The position numbers and the translations under genes are program-made. Under the pieces are notes generated by a model that was given only the letters and a program-made list of their open reading frames with translations, made no database searches and was not told where the DNA came from. Positions 1 to 64,000 of a DNA stretch of 64,000 bases are shown in pieces. Numbering within the stretch: the stretch's first letter is position 1; each line of letters begins with the position of its first letter. This DNA is from Macrostomum hystrix (taxonomy: Eukaryota > Animalia > Platyhelminthes), in the NCBI GenBank assembly GCA_950097015.1, contig CATNEN010000007.1:1550001-1614000 (forward strand), in the 5' to 3' direction.

Positions 1-403
1 CAGGCTAAGAGGCAGTAGAAGGCAGAGGAGAACAGACATGAGCCTGCAATGCGATCTACTGCCGCAGAGGATGGCATTCTCAATGGGACCCTGAGAAAAA
101 AACCCTACTAAAAGCGGAGAAATCTGAGAAGCAAGCAACCATAAGTACGCCAAGAAACGTCAAGCAGCTGTCGTTTCCTTCGCCCATCTCTCCATCAAGC
201 TCTTCCCAATTTCGCTGGGAGTAAATTGAGAGACAGACGGAGAGAAAGTCAAGAAATTCAGGCAAACTTTGAGACTTGAGGTGTAGGCCGTCATCCAGGG
301 GGGGGGTCATAAAATCGATAAGCTGTTCTTCTGTGAGAGATTTGAGCTGTTTTTTGGTCCAAATGGTGTTTCTCAAAGGTCAGCAAAACCTTAATCTCTT
401 GCC

Positions 404-805
404 TTTCGCTTGCTCTCCTCGCGACTTCCGCCTCCGCCACCGCCGCTGCCACCGCCGGCGACGCCGACTGTTCCGCAGGCGTCGAGTTGTACAGGCTCCG
501 GTCTGACCAACGCCAGAACGATGGCGCAGGAGGTGTAAGCCACCACCAGCAGTGGGCACAGGAATAGCAGCACGAAGGAGGACAGGACGTAGACGTTGCG
601 TCCGATTCTATCGAAATTGTCCAGGCAGTGCTGATTGCGCATCTCGCCGTACTGGCTGACGCTGTAGAAGGGCGTCGGCTGGGCGTGCAGCGCCTGCACC
701 AGGCAGAAGGCGCTTGGCACCGCCCAGGTCAGCAGGATGAACAGGCGGGTGCGGCGGTTCGATTGGAACAGGCGACTCCGCAGTGGATGAACAATGGCCA
801 GAAAG
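404..805 (-). CDS. Same GPCR, exon with ICL2-TM4-ECL2-TM5-ICL3
   Basis: Acceptor cccag|C completes E-R-F, then FLAIVHPLRSR, LLTWAVP, the ECL2 Cys and FLCPLLVVAYTS. The 3' boundary is uncertain (possible GC donor after KRK). TM6/7 not identified in the window. Confidence 0.8.
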
Positions 806-889
806 CTGGGTGCAGGTTTGGTGGAGGTTTTTGGAATTCTATCTCTTCTGGTGCGATTTTAATGAGAGATTGTAACTTCTTACTGCGCA

Positions 890-1675
890 CAGTTGGGGTA
901 GGAGTTTTGGAGGTTTTATGAGATGTTTGCGGTGGGGTAAGAGTTTTGCGGAGTTGTGTGCAGTGGGGGTAGGAGTTTTGGGGGTTGTGTGCAGTGGGGA
1001 TAGCAGTTTTGGGGGTTGTGTACAGTGGGGGTAGGAGTTTTGGGGGTTGTGTGCAGTGGGGGTAGGAGTTTTGGGGGTTGTATGCAGTGGGGATAGGAGT
1101 TTTGGGGGTTGTGTGCAGTGGGGGTAGGAGTTTTGGGGTTGTGTGCAGTGGGGATAGGAGTTTTGGGGGTTGTGTGCAGTGGGGATAGGAGTTTTGGGGG
1201 TTGTGTGCAGTGGGGGTAGGAGTTTTGGGGGTTGTGTGCAGTGGGGATAGGAGTTTTGGGGGTTGTGTGCAGTGGGGGTAGGAGTTTTGGAGGTTTTATG
1301 AGATGTTTGCGGTGGGGTAAGAGTTTTGCGGAATTGTGTGAAGTGGGGGTAGGAGTTTTGGGGGTTGTGTGTGCAGTGGGGGTAGGAGTTTTGGGGGTTG
1401 TGTGTGCAGTGGGGGTAGGAGTTTGGGGTTGTGTGCAGTGGGGGTAGGAGTTTGGGGTTGTGTGCAGTGGGGATAGGAGTTTTGGGGGTTGTGTGCAGTG
1501 GGGATAGGAGTTTTGGGGGTTGTGTGCAGTGGGGGGTAGGAGTTTTGGGGTTGTTTGCAGTGGGGGTAGGAGTTTTGGGGTATTGTGTGCAGTGGGGGTA
1601 GGAGTTTTGGGGTATTGTGTGCAGTGGGTGTAGGAGTTTTGGGTGTTGTTGCAGTGGGCTAGGATTTATGGGGTT
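890..1675. repeat. G-rich ~31-bp minisatellite in the GPCR intron
   Basis: Unit GTGTGCAGTGGGGGTAGGAGTTTTGGGGGTT. Confidence 0.9.
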
Positions 1676-2334
1676 GCTTAAAGTGCACAGTATAGAAGAG
1701 TTTTCAGGGTCAGTTTGCAGTGAGCACAACCGATTGAATTTAGTCAGCAAAATATTTTCATAAAGGAAACGATTGCACTATAAGGATTAAGCAAAAATTT
1801 GAATCTCAAATAAAATAAATAGTGAATGGTGTGAGACTGCGCATTTGCAACCAGCCAATTTAAGTCATTAGCACTTGCAACAAGCGAATGGTCCGCTTGA
1901 GGGCCAGACCAAGGGGATAATAAAACTTATCCCATAAATCCCAAAGCTCCCAATCGACACAAGGCCTCAGTAAATCACTCAGAGTTAGCAGAGCAGCTCT
2001 GCCAGTCTAGCTGCTTCAAATTAGACGCAACTGGGAGCTAAATCCCGAATTCCCTTTGTAAATTTCCCCATCTTAAAAGCTGACGGCCTCCTTCGGCACC
2101 TGCCCTCGAGGCGTCTCCCATTGGCAATATCTGATTCGCCTCGCATTATAATTGATTTGCACTGGAACACTATGGAAAAGGAAGTTAACCTGACGCACTT
2201 CCCTTTGAGTTTTCCGCTAATTCTCTGTGAAGGTGTCAATCACTGGCGGCTTTAGAGCTCTAAGATGACTTTCGAAAAAACTCGAATCATTTTTACATTT
2301 TTACTCGATCTCAATTATTGCCACCCTACAGTCC

Positions 2335-2710
2335 CTCCCCCACCTGAAGTCACTCCGCTAACGGAAGTCACTCCCCAACCTGAAGTCTCATCCCTAACGG
2401 AAGTCACTCCCCAACCTGAAGTCTCATCCCTAACTGAAGTCACTCCCTCACCTGAAGTCACATCCGAACCTGAAGTCGCTCCCCCACCTGAAGTCACTCC
2501 GCTACCTACCGGAAGTCACTCCGCTACCTACCGGAAGTCACTCCGCTACCTACCGGAAGTCACTCCGCTACCTACCGGAAGTCACTCCGCTACCTACCGG
2601 AAGTCACTCCGCTACCTACCGGAAGTCACTCCGCTACCTACCGGAAGTCACTCCGCTACCTACCGGAAGTCACTCCCCCACCTGAAGTCACTTCCCCACC
2701 TGAAGTCTCT
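2335..2710. repeat. GAAGTCACTCC-based minisatellite (30-bp then 22-bp units)
   Basis: The 22-bp unit GGAAGTCACTCCGCTACCTACC occurs 8 times. Confidence 0.9.
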
Positions 2711-2742
2711 CCCAGACAGGTGCCGGTACCCGCAGGGCTTAC

Positions 2743-3128
2743 CGTTCGATGCAGATTGCCACCAGTGTCAGCAGGCTGGTGAACACCAGCAGCATGAGGA
2801 AGAAGCTGAGCAATGCGCAGCCAATCTGGTTGAAGACGGCTGCAGCCATCCAGCATGGACCCATGAGCTGCAGGCCCTTAAACGGCACAACAACAACTGA
2901 TGCCAGCAGATCAGTGATGGCCAGATTGAGAATGTACCAGTTAGTAGCGGTGTGCATAGCCCTATTGGCACACACTGTTATCACTACCAGCAGGTTGCCA
3001 GCAAACATAAGCAGGCCCACAGTGGTCCAAGCCGCAATTAACACGCCTCTTAGCGGTGTCCAGTGCAGCAGGTCCGTGTAATTGGTTGGCTGAACTACCA
3101 GACAGTTGGCCGGCTGCTGTTGCATCAT
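2743..3128 (-). CDS. Rhodopsin-class (neuropeptide-type) GPCR, coding exon with TM1-TM3
   Basis: Contains an NYT sequon, GNLLVV (TM1), NLAITDLL (TM2) and ends AICIE-R at the phase-2 donor CG|GTAAGC. Start taken as the ATG at 3128; an upstream exon is possible. Confidence 0.85.
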
Positions 3129-3366
3129 CCAGCATTGATTAGTTGATCTCCTGCAAGTCTCGGATGGGAACTGTTTTGGCCTTGGTAACAGGGCGCCCGA
3201 TAGCACTGAGGATTTTTATGTGGGACAGACGACCCCTGCCTATGGCCCAGGATCAGATAGGTGGCGCCCATTGGTTAATAAATCCCATTTGCCAGTTTTC
3301 CAAACGGGATTTGACGAGATGAGAAACTTTTGGGAGCTGGGATTTTTAAGAAAGGTTGACGGGAAA

Positions 3367-4125
3367 TCTACCACTCTCTCCCATCTACCACTCTCTCCCA
3401 TCTACCACTCTCTCCCATCTACCACTCTCTCCCATCTACCACTCTCTCCCATCTACCACTCTCTCCCATCTACCACTCTCTCCCATCTACCACTCTCTCC
3501 CATCTACCACTCTCTCCCATCTACCACTCTCTCCCATCTACTCTCTCCCATCTACCACTCTCTCCCATCTGCCACTCTCTCCCATCTACTCTCTCCCATC
3601 TACCACTCTCTCCCATCTACCACTCTCTCCCATCTACCACTCTCTCCCATCTGCCACTCTCTCCCATCTACCACTCTCTCCCATCTACCACTCTCTCCCA
3701 TCTGCCACTCTCTCCCATCTGCCACTCTCTCCCATCTACCACTCTCTCCCATCTACCACTCTCTCCCATCTGCCACTCTCTCCCATCTGCCACTCTCTCC
3801 CATCTACCACTCTCTCCTATCTACCACTCTCTCTCCCATCTACCACTCTCTCCCATCTGCTCTCTCCCATCTACCACTCTCTCCCATCTGCTCTCTCCCA
3901 TCTACCACTCTCTCCCATCTGCCACTCTCTCCCATCTGCCACTCTCTCCCATCTACCACTCTCTCACATCTACCGCTCTCTCCCATCTGCTCTCTCCCAT
4001 CTACCACTCTCTCCCATCTACCACTCTCTCCCATCTACCACTCTCTCCCATCTACCACTCTCGCCCATCTACCACTCTCTCCCATCTACCACTCTCTCCC
4101 ATCTACCACTCTCTCCCATCTACCA
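3367..4125. repeat. 17-bp pyrimidine-rich minisatellite
   Basis: Unit CTACCACTCTCTCCCAT; resumes at ~4511-4550. Confidence 0.9.
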
Positions 4126-4257
4126 CAGTGTCCTCTTTCCTCTCTCCCGCTCTCTCTCTCCCTCTCTCCCTCTCTCTCAGGCCAGCACCGGCGTCTCGTA
4201 CGACCGAGTCAGTGCCACGGAGTTGAGTGAGTATGGATTGAGTTGCGGGGCGCTGCC

Positions 4258-4434
4258 GAATCGATTACGATATGTTGAGATTGAAAGCTGGATTTGAACA
4301 AGCGCCTATAGCCTAATGGCTAGAGCGCTAGGCTAGACTCTACTGATGAGCTCCAATAAGAGCGAAACGCGTCTGGAGTTGCCTTGGTTCGAATCCTGAT
4401 TTCAATTTTTTTCGATACATATCGGAACCGATTC
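4258..4434 (+). mobile_element. tRNA-like Pol III SINE/retrozyme-type cassette carrying the hammerhead
   Basis: A-box TAGCCTAATGG (4309-4319), B-box GGTTCGAATCC (4386-4396), T7 run (4406-4412) and complementary outer arms. Confidence 0.6.
4330..4384 (+). ncRNA. Type I hammerhead ribozyme
   Basis: Stem I CUCUA/UGGAG extended by AGGC/GCCU; core CUGAUGA (4343-4349); stem II GCUC-CAAUAA-GAGC; GAAA; minimal palindromic stem III (ACGCGU); GUC cleavage triplet at 4371-4373. Confidence 0.85.
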
Positions 4435-4887
4435 CAACATTAGATTTTTGAAATTCAATGGGCAGTGTCCTCTCTCCTCTCTCCCGCTCTCTCTCTCTCC
4501 CTCTCTCCCTCTCCCATCTACCACTCTCTCCCATCTACCACTCTCTCCCTCCACAACTCAATGAGTCTACTTAACTGGCATTTGGCCGCCCATTTACAGA
4601 AAAATTGCTCACTTTTGTCATTTGTGAACAAGAACCCCATAATTACCACAATTTATTTGCACTTCAGCCGGGAAAAATTCTACTTCTAGACAAGACCAAA
4701 TGCAGTCTGGCGGGTATTCTAAGTGGTTAATTTATTTGAGTACCTACGAGTAGTTAAGTGTTTTGTTTAACCGCTGACTTGCCTGCAGAGACCGTTCCTG
4801 TCAATTAGCGCTGCTCTGCCTCAGCCTGCGGAGCTCATGCTCACACCCAGGCCTGATTCTATTATCGGATCTGGGAGAAGGGAATTT

Positions 4888-4901
4888 GTTGCCATGGCAA
4901 C
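4888..4901. promoter_or_regulatory. RFX X-box, perfect palindrome GTTGCCATGGCAAC
   Basis: Exact consensus X-box ~1.8 kb upstream of the GPCR coding start. Confidence 0.5.
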
Positions 4902-5089
4902 TAATAAATTCTGCCGCTATCGTCACCCAGAATTATAGAGAGGGTAGGAAAGAAATCTAAGAAGGTTTAAACCATGTTTAAGGGTGCCCCAGTATTAAAG
5001 AATTATGGATGAGTAGAGTAAACAGGATTGATGGGATGAGGGATTTAAAATGCCAAACTAGAAGAGATTAAGAAGCTGGGAATGAAGAA

Positions 5090-5270
5090 CAGGGAATGAA
5101 CAGGGAATGAAGAAAAATGAATGAAGAATAGGGAATGAACAGGGACTGAACGGGGAGTGAAGAATGTGGAATGAACAGGGAGTGAAGAACACGGAATGAA
5201 CAGTGAATGAAGAACACGGAATGAACAGTGAATGAAGAACAGGGAATGAACAGGGAATGAAGAACAGATT
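5090..5270. repeat. Purine-rich minisatellite
   Basis: AATGAAGAACAGGGAATGAACAGGG-like units. Confidence 0.8.
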
Positions 5271-5756
5271 GAACAACACTGGACGAACACTGGTGCTTTG
5301 GCATTTGGCTTTGAGCAGGGTAGCAAGCCAATGGCTTTTGTGACCAGCTCGTCGGCAGCGGAGGGGTTGATCGTCTATAATTTATTCCCATCCGTAGGGG
5401 ATTTTTTAGGGGATTTGATCGTTCATGGATGGGCTTTATCCACGGCAATCCCCAATCTTTATGGGCTTCTCGTGAAGAAACAACAGGAAAGCCCGTGTCT
5501 CTGTGGCTCTATTGCAGAGGCTGGATGGCTTCGAGAAGAAAATCTGCAACGCTGCCATGCCCCGCTCATGCACAATGAAGTTTCACGCTAAAGTGCAACT
5601 GAGTTTGGCTGAGACTAGACTCTCCAAATTACGCAGCAGCAGCAGTAACAGCAGAAATTTATTAGATTCAACAACGATTGATGGGTTTTTATTAACTTTG
5701 CATTTGTTTGGCATTTTGTCTTTAATGCATGTCTTTTTATTCATTTGTCTTCCTGC

Positions 5757-5841
5757 ATCTGTCTGTTTGTCTGTCTGTCTGTCTGTGCTGGGTGTCTGTC
5801 TGTTTTTCTGTCTGTCTGTCTGTCTGTCTGTCTGTGCTGGG

Positions 5842-5872
<31 letters not shown>

Positions 5873-5878
5873 GCTGGG

Positions 5879-5921
<43 letters not shown>

Positions 5922-6012
5922 GCTGGGTGTCTGTCTGTCTGTCTGTGCTGGGTGTCTGTCTGTCTGTCTGTGCTGGGTGTCTGTCTGTCTGTGCTGGGTG
6001 TCTGTCTGTTTT

Positions 6013-6049
<37 letters not shown>

Positions 6050-6105
6050 GCTGGGTGTCTGTCTGTCTGTCTGTGCTGGGTGTCTGTCTGTCTGTCTGTG
6101 CTGGG

Positions 6106-6136
<31 letters not shown>

Positions 6137-6156
6137 GCTGGGTGTCTGTCTGTTTT

Positions 6157-6195
<39 letters not shown>

Positions 6196-6224
6196 TTCTG
6201 TCTGTCTGTCTGTCTGTCTGTTTT

Positions 6225-6293
<69 letters not shown>

Positions 6294-6328
6294 TTTTCTG
6301 TCTGTCTGTCTGTCTGTCTGTCTTTTTT

Positions 6329-6369
<41 letters not shown>

Positions 6370-6408
6370 TTTTCTGTCTGTCTGTCTGTCTGTCCGTCTG
6401 TCTGTTTT

Positions 6409-6439
<31 letters not shown>

Positions 6440-6478
6440 GTCTGTCTGTCTGTCTGTCTATCAATATGTCTGTCTGCG
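5757..6478. repeat. (TCTG)n microsatellite with TGCTGGGTG interruptions
   Basis: Direct reading of the sequence. Confidence 0.95.
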
Positions 6479-7451
6479 TCTTCTATTAAAAAATTCTTTC
6501 GTGTTCTTATTTTTAGACCAAAACAGAAATGTTTAGGAACACATTAACAGACTAACATAACATTTCTTCAAAAAGTCCTCTCGAGTGTAATAACAAAGTG
6601 CACCAATGCCAAAATTTACTTTGAAATTCGAGCAGAAGGCGACCAAATGATTAAAAGTGTAATGGATCTGAGCCCAAAATGCCAAACTTATTATTTAAAG
6701 AGATGCGAGAAATTTGAGCCACTCATTAGTCCAACTGAAATAAATTTAAGCCTGAGCAATTAAAACAAACCATTGCGTTTTTCAGAATTTACATCTCGTC
6801 ATAATACGTTAGATATAATGTATAGCATATAGTAGTATTGTAGTTCTAACAACTGCGCAGCAGCAGCAACTGATCGTTATTGATTGACCCTTGCATCACA
6901 ATCTACTGAGACGGGATATGTGATGAAGATAAAAAATATTTCTCCCGTCCCGGAGGCAGTGGGCAGCAACAAGGCTTATTGATTTTATTAGAGTTAGTAA
7001 CCCAGCCCGCCAGATGAGATTATGACGGGACTAAGGCTGCTCCGGCGAGGCCATCAGCGACCTGTCATGGAGAGAGGCTGCTGCTGCTGCTGTGAGAGGT
7101 GCCGCTGAAAGATCAAACCCCCCTCCGCTTGGACAAAGAGAGGGAAGGAGAGAGTGCGTCCGATCGACTAAATTAATCATTGACGAAGTAATGATTGGCT
7201 AAGCAGGTAATGAGTTACTGAATTGCTGGGCGAGTGTGTGAATAAGGTGAGCGACTGATGGCTTGATTGATTGACGGGTTGATTAACGAATCGATTGATT
7301 GATGAATTGTTTAAATGATTGACTGATGGGTTGATCGCATAATTGACTGATAAGTTGGTTAACTGATTGATGGGTTGATTGGTTGATTGATTGATGAATG
7401 GGTTGAGTGAATGAGTGAATGAGTGAATGAGCCAGCCGGTGGGTGGCAGAG

Positions 7452-10400
7452 TAAGAGTGAATGTGAATAACATGTGACGGTGAGTTAGAGTGAATGTGAA
7501 CAATATGTGACGGTGAGTTAGAGTGAATGTGAGCAACATGTGACGGTGAGTTAGAGTGAATGTGAACAACATGTGACGGTGAGTTAGAGTGAATGTGAAC
7601 AACATGTGACGGTGAGTTAGAGTGAATGTGAACAACATGTGACGGTGAGTTAGAGTGAATGTGAGCAACATGTGACGGTGAGTTAGAGTGAATGTGAACA
7701 ACATGTGACGGTGAGTTAGAGTGAATGTGAACAACATGTGACGGTGAGTTAGAGTGAATGTGAGCAACATGTGACGGTGAGTTAGAGTGAATGTGAGCAA
7801 CATGTGACGGTGAGTTAGAGTGAATGTGAACAACATGTGACGGTGAGTTAGAGTGAATGTGAACAACATGTGACGGTGAGTTAGAGTGAATGTGAACAAC
7901 ATGTGACGGTGAGTTAGAGTGAATGTGAGCAACATGTGACGGTGAGTTAGAGTGAATGTGAACAACATGTGACGGTGAGTTAGAGTGAATGTGAACAACA
8001 TGTGACGGTGAGTTAGAGTGAATGTGAGCAACATGTGACGGTGAGTTAGAGTGAATGTGAGCAACATGTGACGGTGAGTTAGAGTGAATGTGAACAACAT
8101 GTGACGGTGAGTTAGAGTGAATGTGAACAACATGTGACGGTGAGTTAGAGTGAATGTGAACAACATGTGACGGTGAGTTAGAGTGAATGTGAACAACATG
8201 TGACGGTGAGTTAGAGTGAATGTGAACAACATGTGACGGTGAGTTAGAGTAAATGTGAACAACATGTGACGGTGAGTTAGAGTGAATGTGAACAACATGT
8301 GACGGTGAGTTAGAGTGAATGTTAACAACATGTGACGGTGAGTTAGAGTGAATGTGAACAATATGTGACGGTGAGTTAGAGTGAATGTTAACAACATGTG
8401 ACGGTGAGTTAGAGTGAATGTGAGCAACATGTGACGGTGAGTTAGAGTGAATGTGAACAACATGTGACGGTGAGTTAGAGTGAATGTGAACAACATGTGA
8501 CGGTGAGTTAGAGTGAACGTTAACAACATGTGACGGTGAGTTAGAGTGAATGTGAACAACATGTGACGGTGAGTTAGAGTGAATGTGAACAATATGTGAC
8601 GGTGAGTTAGAGTGAATGTTAACAACATGTGACGGTGAGTTAGAGTGAATGTGAGCAACATGTGACGGTGAGTTAGAGTGAATGTGAACAACATGTGACG
8701 GTGAGTTAGAGTGAATGTGAACAACATGTGACGGTGAGTTAGAGTGAACGTTAACAACATGTGACGGTGAGTTAGAGTGAATGTGAACAACATGTGACGG
8801 TGAGTTAGAGTGAATGTGAACAATATGTGACGGTGAGTTAGAGTGAATGTTAACAACATGTGACGGTGAGTTAGAGTGAATGTGAGCAACATGTGACGGT
8901 GAGTTAGAGTGAATGTGAGCAACATGTGACGGTGAGTTAGAGTGAATGTGAGCAACATGTGACGGTGAGTTAGAGTGAATGTGAACAACATGTGACGGTG
9001 AGTTAGAGTGAATGTGAACAACATGTGACGGTGAGTTAGAGTGAATGTGAGCAACATGTGACGGTGAGTTAGAGTGAATGTGAACAACATGTGACGGTGA
9101 GTTAGAGTGAATGTGAACAACATGTGACGGTGAGTTAGAGTGAATGTGAACAATATGTCACGGTGAGTTAGAGTGAATGTTAACAACATGTGACGGTGAG
9201 TTAGAGTGAATGTGAGCAACATGTGACGGTGAGTTAGAGTGAATGTGAACAACATGTGACGGTGAGTTAGAGTGAATGTGAACAACATGTGACGGTGAGT
9301 TAGAGTGAATGTTAACAACATGTGACGGTGAGTTAGAGTGAATGTGAACAACATGTGACGGTGAGTTAGAGTGAATGTGAACAACATGTGACGGTGAGTT
9401 AGAGTGAATGTGAACAACATGTGACGGTGAGTTAGAGTGAATGTGAAGCAACATGTGACGGTGAGTTAGAGTGAATGTGAGCAACATGTGACGGTGAGTT
9501 AGAGTGAATGTGAACAACATGTGACGGTGAGTTAGAGTGAATGTGAACAACATGTGACGGTGAGTTAGAGTGAATGTGAACAACATGTGACGGTGAGTTA
9601 GAGTGAATGTGAGCAACATGTGACGGTGAGTTAGAGTGAATGTGAACAACATGTGACGGTGAGTTAGAGTGAATGTGAACAACATGTGACGGTGAGTTAG
9701 AGTGAATGTGAACAACATGTGACGGTGAGTTAGAGTGAATGTGAGCAACATGTGACGGTGAGTTAGAGTGAATGTGAACAACATGTGACGGTGAGTTAGA
9801 GTGAATGTGAACAACATGTGACGGTGAGTTAGAGTGAATGTGAACAACATGTGACGGTGAGTTAGAGTGAATGTGAACAACATGTGACGGTGAGTTAGAG
9901 TGAATGTTAACAACATGTGACGGTGAGTTAGAGTGAATGTGAACAACATGTGACGGTGAGTTAGAGTGAATGTGAACAATATGTGACGGTGAGTTAGAGT
10001 GAATGTTAACAACATGTGACGGTGAGTTAGAGTGAATGTGAGCAACATGTGACGGTGAGTTAGAGTGAATGTGAACAACATGTGACGGTGAGTTAGAGTG
10101 AATGTGAACAACATGTGACGGTGAGTTAGAGTGAATGTTAACAACATGTGACGGTGAGTTAGAGTGAATGTGAACAACATGTGACGGTGAGTTAGAGTGA
10201 ATGTGAACAATATGTGACGGTGAGTTAGAGTGAATGTTAACAACATGTGACGGTGAGTTAGAGTGAATGTGAAGCAACATGTGACGGTGAGTTAGAGTGA
10301 ATGTGAGCAACATGTGACGGTGAGTTAGAGTGAATGTGAACAACATGTGACGGTGAGTTAGAGTGAATGTGAACAACATGTGACGGTGAGTTAGAGTGAA

Positions 10401-11071
10401 TGTGAACAACATGTGACGGTGAGTTAGAGTGAATGTGAGCAACATGTGACGGTGAGTTAGAGTGAATGTGAACAACATGTGACGGTGAGTTAGAGTGAAT
10501 GTGAACAACATGTGACGGTGAGTTAGAGTGAATGTGAACAATATGTGACGGTGAGTTAGAGTGAATGTTAACAACATGTGACGGTGAGTTAGAGTGAATG
10601 TGAGCAACATGTGACGGTGAGTTAGAGTGAATGTGAACAACATGTGACGGTGAGTTAGAGTGAATGTGAACAACATGTGACGGTGAGTTAGAGTGAATGT
10701 GAACAACATGTGACGGTGAGTTAGAGTGAATGTGAACAACATGTGACGGTGAGTTAGAGTGAATGTTAACAACATGTGACGGTGAGTTAGAGTGAATGTG
10801 AACAACATGTGACGGTGAGTTAGAGTGAATGTGAACAATATGTGACGGTGAGTTAGAGTGAATGTTAACAACATGTGACGGTGAGTTAGAGTGAATGTGA
10901 ACAACATGTGACGGTGAGTTAGAGTGAATGTTAACAACATGTGACGGTGAGTTAGAGTGAATGTGAGCAACATGTGACGGTGAGTTAGAGTGAATGTGAG
11001 CAACATGTGACGGTGAGTTAGAGTGAATGTGAGCAACATGTGACGGTGAGTTAGAGTGAATGTGAGCAACA
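7452..11071. repeat. 33-bp satellite, ~110 copies
   Basis: Unit GAGTGAATGTGAACAACATGTGACGGTGAGTTA; preceded by a degenerate (GATT)n stretch at ~7245-7435. Confidence 0.97.
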
Positions 11072-12530
11072 TCCGCAAAAAACAAAGGCGGCTGCAATGC
11101 TTAGGCAAGCAAACGGTGTCATATTATAAGCTAGTATTCCAGATCAACGCACTAACAAATGGCTGAGTAAATTTACTTTTAGTTTTAGATTAGATTATAA
11201 TAATATTTTTTTCTTCATTTAACAGTTCAAGGTAAATAAATAAGCAATATAGCGATAACAATTATTATACGGCAGTAGTATATGATTAGGCAGATTAAGA
11301 CGGGTAGTCTGTCGTAATTAGGATGCAAAAACGAGTTAAGTCAGTCCTCAGAAAAATGGCGTACACTCGGCTGTACTTCTGTAATTCAATCAACAATGCT
11401 GGATCTGCGCTCGTAATTGAGGCGACCACTTCAGGTGAGGGTAGTTATAGTTTTGTAGAGAAAATCAATTTCAAAACCGATTTCATTTTTCACATCTAGC
11501 TTCTTTACTTCTTTCGAACTAACAGTTCACACGAAGTTCACACACGCACTACACTACTGTCTTATCGGAGGCAGTAGAGTGCAAAGAGAAAAAACTTTTT
11601 ATAAAGAAAAAGAGCAGAATAATGTATTAGCTAAATATGGCATAAAGCAGGTGAGACAGATCCGATACGAAACTACTACTGCAACAGTGCGCATCGGACA
11701 GACTGAAAATAGACCAATTTAATAGCACAAAAATACAAAGCCAAACACCGAATATGTGGCACACTTATTACCAAGGATGCATTATTAGACTACGATACGA
11801 ATAAATATAATTCCCAATTCCTTCTGACAAGCAACCCTTAAGGGATACAAACCTTAAATGAGAATTAGTCAAAAGTTTGCACTTTTTGCTTTTCATGTTA
11901 GATTCGGCGGATTCCTGGGCAGTTTCCAGTAGGCATGAATCGCAGCAAAAGCAAAACTGCTCGATTTCTAGCGGATAGAGTGAAACATTGAGTCGGTGAA
12001 CAGACAAATAGACAGGCTAGTGTGAAACTGCGGTATACGAAGTAATGAAGTGATGTCAAAGTAAAATCATGAGAGTTAGCTAGTGCGTCACATTGTGTCT
12101 AACAAACGGACAAAAAACACCTGACCTTAAACAGAATCAACAGAAGAGAAATAACAATCACTGGATGATCCAGGATCTAAACCAGAACAATGGATCAGCA
12201 GGATCATCAATTGCGCCTAGACCTATGACGATATCCCTAAAGAATTTAGTGCCAAAATAAAAGTACATATTTATCAAGTTCAGTTGACAATTTAAATTTC
12301 TATAGATATTGTCAGACACTGGGAAAAAACTGGGAAACAACAAGAGGAAACTATGCGCTGATAAAAAGTAAGAGAAAAAAACTCAACGGAGTCTGTTTTC
12401 ATTAATTCCGATTTCCCTAAGACAGTTACATACAAACAAACAACAGTTAATTAAAAAAAGCGAACTTCAAGAAATGAGTAAATCTGTCTGTCTTCTTCAT
12501 TTTCTGTTATTTAATTATTGGTGTGTTCTA

Positions 12531-12536
12531 TTTATT
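12531..12536 (-). terminator. Putative COPA polyadenylation signal
   Basis: AATAAA on the minus strand about 35 nt after the stop codon. Confidence 0.45.
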
Positions 12537-12569
12537 TGCCACCAGAGGGAACTCCGAGTTTTAGCCAGC

Positions 12570-12629
12570 TCAGTGGGACTGATGCGCGCTGATCTTCAGT
12601 CCGGTCACTTCTTTGCCAATTTCGGTGCA
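12570..12629 (-). CDS. COPA: Coatomer subunit alpha, exon 9 (C-terminus)
   Basis: ttttgcag|CTEIGKEVTGLKISAHQSH* matches the alpha-COP C-terminus. All nine exons join in frame to 1235 aa. Confidence 0.93.
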   Translation of the reverse strand, partial: CTEIGKEVTGLKISAHQSH

Positions 12630-12755
12630 CTGCAAAATTCAGGCCGTAGCAATTTGATTGGAATTTGGTTCAATGAAAAAATCACTTTTTTAGAAATTCA
12701 ATTGAAATTGCACATAAAAAGGTAATTTTTTTCCATCAATTATTTTTAAAAGGAT

Positions 12756-13075
12756 ACTCACTGAAACTATAGAAAACTTCAGGAGACTCACTGAAACTAT
12801 AGAAAACTTCAGGAGACTCACTGAAACTATAGAAAACTTCAGGAGACTCACTGAAACTATAGAAAACTTCAGGAGACTCACTGAAACTATAGAAAACTTC
12901 AGGAGACTCACTGAAATCATAGAAAACTTCAGGAGACTCACTGAAACTATAGAAAACTTCAGGAGATTCACTGAAATCATAGAAAACTTCAGGAGACTCA
13001 CTGAAGCAATAGAAAACTTCAGGAGACTCACTGAAATCATAGAAAACTTCAGGAGACTCACTGAAGCTATGGAAA
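12756..13075. repeat. 30-bp minisatellite in COPA intron 8
   Basis: Unit ACTCACTGAAACTATAGAAAACTTCAGGAG, ~11 copies. Confidence 0.9.
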
Positions 13076-13133
13076 ACTATATGTAACTACCTCATCTACT
13101 ACACGGACCATAGAAAGGTAACTTAAAGCTCAC

Positions 13134-13604
13134 CAGAGTGACGCGGCAGAGTTGGCCGGCAAACTCTGGGGAGTAGCAGGCCCCAGACAGCGGATCTTTG
13201 ACTAAAGGTCGGCCCCTGTAGATCGGCACGTAGGAGGCGGCGCAGATGTCGAATGGATTGTGCGGATCGTAATTCAACTGCCTGGCGTCTGTTGGATTCT
13301 TTTCGCAGGTCTGCAAAATCTTGCGCGTCTCGTTGGCCACCTCGGGCTTGGGCCCGAGCTCCAATAGGCGCCTAGCGAACATGGCGGCGGTGGAGAAGTT
13401 CTGCAATTTGTAGAGAATCTTCAAAGCCGATCGCACAGTCAGCATGGTGTGGGTCGGCTGCAGATCGCAGTGGGTGAAATAGCAGGCCATCTCGGCTGAG
13501 CGAATCTCTTCAGACCGCGGCAGAGCCTTGCGGGCTAGCTCCATTTGCAGGCCGACAATGTAGTTGCGGCACACCTCGATTAACTGCTTGGCCTCGGCTA
13601 TCTC
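13134..13604 (-). CDS. COPA: Coatomer subunit alpha, exon 8
   Basis: [18 protein letters not shown]...[14 protein letters not shown]...[14 protein letters not shown] flanks. Confidence 0.97.
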
Positions 13605-13648
13605 CTGAGCAATGATTCATTTGGTTTGGGTTCGATTTGAACAGGGGG

Positions 13649-13950
13649 TCGTCTCCCGTGTCTCGTCTCTCCCGTGTCTCGTCTCTCCCGTGTCTCATCT
13701 CTCCCGTGTCTCATCTCTCCCGTGTCTCATCTCTCCCGTGTCTCATCTCTCCCGTGTCTCGTCTCTCCCGTGTCTCGTCTCTCCCGTGTCTCGTCTCTCC
13801 CGTGTCTCATCTCTCCCGTGTCTCGTCTCTCGTCTCTCCCGTGTCTCCCGTGTCTCATCTCTCCCGTGTCTCGTCTCTCGTCTCTCCCGTGTCTCATCTC
13901 TCCCGTGTCTCGTCTCTCCCGTGTCTCATCTCTCCCGTGTCTCGTCTCTC
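13649..13950. repeat. 17-bp minisatellite in COPA intron 7
   Basis: Unit TCTCTCCCGTGTCTCR, preceded or followed by one extra base. Confidence 0.9.
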
Positions 13951-13966
13951 TCCTGGGGCAGCTCAC

Positions 13967-14281
13967 CTGATTGCTGGTTACCACAAGCATTAGTACGCCT
14001 TGTAGGCACTGACGAAATCGTTCGACAGCTTCGGCAAAGTTGCCACGCGTGGTCAACCCGTAGGCTGTCTGCAGCCGGTCCAGGAGCTGACGGAGGCGAA
14101 CGCCAACAGCCGGCAGGCCGCCGCCGCCGCCACGCTGACCGCCGCTGCCAGTCTCTTTCCAATTGCGCAGCGGGGCCACAAACAGCGGCGGAGCTCCGGC
14201 CAGCGTGGGCAGGCAGGCCCTAGAGCGGGCGTAGGCCGACACGAACAAAGGCTTCAGTGGCTCGAAGCGGGAAACGCCAAT
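13967..14281 (-). CDS. COPA: Coatomer subunit alpha, exon 7
   Basis: IGVSRFEPLKPLF...LPAVGVRL...YGLTTRGNFAEAVERF. AG/GT flanks. Confidence 0.95.
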
Positions 14282-14373
14282 CTAGATGCCGGCGGGTGAC
14301 AATGGCAGTGAAATTCTATTCAAAGCTGACTGGCAATAAGAGTGAAATTTAATGCCATTCATTTTGTTTTTAC

Positions 14374-15485
14374 CTGCTGAGCCAGCAGCCTCATCGCTGA
14401 CTCCCAGCTGCCGGCGGCCGCATGATCAGCCGCCAACTGCGAGCCGGCCGTCCAGACCTGCTTGGCCGGCGGTCCGCGCACCGGCGGCACGTAGCCACCG
14501 GCGGCGCCTGCGCTGGCGTCGTGACCAGCCGCATCTGCCGGCAGGTCCAGATCATCGTCGACCTCCCAGCCGTCGCCCTCCTCGGCTTCAGCGTCCGAGC
14601 CGGCCTTGGCTGCGCCGGCCTTTGCCTCCTCATCTTCGTCGTCGTCGCCCCAGCCGCTGCCGGCGTCGACTTCTTCGACTTCAACAGCGGCCACGGCTGA
14701 TGCCGCCGGAGCGTCGGTGCCAGTCGAGCCGACAGCTGGAGCACCGCCGCCGCCGCCTCTGGCGCGCATGGCGGCCTCGAAGAAGTCCTTAGTAACAGTT
14801 AGCAAAGGCCAATTGGCATCCTGACTACGCAGCGGACACGGCGGCTGCAGCAGGCTGGCATTGGGGGCCGGCTCAGCTGCCAGAGAAGTGTCGTCGCCTT
14901 CGTTGCGCAGTCCGTGCGTAGCCGCAGTGAGCGCAGCCAGGCCAGTTTGGCCGCATGTGCGGAGGACGCGAACACGTTCGGATACGTCGCCGAGTAGCAG
15001 AGCCATCTGGAAGTGGCCGCTAGTGTCCTTGCGAATCTCGGCTATGCGCATCATCTTGCGCAGCTTGTCCAACTGGCCGCTGATGAGGTAGAGGAAGGCC
15101 AGCTTGTCAAAGTTCTTAGTGCGCTGATAGGCCATCTCAACCATCTGGTGGTTGCCGTGGGCCAGAGCCAGCTCGCCCAGGCGCTCCCAGCACTGCTTGT
15201 CGTCTAGGGCGCGGGCGCTCTCCAAGGCGGCGTCAAGATTGCCGCATTCAACGGCCAGGCCGAATCTGGTGCGCTCGTCCTTAACAAAATGAAGCGCCAC
15301 TTCCGGGTAGCCTTTGCGCTGCAGATAGGCAATGAGCGCCTGGCCAACCAGCTTGGCGTGCCGGACCATGTGCAGGACCTCTTCGTATTTGCGATTCACT
15401 AGGGCCAGTTTGAACCGGTATTCGGTTGGATCGATGCCTAGAACGCGGGGCACGCATTCCCGATCCAGACAGTAGACAGAGGTGC
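14374..15485 (-). CDS. COPA: Coatomer subunit alpha, exon 6
   Basis: VYCLDRE...[12 protein letters not shown]...[12 protein letters not shown]...NWPLLTV...[12 protein letters not shown] flanks. Confidence 0.97.
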
Positions 15486-15584
15486 CTGAATGAAGGGTTG
15501 GATAATCTTATGACTGATTTAGACAAATTTGTAAGGTTGCATTCAGCCTTTTAAACTAAAGCTTCAATTAGACACATATAATGG

Positions 15585-15925
15585 AGAGACAACCAGAACG
15601 GGCATCTAGAACAGACAGACATATAGAACAGACAGACATCTAGAACAGATCTACAAATCTAGAACAGAAATAGATCTAGAACAGACAGATCTAGAACAGA
15701 CAGATCCAGAACAGACAGAGATCTAGAACAGAGATCTAGAACAGACAGAGATCTAGAACAGACAGAGATCTAGAACAGACAGAGATCTAGAACAGAAAGA
15801 GATCTAGAACAGACAGATATCTAGAACAGACAGACATCTAGAACAGACAGACATCTAGAACAGACACCCATCTAGAACAGACAGACATCTAGAACGGACA
15901 GACATCTAGAACAAACGGTCATCTA
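15585..15925. repeat. AGATCTAGAACAGAC(AG) minisatellite in COPA intron 5
   Basis: 17-19-bp units with overlapping AGATCT/TCTAGA palindromes. Confidence 0.85.
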
Positions 15926-16023
15926 GAACAAACTGACAATTGGACCAGAAAAACACCTTGCCAAGACAAACACATAGCAGAGAGACACTCAGAGCAGAAC
16001 AGAAACAAATTTAAACTGCTCAC

Positions 16024-16276
16024 CCTTGACGCGAGTGAGATAGATGGGCACATCAAGAGTCCTGATGATGCCGTTGTCACCGGAGCTAAGCAGATACTTG
16101 ATGTGGTTAGCGGTGGTGTACAAGAGTACACCGGAGTCATCCCAGGCGGCGCTCTTCACCCGGACGCTCTCCTGCACAGTGCATAGGGTGGCCAACTTGC
16201 GATCGCACAGTGTGACAGTCAGCTTGGAGATCAGGGCCACGTTGGACATGTCGTTGGACCAGATGGCTTGACGGAC
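16024..16276 (-). CDS. COPA: Coatomer subunit alpha, exon 5
   Basis: VRQAIWSNDMS...RVKSAAWDDSGV...GIIRTLDVPIY. Phase-1 donor G|GTGAGC. Confidence 0.97.
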
Positions 16277-16992
16277 CTGTAGAAAATATACAAAACTGAT
16301 TTGAGTCTGTACTCAATATTTAGAAATTGAGAATTAATATTCAGGTTGGATTAACAGTAGAACTATCAAGGGGGTAGTTCCCCCCAATGACAATTTTTTG
16401 TGCTGCACCCGAACGGAGCAACGCAAGCACACGAAACTTAAGAACACGGTCCAACTTTTTCTGTGCATCTTCTGAAACAAAAATCACGTCGCCAGCTCTT
16501 CAGACCGTCTAGATATTCAATGGTTCTGGTGATTTTTCCCATAAGCGCTAGTGTATTTCATACACCCCTAAACACGAATAGGCAATGCGCCTCAGTGCGG
16601 CCTTGCCAGGCCTTCAAAATTTATCAGCAAGTCACCGGTCTGTGCCTGCATCATCTCCGTCTTCGGCGGTCACCTACCTTTATCTAGACGGACTGCTGGA
16701 CCTTCAAGGGCTACAACAGTTGGAAATAGACCACTATGGACACCCTGACGCGAATTTTTCCAATTTCACTGATCAAGCCTAAATATTAGGCGCAGCTCAA
16801 CCACAGTACACAATGGCACAGTCTGTCAACCAATCGGTCACTACCCAACGCTGTTAGCATTCAGGCGCTGCCAAAAAATCCCCCTTGGTATAAAAACAGG
16901 CGGCAAAATGGCTTGGCAGTCCTTCTTTTAAGGATCTGTATAAAAATAATTGACTATTATCCACCCAGTATTATGTATTCGACATCACTAAC

Positions 16993-17481
16993 CTGAGTAG
17001 CCTTCACTGAGTTCAGAGCTCGCTTCTGCTGCACATCGTACAGAGATACAGTGTCTGGCTCTTTAACAAGCAGGCAGCCAGTTCCAGCGTAGAAAATCTC
17101 TTCGGCATTGGGCAGCTGGAACTTCTTTGACACTTCGTTGCGCATGTTTTTCACAGACAGAGTGTGGCCTTTGTCCAGCACGGCAAAACGATTGCGCGCC
17201 ACCCAGACAGCGTTTAGGCCGGACGAGCGCTTGGAATCGGCCGAATCGGCCGCGGAATCGGACGAAGCGTCGCGCGGCAAAATGTGCAACTCGTAAGTCG
17301 AATTGTCCGGATTGGAGCTGCGACAGCCCAATAGTACGGCATTTTCGGCCGGATTGAACGACAAGCTAGTGTAGTTGTTGGACTTTTTCGGCAGCTGCAG
17401 CACAGGCTGATCTTTGTTTGTGTTCAGATCCAATCGGCGCAGGGTCTTCTGCTTCACGTAGAGCAGACAGTTCTCGTGAAT
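16993..17481 (-). CDS. COPA: Coatomer subunit alpha, exon 4
   Basis: IHENCLLYVK...NPAENAVLL...VWVARNRFAVLD...YDVQQKR. AG/GT flanks. Confidence 0.97.
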
Positions 17482-17711
17482 CTAAAGAAAATTATGAATG
17501 AGTGACAAGCTAGTCAAGAGTAGTAGCTAAACCAAATAGAGAGACAACTTAACTCATACAAAATGGAATACTCAGTCTACGGATTTTAGAGCAGTAACTA
17601 ATCAAACTGAGGAACTGGGAGTGACAACTGCTAAGCTTGGGGGTATCTAAAGCTTAGCTGCTGCCTTGAAAAACTCCTTCAATTAAAGTGTCTCTACCCG
17701 CCCCAACTTAC

Positions 17712-18146
17712 AGAGTAGGCGGGTCTCTCCCGCTCCAGCTTGAAGATGACCATGCCGTTGTCGTGCCCGGCTGCGAACAAATTCAGCGACGGATGAGCCG
17801 TCATGATCCAGAAGCGATCATTGTCGCGACGAAATGTCTGGACGCAGGTCCGCTTGGCCATGTCCCAGACGCGGATGCTTTTATCCTCGCTGTTGCTAAG
17901 CATGAGCTCCTGGCGCGGATGGAAGATGGCGCATGACACATTATTGTAGTGACCTCGGCAGGTGTCTAATTCCCAGGCCTTGCTGTCGTTCATGCGCCAC
18001 AGCTTCACCTGGCGATCGTCCGCAGCGCTAACAATTACGGGCATTGTGGGATGAAACATAACCCAGTTGACGCCGCGATCGTGGCCTTCTAGCACGTGCT
18101 TCACAATGGCGTCGGTGGTGCCAAATAGGTCGGTGTGGCCGGGACC
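17712..18146 (-). CDS. COPA: Coatomer subunit alpha, exon 3 (WD40)
   Basis: [23 protein letters not shown]...[14 protein letters not shown] flanks, phase 0. Confidence 0.97.
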
Positions 18147-18245
18147 CTTGGAGGTGAAGAGAAAATAAAGTTTTTCCTTTTTGGCCTTGCCTGAGGTTTA
18201 GTGTTAGTTTTTTGTGCACTTGATAACAATATTAAAAAAACTCAC

Positions 18246-18778
18246 CTGCATTCCGCCGCCCCTGTAGCCGCCAATATCGTCGTGTCCGCCAAGGCCAGGC
18301 GCAACATTTTTCTTCCTCAGGCCGCTAATATCCCAAACTCGAATGGTTTGATCAAGGCTAGCGCTGACCACCAAATCTTCGCTAGGATGAAACTGGGCGC
18401 ACATAACGTAGTGACTGTGGCCAGTGAGCACACAGATAGCTGTGCGAGCCTGCCAGTTCCACACGCGAATCGTCTGATCATCGGACGCTGATAGAATCCA
18501 AGGATATTCGTGATGAAAGAAGGTGGTGCGAATGTAGTCCAGGTGACCCAATAGGGTGAACAGGCATTTGCGCTGCTTGTAATTCCACACTTTGATCTTA
18601 TAATCATCGCCGCCAGATACAAACAGTGGCTGATTGCCGTGGAAGTGAATGCCACGCACTGGGCCTTCGTGTTCGTCAAACTTTTCAATTAGGGTGCGCA
18701 TGCGATAGTCCCACAGCTGGATGATGCCATTGTGCAGGGAGCACAGAATCCATGGACGCTTGGGATGGAATGAAATGC
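18246..18778 (-). CDS. COPA: Coatomer subunit alpha, exon 2 (WD40)
   Basis: ISFHPKRPW...DEHEGPVRG...GHLDYIRT. Acceptor ccgcag|, donor CAG|GTGAG. Confidence 0.97.
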
Positions 18779-19627
18779 CTGCGGGTGGGAGTTTGTAAAC
18801 AAAAATGCTTTGAAGAGTCTAGAAATATAAGAATCTATTGAAACAAAAAAAGTGCATAACAAACAATAATACAAGAAAAAAATCGGATTCAAGCATTCAA
18901 AAGAATTTAATTTAAGATAAACACTATTTGTAACTAATGCATACTAATGTGTATACTATGGTAATATTCACGTTATATGACTGAGTTTTGTTATCACATT
19001 GATTTACATTTTACGAAATTCTAAGTTAAAAAAATAAAAACAACATCAAATTTTTAGTATGGCTGACTGACAAAGTGGAGACAATGCAACAACTCATATA
19101 GGAACAATTGGTTTTTATTTCAATTAAGGATTATAAGGATGTCTGGGTGCTAGAAAATAGTTTTGATTTAAATGTATTTTATGCAAAAGCACCACAATTT
19201 TATGCTAATTATTTGTTTTCTTAGTGTAATACTTTCATTGTAGGCAGTTTGCTATAGCTTGAATTAGGCTTGCTTAAGAAAGGAAAATATAAATCTAATA
19301 TAAGTAAGTTAACACAAGGAACATGTCAATGCATTGTTAGTCATAGCCTTTTTTGAGGAACTATTTATTCACTAGGCCAATAATTTCAAAATAATCATAG
19401 AGGTTAGACAGGATCACCTATACTAATGTTTTCGATCATAATTCAATTTATTCTTTAATTTTAATATGTTAAATCTTGAAGAATTGTGTCAGGCTACAGC
19501 TATTAAAAAAATTAAAACTGGTTAACAAACCTTTTAAGTATAGACTTTTTTATATATAAACAAGCAAGTTAAGCACATACATAAATTTAAATTTTAGGCA
19601 TACTTCTCAAATAGTTTGTTTAACTAT

Positions 19628-20107
19628 TTTTCTGTTTTTTTTGCACTTACTCCACTTGAGAAGCTAATTCAGCATGTGTAGATATCCACGGGTAATTTAA
19701 ATAGTAAAATTAACAACTTAGTTTTTTGCTCTTTTTTTCTGTCTTTATTAACAATTCCTAACAATGCTTCCTAACAACAAGTTTCACTAAGACTTATTGG
19801 TTAATAGTCTCTAATAGCAATAACTCAGCAGCAAGAACATAAGTCTGAGTGCTCATACTTCCCCTCTCCTTCTAGCCTAAAGTCATCCATTTGGGCTATA
19901 GACACTCACAGACACCAGTGCCATGTCAGACAAACACGGTTACTATGTTTTCGCACAAATTTGAAATTAAAAAAATTCTTGAAACTTAATATTGTTAGGA
20001 ATTGTTAGATACAGAAACATGCTTGATTTTACTATTTAAATAGCTTGGGGAATGTCTAAACATGCTAAAATTAGCTTTTCAGGTGAAGAAATTGCAAAAA
20101 CAGAAAA
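19628..20107. mobile_element. Degenerate fold-back/MITE-like inverted repeat in COPA intron 1
   Basis: 19628-19765 is an imperfect reverse complement of 19991-20107 (shared AACAATTCCTAACAAT, TTTAAATAGTAAAAT, AAGCTAATT). Confidence 0.55.
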
Positions 20108-20490
20108 TAATTTTACTAAGCTTTTATAATATTTATAATACTAAATTTTATAATAATGCCTACACTTATATCCATGTAGAAAAAAGTTATTATTAAAACA
20201 TATTTTTGGATAATTGTTATTTGTTTTGCTCAAAAAAACTTATAAATTCTGTAACAATTACTGATTAGCTCTGTAATTCATTACATTCTACTTTAAAAAC
20301 CTATGATTTAAAGAGTGATTTGGTACAATTATAATTTTATATTTTGCAATATAGCTTATTTTTAGTGTAGTTTATGTGCTTAATAAAATAAATATGATTT
20401 AGGTCAATACCAGTTGTATACAGTTGTATACAGTTGTATACAGTATACAAACAGTTTTTTCTATTCGCAAAAATACTTTAATGAACTTAC

Positions 20491-20530
20491 CCTTAACTCG
20501 AGCCGACTTAGACTCAAATTTTGATAGCAT
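20491..20530 (-). CDS. COPA: Coatomer subunit alpha, exon 1
   Basis: ATG CTA TCA AAA TTT GAG TCT AAG TCG GCT CGA GTT AAG G|GTAAGT = MLSKFESKSARVKG, the canonical alpha-COP N-terminus. Too short for the ORF track. Confidence 0.95.
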
Positions 20531-21636
20531 TTCCGACTTGTGGTCAGAAATACAAATGTCAAGAAAAATGAAAGTTATATAAAGTTAAAATAACTTTTTT
20601 TTTATTTTATAAGTTTGCTAGAAACCTTATGTAATACTACTCTGTTGAGAAGCGAAGATATTGTAAAAGTATGTGACGCAGACAGACAAACTTGCAGTCT
20701 TAATCAAGTGATGTGTCAGCAAACGAAAAAATTCAAGTTTATTGCATTCATTGTGCTATTTTTGTCCTTAATGATGAATAATAACGTATTTGTTTCTTTT
20801 TTTCTTTTCTTTCTATAATATTACATTGCAGTTACTACATTAACATGGATTATTTATTTAACTGACGAAAACACCGTAAAGATAATGCTTGGCTAATGAC
20901 ATTATTTACGTGTTAAAACATCAAGATGCAACAAAAAAGTACACACTAGCAATCTTAAAAAGCCAGTTCATTTTGCGGCTGTGGCAAATTAATGTGGAAA
21001 AATATATCCACTATACTAAAAATGAAATGGTTGGTTGGTTGGTTGGTTGGTTGGTTGGTTGTAATTGATTTTCTCCCGAACGGCTCAACCGATTTTCACC
21101 ATTTCTTCACCAAAAGATGCCAAATATGGGGACAATTATACACGTATTTTTATTAAGCTTAACTTTATTGCTAAAGGGATTAAATATTCGAAAAACATGA
21201 TTTTTCAAAGGTCAAACCATCTTGGCCTATTGAGAATTTTACTCACTGCCGCTGAATTAGAATTGCATCGTCAAATTGCGCAACAACCCCTAGCTGATTG
21301 AATTTGAAGCCTGCACTCTGGAGACAAATGGGAAATAAATGTACACAACCAACCGCGAGACTGAGTGTACTCTATTTTCTTACTTCATTGTACAAAGCCA
21401 GAACTTTGAGAATTCATTTTATAAGGCTGATTTTTGCACCCACTAACCAACAGTCGGAATAGCCGATGTGTAGGCACTAGGAATAGGTTAGGCTAGGCTA
21501 GGGTTCGATTCTGCACTGCGTCAAATCATTTAGACTAATTTTCAGCCAGTAGTGATTGAAGATTTTTTTAATTTATTTTTTTCATTTCGTAAATAAAATA
21601 TCATAAATCATAGCACACCGGCAAAAAAAGATTTTG

Positions 21637-22620
21637 AATCATGGCTAAACCAGAGTCGGAATCATGGCTAAACCAGAGTCTGAATCATGGCTAAACCAGA
21701 GTCTGAATCATGGCTAAACCAGAGTCTGAATCAAGGCTAAACCAGAGTCTGAATCATGGCTAAACCAGAGTCTGAATCATGGCTAAACCAGAGTCTGAAT
21801 CATGGCTAAACCAGAGTCTGAATCATGGCTAAACCAGAGTCTGAATCATGGCTAAACCAGAGTCTGAATCAAGGCTAAACCAGAGTCTGGATCATGGCTA
21901 AACCAGAGTCTGAATCATGGCTACACCAGAGTCTGAATCATGGCTAAACCAGAGTCTGAATCATGGCTAAACCAGAGTCTGAATCATGGCTACACCAGAG
22001 TCTGAATCATAGCTAAACCAGAGTCTGAATCATGGCTAAACCAGAGTCAGAATCATGGCTAAACCAGAGTCAGAATCATGGCTACACCAGAGTCTGAATC
22101 ATGGCTAAACCAGAGTCTGAATCATGGCTACACCAGAGTCTGAATCATAGCTAAACCAGAGTCTGAATCATAGCTAAACCAGAGTCTGAATCATGGCTAA
22201 ACCAGCGTCAGAATCATGGCTAAACCAGAGTCTGAATCATGGCTAAACCAGAGTTTGAATCATAGCCAAACCAGCGTCTGAATCATGGCTAAACCAGAGT
22301 TTGAATCATAGCTAAACCAGCGTCTGAATCATGGCTAAACTAGATTCTGAATCATGGCTAAACCAGAGTTTGAATCATGGCTAAACCAGAGTTTGAATCA
22401 TGGCTAACCCAGCGTTTGAATCATTGCTAAACCAGAGTTTAAATCATAGCTAAACCAGCGTCTGAATCATGGCTAAACCAGAGTTTGAATCATAGCTAAA
22501 CCAGCGTCTGAATCATGGCTAAACTAGATTCTGAATCATGGCTAAACCAGAGTTTGAATCATGGCTAAACCAGAGTTTGAATCATGGCTAACCCAGCGTT
22601 TGAATCATTGCTAAACCAGA
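21637..22620. repeat. 23-bp satellite in Helitron copy 1
   Basis: Unit GAATCATGGCTAAACCAGAGTCT. Confidence 0.95.
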
Positions 22621-23895
22621 ACTGGTGGATAATCGTCAACTGGGGGATCATGGTAAACTGGGGGATAATTGTCAACTGGGGGATCATTGTCAACTGGAGG
22701 ATCATTGGCAACTGGGGGATAATTGTCAACTGGGGGATAATTGTCACGGGGAAACATCACCAAATGCGGGATCATAATCAACTAGGGGATCATTGTCAAC
22801 TAGGGGATCATGCTCAACTGGGGGAACATTGTCAACTGGGATCACCATCAATGGGGGATCATAGTCAACTGAGAGATAATTGTCGACTGGGGGATAATCG
22901 TCAACTGGGGGATCATGGTCAACTGGAGGATCATTGTCAACGGGGGGATAATTGTCAACTGGGGGATAATTGTCAACTGGGGGATCATTGTCAACTGGAG
23001 GATCATTGGCAACTGGGGGATAATTGTCAACTGGGGGATAATTGTCACGGGGAAACATCACCAAATGCGGGATCATAATCAACTAGGGGATCATTGTCAA
23101 CTAGGGGATCATGTTCAACTGGGGGAACATTGTCAACTGGGATCACCATCAATGGGGGATCATAGTCAACTGAGAGATAATTGTCGAGTGGGGGATAATC
23201 GTCAACTGGGGGATCATGGTCAACTGGAGGATCATTGTCAACGGGGGGATAATTGTCAACTGGGGGATAATTGTCAACTGGGGAGTCATCATCAAATGCG
23301 GGATCATGGTTAACTGGGGGATAATTGTCAACTGGGGGATCATTGTCAACTGGGAGATCATTGTCAATGTCAACTGGGGGATCATTGTCAACTGGGGATC
23401 ATTGTCAACTGGGGGTTTATCATCACCCGGAGGATCATTGTGAACTGGGGGGATCATTGTCAACTTGTTGATCATCATCAACTGGGGGATCATTGTCAAC
23501 TGTGGGAACATTGTCAACTGGGGGAACGTTGTCAACTGGAGATTATCATCAATGGGGAGTCATCATTAACTGGGGGATCATTGTCAACTGCGTGATCATC
23601 ATCAATTGGGGGATTATTGTCAACTCGGGGATCATTGTCAGCTGTGGGAACATTGTCAACTGGGGATCATCATCAATGGGGAGTCATCATTAACTGGGGG
23701 ATCATTGTCAACTGCGTGATCATCATCAATTGAGGGATTATTGTCAACTGGGGGATCATAATCAACTGCGTGATCATCATCAATTGGGGGATTATTGTCA
23801 ACGGGGGGATCATTGTCAACTGGGGGATCATTGTCAACTGGGGGATTATTGTCAACTGGGGGATCTTTATCAACTGGGGGATCATTGTCAACTGA
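22621..23895. repeat. 18-bp satellite in Helitron copy 1
   Basis: Unit TGGGGGATCATTGTCAAC. Confidence 0.95.
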
Positions 23896-24606
23896 TCATT
23901 GTAGCGTAAAAAGGCTGAAAATGCAGCTGCTAAAAAGTGTATACTGGACGAAATCAAAATATTTCTGCTCCCCGAAGGGGGGCAAAACTTGCTAGTCCAC
24001 TATACTAAAAATGAAATGCTTGCTTGCTTGCTTGCTTGCTTGTAATTGATTTTCTGCCGAACGGCTCAACCAATTTTCACCATTTCTTCACCAAAAGATG
24101 CTAAATATGGGGACAATTATACACGTATTTTTATTAAGCTTAACTTTATTGCTAAAGGGATTAAATATTCGAAAAACATGATTTTTCAAAGGTCAAACCA
24201 TCTTGGCCTATTGAGAATTTTACTCACTGCCACTGAATTAGAATTGCATCGTCAAATTGCGCAACAACCCCTAGCTGATTGAATTTGAAGCCTGCACTCT
24301 GGAGACAAATTGGAAATAAATGTACACAACCAACCGCGAGACTGAGTGTACTCTATTTTCTTACTTCATTGTACAAAGCCAGAACTTTGAGAATTCATTT
24401 TATAAGGCTGATTTTTGCACCCACTAACCAACAGTCGGAATAGCCGATGTGTAGGCACTAGGAATAGGTTATAGGCTAGGCTACTAGGGTTCGATTCTGC
24501 ACTGCGTCAAATCATTTTAGACTAATTTTCAGCCAGTAGTGATTGAAGACTATTTTAATTTATTTTTTTCATTTCGTAAATAAAATATCATAAATCATAG
24601 CACACC

Positions 24607-27600
24607 TGAGTTTGAATCATTGCAAAAATAGAGTTTGAATCATGGCTAAACCAGAGTCTGAATCATGGCTAAACCAAAGTCTGAATCATGGCTAAACTTG
24701 AGTCTTAATCATGGCTAAACCAGAGTTTGAACCATGGCTAAACCAGAGTTTGAATCATGGCTAAACCAGAGTCTGAATCATGGCAAAACCAGAGTTTCAA
24801 TCATGGCTAAACCAGAGTTTCAATCATGGCTAAACCAGCGTCTGAATCATGGCTAAACCAGCGTCTGAATCATGGCTAAACCAGAGTTTGAATCATGGCT
24901 AAACCAGCGTCTGAATCATGGCTAAACCAGAGACTAAATCATGGCTACACCAGGCTTTGAATCATGGCTAAACCATCATCATCAGCATGGCTAAACCAGA
25001 GTTTGAATCATCGCTAAACCATCATAATCAGCATGGCTAAACTAGAGTTTGAATCATGGCTAAACCAGAGTTTGAATAATGGCTACACCAGAGTTTGAAT
25101 CATGGCTAAACCAGAGTCTGAATCATTGCTAAACTAGAGTCTGAATCATGGCTAAACCAGAGTTTGAACCATGGCTAAACCAGAGTCTGAATCATGGCTA
25201 AACCAGAGTTTGAATCATGGCTAAACCAGAGTTTCAATCATGGCTAAACCAGCGTCTGAATCATGGCTAAACCAGCGTCTGAATCATGGCTAAACTAGAG
25301 TCTGAATCATGGCTAAACCAGAGTTTGAACCATGGCTAAACCAGAGTTTGAATCATGGCTAAACCAGAGTCTGAATCATGGCAAAACCAGAGTTTCAATC
25401 ATGGCTAAACCAGAGTTTCAATCATGGCTAAACCAGCGTCTGAATCATGGCTAAACCAGAGTTTCAATCATGGCTAAACCAGCGTCTGAATCATGGCTAA
25501 ACCAGCGTCTGAATCATGGCTAAACCAGAGTTTGAATCATGGCTAAACCAGAGACTAAATCATGGCTAAACCAGCGTCTGAATCATGGCTAAACCAGAGT
25601 TTGAATCATGGCTAAACCAGAGACTAAATCATGGCTAAACCAGAGTTTGAATCATGGCTAAACCAGCGTCTGAATCATGGCTAAACTAGAGTCTGAATCA
25701 TGGCTAAACCAGAGTTTGAACCATGGCTAAACCAGAGTTTGAATCATGGCTAAACCAGAGTTTGAATCATGGCTAAACCAGCGTCTGCATCATGGCTAAA
25801 CCAGAGACTAAATCATGGCTACACCAGGCTTTGAATCATGGCTAAACCATCATCATCAGCATGGCTAAACCAGAGTTTGAATCATGGCTAAACCATCATC
25901 ATCAGCATGGCTAAACTAGAGTTTGAATCATGGCTAAACCAGAGTTTGAATAATGGCTACACCAGAGTTTGAATCATGGCTAAACCAGAGTCTGAATCAT
26001 GGCTAAACTAGAGTCTGAATCATGGCTAAACCAGAGTTTGAACCATGGCTAAACCAGAGTTTGAATCATGGCTAAACCAGAGTCTGAATCATGGCTAAAC
26101 CAGAGTTTGAATCATGGCTAAACCAGAGTTTCAATCATGGCTAAACCAGCGTCTGAATCATGGCTAAACCAGCGTCTGAATCATGGCTAAACCAGCGTCT
26201 GAATCATGGCTAAACCAGAGTTTCAATCATGGCTAAACCAGCGTCTGAATCATGGCTAAACCAGAGTTTGAACCATGGCTAAACCAGAGTTTGAATCATG
26301 GCTAAACCATCATCATCAGCATGGCTAAACCAGAGTTTGAATCATGGCTAAACCATCATCATCACCATGGCTAAACTAGAGTTTGAATCATGGCTAAACC
26401 AGAGTTTGAATAATGGCTACACCAGCGTCTGAATCATGGCTAAACCAGAGTCTGAATCATGGCTAAACTAGAGTCTGAATCATGGCTAAACCAGAGTTTG
26501 AACCATGGCTAAACCAGAGTCTGAATCATGGCTAAACCAGAGTCTGAATCATGGCAAAACCAGAGTTTCAATCATGGCTAAACCAGAGTTTTAATCATGG
26601 CTAAACCAGCGTCTGAATCATGGCTAAACCAGCGTCTGAATCATGGCTAAACCAGCGTCTGAATCATGGCTAAACCAGCGTCTGAATCATGGCTAAACCA
26701 GAGTTTGAATCATGGCTAAACCAGAGACTAAATCATGGCTAAACCAGCGTCTGAATCATGGCTAAACCAGAGTTTGAATCATGGCTAAACCAGAGACTAA
26801 ATCATGGCTAAACCAGCGTCTGAATCATGGCTAAACCAGAGTCTGAATCATGGCTAAACCAGAGTCTGAATCATGGCTTAACCAGAGTTTGAATCATGGC
26901 TTAACCAGAGTCTGAATCATGGCTAAACCAGAGTCTGAATCATGGCTAAACCAGAGTCTGAATCATGGCTAAACCAGCGTCTGAATCATGGCTAAACCAG
27001 AGTTTGAATCATGGCTAAACCAGAGTTTGAATCATGGCTTAACCAGAGTTTGAATCATGGCTAAACCAGAGTCTGAATCATGGCTTAACCAGAATTTAAA
27101 TCATGGCTAAACCAGAGTCTGAATCATGGCTTAACCAGAGTCTGAATCATGGCTAAACCAGAGTCTGAATCATGGCTAAACCAGAGTCTGAATCATGGCA
27201 AAACTGGAGTCTGAATCATGGCTAAACCATAGTCTGAATCATGGCTAAAATAGAGTCTGAATCATGGCTTAACCAGAGTTTGAATCATGGCTAAACCAGA
27301 GTCTGAATCATGGCTAAACCAGAGTCTGAATCATGGCTAAACCAGAGTCTGAATCATGGCTAAACCAGCGTCTGAATCATGGCTAAACCAGAGTTTGAAT
27401 CATGGCTAAACCAGAGTTTGAATCATGGCTTAACCAGAGTTTGAATCATGGCTAAACCAGAGTCTGAATCATGGCTTAACCAGAATTTAAATCATGGCTA
27501 AACCAGAGTCTGAATCATGGCTTAACCAGAGTCTGAATCATGGCTAAACCAGAGTCTGAATCATGGCTAAACCAGAGTCTGAATCATGGCAAAACTGGAG

Positions 27601-28870
27601 TCTGAATCATGGCTAAACCAGAGTCTGAATCATGGCTAAAATAGAGTCTGAATCATGGCTAAACCAGAGTCTGAATCATGGCTAAACTAGAGTCTGAATC
27701 ATGGCTAAACCAGAGTCTGAATCATGGCTAAACTAGAGTCTGAATCATGGCTAAACCAGAGTCTGAATCATGGCTAAACTAGAGTCTGAATCATGGCTAA
27801 ACCAGAGTCTGAATCATGGCTAAACTAGAGTCTGAATCATGGCTAAACTAGAGTCTGAATCATGGCTAAACCAGCGTCTGAATCATGGCTAAACCAGAGT
27901 TTGAATCATGGCTAAACCAGAGTTTGAATCATGGCTAAACCAGAGTCTGAATCATGGCTAAACCAGCGTCTGAATCATGGCTAAACCAGAGTTTGAATCA
28001 TGGCTAAACCAGAGTTTGAATCATGGCTTAACCAGAGTTTGAATCATGGCTAAACCAGAGTCTGAATCATGGCTTAACCAGAATTTAAATCATGGCTAAA
28101 CCAGCGTCTGAATCATGGCTTAACCAGAGTCTGAATCATGGCTAAACCAGAGTCTGAATCATGGCTAAACCAGAGTCTGAATCATGGCAAAACTGGAGTC
28201 TGAATCATGGCTAAACCATAGTCTGAATCATGGCTAAAATAGAGTCTGAATCATGGCTAAACCAGAGTCTGAATCATGGCTAAACTAGAGTCTGAATCAT
28301 GGCTAAACCAGAGTCTGAATCATGGCTAAACTAGAGTCTGAATCATGGCTAAACCAGCGTCTGAATCATGGCTAAACCAGAGTTTGAATCATGGCTAAAC
28401 CAGAGTTTCAATCATGGCTTAACCAGCGTCTGAATCATGGCTAAACCAGCGTCTGAATCATGGCTAAACCAGCGTCTGAATCATGGCTAAACCATAGTCT
28501 GAATCATGGCTAAACCAGCGTCTGAATCATGGCTAAACCAGAGTCTGAATCATGGCTAAACTAGAGTCTGAATCATGGCTAAACCAGAGTCTGAATCATG
28601 GCTAAACTAGAGTCTGAATCATGGCTAAACCAGAGTCTGAATCATGGCTAAACTAGAGTCTGAATCATGGCTAAACCAGCGTCTGAATCATGGCTAAACC
28701 AGAGTTTGAATCATGGCTAAACCAGAGTTTCAATCATGGCTAAACCAGCGTCTGAATCATGGCTAAACCAGCGTCTGAATCATGGCTTAACCAGAGTTTG
28801 AATCATAGCCAACCAGAGTCTGAATCATGGCAAAACGAGAGTTTGAATCATAGCCCACCAGGGTTTAAAA
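24607..28870. repeat. 23-bp satellite in Helitron copy 2 (~185 copies)
   Basis: Same unit as copy 1, with block duplications. Confidence 0.95.
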
Positions 28871-28919
28871 CATGGCGAAACCTGAGTTTGAATCTTGGCT
28901 AACCTGTTTGAAAAATCAA

Positions 28920-30575
28920 CGTCAACTGGGGAGTCATCATCAAAATGGGGATCATGGTGAACTGGGGGATCATGGTAAACTGGGGGATAATTGTCGACTG
29001 GGGGATCAATGTCAACCGGGGGATCATTGTCAACTGGGGGATCATTGTCAACTGGGGGATCATTGTCAAATGGGGGATCATTGTCAACTGGGGGATCTTT
29101 GTCAACTGGGGGTTCATTGTCAACTGGGGGTTCATTGTCCACTGGGGGATCATTGTCAACTGGGGGATCATTGTGAACTGAGAGATCATTGTCAAGTGGG
29201 GGGTAATGGTCAACTGGGGGATAATTGTCAACTGGGGAATCATCATCAACTGGGGATCATCATCAACTGGGGGATCATTGAGAACTGGGGGATCTTTGTC
29301 AACTGGGGGATCATTGTATACTGTGGGATCATTGTCAACTGGGGGATCATTGTCAACTGGGGGATCATTGTCAACTGGGGGATCGTTGTCAACTGGGGGT
29401 TCATTGTCAACTGGGGGATCATTGTCAACTGGGGGATCATTGTCAACTGGGGGATCATCATCAACTGGGGGATCATTGTCAACTGGGGGTTCATTGTCAA
29501 CTGTGGGATCATTGTCAACCGGCGGGATCATTGTCAACTGGGGGATCATTGTCAACTGGGGGATCATTGTCAACTGGGGGATCATTGTCAACTGGGGGAT
29601 CATCATCAACTGGGGGATCATTGTCAACTGGGGGAACATTGTCAACTGGGGGATCATTGTCAACTGGGGGATCATCATCAACTGGGGGATCATTGTCAAC
29701 TGGGGGAACATTGTCAACTGGAGGATCTTTGTTAACTGGGGGATCATTGTCAACTGGGGGATCATTCTCAACTGGGGGATCATTGTCAACTGGGGGATCA
29801 TTTTCAACTGGGGGATCATCATTAACTGGGGGATCATTGTCAACTGGGGGATCATTGTCAACTGGGGGATCATTGTCAACTGGGGGATCATTGTCAACTG
29901 GGGGATCATTGTCAACTGGGTGATCATCATCAACTGGGGGATCATTGTTAACTGGGGGAACATTGTCAAATGGAGGAACATTGTTAACTGGGGATCATCA
30001 TCAATGGGGAGACTTCATCAACTGGGGGATCATTGTGAACTGGGGGATCTTTGTTAACTGGGGGATCATTGTCAACTGGGGGATCATTGTCAACTGGGGG
30101 ATCATTGTCAACTGGGGGATCATTTTCAACTGGGGGATCATCATCAACTGGGGGATCATCATCAACTGGGTGATCATTGTGAACTGGGGGATCTTTGTCA
30201 ACTGGGGGATCATTGTCAACTGTGGGATCATTGTCAACTGGGGGATCATTGTCAAATGGGGGATCATTGTCAACTGTGGGATCGTTGTCAACTGGGGGTT
30301 CATTGTCAACTGGGGGTTCATTGTCAACTGGGGGATCATCATCAACTGGGGGATCATCATCAACTGGGTGATCATTGTGAACTGGGGGATCTTTGTCAAC
30401 TGGGGGATCATTGTTAACTGTGGGATCATTGTCAACTGGGGGATCATTGTCAAATGGGGGATCATTGTCAACTGTGGGATCGTTGTCAACTGGGGGTTCA
30501 TTGTCAACTGGGGGTTCATTGTCAACTGGGGGATCATTGTCAACTGGGGGATCATTGTCAACTGGGGGTTCATTG
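28920..30575. repeat. 18-bp satellite in Helitron copy 2
   Basis: Same unit as copy 1. Confidence 0.95.
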
Positions 30576-32051
30576 TAGCTTTAAAAAGCTGTAAATTCAG
30601 CTGCTAAAAAGTATATACTAGACGAATTAAAAGTATTTCTGCTCCCCGAAGGGGGGGCAAAACTTGCTAGTAGAACTGCTAAAGTAGAAAGACGCTACGT
30701 GACACTTCAAAACCTCTATAGGAACTTCTTTAAAAACGGTTGATTTTACGTCCATTTTATTGGAAGGTTACAGTAACTTCCTCTCTATCATAAGCAGTAC
30801 TCGTCACTCGGTTTTTAGATGCTGGAAGACACAAAGATAGTTCAGTTTCTCGAAATTCAAATTGGGACACAATTAAATACATGAAGACACCACGGACAGC
30901 TTAATAAAGCAGACATAATTAAGTATTCCGCGGAAGACACAACTAGCTTTGTGCATTATTTGATGAGACTTTGAGTTGCTTTGACTCATATCCCATATAT
31001 ATTTTTTCAAATCACCCATTGACTCTTTTACGGTGAAGTTCATTCTGTTAGTGGAGTTCAAAGTAAAAAATGCCTGACGTCATGACAGGTAATGAACTGA
31101 TATGCAGATACTGTGCATTAAACAGAGTCGCACAGGGATGTAAAATCTATAACACTGAGAAAGTGTATTAACAAGGCAAACAAAGTAATATATATTAAAG
31201 GCAAACAGTCAACAAACAGACCATAAAAATATTGCTTACTGACAGGCCAAAGGAGAACTTTGACAGCAGTTAACTACCAAAAGTTGAAAAACTCGTTGTA
31301 AGGGTTGCGATTATCGCTCGTATTATTTTTTTCAATTGCACTCATGGTGAAATGCAATAGAGACAAATGCAAATAGAGACAAAAGAAAAATGCAGTCCAG
31401 TAGACTGCTTTGTGCTTATATGTTCCATGCACTAGCGCAGAAGTCGCCTGATTCGCAGCTGAGAGCCTGCATATCGCCGCCACGTGGCTGGAGTTCTTCA
31501 TTTCAGCCACAACGATGCCAGTTTGCTTGAAACGATGGCAAAGGCTGAGGCCTACAACTGGCTGGAGTGTTCCAAACGGCGCTGCAAAGGTCGTATACTG
31601 GAATCGGTCTGCTCCTCCGATGCGCCGATCGACTTGCAGTGAGGTCGACCTCGAACTGTCACAGAAAACTCAACTGTCAGGTCCCGAATAATGATGAAGT
31701 GAAGATAAGCACAGTTGTGAGAATTCTTTGCACAATTGCACATTTACGCCTTGTTATAGTTGTCCATAAGGAATACTTTCTGCACAAATTGTTTAGAATC
31801 GAATTTATTGTAACTCGTGTAGCAAACTGAATCTCAAGTGAATGATTCTCTAACGACCAATACGAGGTCAACACGATTGTATTCTTTCATTTTTTATTAA
31901 TCAATTAACTTTACCCTTAGTCGCTTTCGATAGATCGCCATTTTAAAACCCGTTGACTGATGATGCTGATGAGCTAAAGAATCTCGAGTTTTATTATTTT
32001 TATTTTAAACAAACTTTTTAAATACGAAGTACACTATTTTAAATACATCGC

Positions 32052-33993
32052 TTTGGAGTCCACTCGGTGCACGAGGAAAGCACTAAAGTTGGGCGTACAA
32101 TAAATGCAAAGAAAACTGAGGTCATGCACGTAGGCCTAATTAATAATTAGTTAATGATTAATTATTGAATAATTATGATTAATTATGATTAATTTTTAAT
32201 TATGATTAATAATGATTAATTAATGATTAATAATACGTAGACCGGATTGCCGAATGCGACGACTTCCGCTACCTTGGCTCCCTCGTGGCTAATGTTGATG
32301 TCATTATTGCAGACAGAAGAGCACATGTAGTGTCAGCTTGTTTGCCCTTCTATCTCCCCGTGTTATTATTCAATACTTATTTTTAGACACGTGTTTTTTT
32401 GCTAAAAGTCACCCACGCCAAGCCGGGCCGGACCAGCCGGGGGAACGGACGCCCACCACCCCGCGAGCGCTACCCCTGGGCTACAGTCTCGGCCAATCAG
32501 CGAGCGACCCGGCCTCACTACCTGTCTACCCTCGGCAAGAAGCTACCCCGGGGCTCAGAACGGCGGTCGCAAGTCTACTGTGATTTGTCGCCTTGGCTCA
32601 AGCTACAGCCAGGCATCCACCTCGCCGATCGCCCTAATTCGGGGTTAACATGACTATAAAACGAAGCGTGTTTTTGCAGTGAATTTTTATCGTTCTCCGC
32701 AATTCGCCTCACACTGTGAGAAGCACGTGCAAACCAGTCCACTTTGTTTTGTCCCTCCCCGCCCGACCACGCTCCGCTTGTTCAGTTAGGTAGCTTTCGG
32801 CGCTACGCGTCTTGAGAGTGCGCCGCTGACAAGGGTGGTCTAGATAGGCGCTTGTTGTCGAAGTCAGTACGTGCTCTCTTCGGAGACTCCGCCGTCAGGC
32901 AGGAGTGCCAACCGATAGGATCTGTCGGGGCAGCGCTGAAAGCAGAGACAACCGGAGCCTCTTGGGAAGAGTAGGGCGCGGATTAGGCCAGTTTAAGTAA
33001 AATTGTTATATCCAATTTGTTAGACCAAATTTTGCTTTTCACTATGAGCGCGCTATAATTTATTTCCGTGTGAATATCCTCATTCTGTCAGTGTAACTTT
33101 TAAATCAAGTTCAGCAAGTAAACTAGATTCAAATCAATTCCTATTCTTATCTGGAATCTTAGCGAGTCACAACTGATTAAATCACTCCCAATCAATTTAT
33201 TCGAGTCTTCGCGTTCATACTGTGTTATTCTTTTTTCTCATTGGGAGTTTCGCCGGGCCGGAGGACGACACGCGGGTCTCATCGCTTATCTATTCCGCTT
33301 CGCTCGCTACCACAGTCTCTAACGCTATTTAATTCCAGATTTGCCTGCTGCTATTGAAACGATTGGTAGGACACCGACCCCGGTGAATAGTGAATAGTCG
33401 CTAGCTTTAAATTCCTCACGCTCCAGCTAGGACATTCATTTTATTACACACAGGCCAGGTGTGCAGCTCAGTTACTAAAGTGCCATCTTTAACTCCGCAG
33501 CCAACAACGAACTGAAAACCAAGATTTTTTCGCACAGCAGTAGAACCTATCCTGCTCTACGGACTCGAAACGATACCTGCAGTGACGAAGACGCACGAGA
33601 ACGCTCTTGACGCGCTCTACAGGGCGATACTCCGGTGTGCCCTGGAGATCCGGTACTCGGAGATGACCGCAAACCAGAAGCTTTAGCGGCGAACAAAGAC
33701 TCCTCCGCTATATCGCACCCTGCAAATACGGCGCCAGCGGTTCCTTGGCCATGTTTTCCAAAGCCAAGGCCCAGGCAAGGCCAACCCGCTAGCTGTTCTT
33801 CATCCACCGCGCGACGCGCTTAGGCCCGGGCACGGGAGAACTTCTACACTCGTCCAGACATCTGAACGACCTCGAGGCAATGAGTATGACCGACATTGAG
33901 GCTGTCGTCTTCTCTGTCGCAACTGCTTCGCGAGCGTCTGTGCGCTAGGGCCTTTTGGTCCTAGAATCTACTAGCTACTATATACTACTACTA
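32052..33993 (+). mobile_element. Decayed 5'-truncated RTE-like LINE fragment, interrupted
   Basis: Translates to KVGRTINAKKTEVM, DDFRYLGS, AVEPILLYGLET and RRQRFLGHV with stops and a frameshift; ends in a (CTA)n-like tail. Confidence 0.8.
32326..33448. mobile_element. Solo LTR (1123 bp) inserted in the LINE
   Basis: TGTA...TACA termini with a 4-bp TSD CACA (32322-32325 and 33449-33452). CCAAT at 32493, TATAAAA at 32655. Confidence 0.75.
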
Positions 33994-34510
33994 AATACGA
34001 TCGTAGCACTGTAAATACTTGTATTGAAATGCTTAAATTCCTCATTCTAGCATCAACTAACATGCAAATACTTACGAAAAAGGCAGGCCCATGCAGGTCC
34101 ACGCAATTCATTCTGCCAGGATTAAAGGACTTTCATAGAAATATAACTTAACATTCTGTGCTAAAAAAGTGAAATAGTCGGAGAGAAAATTATCTACTGC
34201 AGCTCATACATTTGTCCTGGGTTTTGCAGGATGAAATGAGCGAGTTATAGTAACGCCTGTTTGGGTCGATGCTTTTTATAAAAAAAATTTACCGTAGGGA
34301 CATTTTTCACACATAGTAGAACGTACAGTGAAATGCGATAGTATAACAAATAAATATTTTGGGTGTATAAAAGTAGATAATTAGCATATTGTATACGAGC
34401 GTACGCGTAATTTTATATTGTATTGCGGGACTGCTTTACTTGTCAATGTGTGCAATTTTTCAGGTACTGTACATCCCTCGTTCCATCTCTGTTTACAGTT
34501 ATTCGACCAT

Positions 34511-37500
34511 TTAGTCCTGAGCTACTGGTTCCTTTGCCGCGCTTACGACCGTTTTCTTCTGCTTCTTTTGTAGTTCCCTTCTTGCTGTGACGCTGCAGCA
34601 ACCCATCCATTCGCCGCAGATCAGCGGGAAGTAATTCGCACGTTTCTCAGTAGTTTTTGACTGCTTCTGCAGCCGCTTGATGTCGCTCGATGCATCTTCG
34701 TGGGTAGACCAGCTGCTGTCTGAGCTGCAGCTAGGTGTCTGCTTACTATTGTCTTCGAGCAGCTGAGCCCTCGGTCGGTAATTAATAGCTGGCATGGCTT
34801 GAGCTATGTCTGACTCATTTCTGTCGAGCAAATTCTGTGAGCTTTGATCAAGCTGCAGCAGAGGACGAAGTTTTGAGATATGAGAAACAGGAGCATTCTG
34901 ATGATGACTCAGACTCTGTCGATGTTCGTGCAGCAGCTCAGAAGGCTGTCCTTTCTGTTGTGCTCTTTTCTGTGGCAGGTTGTTGCGCCGACAGATCTGC
35001 GTATTCGGGTGCTGTTCAATATGATTCGTCTGTGCCCGTGGAGCCAAGCTGCGTTGCCTCTCATACTGCAGCAACTGCTGCTGATGGAAACCGCGTGTGG
35101 CGTTGTTCGCCTCGCCAACTCGCTCTATCGTTTCGGCCTTGAATTTCAGTGGCGACATATCCATGTGCAATTTATACAGCTCAGCCAACAATGCCGAACC
35201 TTCTTGTTTACGTTTCAGTAACAATGATTTGCTCATGTTAGGCCTCTGGAGTGTTTTAGGCATTTCGAATGGGTTGTCTGCTTCAATGTCTCTTCTTAAA
35301 TGGCAACCTTTACTGTCTGGATTTTCGGAAAAATCTGTGTTTACAACTTCGTCCTCCACTGGGACATAGACGACGTCATCGCCTAGGAGATTATCAGTAG
35401 AATCCTTCTGAATTGAAACTTTTAGAGCCTCCTCTCTAGAAATTATGTCGGTGCCAACGCTTACAGTACTCTCTCTGCCAATAGCACAACTGTCTCTTGA
35501 AGCACCAACCTCTCTGCCAGTAGCACATCTGTCTCTCGGAGCTGCAATGTCTCTCACAGTTTCAAAGTTGTCCCTGGACGATCCAATCTGTCGGCTAGTT
35601 AAATTGCCATTGCTGTAACCGGCAGTGGTATTAGCAATGCTGTCTTGGCGAACTGCGATCGCTCTGCTAGGTTCATAGCCGTTCTGGCGAGCTGCGATCT
35701 CTCTGCTAGCGTCATAACAGTCTTGGCGAGCTGCGATCTCTCTGCTCGGTTCATAGCCGTTCTGGCGAGCTGCAATCTCTCTGCTAGCTTCATAACAGTC
35801 TTGGCGAGCTGCGATCTCTCTGCTAGCGTCATAACAGTCTTGGCAAGCTGCGATCTCTCTGCTAGCGTCATAACAGTCTTGGCGAGCTGCAATCTCTCTG
35901 CTAGCTTCATAACAGTCTTCGCGAGCTGCGATCTCTCTGCTAGCGTCGTAACAGTCTTGGCGAGCTGCGATCTCTCTGCTAGCTTCATAACAGTCTTGGC
36001 GAGCTGCGATCTCTCTGCTAGCTTCATAACAGTCTTGGCGAGCTGCGATCTCTCTGCTAGCTTCATAACAGTCTTGGCGAGCTGCAATCTCTCTGCTAGC
36101 TTCATAACAGTCTTGGCGAGCTGCAATATCTCTCCCAGATTCATAGTTGTCCCTGGGAGATGAACTCTGTCTGCCAGTTCCACATACTATCTTGGGAGAT
36201 GCACTCTGTGAGCCAGATATGGGGCCGTCTCTTGTAGATGCACTCTGTCTGCTAGGTACATAGCCTTCCCTGAGAGATGCACTCTGTCTGACAGTTATAC
36301 AGCTCTCCCTGGGAGATTCAGTCAGTCTTCCACGTACATAGCCGTCTCGGGGAGATGCACTCTGTCTGCCAGTTACACAACCGTCCCTGGGAGATCCACT
36401 CAGTCTTCCAAGTACATTGCCGTATTGGGGAGATCCACTCGGTCTGTCAGTTACATAGCCGTCCCTGGGAGATCCACTCAGTCTTCCTGGTACATTGCCG
36501 TATTGGGGAGATCCACTCGGTCTGTCAGTTACACAGCCGTCCCTGGGAGATCCACTCAGTCTTCCTGGTACATTGCCGTATTGGGGAGATCCACTCGGTC
36601 TGTCAGTTACATAGCCGTCCCTGGGAGATCCACTCAGTCTTCCAGGTACATTGCCGTCTTGGGGAGATCCACTCGGTCTGTCAGTTACATAGCTATCCCG
36701 GGGAGATCCACTCTGCGTGCCAGGTACATAGCTATCCCGGGGAGATCCACTCTGCGTGCCAGGTACATAGCCGTCCCTGGGAGATCCACTCAGTCTTCCT
36801 GGTAAATTACCGTATTGGGGAGATCCACTCGGTCTGCCAGATACATAGCCGTCCCTGGGAGATCCACTCAGTCTTCCTGGTACATTGCCGTCTTGGGGAG
36901 ATCCACTCGGTCGGCCAGTTACATAGCCGTCCCTGGGAGATCCACTCAGTCTTCCTGGTACATTGCCGTATTGGGGAGATCCACTCGGTCTGCCAGATAC
37001 ATAGCCGTCCCTGGGAGATCCACTCAGTCTTCCAGGTACATTGCCGTCTTGGGGAGATCCACTCGGTCTGCCAGATACATAGCCGTCCCTGGGAGATCCA
37101 CTCAGTCTTCCTGGTACATTGCCGTCTTGGGGAGATCCACTCGGTCGGCCAGTTACATAGCCGTCCCTGGGAGATCCACTCAGTCTTCCTGGTACATTGC
37201 CGTATTGGGGAGATCCACTCGGTCTGCCAGATACATAGCCGTCCCTGGGAGATCCACTCAGTCTTCCAGGTACATTGCCGTCTTGGGGAGATCCACTCGG
37301 TCGGCCAGTTACATAGCCGTCCCTGGGAGATCCACTCAGTCTTCCTGGTACATTGCCGTCTTGGGGAGATCCACTCGGTCTGCCAGATACATAGCCGTCC
37401 CTGGGAGATCCACTCAGTCTTCCTGGTACATTGCCGTCTCGGGGAGATGCACTCTGTCTGCCAGGTACATAGTCGTCCCGGGGAGATCCACTCTGCGTAC

Positions 37501-38611
37501 CAGGTACATAGCTATCCCGGGGAGATCCACTCTGCGTGCCAGGTACATAGCTATCCCGGGGAGATCCACTCTGCGTGCCAGGTACATAGCTATCCCGGGG
37601 AGATCCACTCTGCGTGCCAGGTACATAGCTATCCCGGGGAGATCCACTCTGCGTGCCAGGTACATAGCTATCCCGGGGAGATCCACTCTGCGTGCCAGGT
37701 ACATAGCTATCCCGGGGAGATCCACTCTGCGTGCCAGGTACATAGCTATCCCGGGGAGATCCACTCTGCGTGCCAGGTACATAGCTATCCCGGGGAGATC
37801 CACTCTGCGTGCCAGGTACATAGCTATCCCGGGGAGATCCACTCTGCGTGCCAGGTACATAGCTATCCCGGGGAGATCCACTCTGCGTGCCAGGTACATA
37901 GCTATCCCGGGGAGATCCACTCTGCGTACCAGGTACATAGCTATCCCGGGGAGATCCACTCCGAGTGCCAGGTACATAGCCGTTCACGTGGGATGAGCTC
38001 TGACAGATAGTTACACAGCGGCTCCTGAGAGATGCACTCTGTCTGACAGATGCATAACCTTCTATGGAAGCTGGGCGCACTCCGCCGAATGCATGGCTTT
38101 CTCTGGGAGCAGCGCGCACTATGCCATAAGCGTTGCTGTATGTGCGAGCTGTACTGTCTTTTCCTGTCGCGTTTGTCTCTTTGGGGACTGTACGATTCAG
38201 GCCAGCCGGTTGAGTTACTCCCTCTTCGTCGGCTTCATCGCTATCTTCATCAGCTACATTGCTAAATTTGCCACTTTTTGCAGTACTAAATTCTCCTCCA
38301 CCTCTGAAGGATTCTCTACCGTATTGCAATTGCACTCTATCTCTGTATGCGTCTTCTTGCATGCCCCGTTCACAGATGATTTGCCACAGTGCCTTATGGT
38401 AGCGCCGTTTGCAATCCAGAATGCGCTTACGCACGGGCTCCAGGTCCACGCCGAGGTCGACAACGGAGCTGAATATGCCTAATGATAGAGAGCCGAAAGG
38501 GATGCCATTCATGTCTGCAGCGAATTCTGAAAGGTCCACTATTGCTTGCAAATTAGTGAAAAAATAGCATAAATTTGCGTTCTTATCGAAAGTTTCAAGT
38601 AGTTTGCACAT
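34511..38611 (-). CDS. Orphan ~1360-aa protein with ~60 tandem 13-aa repeats (SGSPRDSYVPGTQ and EIAARQDCYEASR types)
   Basis: 4.1-kb open frame that includes ~200 aa and ~350 aa of non-repetitive flanks; the 39-bp units keep frame. First ATG is at 38611 (alternative 38512, or an upstream exon). No family recognised. Confidence 0.65.
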   Translation of the reverse strand: MCKLLETFDKNANLCYFFTNLQAIVDLSEFAADMNGIPFGSLSLGIFSSVVDLGVDLEPVRKRILDCKRRYHKALWQIICERGMQEDAYRDRVQLQYGRESFRGGGEFSTAKSGKFSNVADEDSDEADEEGVTQPAGLNRTVPKETNATGKDSTARTYSNAYGIVRAAPRESHAFGGVRPASIEGYASVRQSASLRSRCVTICQSSSHVNGYVPGTRSGSPRDSYVPGTQSGSPRDSYVPGTQSGSPRDSYVPGTQSGSPRDSYVPGTQSGSPRDSYVPGTQSGSPRDSYVPGTQSGSPRDSYVPGTQSGSPRDSYVPGTQSGSPRDSYVPGTQSGSPRDSYVPGTQSGSPRDSYVPGTQSGSPRDSYVPGTQSGSPRDDYVPGRQSASPRDGNVPGRLSGSPRDGYVSGRPSGSPQDGNVPGRLSGSPRDGYVTGRPSGSPQDGNVPGRLSGSPRDGYVSGRPSGSPQYGNVPGRLSGSPRDGYVTGRPSGSPQDGNVPGRLSGSPRDGYVSGRPSGSPQDGNVPGRLSGSPRDGYVSGRPSGSPQYGNVPGRLSGSPRDGYVTGRPSGSPQDGNVPGRLSGSPRDGYVSGRPSGSPQYGNLPGRLSGSPRDGYVPGTQSGSPRDSYVPGTQSGSPRDSYVTDRPSGSPQDGNVPGRLSGSPRDGYVTDRPSGSPQYGNVPGRLSGSPRDGCVTDRPSGSPQYGNVPGRLSGSPRDGYVTDRPSGSPQYGNVLGRLSGSPRDGCVTGRQSASPRDGYVRGRLTESPRESCITVRQSASLREGYVPSRQSASTRDGPISGSQSASPKIVCGTGRQSSSPRDNYESGRDIAARQDCYEASREIAARQDCYEASREIAARQDCYEASREIAARQDCYEASREIAARQDCYDASREIAAREDCYEASREIAARQDCYDASREIAACQDCYDASREIAARQDCYEASREIAARQNGYEPSREIAARQDCYDASREIAARQNGYEPSRAIAVRQDSIANTTAGYSNGNLTSRQIGSSRDNFETVRDIAAPRDRCATGREVGASRDSCAIGRESTVSVGTDIISREEALKVSIQKDSTDNLLGDDVVYVPVEDEVVNTDFSENPDSKGCHLRRDIEADNPFEMPKTLQRPNMSKSLLLKRKQEGSALLAELYKLHMDMSPLKFKAETIERVGEANNATRGFHQQQLLQYERQRSLAPRAQTNHIEQHPNTQICRRNNLPQKRAQQKGQPSELLHEHRQSLSHHQNAPVSHISKLRPLLQLDQSSQNLLDRNESDIAQAMPAINYRPRAQLLEDNSKQTPSCSSDSSWSTHEDASSDIKRLQKQSKTTEKRANYFPLICGEWMGCCSVTARRELQKKQKKTVVSAAKEPVAQD

Positions 38612-39142
38612 AGACACTCTAGACGGTGAGTAGGCTCAGGCTAAGCTCAGACTCTGGATTCTGGAGAAAATTATAGAATGGAGTGCTATTCTGAGCCAGA
38701 TATTTTTTCCGCCCAATTTTCACTTTTAGCATCCTAGCCACCCGTTATTTTTTATTGGCTCGTGAATGCCATAGACGAACGCATTTTCGAGCAACCATTA
38801 TAGCTCTCAACTAGCTCAAAAAGAAATTATGCCAACGAAACTTGTGACAGTTGTGAGTTTTTCATTTTCATTTGACAAATATATATATAAGAAAATAAGA
38901 CTTTTATAAACAAAGCTATATAAAAACAATGGAGCTTAATGTTGGGCATGCTGTACTAAGATTAACGGATTTGTACTTGCTCCAGATCAAAAGCAATAGC
39001 TAGTTGATTATGTGCTGAAAAAATGACTTTTCCTATCTCCGCAGTGCATTTTTTCCAGGAAATCGGCCTTCAAAAAATTTACACGATCTTTGAGTTTCCC
39101 GTCCTGTTATACTACAGTGGTCCTCGGGTTTACCGTATAGTA

Positions 39143-39775
39143 GACTATAGTAAAGAAATGAAATCGATTTAGTCAAGTCCCTCTAAATCTGTCTTTTGTA
39201 ACTTTTATTAGGTCAAAGTGAATTTTATTTAGTCGTTTAGCCATGAGACGAAAGCTTAAACAAGAACAACACAAACCAAAAACTTTATGTCACGACACTT
39301 CCCCTTTTCAATTTAATCAACAATGTCTTCCATGGCAATGCAGCGGGGTATGTACCGAAGGCTCTCACGATGCCAGGCTTCGCAGTGAGGCTGTGTGACA
39401 GCTGCCATACTCGCCTCCAGTTCGCGCTCAAGAATGTGAGCGCGGTGTTCTTGTAGACTGATGCCAATTGCGTTGGCAGCGTTCCTGAGACTACGTCTCA
39501 ATGCCTGAACGCGTCAACTTTGTTCGTATTTAACGAAAACATTTCTGGCAGACTGACGTGGAATGTTTAGCTGTCTCGCTAGTTGCTGCCAATCGACATT
39601 GCCAATAAAGGCGTCGATGAGTCTTCGCCGATCCTTCTTAGAGATTGTAACTCTGCGAATGCCTACAGCTGCCGTCATGATGACTAAATAAAATTCACTT
39701 TGACTAAAATCAAGTCATGGAAAGGTTTAAAAACGCGGCACTTGACTAAATCGATTTCATTTCTTTACTATAGTC
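39143..39775 (-). mobile_element. Internally deleted Tc1/IS630-type DNA transposon
   Basis: Perfect 36-bp TIRs with TA on both sides. Minus strand encodes an HTH-like N-terminus (KKDRRRLIDAF...LARQLNIPRQSARNVFVKY) and a transposase-like C-terminus (CEAWHRESLRYIPRC). Confidence 0.8.
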
Positions 39776-40682
39776 TATGGTAAACCCAAAGTGCTGACAA
39801 AATCAAACTCACTTTTCTAGGACTGATGGGGCCAAGGACTAAATAAAACTCACTTATGTCCAAAAAAATTGTTAAAAGGTGTACTATCTGCGAATCTACT
39901 TAAATATACTTCTTCTGTTCAAAAATTCTGGTTTCTAAGAATTATACTTTTTTACATTTTTTATGTACGGATGTGACAGTATGCTCTGTTTAGACTGATT
40001 CATTTTATTATTTTTTTTAATTGAAAACGATAAACGAACAGATACTAATTATTTTATTTTATTACTATGTAAATTTTATAGGATGCAATTCCACACCAAA
40101 AATAAAGTTCGATTTAATTCCATTTGCTCAGCTGCCACTGCAATAGACAAACAAACCAGAGAATTACCATTGCAACTAATAGTCATAGACAGGCTGCAGT
40201 TGTGCTGCAAAAATGGATACATTTTTAATATATGTGTACCTGTATATAATATGACTATGTAATGTTATGCACATATTTATACTGAACTGAAGTATTGTCT
40301 ATCAGATGTCTTATCTTAGCTATGTTTTTAATTTTTGGCATGTCAAATGTGCATGCTGATCTTGCAGAATGCTGGCTTGTAGTCCATTGTATGCCAACAA
40401 TGGTGAGTGTATGCCTGATTAATCTGGTGTACACTCCCTCTTCTGGACTAGCCTATGGGTCTCTCTCAAGTAACTAACTTGGTTTATATTTGTAAAACAT
40501 TTACATTCTAAGAGAATTAAACTAAATTATTAAATTATTTGGTTGCCAATAGTCACATGGCTTATAGGCAGATAAGAAATTAAATCCAATAATTATATAT
40601 AATTTGATAGTTATTTTTTGCCTGCAGCTACAGTTGTCTAGAAAAATAAATGAGCAACATTTTCCTAATAGTAGTAATGTGA

Positions 40683-41377
40683 GGGTGCTAGTCACTTCAT
40701 CATCTACCATATCGTCATATTGGATGACGAACTGACCAATTTAAATGGGTGCGCTGTTGACAGATGACGAAGTGACCAAGGTCCAACAGTTAATTGATTT
40801 GCAGATGACGAAGTGACTTAGATTATACTAATCTGAGAATTGTGCATGTAATGAGTAGGGCCTATAGTTTGTTCCTGTAAGTGTTTGTGTAAGCGCATAT
40901 TAATGTAAGTTTTTCAGTGCCACTTGCAAGGGGAGATGGACATATATATGATATACATACTTTGCGTATCTGCGTACTTAATTTTTAGGCACCCTATTTA
41001 GTGCGTACATTGCCAATGTGCATCTATGCTTAAGTTTGAGACTGTTTGATCGCGCAATATTGTAGGCGATCCAGTGCTGGTTGATTTATGCAGCGAGCAA
41101 CAATCTGACAATGCACAATTACGTACAGTTTTAAAATGTTTTACTTTACTTTTTAGTCTCATTATTTTACTTATACTTTTATTTTACTATTTTACAGCTC
41201 TATAGCTGATTGGCAGATGACGAAGTGACTAAGAATGAGGAGTGAGCCAATTCGAAGATGACAAAGTGACTAATGTTTGGCAGTGCCTTCATTAGTATAT
41301 GACGAACTGACCTAGGGCAATCATATTTTGGCGAAACCTCATTTGACGAAAAAGTTATGAGGAAGTGACTAGGATCC
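40683..41377. mobile_element. Non-autonomous MULE/MuDR-like element
   Basis: 21-bp imperfect TIRs starting GG, a 9-bp TSD GTAATGTGA, and clustered subterminal GATGACGAAGTGAC motifs. Confidence 0.75.
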
Positions 41378-43125
41378 GTAATGTGACATACTATGTGATT
41401 CTAAATTAGTTTAACAATACTATTAGGCCATATATTAGTTTAAAAAACTTTTTGAGCTATAATATACTATATGAAAAGTATAGAAACAATTAAATATTTT
41501 TGGCATTCTTTTCAAATTGTTGCTTAAACTGTTTTTCTAAAAAGTTTTATTTTAAATTGATGCAAAAGCATTAAGAAATGATTTTGAAACAATGGGAAAC
41601 AATGAAAAAATCAAACAATTATATGATGGATGTCAAAATGTTGTATCCAAATTCTGCAGGATTGTGTGTCAAAATTCAGTAGGGGTAATAATAAGGGAGT
41701 TTGGACAGTGCTACCAGGCGGCCTCCTAGCTAACATAGTGTTTATAGGCTTTAGGTGTGTTAGTTAATGGTAGAAAATTAGTAGTGTTAGCAGAATGCAG
41801 AAAATGTGTTAATACTTCCCCTCCCACTAACCAGCTCATCCCTTTTGGACATAGACACTCCCAAGCATTTCAACCATTTTATTTTATTTCCCCTGCACTG
41901 AACATTTGCCACAGACAAGTTCCCCAGAACCCCAGAAGAGGCAGCCCCAGTTCAGTTAGTGCAAAAAAGCTGCCTTAATGATCAAAATTCCAAGTTGTCA
42001 CATTGATTTGAAATGATACTTTTCAGAAAAACTGTTTAACAAATGATTTGAAAAGAATGCCTATTTTTACATAATAATAAAATTCCTTTCTATAAGTATA
42101 GTATAACTTGAATAGGTTGAGACAAGAATTTATATGAGAAGAGGATGAGATAAGAAATTATATCTCAAGATTTACAGCTAATATAGTAATTCTAAGTTTA
42201 AAAAAACTAAAAATACACAATTAGTAACCAGTTGCAATGCTCAAATGAGTCAAGATCCCATTGAACCTTTTTTCATTACCACATCAATTATTGAATGTGA
42301 CATAAGGAATGTCTAGATCAATTTACAAATGCCATAACTTAACATGATGCCGTATTAGCATATTTTGAACAAAATTTAACATTTAGCCTCTGATTGCATC
42401 TGTAACAAATAGCAATGATATAAGAATAGAACTGTTCTGAACAAGCAGCATTATTATGACCTTATTGCAATTTGGTCTCTCAATTAACTCTCCAAGGCAA
42501 GACTTCGTTTTCGTGAATTCATTTAAGTATCAGGCTGCTAAACCGCCTACTGCTAGTAGTAGCCAAGACAGGAAATATCTAAGATATTTTTAACACTATT
42601 GTAATGCTGACATGCTAGTATGCTAATGCTGCCTGTCATTTAAATTTTGTAATTTTCAATAAATCTGCTAGATATTGGTACAAAGGACAAACTTCTAACT
42701 TTAGAATTTAATCTGTATTGCTGAAATTTCCAGCCCAATTTGCAGTTAGGTGCATAATTCAAGTGCTTTCTGTAGTTACTCTTTTGACCTATAAGCAAAA
42801 ATGATGTCTGTTTCAGCATTTCCTTACGCTTACAACTGATGAATTATTCGGCTCCCAGCTTGTGGGTTGTTATTCTTAATAAAATATTCTGAATACTGTC
42901 TAGACGGCCCCTGTTGTGCATTTGCCAAATTTCCGTTCTGTAAATCTCTCTCACTGTATCTATCATGGCTATTTTTCGTACTTTTATTTTGTTTTCTTCC
43001 CATGATATGTTTATGCATCGCAATGGCTTCTTTCACATAACTTCTTTTACAAACACTCTACGGGACAGCTTTTGTGGTGCGCAGTTTTTAACATACTCAA
43101 TGAAATTTTAACAATCTTATTGAAG

Positions 43126-46028
43126 GAATCAGAGCAGCTCTCCTCAATTCTTCAGCCAATCAGAGCAGCTCTCCCCAATTCTTCAGCCAATCAAAGCAGC
43201 TCTCCACAATCCTTTAGCCAATCAGAGCAGCTCTCCCCAATTCTTCAGCCAATCAGAGCAGCTCTCCACAATCCTCCAGGCAATCAGAGCAGCTCTCCAC
43301 AATCCTCCAGGCAATCAGAGCAGCTTTCTCCGATCCTTGAGCCAATCAGAACAGCTCTCCACAATCCTTCAGCCAATCAGAGCAGCTCTCCCCAATCCTT
43401 CAGCCAATCAGAGCAGCCCTCCACAATCCTTCAGCCAGTCAGAGCAGCTCTCTTCAATCTTCAGGCAATCAGAGCAGCTCTCTCCGATCTACAGGCAATC
43501 AGAGCAGCTCTCTCCGATCTTCAGGCAATCGGAGCAGCTCTCTCCGATCTTCAGGCAATCAGAGCAGCTCTCTCCGATCTACAGGCAATCAGAGCAGCTC
43601 TCTCTGATCTTCAGGCAATCAGAGCAGCTCTCTCTCTGATCTTCAGGCAATCAGAGCAGCTCTCTCCGATCTACAGGCAATCAGAGCAGCTCTCTCCGAT
43701 CTTCAGGCAATCAGAGCAGCTCTCTCCGATCTTCAGGCAATCAGAGCAGCTCTCTCCGATCTACAGGCAATCAGAGCAGCTCTCTCTGATCTTCAGGCAA
43801 TCAGAGCAGCTCTCTCTCTGATCTTCAGGCAATCAGAGCAGCTCTCTCCGATCTTCAGGCAATCAGAGCAGCTCTCTCCGATCTTCAGGCAATCAGAGCA
43901 GCTCTCTCTGATCTTCAGGCAATCAGAGCAGCTCTCTCTGATCTTCAGGCAACCAGAGCAGCTCTCTCCGATCTACAGGCAATCAGAACAGCTCTCTCTG
44001 ATCTTCAGGCAACCAGAGCAGCTCTCTCCGATCTACAGGCAATCAGAGCAGCTCTCTCTGATCTACAGCCAATCAGAGCAGCTCTCCACAATCCTCCAGG
44101 CAATCAGAGCAGCTTTCTCCGATCCTTGAGCCAATCAGAACAGCTCTCCACAATCCTTCAGCCAATCAGAGCAGCTCTCCCCAATTCTTCAGCCAATCAG
44201 AGCAGCTCTCCACAATCCTCCAGGCAATCAGAGCAGCTCTCCACAATCCTCCAGGCAATCAGAGCAGCTTTCTCCGATCCTTGAGCCAATCAGAACAGCT
44301 CTCCACAATCCTTCAGCCAATCAGAGCAGCTCTCCCCAATCCTTCAGCCAATCAGAGCAGCCCTCCACAATCCTTCAGCCAGTCAGAGCAGCTCTCTTCA
44401 ATCTTCAGGCAATCAGAGCAGCTCTCTCCGATCTACAGGCAATCAGAGCAGCTCTCTCCGATCTTCAGGCAATCGGAGCAGCTCTCTCCGATCTTCAGGC
44501 AATCAGAGCAGCTCTCTCCGATCTACAGGCAATCAGAGCAGCTCTCTCTGATCTTCAGGCAATCAGAGCAGCTCTCTCTCTGATCTTCAGGCAATCAGAG
44601 CAGCTCTCTCCGATCTACAGGCAATCAGAGCAGCTCTCTCCGATCTTCAGGCAATCAGAGCAGCTCTCTCCGATCTTCAGGCAATCAGAGCAGCTCTCTC
44701 CGATCTACAGGCAATCAGAGCAGCTCTCTCTGATCTTCAGGCAATCAGAGCAGCTCTCTCTCTGATCTTCAGGCAATCAGAGCAGCTCTCTCCGATCTTC
44801 AGGCAATCAGAGCAGCTCTCTCCGATCTTCAGGCAATCAGAGCAGCTCTCTCTGATCTTCAGGCAATCAGAGCAGCTCTCTCTGATCTTCAGGCAACCAG
44901 AGCAGCTCTCTCCGATCTACAGGCAATCAGAACAGCTCTCTCTGATCTTCAGGCAACCAGAGCAGCTCTCTCCGATCTACAGGCAATCAGAGCAGCTCTC
45001 TCTGATCTACAGCCAATCAGAGCAGCTCTCCACAATCCTCCAGGCAATCAGAGCAGCTCTCCACAATCCTCCAGGCAATCAGAGCAGCTTTCTCCGATCC
45101 TTGAGCCAATCAGAGCAGCTCTCCACAATCCTTCAGCCAATCAGAGCAGCTCTCCCCAATCCTTCAGCCAATCAGAGCAGCCCTCCACAATCCTTCAGCC
45201 AGTCAGAGCAGCTCTCTTCAATCTTCAGGCAATCAGAGCGGCTCTCTCCGATCTACAGGCAATCAGAGCAGCTCTCTCCGATCTTCAGGCAATCAGAGCA
45301 GCTCTCTCCGATCTTCAGGCAATCAGAGCAGCTCTCTCCGATCTACAGGCAATCAGAGCAGCTCTCTCTGATCTTCAGGCAATCAGAGCAGCTCTCTCTC
45401 TGATCTTCAGGCAATCAGAGCAGCTCTCTCCGATCTTCAGGCAATCAGAGCAGCTCTCTCCGATCTTCAGGCAATCAGAGCAGCTCTCTCTGATCTTCAG
45501 GCAATCAGAGCAGCTCTCTCTGATCTTCAGGCAACCAGAGCAGCTCTCTCCGATCTACAGGCAATCAGAACAGCTCTCTCTGATCTTCAGGCAACCAGAG
45601 CAGCTCTCTCCGATCTACAGGCAATCAGAGCAGCTCTCTCTGATCTACAGGCAATCAGAGCAGCTCTCTCCGATCTTCAGGCAATAAGAGCAGCTCTCTC
45701 TGATCTTCAGGCAACCAGAGCAGCTCTCTCCGATCTACAGGCAATCAGAGCAGCTCTCTCTGATCTTCAGGCAATCAGAGCAGCTCTCTCCGATCTTCAG
45801 GCAATCAGAGCAGCTCTCTCCGATCTTCAGGCAATCAGAGCAGCTCTCTCTGATCTTCAGGCAACCAGAGCAGCTCTCTCCGATCTACAGGCAATCAGAA
45901 CAGCTCTCTCTGATCTTCAGGCAATCAGAGCAGCTCTCTCTGATCTTCAGGCAATCAGAGCAGCTCTCTCCGATCTTCAGGCAATCAGAGCAGCTCTCTC
46001 CGATCTACAGGCAATCAGAGCAGCTCTC
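43126..46028. repeat. 30-bp satellite with higher-order blocks
   Basis: Units GCAATCAGAGCAGCTCTCTCCGATCTTCAG and GCCAATCAGAGCAGCTCTCCACAATCCTTCA; blocks recur at 43337, 44281 and 45101. Confidence 0.95.
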
Positions 46029-46764
46029 ATAAGATTGTCTGATTGGCAAAAGTGAGGCAACCAAGTTAGCTTGCTGTCCTTCGCCTTATAAGAAGCGCAG
46101 GTTTTGTCTGTGCTATTTGCTGTTCAGCCTCGACTTACAAATCCGGCTCAGCCAAATCTAGGCACCCAGACAGACAGACAAATAGACAGTTTGTTAGCTG
46201 TGGCGGGCCGCGGCTCCCGTTATTAATTCCAGACTGGAAGAATGGTCTTACCGCGGTGCATCCTCAGCCAGGTTTAGATTTAGTATGATGGCAACATATT
46301 TGATGGATGGACGCTGGATGAGTGAAACATGCTTCAGTCTAAACATTTGAAAGAATTTAAAATAGGCCAAAAGACTAGGTGAACAGATATAAATTGTAAA
46401 ACAAATATTTACACATGTTTATTGTGCATTGTAGCTTCATAATATTATCAAATCCGTAATGCGGTGTTTGCATACTAATGCGTCGATCAATTATAGACAA
46501 TAATATAAGATTCTATGTGAATGTGTAAGATAATATCAATGTGAAGCTAGAATAGACGCCAATTCTGATATGGGTGAGAGTGAGGGTTAGGTCGTGGAAT
46601 TCAGGCCTATAGGAAGGTAAGAATTTATTGGAAGATAAGCGCTCCCAAATCGCACATTCCGTTTCTGGAATGCTTGCCAAGTTTAGTCGCGCCGATTGAC
46701 CCACCTTCGACCTGCATTGTTTGTGGCGGGGGCGTTTTTTGAAATTCCTAGTTGGTCTAGTATG

Positions 46765-47480
46765 CTTTAGGGAATCAGAAATACACTCCGATATGCTTCA
46801 GGGAATCAGGGACTCTCCAATATGCATCAGGAAATCAGGGGCACTCTTCAAAATGCTTCAGGAAATCAGAGACTCCAATATGCTTCAGGAAATTAGGGAC
46901 TCTTCAAAATGCTTCAGGGAATCAGGGACACTCTCCAATATGCATCAGGAAATCAGGGACTCTTCAATATGCTTCAGGAAATCAGGGACTCTTCAATATG
47001 CTTCAGGAAATCAGGGACTCTTCAAAATGCTTCAGGAAATCAGGGACTCTTCAAAATGCTTCAGGAAATCAGGGACTCTTCAATATGCTTCAGGAAATCA
47101 GGGACACCACCATATGCTTCAGGAAATCAGGGAATCTTCAAAAATGCTTCAGGGAATCAGGGAATCTTCAAAATGCTTCAGGGAATCAGGGAATCTTCAA
47201 AATGCTTCAGGGAATCAGGGACACTCCAATATGCATCAGGAAATCAGGGACTCTTCAAAATGCTTCAGGGAATCAGGGACACTCCAATATGCATCAGGAA
47301 ATCAGGGACTCTCCAATAGGCTTCAGGAAATCAGGGACTCTCCAATAGGCTTCAGGAAATCAGGGAATCTTCAAAATGCTTCAGGGAATCAGGGAATCTT
47401 CAAAATGCTTCAGGGAATCAGGGAATCTTCAAAATGCTTCAGGGAATCAGGGACACTCCAATATGCATCAGGAAATCAGG
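46765..47480. repeat. ~30-bp minisatellite
   Basis: Unit ATGCTTCAGGAAATCAGGGACTCTTCAAA. Confidence 0.9.
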
Positions 47481-48040
47481 GTCACTTTAAAAGTTTCTTT
47501 AGCTTTGTTTTAAAATTCCATCCCATTAGCGTTCCATTCTTCGGTTACAATTTGACTTCAAATGAAAAAACGCTTGTAATCTAAATAGCATTTTTAACGA
47601 CACTTCAATTTAGTCAGAGAGAGAGAGCGTCATTCCCCGTATGCGCAAGTGCCTCTGACTGGGTTGCGCTAAGGAATTCTCGACATTCTTTTTCGTGTTT
47701 CTCTCTCTCTCTCTCTCTTTCTCTCTCGGAATTCGGCGTGGCTTGGGTGGTCACAATTTTGTTCGCTTACGCAGACAAAAACACTTCTGCGCGCCACCTG
47801 CCTTTGGCTTGACCCACCGCCACCAGTGAAATTGGCCTGGATACTTCATAACAGCAGTCTGGGCTGTTTCCGCGCGGCCTGATTGGTCCCATATAGATTC
47901 CTCGCGTCTGTCGCTAGGGGCCTCCGTGTAGGAAGAAAGTCCGCCCGACCCCGACGTGAAATTCCTTTCAAAGCGGCCTCCCCTAACCGCTGGATCCATT
48001 ATAAATAGTCCACGCGGAGCCAGGCATTGGTTTCCTCAAT

Positions 48041-48048
48041 TATAAAAA
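48041..48048 (+). promoter_or_regulatory. TATA box of the VGLL4-like gene
   Basis: TATAAAAA 80 nt before the ATG; a second TATAAATA lies at ~48000. Confidence 0.45.
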
Positions 48049-48120
48049 GCTGTCTATTTTCCAACTATTTGCTGGCCAATAAGAGAAATTATCTTATTAT
48101 TTATCAAATCTGCTAAAGGC

Positions 48121-48711
48121 ATGGCAGTAAAACCTGTGAAACGGTAATTGCACCTATTGTATTAAGTATTGATTATCATATTTGAACGGATTTATTTGTA
48201 ATAATACATTATAATTACTCACTTCACCAGCTTATTGAAGCCAACGGGTCCGCTATCCAAGCGAGCTGTTCACCCGCCTTCAGTAGTAGCAGCAGCAGCC
48301 ACGCAGTCAACTACAACCACTGTAACGCACACCTGCCTTGGCCTCGGCAGTCAAGAAGATCTTGTAGATCGTCATTTTCGTCTGTCACTCATGCTAACCC
48401 GCTGTCGGCAGCCGCAACAGCAGCAGCAACAGCAGCAGCAGCATCTGCTAATGCGCCAGCTCCTGTCCATGGCTGTTGGCGCTGTGTCTGTGACAGCGGA
48501 CGAGCTCACAGATTTGCACTTCCGTCTGTCCCTAGGCCGACAATGGCCCTTAACTTCAGATGCCACCACTTTGCCACCAGCGCGCCAGCCGCCATCCAGG
48601 CAGTTAGGGGAGCCAGCCGCAATGTTCAAATGCTGTCCGCCAGAGAGGCGGAATTTCTTAGTTAAAGTTGGCAAACTGGGCGGCAAGCGAGCCAAGCGTT
48701 TAATTAAATGA
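48121..48711 (+). CDS. VGLL4: Vestigial-like 4 / Tgi-like TEAD cofactor with two TDU motifs; join(48121-48143,48231-48711), 167 aa
   Basis: Motifs LVDRHFRLSL and LTDLHFRLSLGRQW resemble TDU1/TDU2 (VEEHFRRSL, VDDHFAKALGDTW). Phase-matched 87-nt GT-AG intron, poly-Q linker, upstream TATA. Confidence 0.7.
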
Positions 48712-48871
48712 ATTGGAAACTGTTTGGCGCATAACGATTGTTCGCGTCTCTTTATCATAGCCATGCTAGTCTGTGTCTCGATAAATAAATTGCTTGTGTT
48801 TGCTGTATCTTGCCTTACAAAGCACGTTTGTTTATACAGATATATATTTGACTTTAAGATCTTACAATCTT

Positions 48872-48945
48872 TAACTTGTAGCTCAGTCCGGAGAGAGCCT
48901 CGCACTTTTGACCCAGAGGTCCTGAGTTCGATTCTCAGCTTATTG
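48872..48945 (+). pseudogene. tRNA-Lys(UUU)-like pseudogene or SINE head
   Basis: D-arm GCTC/GAGC and T-arm CTGAG-TTCGATT-CTCAG are intact with loop CTTTTGA; the anticodon and acceptor stems do not pair. Confidence 0.6.
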
Positions 48946-49368
48946 GTACCAACGTCTGTTGCGGAGGGAGGTAGACATTCATTTTAGGTGGGTTCGGCCC
49001 TTCTATTCTATTCATCCTAGCTAGAATTTTTCCATGCTAAATCCAGTTGAAATGCATTTGCTTGCAAATACCTCCAGTTTTCGTCACTATTAGTTTCATA
49101 ATGTTTTAAATATACAAAGCTGATCTAATTTGCCTATCGAAATTTCATAGTTGATTTTCTTGGCTTTTTTATTTTGTTGCATGCAATAATTGGGAATATT
49201 TCACGTTTGACTACATTAATCCTGAAAACTTTATTTAAAAAGGGAATTAGGATTTATTTATTTTTTGTTTTCTGTAAATAAAATATTTTTTCCATTTAAA
49301 TACTCTAACTAGTTTATAACTAAGCACTAATTAGACAAAAAGAGTTCTCAGGTTCGTATTGTCATCTG

Positions 49369-49854
49369 TTAGTAGGGCCTGTTGCAGCCTTCTAGACCGG
49401 AATCCGAAAACAGTTTGATGGACTGCCAGGAGAACATCAGAAAGTTGACTTGGCCAATGCCGCAGTGCAGAAAGCTATTGGCGCCGTAGATTATGGAGGC
49501 CGCAAAGTCCTTGCCGACCAGCACGTTCCAGACGCCGCCGAACCGCTCTTTAAGAAAGCGGCTCAAATTCTTGCTGACTTCTCCGCTCTCCGCTGCATCG
49601 ACGAAGACTTCGTGACTATTGAGTTTGGCTGCAGTTGTTGGATGATAAGATAAAAGATTCTGCTTCACCAGAGCAACCGCATAGGCTGGCATGGAAGTCT
49701 GGAACACTTTGAATTCTGCGGCGTTGTTGCTGTCCGCCCTGGCTTGGCCATCTCCGTGCAGTACGTCTCCAATGCGGAGCTGGCAGCTTGTGCAAAGTTC
49801 GCTACAGACGCTTGGGCCCGCAGCGGTCGATAAGTTCTTCTTGTTTTGCATCAT
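49369..49854 (-). CDS. Divergent dynein light chain type 1 (LC8/DYNLL family) protein, intronless
   Basis: LKERFGGVWNVLVGKDFAASIIY...FLHCGIGQVNFLMF resembles the LC8 core (FD..Y.PTWHCIVG.NFGS.V...F.YF..GQV..LLF). N-terminal extension present. Confidence 0.8.
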   Translation of the reverse strand: MMQNKKNLSTAAGPSVCSELCTSCQLRIGDVLHGDGQARADSNNAAEFKVFQTSMPAYAVALVKQNLLSYHPTTAAKLNSHEVFVDAAESGEVSKNLSRFLKERFGGVWNVLVGKDFAASIIYGANSFLHCGIGQVNFLMFSWQSIKLFSDSGLEGCNRPY

Positions 49855-50963
49855 CCGAGTTCTGCTGCACTCAGCATTCGCTGCGTACCGCAGTTTCAAC
49901 TTCCCCTATTCCAATGGTGAACGCAACCAACGATTCCAGTCTGCACCATAGACATCACTTCGAATAGTGAAGCCGTGCAAATTTGATCGATTCGAAAGTG
50001 TTTTCGCTGGCCAATAACAAAGTCCAAGGTATATTGACGCTGTTATTTGAACCCGAAGTACGGTTCTTATTTTCAATAAAGACGTCATCGAGAGATATCG
50101 TTGACGTTGGTACAGCGAAAAGTACAAACTAATAAGGATATAAAAGTTCAAAAAAAGCGAATCGGAATTCCTTTCCTTTTTAACTGGCGTCTTTTCTATA
50201 TTGGCTTGGCTGCACTGCGTCACATTGCTAGTCCCGAAACTTCAGTTACATGTACTATAATTCGGACATGTGCGAGCCTTTGTTTTCGATTGCGCCTTGC
50301 GTCCGGTACGACCGACTGACCGCGCCAGTCGCATGTAAATTGCAAAGTGCGAATTCCTTGCGCGTCTATGGTCGGCATCCCTTTGATGTCGGCTCTTGGC
50401 TACCACGCCGACTTTGTCCTTTCATTCCTTCTCCTGTTCCGAGTCGCGCAGACCCTCATCGTTTTTCCTTTCCGCGTCTGCCTGTCTAGCCGCTGCCCCA
50501 TTTTCTCTAGACAACAATTCTTTGTTACTCTCTCTTGTCTCTCTGCATCAGATGAATAATGGGCGCGGTAGCTTTCATTTTTAAGTTATTTATCTCTCTT
50601 TGGATTGCATTGACATTCCTTTGGTTGGAAGGTGTTCTGAAAGTCCTCACAAAGTGGTCAATAATGATAGTCAACAGCCCATCCGGCGACGTCTTCTTTT
50701 AAGGTCAAAAACTTTTGAAAACTCCAGTTACGAGTTTTTGATCACACTGACCGACCACTTTCTCTCTTTTCTCCAGTACCTTGGTACCTTTCTACCATAG
50801 ACATCTTTAGGCCTCAAGAAAGGCTTCTTAATGTGAAGCAGTTGCTGTCTCCACTTCTTTTTTAAAGTCGCTGTTGAAAAGTTTGAGACCCGAGATTACA
50901 AACAAATTACTATTTTTAATTTGCGGTCTATTCTACCTCATACGTATCCGTCATCTGTCAGTA

Positions 50964-51665
50964 ATGGGATTTTTGCATCAATCGAACTCATACGCATCGG
51001 AAATTCCAGCGACATCCGCCAGTCGCAGCAGATTCGCCGGCTCCCCGCGCTTCACCGCAGCCTTTGCTGCTGGCCACCAAATTAGGATGCGAGCATCGAA
51101 TAATCTCCTGGCTCATTGCTGGCACCTGTGCTGCTGCTGCTGTCGGCGTCAGCGTCGCAGGCTTCTAACTCGCCGATACACTGTACTGATTCTGCTTGCT
51201 GGCGTGCTGGTCTTTGCCTGGCTTTTGTACATCAGTTCGCCTAGTCCGACGGCCGGCGGCGCGGACTCCGGCAGTAGCGGCGTCGCGGGGCCGCTGACCG
51301 CCTCGCTGCGGACGCTGGCTGGTGGAGGCGGAGTCGGGGCCCTGTGGAACAGTCTGGTGAAGGCTGTGAAACTGTCCGCGCCGCGACCGGGCGACAACGG
51401 GGCGGCTGTTGTCGTTCCAAGCGAACTGGCCGAACGGGCCAAGAGCCTGTTCTCGGAGAACCAGTTCAACCTGGTGGCAAGCGATCTGATGGCCCTAAAT
51501 CGTACTCTACCAGATTATCGCATGTCGGCTTGTCAGAGCAAACTCTACCCGGACCGGCTGCCAACAACCAGCGTTGTAATTGTGTTTCACAATGAGGCCT
51601 GGAGTACGCTGTTAAGAACTGTGCACTCGGTCATAGATAGATCATGCTCCGGCTGCCTTAAAGAG
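50964..51665 (+). CDS. GALNT: Polypeptide N-acetylgalactosaminyltransferase, exon 1
   Basis: Type II signal anchor [17 protein letters not shown], then FNLVASD..RTLPDYR and [21 protein letters not shown]. Donor GAG|GTTTGT. Alternative start at 51087. Confidence 0.9.
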
Positions 51666-52114
51666 GTTTGTTTGTAGCGTTAATTTAATGATTAGAAAGC
51701 TTCTCTTGGTTGTGCGACGTCTCGTTGATCCCGAAGTTTCTTTGATCCCGAAGTTTCTTTGATCCTGAAGTTTCAGTGTTTCCGAAGTTTTAATGATTGT
51801 GAAGTTTCAGTGATTCTGGTGGTTCAGAGATTCTTATAATTCCTTATATTTATCGTCCTTTTCGTGGTGTGCATTTGGTGCTACTTGACAGTAGTAATGA
51901 AGGGCTATCATTGGTATTTATCTATTTTGCGTTTCCCGTAATACCCCTGAACCAAGCAGACACGACAAGCTTTTTTTAGTATTTAAGAATTATGTACAAA
52001 ATAATAACTGAATCTGGATTTCCTGAATCGGAATTTACTTTCTGAATCTCTAATTCCCAGAATCAAGACTAAAAGAGAATTAGAATTTCCAGATATCGAG
52101 ATTTCCCTAAATCG

Positions 52115-52300
52115 TGATTTCCCCTAATCGGGATTTCTCTAAGTCGGGATTTCCCTAAATCGGGATTTCCCTAAATCAGGATGTCCCTAGATCGAGATTT
52201 CCCTAAATCGGGATTTCCCTAAATCGGGATTTCCCTAAATCGGGATTTCCCTAAATCGGGATTTCCCTAAATCGGGATTTCCCTAAATTTGGATTTCCTT
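52115..52300. repeat. 16-bp minisatellite in GALNT intron 1
   Basis: Unit GGATTTCCCTAAATCG. Confidence 0.85.
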
Positions 52301-52348
52301 AAATCGATTAGAAAGGTATCTCTAATAAAAAATCAATGCTTCCCGCAG

Positions 52349-52942
52349 GTGATCCTAGTTGACGACAGCAGTACGCGGCCGTTCCTGGGCAAGCCTTTGG
52401 ACGAGTACGTGGCGGGCCTGACTATTCCCACCCGGGTGCTGCGGATGCCCAGCCGAAGCGGCCTGATCCGAGCCCGCCTGCGCGGCGCCACTGTGGCCAC
52501 CGGGGACACGATCACATTTCTAGATGCCCACTGCGAAGCTACTATCGGCTGGCTGGAGCCCCTTCTAGCCGAGATCAAACGGAATCGCCGGTCAGTTGCC
52601 TGCCCAATCATTGACGTCATCAATGAGCAGAATTTCCAATACGTGCCAGCATCCGACAGCACCTGGGGCGGATTCAATTGGCGACTGAATTTTCGCTGGT
52701 ACCCAGTGCCGCAGAGAGAGTTTGACAGACGCAAACAGGATCGAACTATGCCTATGTACACGCCCACAATGGCCGGTGGACTTTTTACCATAGACAGGCG
52801 TTATTTCTACGAGATCGGAGCCTACGATTCCGGTATGGATATTTGGGGCGGCGAAAATCTCGAAATGTCATTCCGAGTTTGGATGTGCGGCGGCCGACTC
52901 CTATTGGTCACGTGCTCTCGGGTTGGCCATGTGTTTAGAAAG
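52349..52942 (+). CDS. GALNT: ppGalNAc-T exon 2 (GT-A catalytic domain)
   Basis: VILVDD, GLIRARL.GA, FLDAHCE (DxH), [35 protein letters not shown] flanks. Confidence 0.97.
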
Positions 52943-53104
52943 GTGAGAATTCTCAAAACTCTCTTGTATTTACTGTTCTCCCTAAGCTCCTCTTAACTTT
53001 TGTCACGTGATCCTCTTCTTTCGCTTTTATGCAAGTAACCCTCTTGCTCGTTTTCTTTTTTTCACGTAGGCCTTTTCCGGGTGCTTGTAGCGCGAACATT
53101 TCTT

Positions 53105-53260
53105 CCTGGTGTTAGTTTATCCCGTGATCTTCTTTCCGGTGTTATTTCGTCACGTGACCTTTTCGGTGTTAGTTCGTCACGTGACCTTCTTTCCGGAGTT
53201 AGTTCGTCACGTGACCTTCTTTCCGGTGTTAGTTGGTCACGTGACCTCTTCTTTCCCTGT
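53105..53260. repeat. ~30-bp minisatellite in GALNT intron 2
   Basis: Unit GTTAGTTCGTCACGTGACCTTCTTTCCGGT. Confidence 0.8.
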
Positions 53261-53479
53261 TAGTTAGTCACGCCACCCTCTTTCATCGGAGGAATGGTTG
53301 ATCACGGATCCTCATTCTGTTAATGATTAGTCATCTTCCTTTTCTACCCAGTTAATAGTCACGTGACCCCATTATTTTAGCTGTTCTTGTGCGCTAGACG
53401 TTATCTAAATGAGTCTAGTATTAGTCTGCTGGATGCATATCGAAGTCTATCGAAGCATCGCAACTCTCCGCTTTGCCAG

Positions 53480-53721
53480 GTATCTCCCTACTCGTGGCCA
53501 GGCGGTGTCGCGAACATTCTCAACAAGAACGCGATGCGCACTGCTGCCGTCTGGATGGACGATTACAAAGACATGCTGCTGCGCATCAACCCCAGCCTGC
53601 GCTCGGTGGTCTACGGCGATGTGACAGCTAGGCTCAAACTGAGAAGTGGACTCAAGTGCAAGTCGTTTCGCTGGTATCTGGAGAACATCTATCCCGAGTC
53701 TCAACTTCCGATTGATGCCAG
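53480..53721 (+). CDS. GALNT: ppGalNAc-T exon 3
   Basis: SPYSWPGG...VWMDDYK...YGDV..R..LR..LKCKSFRWYLENIYPE. AG/GT flanks. Confidence 0.95.
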
Positions 53722-53744
53722 GTAACTGCTTCTCGGCTAGGGAT

Positions 53745-54220
53745 TCACTGGTTCACTGGTTTGGAAAGTCACTCCATCGTCACTGGTTCACTGGTTTGGA
53801 AGGGCGCTCCATCCTCACTTGTTCACTGGTTTGGAAAGTCACTCCATCCTCACTTGTTCACTGGTTTGGAAAGTCACTCCATCCTCACTTGTTCACTGGT
53901 TTGGAAAGTCACTCCATCCTCACTTGTTCACTGGTTTGGAAAGTCACTCCATCCTCACTTGTTCACTGGTTTAGAAAGTCACTCCATCCTCACTTGTTCA
54001 CTGGTTTGGAAAGTCACTCCATCCTCACTTGTTCACTGGTTTAGAAAGTCACTCCATCCTCACTTGTTCACTGGTTTAGAAAGTCACTCCATCCTCACTT
54101 GTTCACTGGTTTGGAAAGTCACTCCATCCTCACTGGTTCACTGGTTTAGAAAGTCACTCCATCCTCACTGGTTCACTGGTTTAGAAAGTCACTCCATCCT
54201 CACTTGTTCACTGGTTTGGA
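53745..54220. repeat. 35-bp minisatellite in GALNT intron 3
   Basis: Unit GTTCACTGGTTTGGAAAGTCACTCCATCCTCACTT. Confidence 0.9.
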
Positions 54221-54306
54221 AGGGCACACATCACAGTGTCACGAATTTCAGGCAGTCACTCATGAATATCTCACGAGCCTCTCAAACCCTACTTTTCACC
54301 CGACAG

Positions 54307-54724
54307 ATACCTTGGCCAGGTGGGTAACAAGCAATACGGCATGTGTATTGACACAATGGGTCGGCAGGCGTACGGCAAACTCGGGCTGGGTTCGTGCCAC
54401 GGCCAGGGTGGCAATCAGCTGTTTGCCTGGAGTCGCGACAATCGACTCCGCAGCGACGACCTGTGCTGGAGCCTGACTTATTCCGGCGCGGACCTCACAC
54501 TTGAGTCCTGCGACACTGCTCAGAGTTCTAAACAAATTTTTACCATAGACAGTAGCAGCAAGGCGCCTGGTGGAGGCTCTTCGTACAGGGTGCGACACGT
54601 TGCTACGGGACTGTGCTTGGCTGTGCCAACACTGCCAGCTCAGACCAAATCACAGCCTGCTATGGTTGCCTGCAGCGATGGCGAGGCTCAACTGTGGCAG
54701 TTGGAAGGCTTTAGGTCAGACTGA
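54307..54724 (+). CDS. GALNT: ppGalNAc-T exon 4 (ricin-type lectin domain)
   Basis: MCIDTMG...CHGQGGNQLF...DDLCW...CLAV...QLWQL*. Phase matches exon 3. Closest subfamily is probably GALNT1/13 (inference). Confidence 0.93.
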
Positions 54725-54759
54725 TGCGCTTGGGTCTATATTTCACATGTTTGCCACAG

Positions 54760-55942
54760 ATCAGACTGGAGATAGTAGGTGATTGATTGACAGGTCTGAC
54801 TGGAGATAGAAGATTGATTGATTGACAGGTCTGACTGGAGATAGAAGATTGCTTGATTGACAGGTCTGACTGGAAATAGAAGATTGATTGATTGGCAGGT
54901 CTGACTGGAGATAGAAGGTGATTGATTGACAGGTCTGACTGGAGATAGAAGGTGAATGATTGACAGGTCGGACTGGAGATAGAAGGTGAATGATTGACAG
55001 GTCTGACTGGAGATAGAAGGTGATTGATTGACAGGTCTGACTGGAGATAGAAGGTGATTGATTGACAGGTCTGACGAGATTAAAAATTGATTGATTGACA
55101 GGTCTGACTGGAGATAGAAGGTGATTGATTGACAGGTCTGACTGGAGATAGAAGGTGATTGATTGACAGGTCTGACGAGATTAAAAATTGATTGATTGAC
55201 AGGTCTGACTGGAGATAGAAGGTGATTGATTGACAGGTCTGACTGGAGATAGAAGGTGATTGATTGACAGGTCTGACTGGAGATAGAAGGTGATTGATTG
55301 ACAGGTCTGACGAGATTAAAAATTGATTGATTGACAGGTCTGACTGGAGATGGAAGGTGATTGATTGACAGGTCTGACTGGAGATAGAAGGTGATTGATT
55401 GACAGGTCTGACGAGATTAAAAATTGATTGATTGACAGGTCTGACTGGAGATTAAAAATTGATTGACAGATCTGACTGGAGATAGGAAATTGATTGACAG
55501 ATCTGACTGGAGATAGGAAATTGATTGACAGATCTGACTGGAGATAAAATATTGATTGATTGGCAGATCTTACTGGAGGTAGAAGGTGATTGGTTGACAG
55601 ATCTGACTGGAGATTGAGGTTGATTGATTGACAGGTCTGACTGGAGATTGAGATTGATTGATTGACAGGTCTGACTGGAGATAGGAAATTGATTGACAGA
55701 TCTGACTGGAGATAGAATATTGATTTATTGACAGATCTTACTGGAGATAGAAGGTGATTGGTTGACAGATCTGACTGGAGATTGAGGTTGATTGATTGAC
55801 AGGTCTGACTGGAGATTGAGATTGATTGATTGACAGGTCTGACTGGAGATAGAAGGTGATTGATTGACAGGTCTGACTGGAGATAGAATATTGATTTATT
55901 GACAGATCTTACTGGAGATAGAAGGTGATTGATTGACAGGTC
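54760..55942. repeat. ~34-bp minisatellite just 3' of the GALNT stop
   Basis: Unit GATTGATTGACAGGTCTGACTGGAGATAGAAGGT. Confidence 0.9.
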
Positions 55943-57454
55943 TATCAGTGGACATGAAAGCAATGGGCTGTGCTATGTCACTATTCCAATATTCCCTCAT
56001 TCGACTCTTAGTTTTCTTATGACAAATTTTATATACATTTTTGCGGAGAAATTGTTAAATTCTTTTTAATGTTTTTTTTATCATTCTATAATATTTTGTA
56101 CTTGACACATTACGACTTTCATATCATTCTATTGTTACATCGACAATACTTTACTATATTGATATTGTACTTACATGCGTGGTATACTTTAACTGTCTAT
56201 TTACTTGCTAGATCTTTTCTAGATTTTCTGTGCTCTTCTGTTGGCTTGTCGATCATGTTTTCCTAGAAAAGTTTCATTCCACTTTTATTAGCTGACAGAC
56301 ATGTTAAAGTAGCTATTCGATAGTTATTTATAAAAATAGCTCATTTCTTTACTTTATTTTTACTTACTTAGCTAGCGAAATAATAAGCAGAAATGTGAAA
56401 GCTGACTTTTTTATTGTGCCACGTGCTACCCTGTATTCGCAACTTTCCATTCTTAGCTTTTTTCTTCCATCTGTCCTTTGCAGATCGCTAAATGTGCTTT
56501 GATTTCTATGTTAACAAGGGTACACAGTTGACCTTTTTGACTTTGATTGATTGACAGAATAGTTTGATGAATTGATAAACCTAATGGCTACAAAATTTTT
56601 ATGAATTAATAGGCTTAAAATAAAATTTCGATAGGTTAATAGGCTTGGCATACAAGCTTGATAAATTGATTTGCTTGACATAAAAGCTTGGTAGGTTAAT
56701 AGACTTAAGAAAAAAATTATAGATTGAAAGGCTTGACAAAAAAGTGTGATACATTGATAGGCTTGACAGAAAAGTGTGATACATTGATAAGCTTGACAGA
56801 AAAGTGTGATGAATTGATAGGCTTGACAGAAATTACAAATAAATATCAATCAAAGTAAATAATTAAAATCATAAACGTGTTAATGAAAAACATTTTCATA
56901 AAATTTAAATCTTTCCGATGTGCCTTCTTCATTTTTTCCTAGAATGTTTATAGAAAGCATGTGAATGTTCTAACTATTAATTTTAATCAGACTAAATTAG
57001 ATTTGGCGCGAGTTTAAATTTATCTTTGCTTCTGACTATTCTATACCAGTATCGTTTGAGATCTGCCGTTTGCAATCCAAGTCAAGTTTTTTTAGTTTGT
57101 CATGATTTTTTCGATTTTTTCTTTTAAACAACATCGCATGCAGTCTGTGCGTGTTGTCCTACATCAGTTGAGCTCTCCAGATTATTAAAGCTATTTGGCA
57201 CTTTTGTTTCATGTTAGCATTGTAGAGCCTTGATCCTATTGTATTTGTTGACACCTTACTGTACCAACATCAATAAATTATGTACTTGCTCTGCTGATAA
57301 AATTATACTGCTCTTTACATGACGGATCTGCTAAATATCTGACTGAAAACTATCACCATCTTTTCATATTTATTGCTTTCAATTCTATTTCTTACAAGTT
57401 ATCAAATTTAAATTTCCCTAAACTCGACCTATTGTCACCATCCCAGATGCTCAA

Positions 57455-59105
57455 ATTGAGCAGCCATCCTCCCAGATCCTCAGATTGAGCAGCCATTCTC
57501 CCAGATCCTCAGATTGAGCAGCCATCCTCCCAGATCCTCAGATTGAGCAGCCATTCTCCCAGATCTTCTAATTGAGCAGCCATTCTCCCAGATCTTCTAA
57601 TTGAGCAGCCATTCTCCCAGATCCTCAGATTGAGCAGCCATTCTCCCAGATGCTCAAATTGAGCAGCCATTCTCCCAGATGCTCAAATTGAGCAGCCATT
57701 CTCCCAGATCCTCAGATTGAGCAGCCATTCTCCCAGATCCTCAGATTGAGCAGCCATTCTCCCAGATGCTCAAATTGAGCAGCCATTCTCCCAGATGCTC
57801 AAATTGAGCAGCCATTCTCCCAGATCCTCAGATTGAGCAGCCATTCTCCCAGATGCTCAAATTGAGCAGCCATTCTCCCAGATGCTCAAATTGAGCAGCC
57901 ATTCTCCCAGATCCTCAGATTCAGCAGCCATCCTCCCAGATCTTCTAATTGAGCAGCCATTCTCCCAGATCCTCAGATTGAGCAGCCATTCTCCCAGATG
58001 CTCAAATTGAGCAGCCATTCTCCCAGGAGCTCAGATTGAGCAGCCATTCTCCCAGGAGCTCAGATTGAGCAGCCATCCTCCCAGATCCTCAGATTGAGCA
58101 GCCATCCTCCCAGATCCTCAGATTGAGCAGCCAGTCTCCCAGATCCTCTAATTGAGCAGCCATCCTCCCAGATCCTCAGATTGAGCAGCCATTCTCCCAG
58201 ATCTTCTAATTGAGCAGCCATTCTCCCAGATGCTCAAATTGAGCAGCCATTCTCCCAGATCCTCAGATTGAGCAGCCATTCTCCCAGATGCTCAAATTGA
58301 GCAGCCATTCTCCCAGATGCTCAAATTGAGCAGCCATTCTCCCAGATCCTCAGATTCAGCAGCCATTCTCCCAGATCCTCAGATTGAGCAGCCATTCTCC
58401 CAGATGCTCAGATTGAGCAGCCATTCTCCCAGATCTTCTAATTGAGCAGCCATTCTCCCAGATCCTCAGATTGAGCAGCCATTCTCCCAGATGCTCAAAT
58501 TGAGCAGCCATTCTCCCAGATGCTCAAATTGAGCAGCCATTCTCCCAGATCCTCAGATTGAGCAGCCATTCTCCCAGATCCTCAGATTGAGCAGCCATTC
58601 TCCCAGATGCTCAAATTGAGCAGCCATTCTCCCAGATGCTCAAATTGAGCAGCCATTCTCCCAGATCCTCAGATTGAGCAGCCATTCTCCCAGATGCTCA
58701 AATTGAGCAGCCATTCTCCCAGATGCTCAAATTGAGCAGCCATTCTCCCAGATCCTCAAATTGAGCAGCCATTCTCCCAGATGCTCAAATTGAGCAGCCA
58801 TTCTCCCAGATCCTCAGATTGAGCAGCCATTCTCCCAGATCCTCAGATTGAGCAGCCATTCTCCCAGATGCTCAAATTGAGCAGCCATTCTCCCAGATGC
58901 TCAAATTGAGCAGCCATTCTCCCAGATGCTCAAATTGAGCAGCTATTCTTCCAGATCCTCAGATTGAGCAGTCAGCCTCCCAGATGCTCAGATTGAGCAG
59001 CCATCCTCCCAGATCCTCTAATTGAGCAGCCAGTCTCCCAGATCCTCTAATTGAGCAGCCAGTCTCCCAGATCCTCTAATTGAGCAGCCATCCTCCCAGA
59101 TGCTC
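57455..59105. repeat. 29-bp satellite
   Basis: Unit ATTGAGCAGCCATTCTCCCAGATCCTCAG. Confidence 0.95.
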
Positions 59106-59629
59106 AGATGTCCACCTGTTGAGGAGTTGGAATCCTGAGTAAACTTAAATTTAATTCCTTTAATCTGAGCACATCGTGTATACTTGGATGCACGCATTGC
59201 ATAAATCGTGAGCTTTAAAGGAGGAGGCGTGAATTCCCCTGCACTCACAAATCTATTTATGAGTAGTAATTGAGCAGTGGTGTAGCTTTCCAGTGTACAC
59301 ATCTCAGTTTAATGAAGAAACTGTGTTCCAGTGTTTATTCTCTTCTTGGCTATCCAACTTTTTACACTTCAGAGCTGGCTTTTGTGATTTATAGTATTTT
59401 CTTAACAGCTCTCAATACCAGCTCACCACTAGGCTACAACCCAAGTCGATATATAAAGGAAAATCAAGATAATCATATTGTTTCATGACTTGTAGTTCTT
59501 CTGAGCCTAAGAGTTTCAAATGTATGAGGACCAGCTTGTCATCCTTAGTTAGCCGGCTGCATTGTCTTGTCTGTTTTTGCATTGTTCCTTTTTCGCATTG
59601 TTTTCTGTGCTTTTTAGTCGGTGTTCGAG

Positions 59630-60320
59630 CCACGCGAATGATAAGCTAGTGCCATGCGAATGATAAGCTAGTGCCATGCGAATGATAAGCTAGTGCCATG
59701 CGAATGATAAGCTAGTGCCACGTAAATGATAAGCTAGTGCCACGTAAATGATAAGCTAGTGCCACGCGAATGATAAGTTAGTGCCACGTAAATGATAAGC
59801 TAGTGCCACGTAAATGATAAGCTAGTGCCACGTAAATGATAAGCTAGTGCCACGTAAATGATAAGCTAGTGCCACGCGAATGATAAGTTAGTGCCACGTA
59901 AATGATAAGCTAGTGCCACGTAAATGATAAGCTAGTGCCACGTAAATGATAAGCTAGTGCCACGTAAATGATAAGCTAGTGCCACGTAAATGATAAGCTA
60001 GTGCCACGTAAATGATAAGCTAGTGCCACGTAAATGATAAGCTAGTGCCACGCGAATGATAAGTTAGTGCCACGTAAATGATAAGCTAGTGCCACGTAAA
60101 TGATAAGCTAGTGCCACGTAAATGATAAGCTAGTGCCACGTAAATGATAAGCTAGTGCCACGTAAATGATAAGCTAGTGCCACGTAAATGATAAGCTAGT
60201 GCCACGCGAATGATAAGTTAGTGCCACGTAAATGATAAGCTAGTGCCACGCGAATGATAAGTTAGTGCCACGCGAATGATAAGCTAGTGTCATGCGAATG
60301 ATAAGCTAGTGTCATGCGAA
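59630..60320. repeat. 22-bp minisatellite
   Basis: Unit AATGATAAGCTAGTGCCACGTA. Confidence 0.92.
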
Positions 60321-60354
60321 TAACTCTTTGTTCGTGAATAGCTTGTCACTGGTT

Positions 60355-60735
60355 TGTTAATAGCTTGTGAATGGCTTGTGAATGGCTTGTGAATGGTTTT
60401 AGAATGGTTCGTGAATGGCTTGTAAATGGCTTGTGAATGGTTTTAGAATGGTTCGTGAATGGTTTTAGAATGGTTCGTGAATGGCTTGTGAATGGCTTGT
60501 GAATGGCTTGTGAATGGTTTTAGAATGGTTCGTGAATGGTTTTAGAATGGTTCGTGAATGGCTTGTGAATGGCTTGTGAATGGTTTAAGAATGGCTTGTG
60601 AATGGCTTGCAAATGGCTTGTGAATGGCTTGTGAATGGCTTGTGAATGGTTTTAGAATGGTTCGTGAACGGCCTGTGAATGGCTTGTAAATGGTTTAAGA
60701 ATGGCTTGTGAATGGCTTGTAAATGGCTTGTGAGT
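60355..60735. repeat. 11-bp minisatellite
   Basis: Unit GAATGGCTTGT and variants. Confidence 0.9.
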
Positions 60736-61660
60736 GTCACGGGTAGTGTCAATCTAAATCTGTCATTAGCATCGTGATTTTATATTTCGTGAAAGCAAGC
60801 AAAAAGAAACCATATTGAATTACTTCCCTGTCCGTTTTATCTAACTGCTGGCTGTTTCTCCTCATTTTTCCATATCCCTTTCGTTACTATTTGCTTGGCG
60901 ATGGAAGTGAGAGCTAATGGATAAGAAGGCCGAGTATAAGTTGAAATGGGAGAGGTCTTCAAGGCCAGGAAATATTCGATACACAAAAATACTATCGAGT
61001 GGGATATTGTGCCCCAGATTTTGTCGGGCCTTCGCGCTGCCTCTTCCCGATTCTGGAATCGACATCTCGAGGGCGGAGACTTTCGGCATGTTTCTGTCGT
61101 TCCTCCCCAGGTCTACCAGCCAGCCAGCCAGCCAGACCCAGCTAACGAGCGAGGCCGCGACCGCCCCTCGCCGGCTGAAGTGCATTCAGACTGGCCAGGC
61201 GAGAGGAGAGGAGAGAGGGAGAAAGAGAGCGTAGAGGATGTAAGGATGGGGACTCAAACTGGGACGGTCTGTGAGATCCTCTCTTCCCCCCTCGGACTCA
61301 TTCCCATGGCAACAACACGCACTAGGATCTGGGATTCGGGACGAGATTAGATGAACCCCTGGCGGGTTTCTGGAGATACTCAGCTAGCTGAGGGGGGTGG
61401 GTGCCAATGTACAGGCCGCGCTTGCACAGCCACCTCCACTCCGCCGTGGCTACTCTCGCTACACTCGCTATTTGACGGCACAAAACAGCGCAGTAGAAGG
61501 CAGGTTGGCTTGTGCAGTAGGAGACTGTAGGTCTGTCTGTGCATTAGTTAGCGCATAGTTTACTGTGTAAGGCCCCGGGCAGCATAAGTAAGAAATTGTC
61601 TATTTTGCAGGTTAACAAATTTCGGTTGTCGCTGAGTCTGCTTCGAAACCTTATCGCGGC

Positions 61661-61762
61661 ATGGCATACGAGAATCTCGACCGTCCGCAGAGCAGCGGCG
61701 GCGGGGGCGGCAGCGCCGAGACCTCGATGAGGACCTTCACCATCTGGGTGCTGATTGCTCAG
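61661..61762 (+). CDS. CYB561: Cytochrome b561 family, exon 1
   Basis: MAYENL...FTIWVLIAQ|GTGAGT, phase 0. Confidence 0.8.
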
Positions 61763-62036
61763 GTGAGTCCTATAGACTATGGAAATAAGAGCAAAGAAAA
61801 GTTGGGGCAATTTTCGAATGCAAATTTGGCTTCATCAGAAAATAAATTGCTTCGATTGAGGCGTGCCAGATTGCTTTAAAATCAGCTGGGATTATTTCCT
61901 GGAATTTGTTTTCCTCTGAGCTTCTGTCCTTGATCGAACTATTTTTCCTGGTTTCTTGATTTTTTTTCAATTGCCTACTTTAAGTAGTTGATGAACGTTT
62001 TTTGCAGAAATTTCGAATCCCCAATTCTCCCCCCAG

Positions 62037-62175
62037 GCTGTGGGACTGCTGGCTGTGATTATCACCGCGGTGTGGATGTCCGCCTATCACGGCGGCTTCA
62101 GCTGGTCAGCCGACCGCGTCTTCAACTTCCACCCGCTGTTCATGGTCATCGGAATGGTGTTCCTCTATGCTGACG
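62037..62175 (+). CDS. CYB561: Cytochrome b561 family, exon 2
   Basis: AVWMSAYHGGFSW...FNFHPLFMVIGMVFLYAD includes the first heme-ligand His. AG/GT flanks. Confidence 0.9.
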
Positions 62176-62214
62176 GTGAGTAGCGAAGCCGAGGAAACTG
62201 CCGGCGGAGTAGAT

Positions 62215-62645
62215 AGGGGAGATGGAGACACTGAGAAGTAGATAGGCGATATGGAGACACTGAGAAGTAGATAGGCGATATGGAGACACTGAGAAGTAGA
62301 TAGGCGATATGGAGACACTGAGAGGTAGATAGGGGATATATGGAGACACTGAGAGGTAGATAGGGGATATATGGAGACACTGAGAGGTAGATAGGGGATA
62401 TATGGAGACACTGAGAGGTAGATAGGGGATATGGAGACACTGAGAGGTAGATAGGGGATATGGAGACACTCTAAAGTAGCTAGAGGAGTTCGAGACACTG
62501 AGAAGTAGATTGAGGAGATAGAGACACTGAGAGGTAGATAGTAGAGAGTAGCAGACACTGAGAGGTAGATATGGGATATGGAGACACTGAGAAGTAGATA
62601 GTGGAGAGTAGGAGACACTGAGAGGTAGATAGGGAGATGGAGACT
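62215..62645. repeat. ~30-bp purine-rich minisatellite in CYB561 intron 2
   Basis: Unit GATATGGAGACACTGAGARGTAGATAGG plus 2-4 variable bases. Confidence 0.88.
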
Positions 62646-63159
62646 CTGAAGGGTATCCATCTCTCCAAGAGGAGATTAGGAGAGAAATTTATATGTGAAT
62701 ATCGTTGGAGAGTGATAGCTCTCTAATTAGTCATGGAAAGGTGAGCGGAACCCGAAGCAAGTTGTACAGCCCAGAATCTCTGTAAATTAATTCTGCTCTC
62801 GCCTGGCACGAGAGCTGGGCTTCGGTGGCAATTATTCCAGTCTCACAGGTTAGTTAAATTAAGTCTTTAAGATGAAGCCAGGTTGCAAATCGCGTACCGA
62901 TTTAATTTCCGCTCTGGAACTCGTCATTACTCAAATTTAGGCTTGTGACTCACAGAGCATATATATTAAGTAGGCACGTGCTTTTCCCAATTTATCTCCT
63001 GCTTATCCTCAGCCAACCAGAATAAACTTTGACTTATCCGCTTTATCCCTAAATTACGCGATTTATCCCGAAATTATCCATGGAAATTTATCCCCAATTT
63101 GTCTTCTGCATTCTATCATTTATCAATTTATCATTAACCTACCCTGTATATCCCCAACC

Positions 63160-63385
63160 ACCCAATCGATCCCCAACCTACTCAATCGATTTCAAACCTA
63201 CCCAATCGATCCCCAACCTACTCAAGTGATCCCCAACCTACCCAAGTGATCCCCAACCTACCCAAGTGATCCTTAACCTACCCAATCGATCCCAACCTAC
63301 CCAATCGATCCCCAACCTACCCAAGTGATCCTTAACCTACCCAATCGATCCCAACCTACCCAATCGATCCCCAACCTACCCAAGT
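63160..63385. repeat. 20-bp minisatellite in CYB561 intron 2
   Basis: Unit CCCCAACCTACCCAATCGAT. Confidence 0.88.
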
Positions 63386-63491
63386 CTCCAACTTCCTATT
63401 TAATTCCCAAGCCACTTATTTAGTTCCCCTACTCCCTGATTGCTCCACGAACATCTCTTATCCCCATCCTGACTCTAATCTCCCGCCGTAG

Positions 63492-63858
63492 GCATTCTGG
63501 TCTATCGCGTGTTTCGCAGCGTCAAGAAGTTCCGCGTCAAGATCATCCACGCCTCGCTGCACATCCTGGCCCTGATCTTCGCCATCGTGGGCCTGAAGGC
63601 GGTGTTCAACTCGCACAATCTGGCCACCCCGGAGCCGAGGCCCAATCTCTACAGCGTGCACTCTTGGCTAGGCCTGACCTGCGTGATCCTGTTCTGCCTG
63701 CAGTGGGTCGGCGGCCTGGTGCACTTCCTGCTGCCGCAGACGCCACAGAATTATCGCAAGCTCTACCTGCCGCTGCACCAGCACTGGGGCGTCATTCTGT
63801 TCTGCATGACCACCGTCACCGCCATCACCGGAATCACCGAGAAGAACGCCTTCCACAA
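63492..63858 (+). CDS. CYB561: Cytochrome b561 family, exon 3 (gene continues past the window)
   Basis: ILVYRVFR, KIIHASLH, VFNSHN, NLYSVHSWLG, YLPLHQHWG, TGITEK. Donor AA|GTGAGC. Confidence 0.93.
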
Positions 63859-64000
63859 GTGAGCAGTCTTTGAGATGGCTTGGCTCGGCTTTGCCACTGG
63901 CTGTACATCGAAATGTGTCTCAATCTTGACAGATTGAATCTTTGATAAATGGGAGATTTGATAAATAGGATCTTTGATAGATGGGATATTTGATAAATAG

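Follow-up and report, generated by a model that had tools for sequence, protein, structure and literature searches.

The genome of the flatworm Macrostomum hystrix contains a dispersed, protein-less repeat family of about 130 copies, in which a type I hammerhead ribozyme lies between sequences that resemble the A and B boxes of a tRNA gene. We consider it probable that this family is a young, non-coding, non-autonomous retroelement, copied by the route proposed below. It spreads by retrotransposition of the kind known for Penelope-like elements, non-LTR retrozymes, and Sm-alpha repeats, and it is a variant of already known ribozyme-bearing non-autonomous retroelements; the placement of the ribozyme between the two boxes looks like a new arrangement. 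A sequence-only reading of the 64,000-nucleotide stretch analyzed here (the window, whose positions are used throughout) had suspected that the family is undescribed in this lineage. In line with this suspicion, a literature search found no paper on hammerhead ribozymes in Macrostomum, and the M. hystrix assembly paper left the repeats uncharacterized (PMC10468722).

The repeat unit is 337 nt long and consists of a 54-nt CT-rich tract and a 283-nt core (4180 to 4462). The copy in the window is full length and near consensus, differing from the family majority at one base (C4428) and in having a T7 run in place of T6, the shorter form being present in about half of the copies (one T fewer at about half of the DNA contig depth). 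All of its features are given on the plus strand. The insertion lies in a CT-rich host satellite, identified by Tandem Repeats Finder as about 45 copies of the 17-bp repeat ATCTACCACTCTCTCCC at 3366 to 4125. This satellite flanks the insertion on both sides, resuming at 4509 to 4549, and represents the target array. An upstream copy of the 54-nt tract (CAGTGTCC...CTCTCA) occupies 4126 to 4179, its first base or two forming the 5' end of the insertion. It is a direct repeat (89%) of the downstream copy at 4463 to 4516, annotated as 4463 to 4513, which forms the 3' end and blends into the host satellite. In the partial tandems that we inspected, the tract separating the two units does not vary and has G at fixed positions.

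The 5' part of the core (4180 to 4257) is GA/GT-rich and is found in all full-length copies; in the unit RNA, pairing with the CU-rich tract is predicted for it (z of the unit fold, -4.0). It is followed by a fold-back cassette (4258 to 4434), in which three nested inverted repeats enclose a hairpin and the ribozyme. The outermost repeat pairs 4258 to 4275 with 4417 to 4434 at 16 of 18 positions, or 17 of 18 with the family-typical T at 4428; the second pairs 4280 to 4286 with 4400 to 4406 (7/7); and the innermost pairs 4290 to 4299 with 4387 to 4396 (9/10). The hairpin (4301 to 4329) holds an A-box-like sequence, TAGCCTAATGG, at 4309 to 4319. The hammerhead spans 4328 to 4387, supported by cmscan alignment to the Rfam model RF02275, and a perfect B-box, GGTTCGAATCC, lies at 4386 to 4396 and at the same time forms the right-hand arm of the innermost repeat. 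A T7 run (4406 to 4412) starts at the position expected for the end of a tRNA gene. At its 3' end (4435 to 4462), the core contains a small hairpin, and its junction with the CT-rich tract is seen 129 times in the genome. An open reading frame search of the 337-nt unit returned none besides artefacts running through the satellite. The hammerhead segments (4338 to 4378), both boxes, the T-run, the inverted repeats, and the hairpin lie exactly where the sequence-only reading had put them. The 177-nt span from 4258 to 4434 that it took for the element, in contrast, is not the unit, whose ends are not formed by the inverted repeats.

The segment from 4258 to 4434 folds at -68.6 kcal/mol (z, -7.35 against shuffles), and its minus strand folds nearly as well, as expected of DNA-level palindromes. 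Long nested inverted repeats that fold well on both strands would also suit a MITE or fold-back DNA transposon, bounded by the 18-bp repeats at 4258 to 4275 and 4417 to 4434 and carrying the hammerhead and the boxes as passengers. Full copies, however, reach beyond these repeats, by 78 nt on the left and by 28 nt and the CT tract on the right, truncation affects the 5' side only, and no short duplication lies beside the repeats. Since the inverted repeats mark neither end of any copy, a DNA transposon of this kind is ruled out with near certainty.

Several searches agree on the size and youth of the family. BLAST with 4176 to 4462 returned at least 50 matches at 95 to 100% identity on many contigs. 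A 31-nt ribozyme motif, with up to three mismatches allowed, occurs at least 92 times in the genome, in 48 cases exactly; the reversed control gave 0. Measured against the majority base of each column, the copies have a median divergence of 1.5%.

To describe how these copies arose, we assigned 80 aligned pieces at 70 sites to 71 independent insertions. The apparent 3' end lies inside the CT-rich tract in all 71 and at 4373 in none. The 5' ends vary: 21 of the 71 fall in the upstream tract, giving about one unit, 35 are truncated within the core, and 15 reach into a second upstream unit. Where the flanks are unique, L092 and L093 show target duplications, of about 80 and 17 nt respectively, and fillers of 40 to 67 nt occupy the 5' junctions of L044, L045, and L060. 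A constant 3' end together with variable 5' ends, target duplications, and fillers carries the marks of target-primed reverse transcription. With many young copies and the partial tandems described below, the family conforms to the non-autonomous hammerhead retroelement that had been proposed from the window alone.

The insertions have a strict and oriented target. On the sense strand, C+T makes up at least 80% of the adjoining 60 nt at 60 of 80 pieces upstream and 62 of 80 downstream, compared with 2% of the 60-mers of the window on either strand; CT-rich flanks in the opposite orientation were seen in 0 of 80. The host satellite differs from copy to copy. Since the 3' junction and the commonest 5' junction both lie in CT-rich DNA, we infer that synthesis is primed at the CU-rich tract and resolved by homology at the next tract. 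A preference of the endonuclease, rather than pairing of the RNA tract, could also lie behind the CT-rich target and would look identical.

The 15 of 71 insertions that are partial tandems have a pseudo-LTR type of layout: a 5'-truncated unit, a tract, a full unit, and a tract. The longest measures 1.6 units, with up to 160 nt of the second unit, and no copy reaches two units. Tandem arrays are absent, with two junctions or ribozymes per insertion at most and no triplet at a spacing of about 337 nt. One possibility is that each partial tandem records two insertions, the second having landed in the CT tract of a truncated copy already present. Its own tract has the CT-rich composition that the element targets, and insertion into pre-existing copies has been reported for Penelope-like elements (PMC6765202). 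Two such events would, however, leave upstream units as long as solo insertions. Instead, the upstream partial unit extends beyond 4303 in 0 of 15 cases, compared with 45 of 71 for first units (Fisher P = 3e-6), and no full-plus-full tandem exists. In two tandems (L064 and L076), moreover, both units are mutually closest relatives that share private variants, the similarity of units within an insertion being informative in only 2 of 10 tandems. Successive insertion is thus a very improbable origin for these structures. Copies that run into a second unit instead point to a template longer than one unit, either a circle or a partial-tandem transcript.

The first of these would be a 337-nt circular RNA, cut by the ribozyme, closed by a ligase, primed in the CU-rich tract, and copied for more than one lap. 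The position of the 3' ends, all inside the tract and none at 4373, the expected end of a cleaved linear monomer, agrees with such a circle. So does the poorer processivity of the second lap (0 of 15 pass 160 nt, versus 45 of 71 in the first lap), which is expected on a small circle because the enzyme must displace its own product. The unit RNA is also strongly self-paired, and retrozyme RNAs are circular in other animals (PMC7229834). Against this, transcripts of existing partial tandems would give the same structures, there are no two-unit copies, and no back-joined contigs were seen among assembled Logan contigs. Two ribozymes, which are needed for release of a monomer, occur at four loci only; judged from their spacing of 323 to 336 nt, these insertions could release unit-length RNA. 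A circular template is therefore a reading that we hold tentatively, as possible but short of probable.

We next consider the ribozyme itself. Its segments are CTCTA (4338 to 4342), CTGATGA (4343 to 4349), GCTC/CAATAA/GAGC (4350 to 4363), GAAAC (4364 to 4368), GC (4369 to 4370), GTC (4371 to 4373), and TGGAG (4374 to 4378), and the predicted cut falls after C4373. The invariant core is complete, with CUGAUGA at 4343 to 4349, GAAA at 4364 to 4367, and GUC as the NUH triplet at 4371 to 4373, and it aligned to RF02275 with posterior '*'. Helix I has a proximal part (4337 to 4342 with 4374 to 4379) and a distal part (4328 to 4332 with 4383 to 4387). Helix II and its loop (4350 to 4363) are followed by GAAA, and helix III is the palindrome ACGCGU (4367 to 4372). 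A loose hammerhead pattern occurs once in the 64-kb window, compared with 0.05 expected.

As a monomer, helix III amounts to an A-U and a C-G pair around a 2-nt loop, too short for the ribozyme to work in that form; in a dimer it would have 6 bp. A domain-swapped dimer is predicted at -39.8 kcal/mol, versus -34.0 for two monomers (2 x -17.0). With only a 6-nt palindrome as helix III, cutting should need two ribozyme copies paired as a dimer. Hammerheads with a short palindromic helix III, such as those of Penelope-like elements and newts, cleave as dimers (PMC6765202), and the pattern here fits this dimer-dependent kind, to which ACGCGU had been likened at the outset.

Searched against Rfam at gathering thresholds, the window gave no match, and both hammerhead models stay below their cut-offs. 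In E-value mode, the whole Hammerhead_HH9 model (RF02275) nevertheless aligns to 4325 to 4396 with 38.7 bits (E = 1.6e-8; gathering score, 52), the loss of score being due solely to a 5-column deletion in helix III. On sister copies, Hammerhead_1 (RF00163) scored 31.4 bits, below its cut-off of 34. The Infernal check suggested for this motif fell short by Rfam's own cut-offs but gave a full-length HH9 alignment. All genome matches listed for the two models fall at the coordinates of the 337-nt family. HH9, an amniote intronic hammerhead, has the same helix I (6 bp, a 4/3 internal loop, and 5 bp) and an almost identical helix II and loop (GCUCCAAUAAGAGC versus GCUCCAAAAAGAGC). The M. hystrix ribozyme differs from it in that helix III is cut down to a 6-nt palindrome and in that it belongs to a repeat element, not to a conserved intronic locus.

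Across the family, the 14 invariant bases of the core and cleavage site have about half the average density of substitutions (8/967). Seven of the 32 ribozymes with one mismatch are changed at an invariant core or cleavage-site base, and the other differences lie mostly in loop 2. Substitutions are about twice as dense at unpaired positions (0.0297) as at paired ones (0.0157), a contrast that lends the fold weak support because it is carried by three inherited loop polymorphisms (4323, 4357, and 4397). No double changes were found in predicted pairs across family copies, the family being too young for compensatory changes. A genome-wide comparison, which had been suggested as a check on copy number, tandem arrays, and compensatory changes, yielded many copies and partial tandems but neither of the other two signals, long arrays or compensation.

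The 5' ends of the insertions provide a hint of cleavage in vivo, in the form of an excess at the predicted cleavage site. Four of the 50 ends within the core lie at 4372 to 4374 (P of about 0.002), two of them exactly at 4374 (L044 and L092) and beside non-CT flanks, and the ends of L039, L055, and L058 fit the cut site if CT microhomology is allowed. L044, L039, L055, and L058 (not L092) are short copies of 132 to 144 nt that run from about 4374 to the tract, as run-off synthesis on a ribozyme-cut monomer primed in the tract would give. The 5' ends are over-dispersed in general, with four at 4338, four at 4366 to 4368, and 20 of 50 within 4338 to 4374, inside the ribozyme (P = 2e-6), so the cut-site peak is not the only one.

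At the sequence level, an A-box, a B-box, and a terminator follow one another in the order of a tRNA gene, with a distance of 66 nt between the boxes that exceeds that of a tRNA gene because the ribozyme lies in between. One interpretation is that this is a working Pol III gene, in which the boxes drive a self-cutting tRNA-like RNA that starts near 4302, stops at the T-run, and measures about 110 nt, and the promoter keeps the family mobile. The perfect B-box (1 in the window versus 0.12 expected), the single mismatch of the A-box-like sequence to TRGCNNAGTGG, and the start of the T-run exactly at the expected tRNA gene end all speak for it. If the A-box is taken as position 8, +1 falls at 4302, and the longest partial tandem starts at 4303, with none reaching farther. 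An element that lands in unrelated satellites also needs an internal promoter, and Sm-alpha, which tRNAscan-SE calls as tRNA-Gln, offers a precedent in being apparently transcribed by Pol III (PMC2770079, PMC6765202).

The fold of a tRNA, on the other hand, could not be recovered. ARAGORN reported no tRNA, even with introns or a relaxed threshold, and the Rfam tRNA model had no plus-strand match and a minus-strand match of 15 bits (E = 2.4). The 5' acceptor strand implied by the A-box (4302 to 4308) is unpaired with 4400 to 4406; in place of acceptor pairing, the 3' half is repeated in inverted form at 4280 to 4300. One-mismatch A-boxes are common by chance (28 in the window versus 22 expected), so this box is weak evidence alone. 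In addition, the T6-7 run, the expected Pol III stop, is present once or twice in every insertion, which implies that the template RNA was transcribed across it. Among the 15 second-unit ends, a single one lies at 4303 and there is no pile-up, making a template with one fixed 5' end at that position unlikely.

Assembled contigs in Logan bear on the same question. We searched four runs of uncertain library type, in which contig ends coincide with polymorphic sites such as T6/T7. One 332-nt contig from run X5 (type uncertain), corresponding to 4183 to 4468, spans the T-run, again contrary to termination there. Run X2, from the same organism, has DNA-like coverage of the unit, the contigs of run X9 gave no match to the unit, and run X11, guessed to be RNA from another organism, has a 157-nt contig (4255 to 4411) with one difference. 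On balance, a working Pol III gene is unlikely, and we take the A and B boxes to be a legacy of a tRNA-derived ancestor. What had been described as a Pol III tRNA-like cassette keeps its boxes and T-run, but both tRNA search programs reject it and its supposed terminator is part of the copied template.

We propose the following route of copying. A polypyrimidine-rich satellite would be nicked by an enzyme acting in trans, most likely that of a Penelope-like element, and the CU-rich tract of the RNA would pair with the GA-rich nicked strand, priming target-primed reverse transcription. DNA synthesis would then proceed toward the RNA 5' end and stop at variable points, often in the next CU-rich tract, sometimes extending up to 160 nt into a second unit. 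Long transcripts would be cut down to unit length by the hammerhead and may then be circularized by a cellular ligase. The A-box, B-box, and T-run would be the remains of a tRNA-derived SINE head and may still act as an internal promoter. In a genome search for an autonomous partner, the pattern of the tract start in a non-family context matched a single family copy and no other repeat; this search found no reverse transcriptase or GIY-YIG partner sharing sequence with the family. A Pfam search of the genome for GIY-YIG domains found four places.

This family resembles several known systems, each in part. Animal non-LTR retrozymes occur in platyhelminths and measure 170 to 400 nt (PMC7229834). 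Like these (Cervera and de la Pena 2020, PMC7229834; Li, Clavereau and Pollet 2026 preprint, 10.64898/2026.07.22.740005), the M. hystrix family is a protein-less repeat within that size range, with a type I hammerhead, a highly self-paired RNA, and target duplications of more than 4 bp, and retrozymes have likewise been proposed to be non-autonomous derivatives of Penelope-like elements. Unlike them, it is dispersed, without long tandem arrays and with 1.6 units at most, and it has a CT-rich 3' tract, a strict CT-rich target, and A and B boxes around the ribozyme. Retrozyme RNAs of other animals are circles; for the M. hystrix family, a circle is a tentative proposal.

Penelope-like elements form partial tandems with a 5'-truncated upstream copy, show a bias for microsatellites, and have non-autonomous derivatives (PMC8557442). 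The M. hystrix family shares with their pseudo-LTRs the partial tandems, 5' truncation, and microsatellite bias, as well as a minimal hammerhead whose helix III is palindromic and which would act as a dimer (PMC8557442; Cervera and de la Pena 2014; Lunse et al. 2017). It departs from Penelope-like elements in its target, which is CT-rich and not (TA)n, and in the presence of tRNA-like boxes.

The SINE-like schistosome elements Sm-alpha and Sj-alpha (PMC6765202, PMC2770079; original studies, as cited there, Ferbeyre et al. 1998 and Laha et al. 2000) are likewise flatworm repeats, of about 335 nt, that carry both a type I hammerhead and a Pol III promoter of the tRNA type. In the review description of Sm-alpha, the promoter is followed by the ribozyme (PMC6765202), whereas in M. 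hystrix the ribozyme lies between the A and B boxes. As for Sm-alpha, at least two units are needed for release; unlike Sm-alpha, the M. hystrix family has no long tandem arrays. In Sm-alpha, helix III of the hammerhead is stable, and cutting takes place in the monomer. Compared with Sm-alpha by description, the M. hystrix ribozyme has only ACGCGU in place of that stable helix.

To look for the nested layout elsewhere, we searched metagenome contigs. A hammerhead-then-B-box pattern gave 0 matches. Hammerheads with the same helix II were found as at least 123 motifs in at least 120 contigs, most with a palindromic helix III; among those matches listed, none has a B-box within 60 nt downstream, and none has both boxes. 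Together with the promoter-then-ribozyme order of Sm-alpha, the lack of a B-box among the listed hammerheads makes the nested layout look particular to the M. hystrix family.

A bolder view combines several of the points above: the family would be an RNA-guided, satellite-specific retrozyme arising from a small circle, with the ribozyme inside a working Pol III promoter and targets chosen by pairing of the CU-rich tract. We think this combination unlikely. If true, the split A-box/hammerhead/B-box would represent a novel design in which each new copy restores promoter and ribozyme jointly.

How retrozymes, Sm-alpha, and Penelope pseudo-LTRs are transcribed, copied, and targeted has so far been mostly conjecture. 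For annotation, this family accounts for the recurrent 'tRNA-like hammerhead' signal in the M. hystrix assembly. It is also young and small (about 130 copies at 1.5% divergence) and belongs to a tractable flatworm genus, and its insertions are easy to read, with a fixed 3' end in the CU-tract, orientation-specific CT targets, tandems from single events, and 5' ends at the cut site. These properties make the M. hystrix family a system in which circle copying, RNA-guided targeting, and promoter activity of the boxes can be tested.

The copy of the hammerhead-bearing retroelement in the window divides a satellite with a 17-bp period (unit ATCTACCACTCTCTCCC; 92% match over about 45 copies), which occupies positions 3366-4126 on the 5' side of the insertion and 4509-4549 on the 3' side, where only 2.4 copies are left. 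Using Tandem Repeats Finder, we identified three further arrays near the insertion: a 22-bp repeat (2330-2713, 98% over 2486-2683), a 25-bp repeat of the GGGAATGAAGAACA type (5078-5267) and (TCTG)n in about 177 copies (5758-6476).

Elsewhere in the M. hystrix assembly, several copies carry additional sequence at their 5' junctions. At locus L044 (G000:C2:7351998-7354798), 67 nt of non-satellite filler separate satellite from element copy, and the first base of this copy is exactly the predicted cleavage site. The filler also contains two occurrences of TCTGGAG, identical to the heptamer at window positions 4372-4378. This suggests that the reverse transcriptase switched templates where the cleaved RNA ended. 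Fillers of 40 to 45 nt are likewise found at the 5' junctions of loci L045 and L060; at L045, the filler consists of ATATGTAT-like motifs repeated in a stutter, adjoining the element's CGATACATATCG palindrome. The upstream flank of another locus, L015 (G000:C3, ~2.6257 Mb), is unique sequence that, judged by eye, looks like an exon of a protein-coding gene and includes the motif ...CEIYGWCPTE..., which resembles P2X receptors.

Other copies have been duplicated or rearranged. Locus L031 (G000:C38:21521500-21531000) holds five identical 5'-truncated copies, each comprising 4290-4462 plus the CT-rich tract, at spacings that alternate between about 1589 nt and 680-690 nt. This arrangement is a higher-order tandem duplication of about 2.28 kb in which the element copy is carried along as a passenger. 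Rearranged copies include one with an internal deletion of 4293-4335 (L050), one in which the piece 4407-4459 sits ahead of 4308 (L053) and a lone fragment, 4273-4330 (L069).

ARAGORN predicted no tRNA in the window, including at a perfect A-box consensus, TAGCCTAGTGG, at 59426-59436 (-).

Among the assembled contigs of run X11, which is labeled with an organism other than that of the window, a 157-nt contig aligns to 4255-4411 with a single difference, a span that corresponds almost exactly to the part of the fold-back cassette that precedes the end of the T-run. Either the cassette is common to a close relative or the sample is mixed. Hammerheads sharing the element's helix II also occur in at least 120 metagenome contigs (L097-L216), many of them from Ga0126336. 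Their loop is often the same as that of the element, GCTCCAATAAGAGC or GCTCTAAGAAGAGC, and helix III is palindromic in most of them (e.g., ACAGCTGT or ACAACGTTGT). Presumably, these are retrozymes or Penelope pseudo-LTRs from other animals in the sampled metagenomes.
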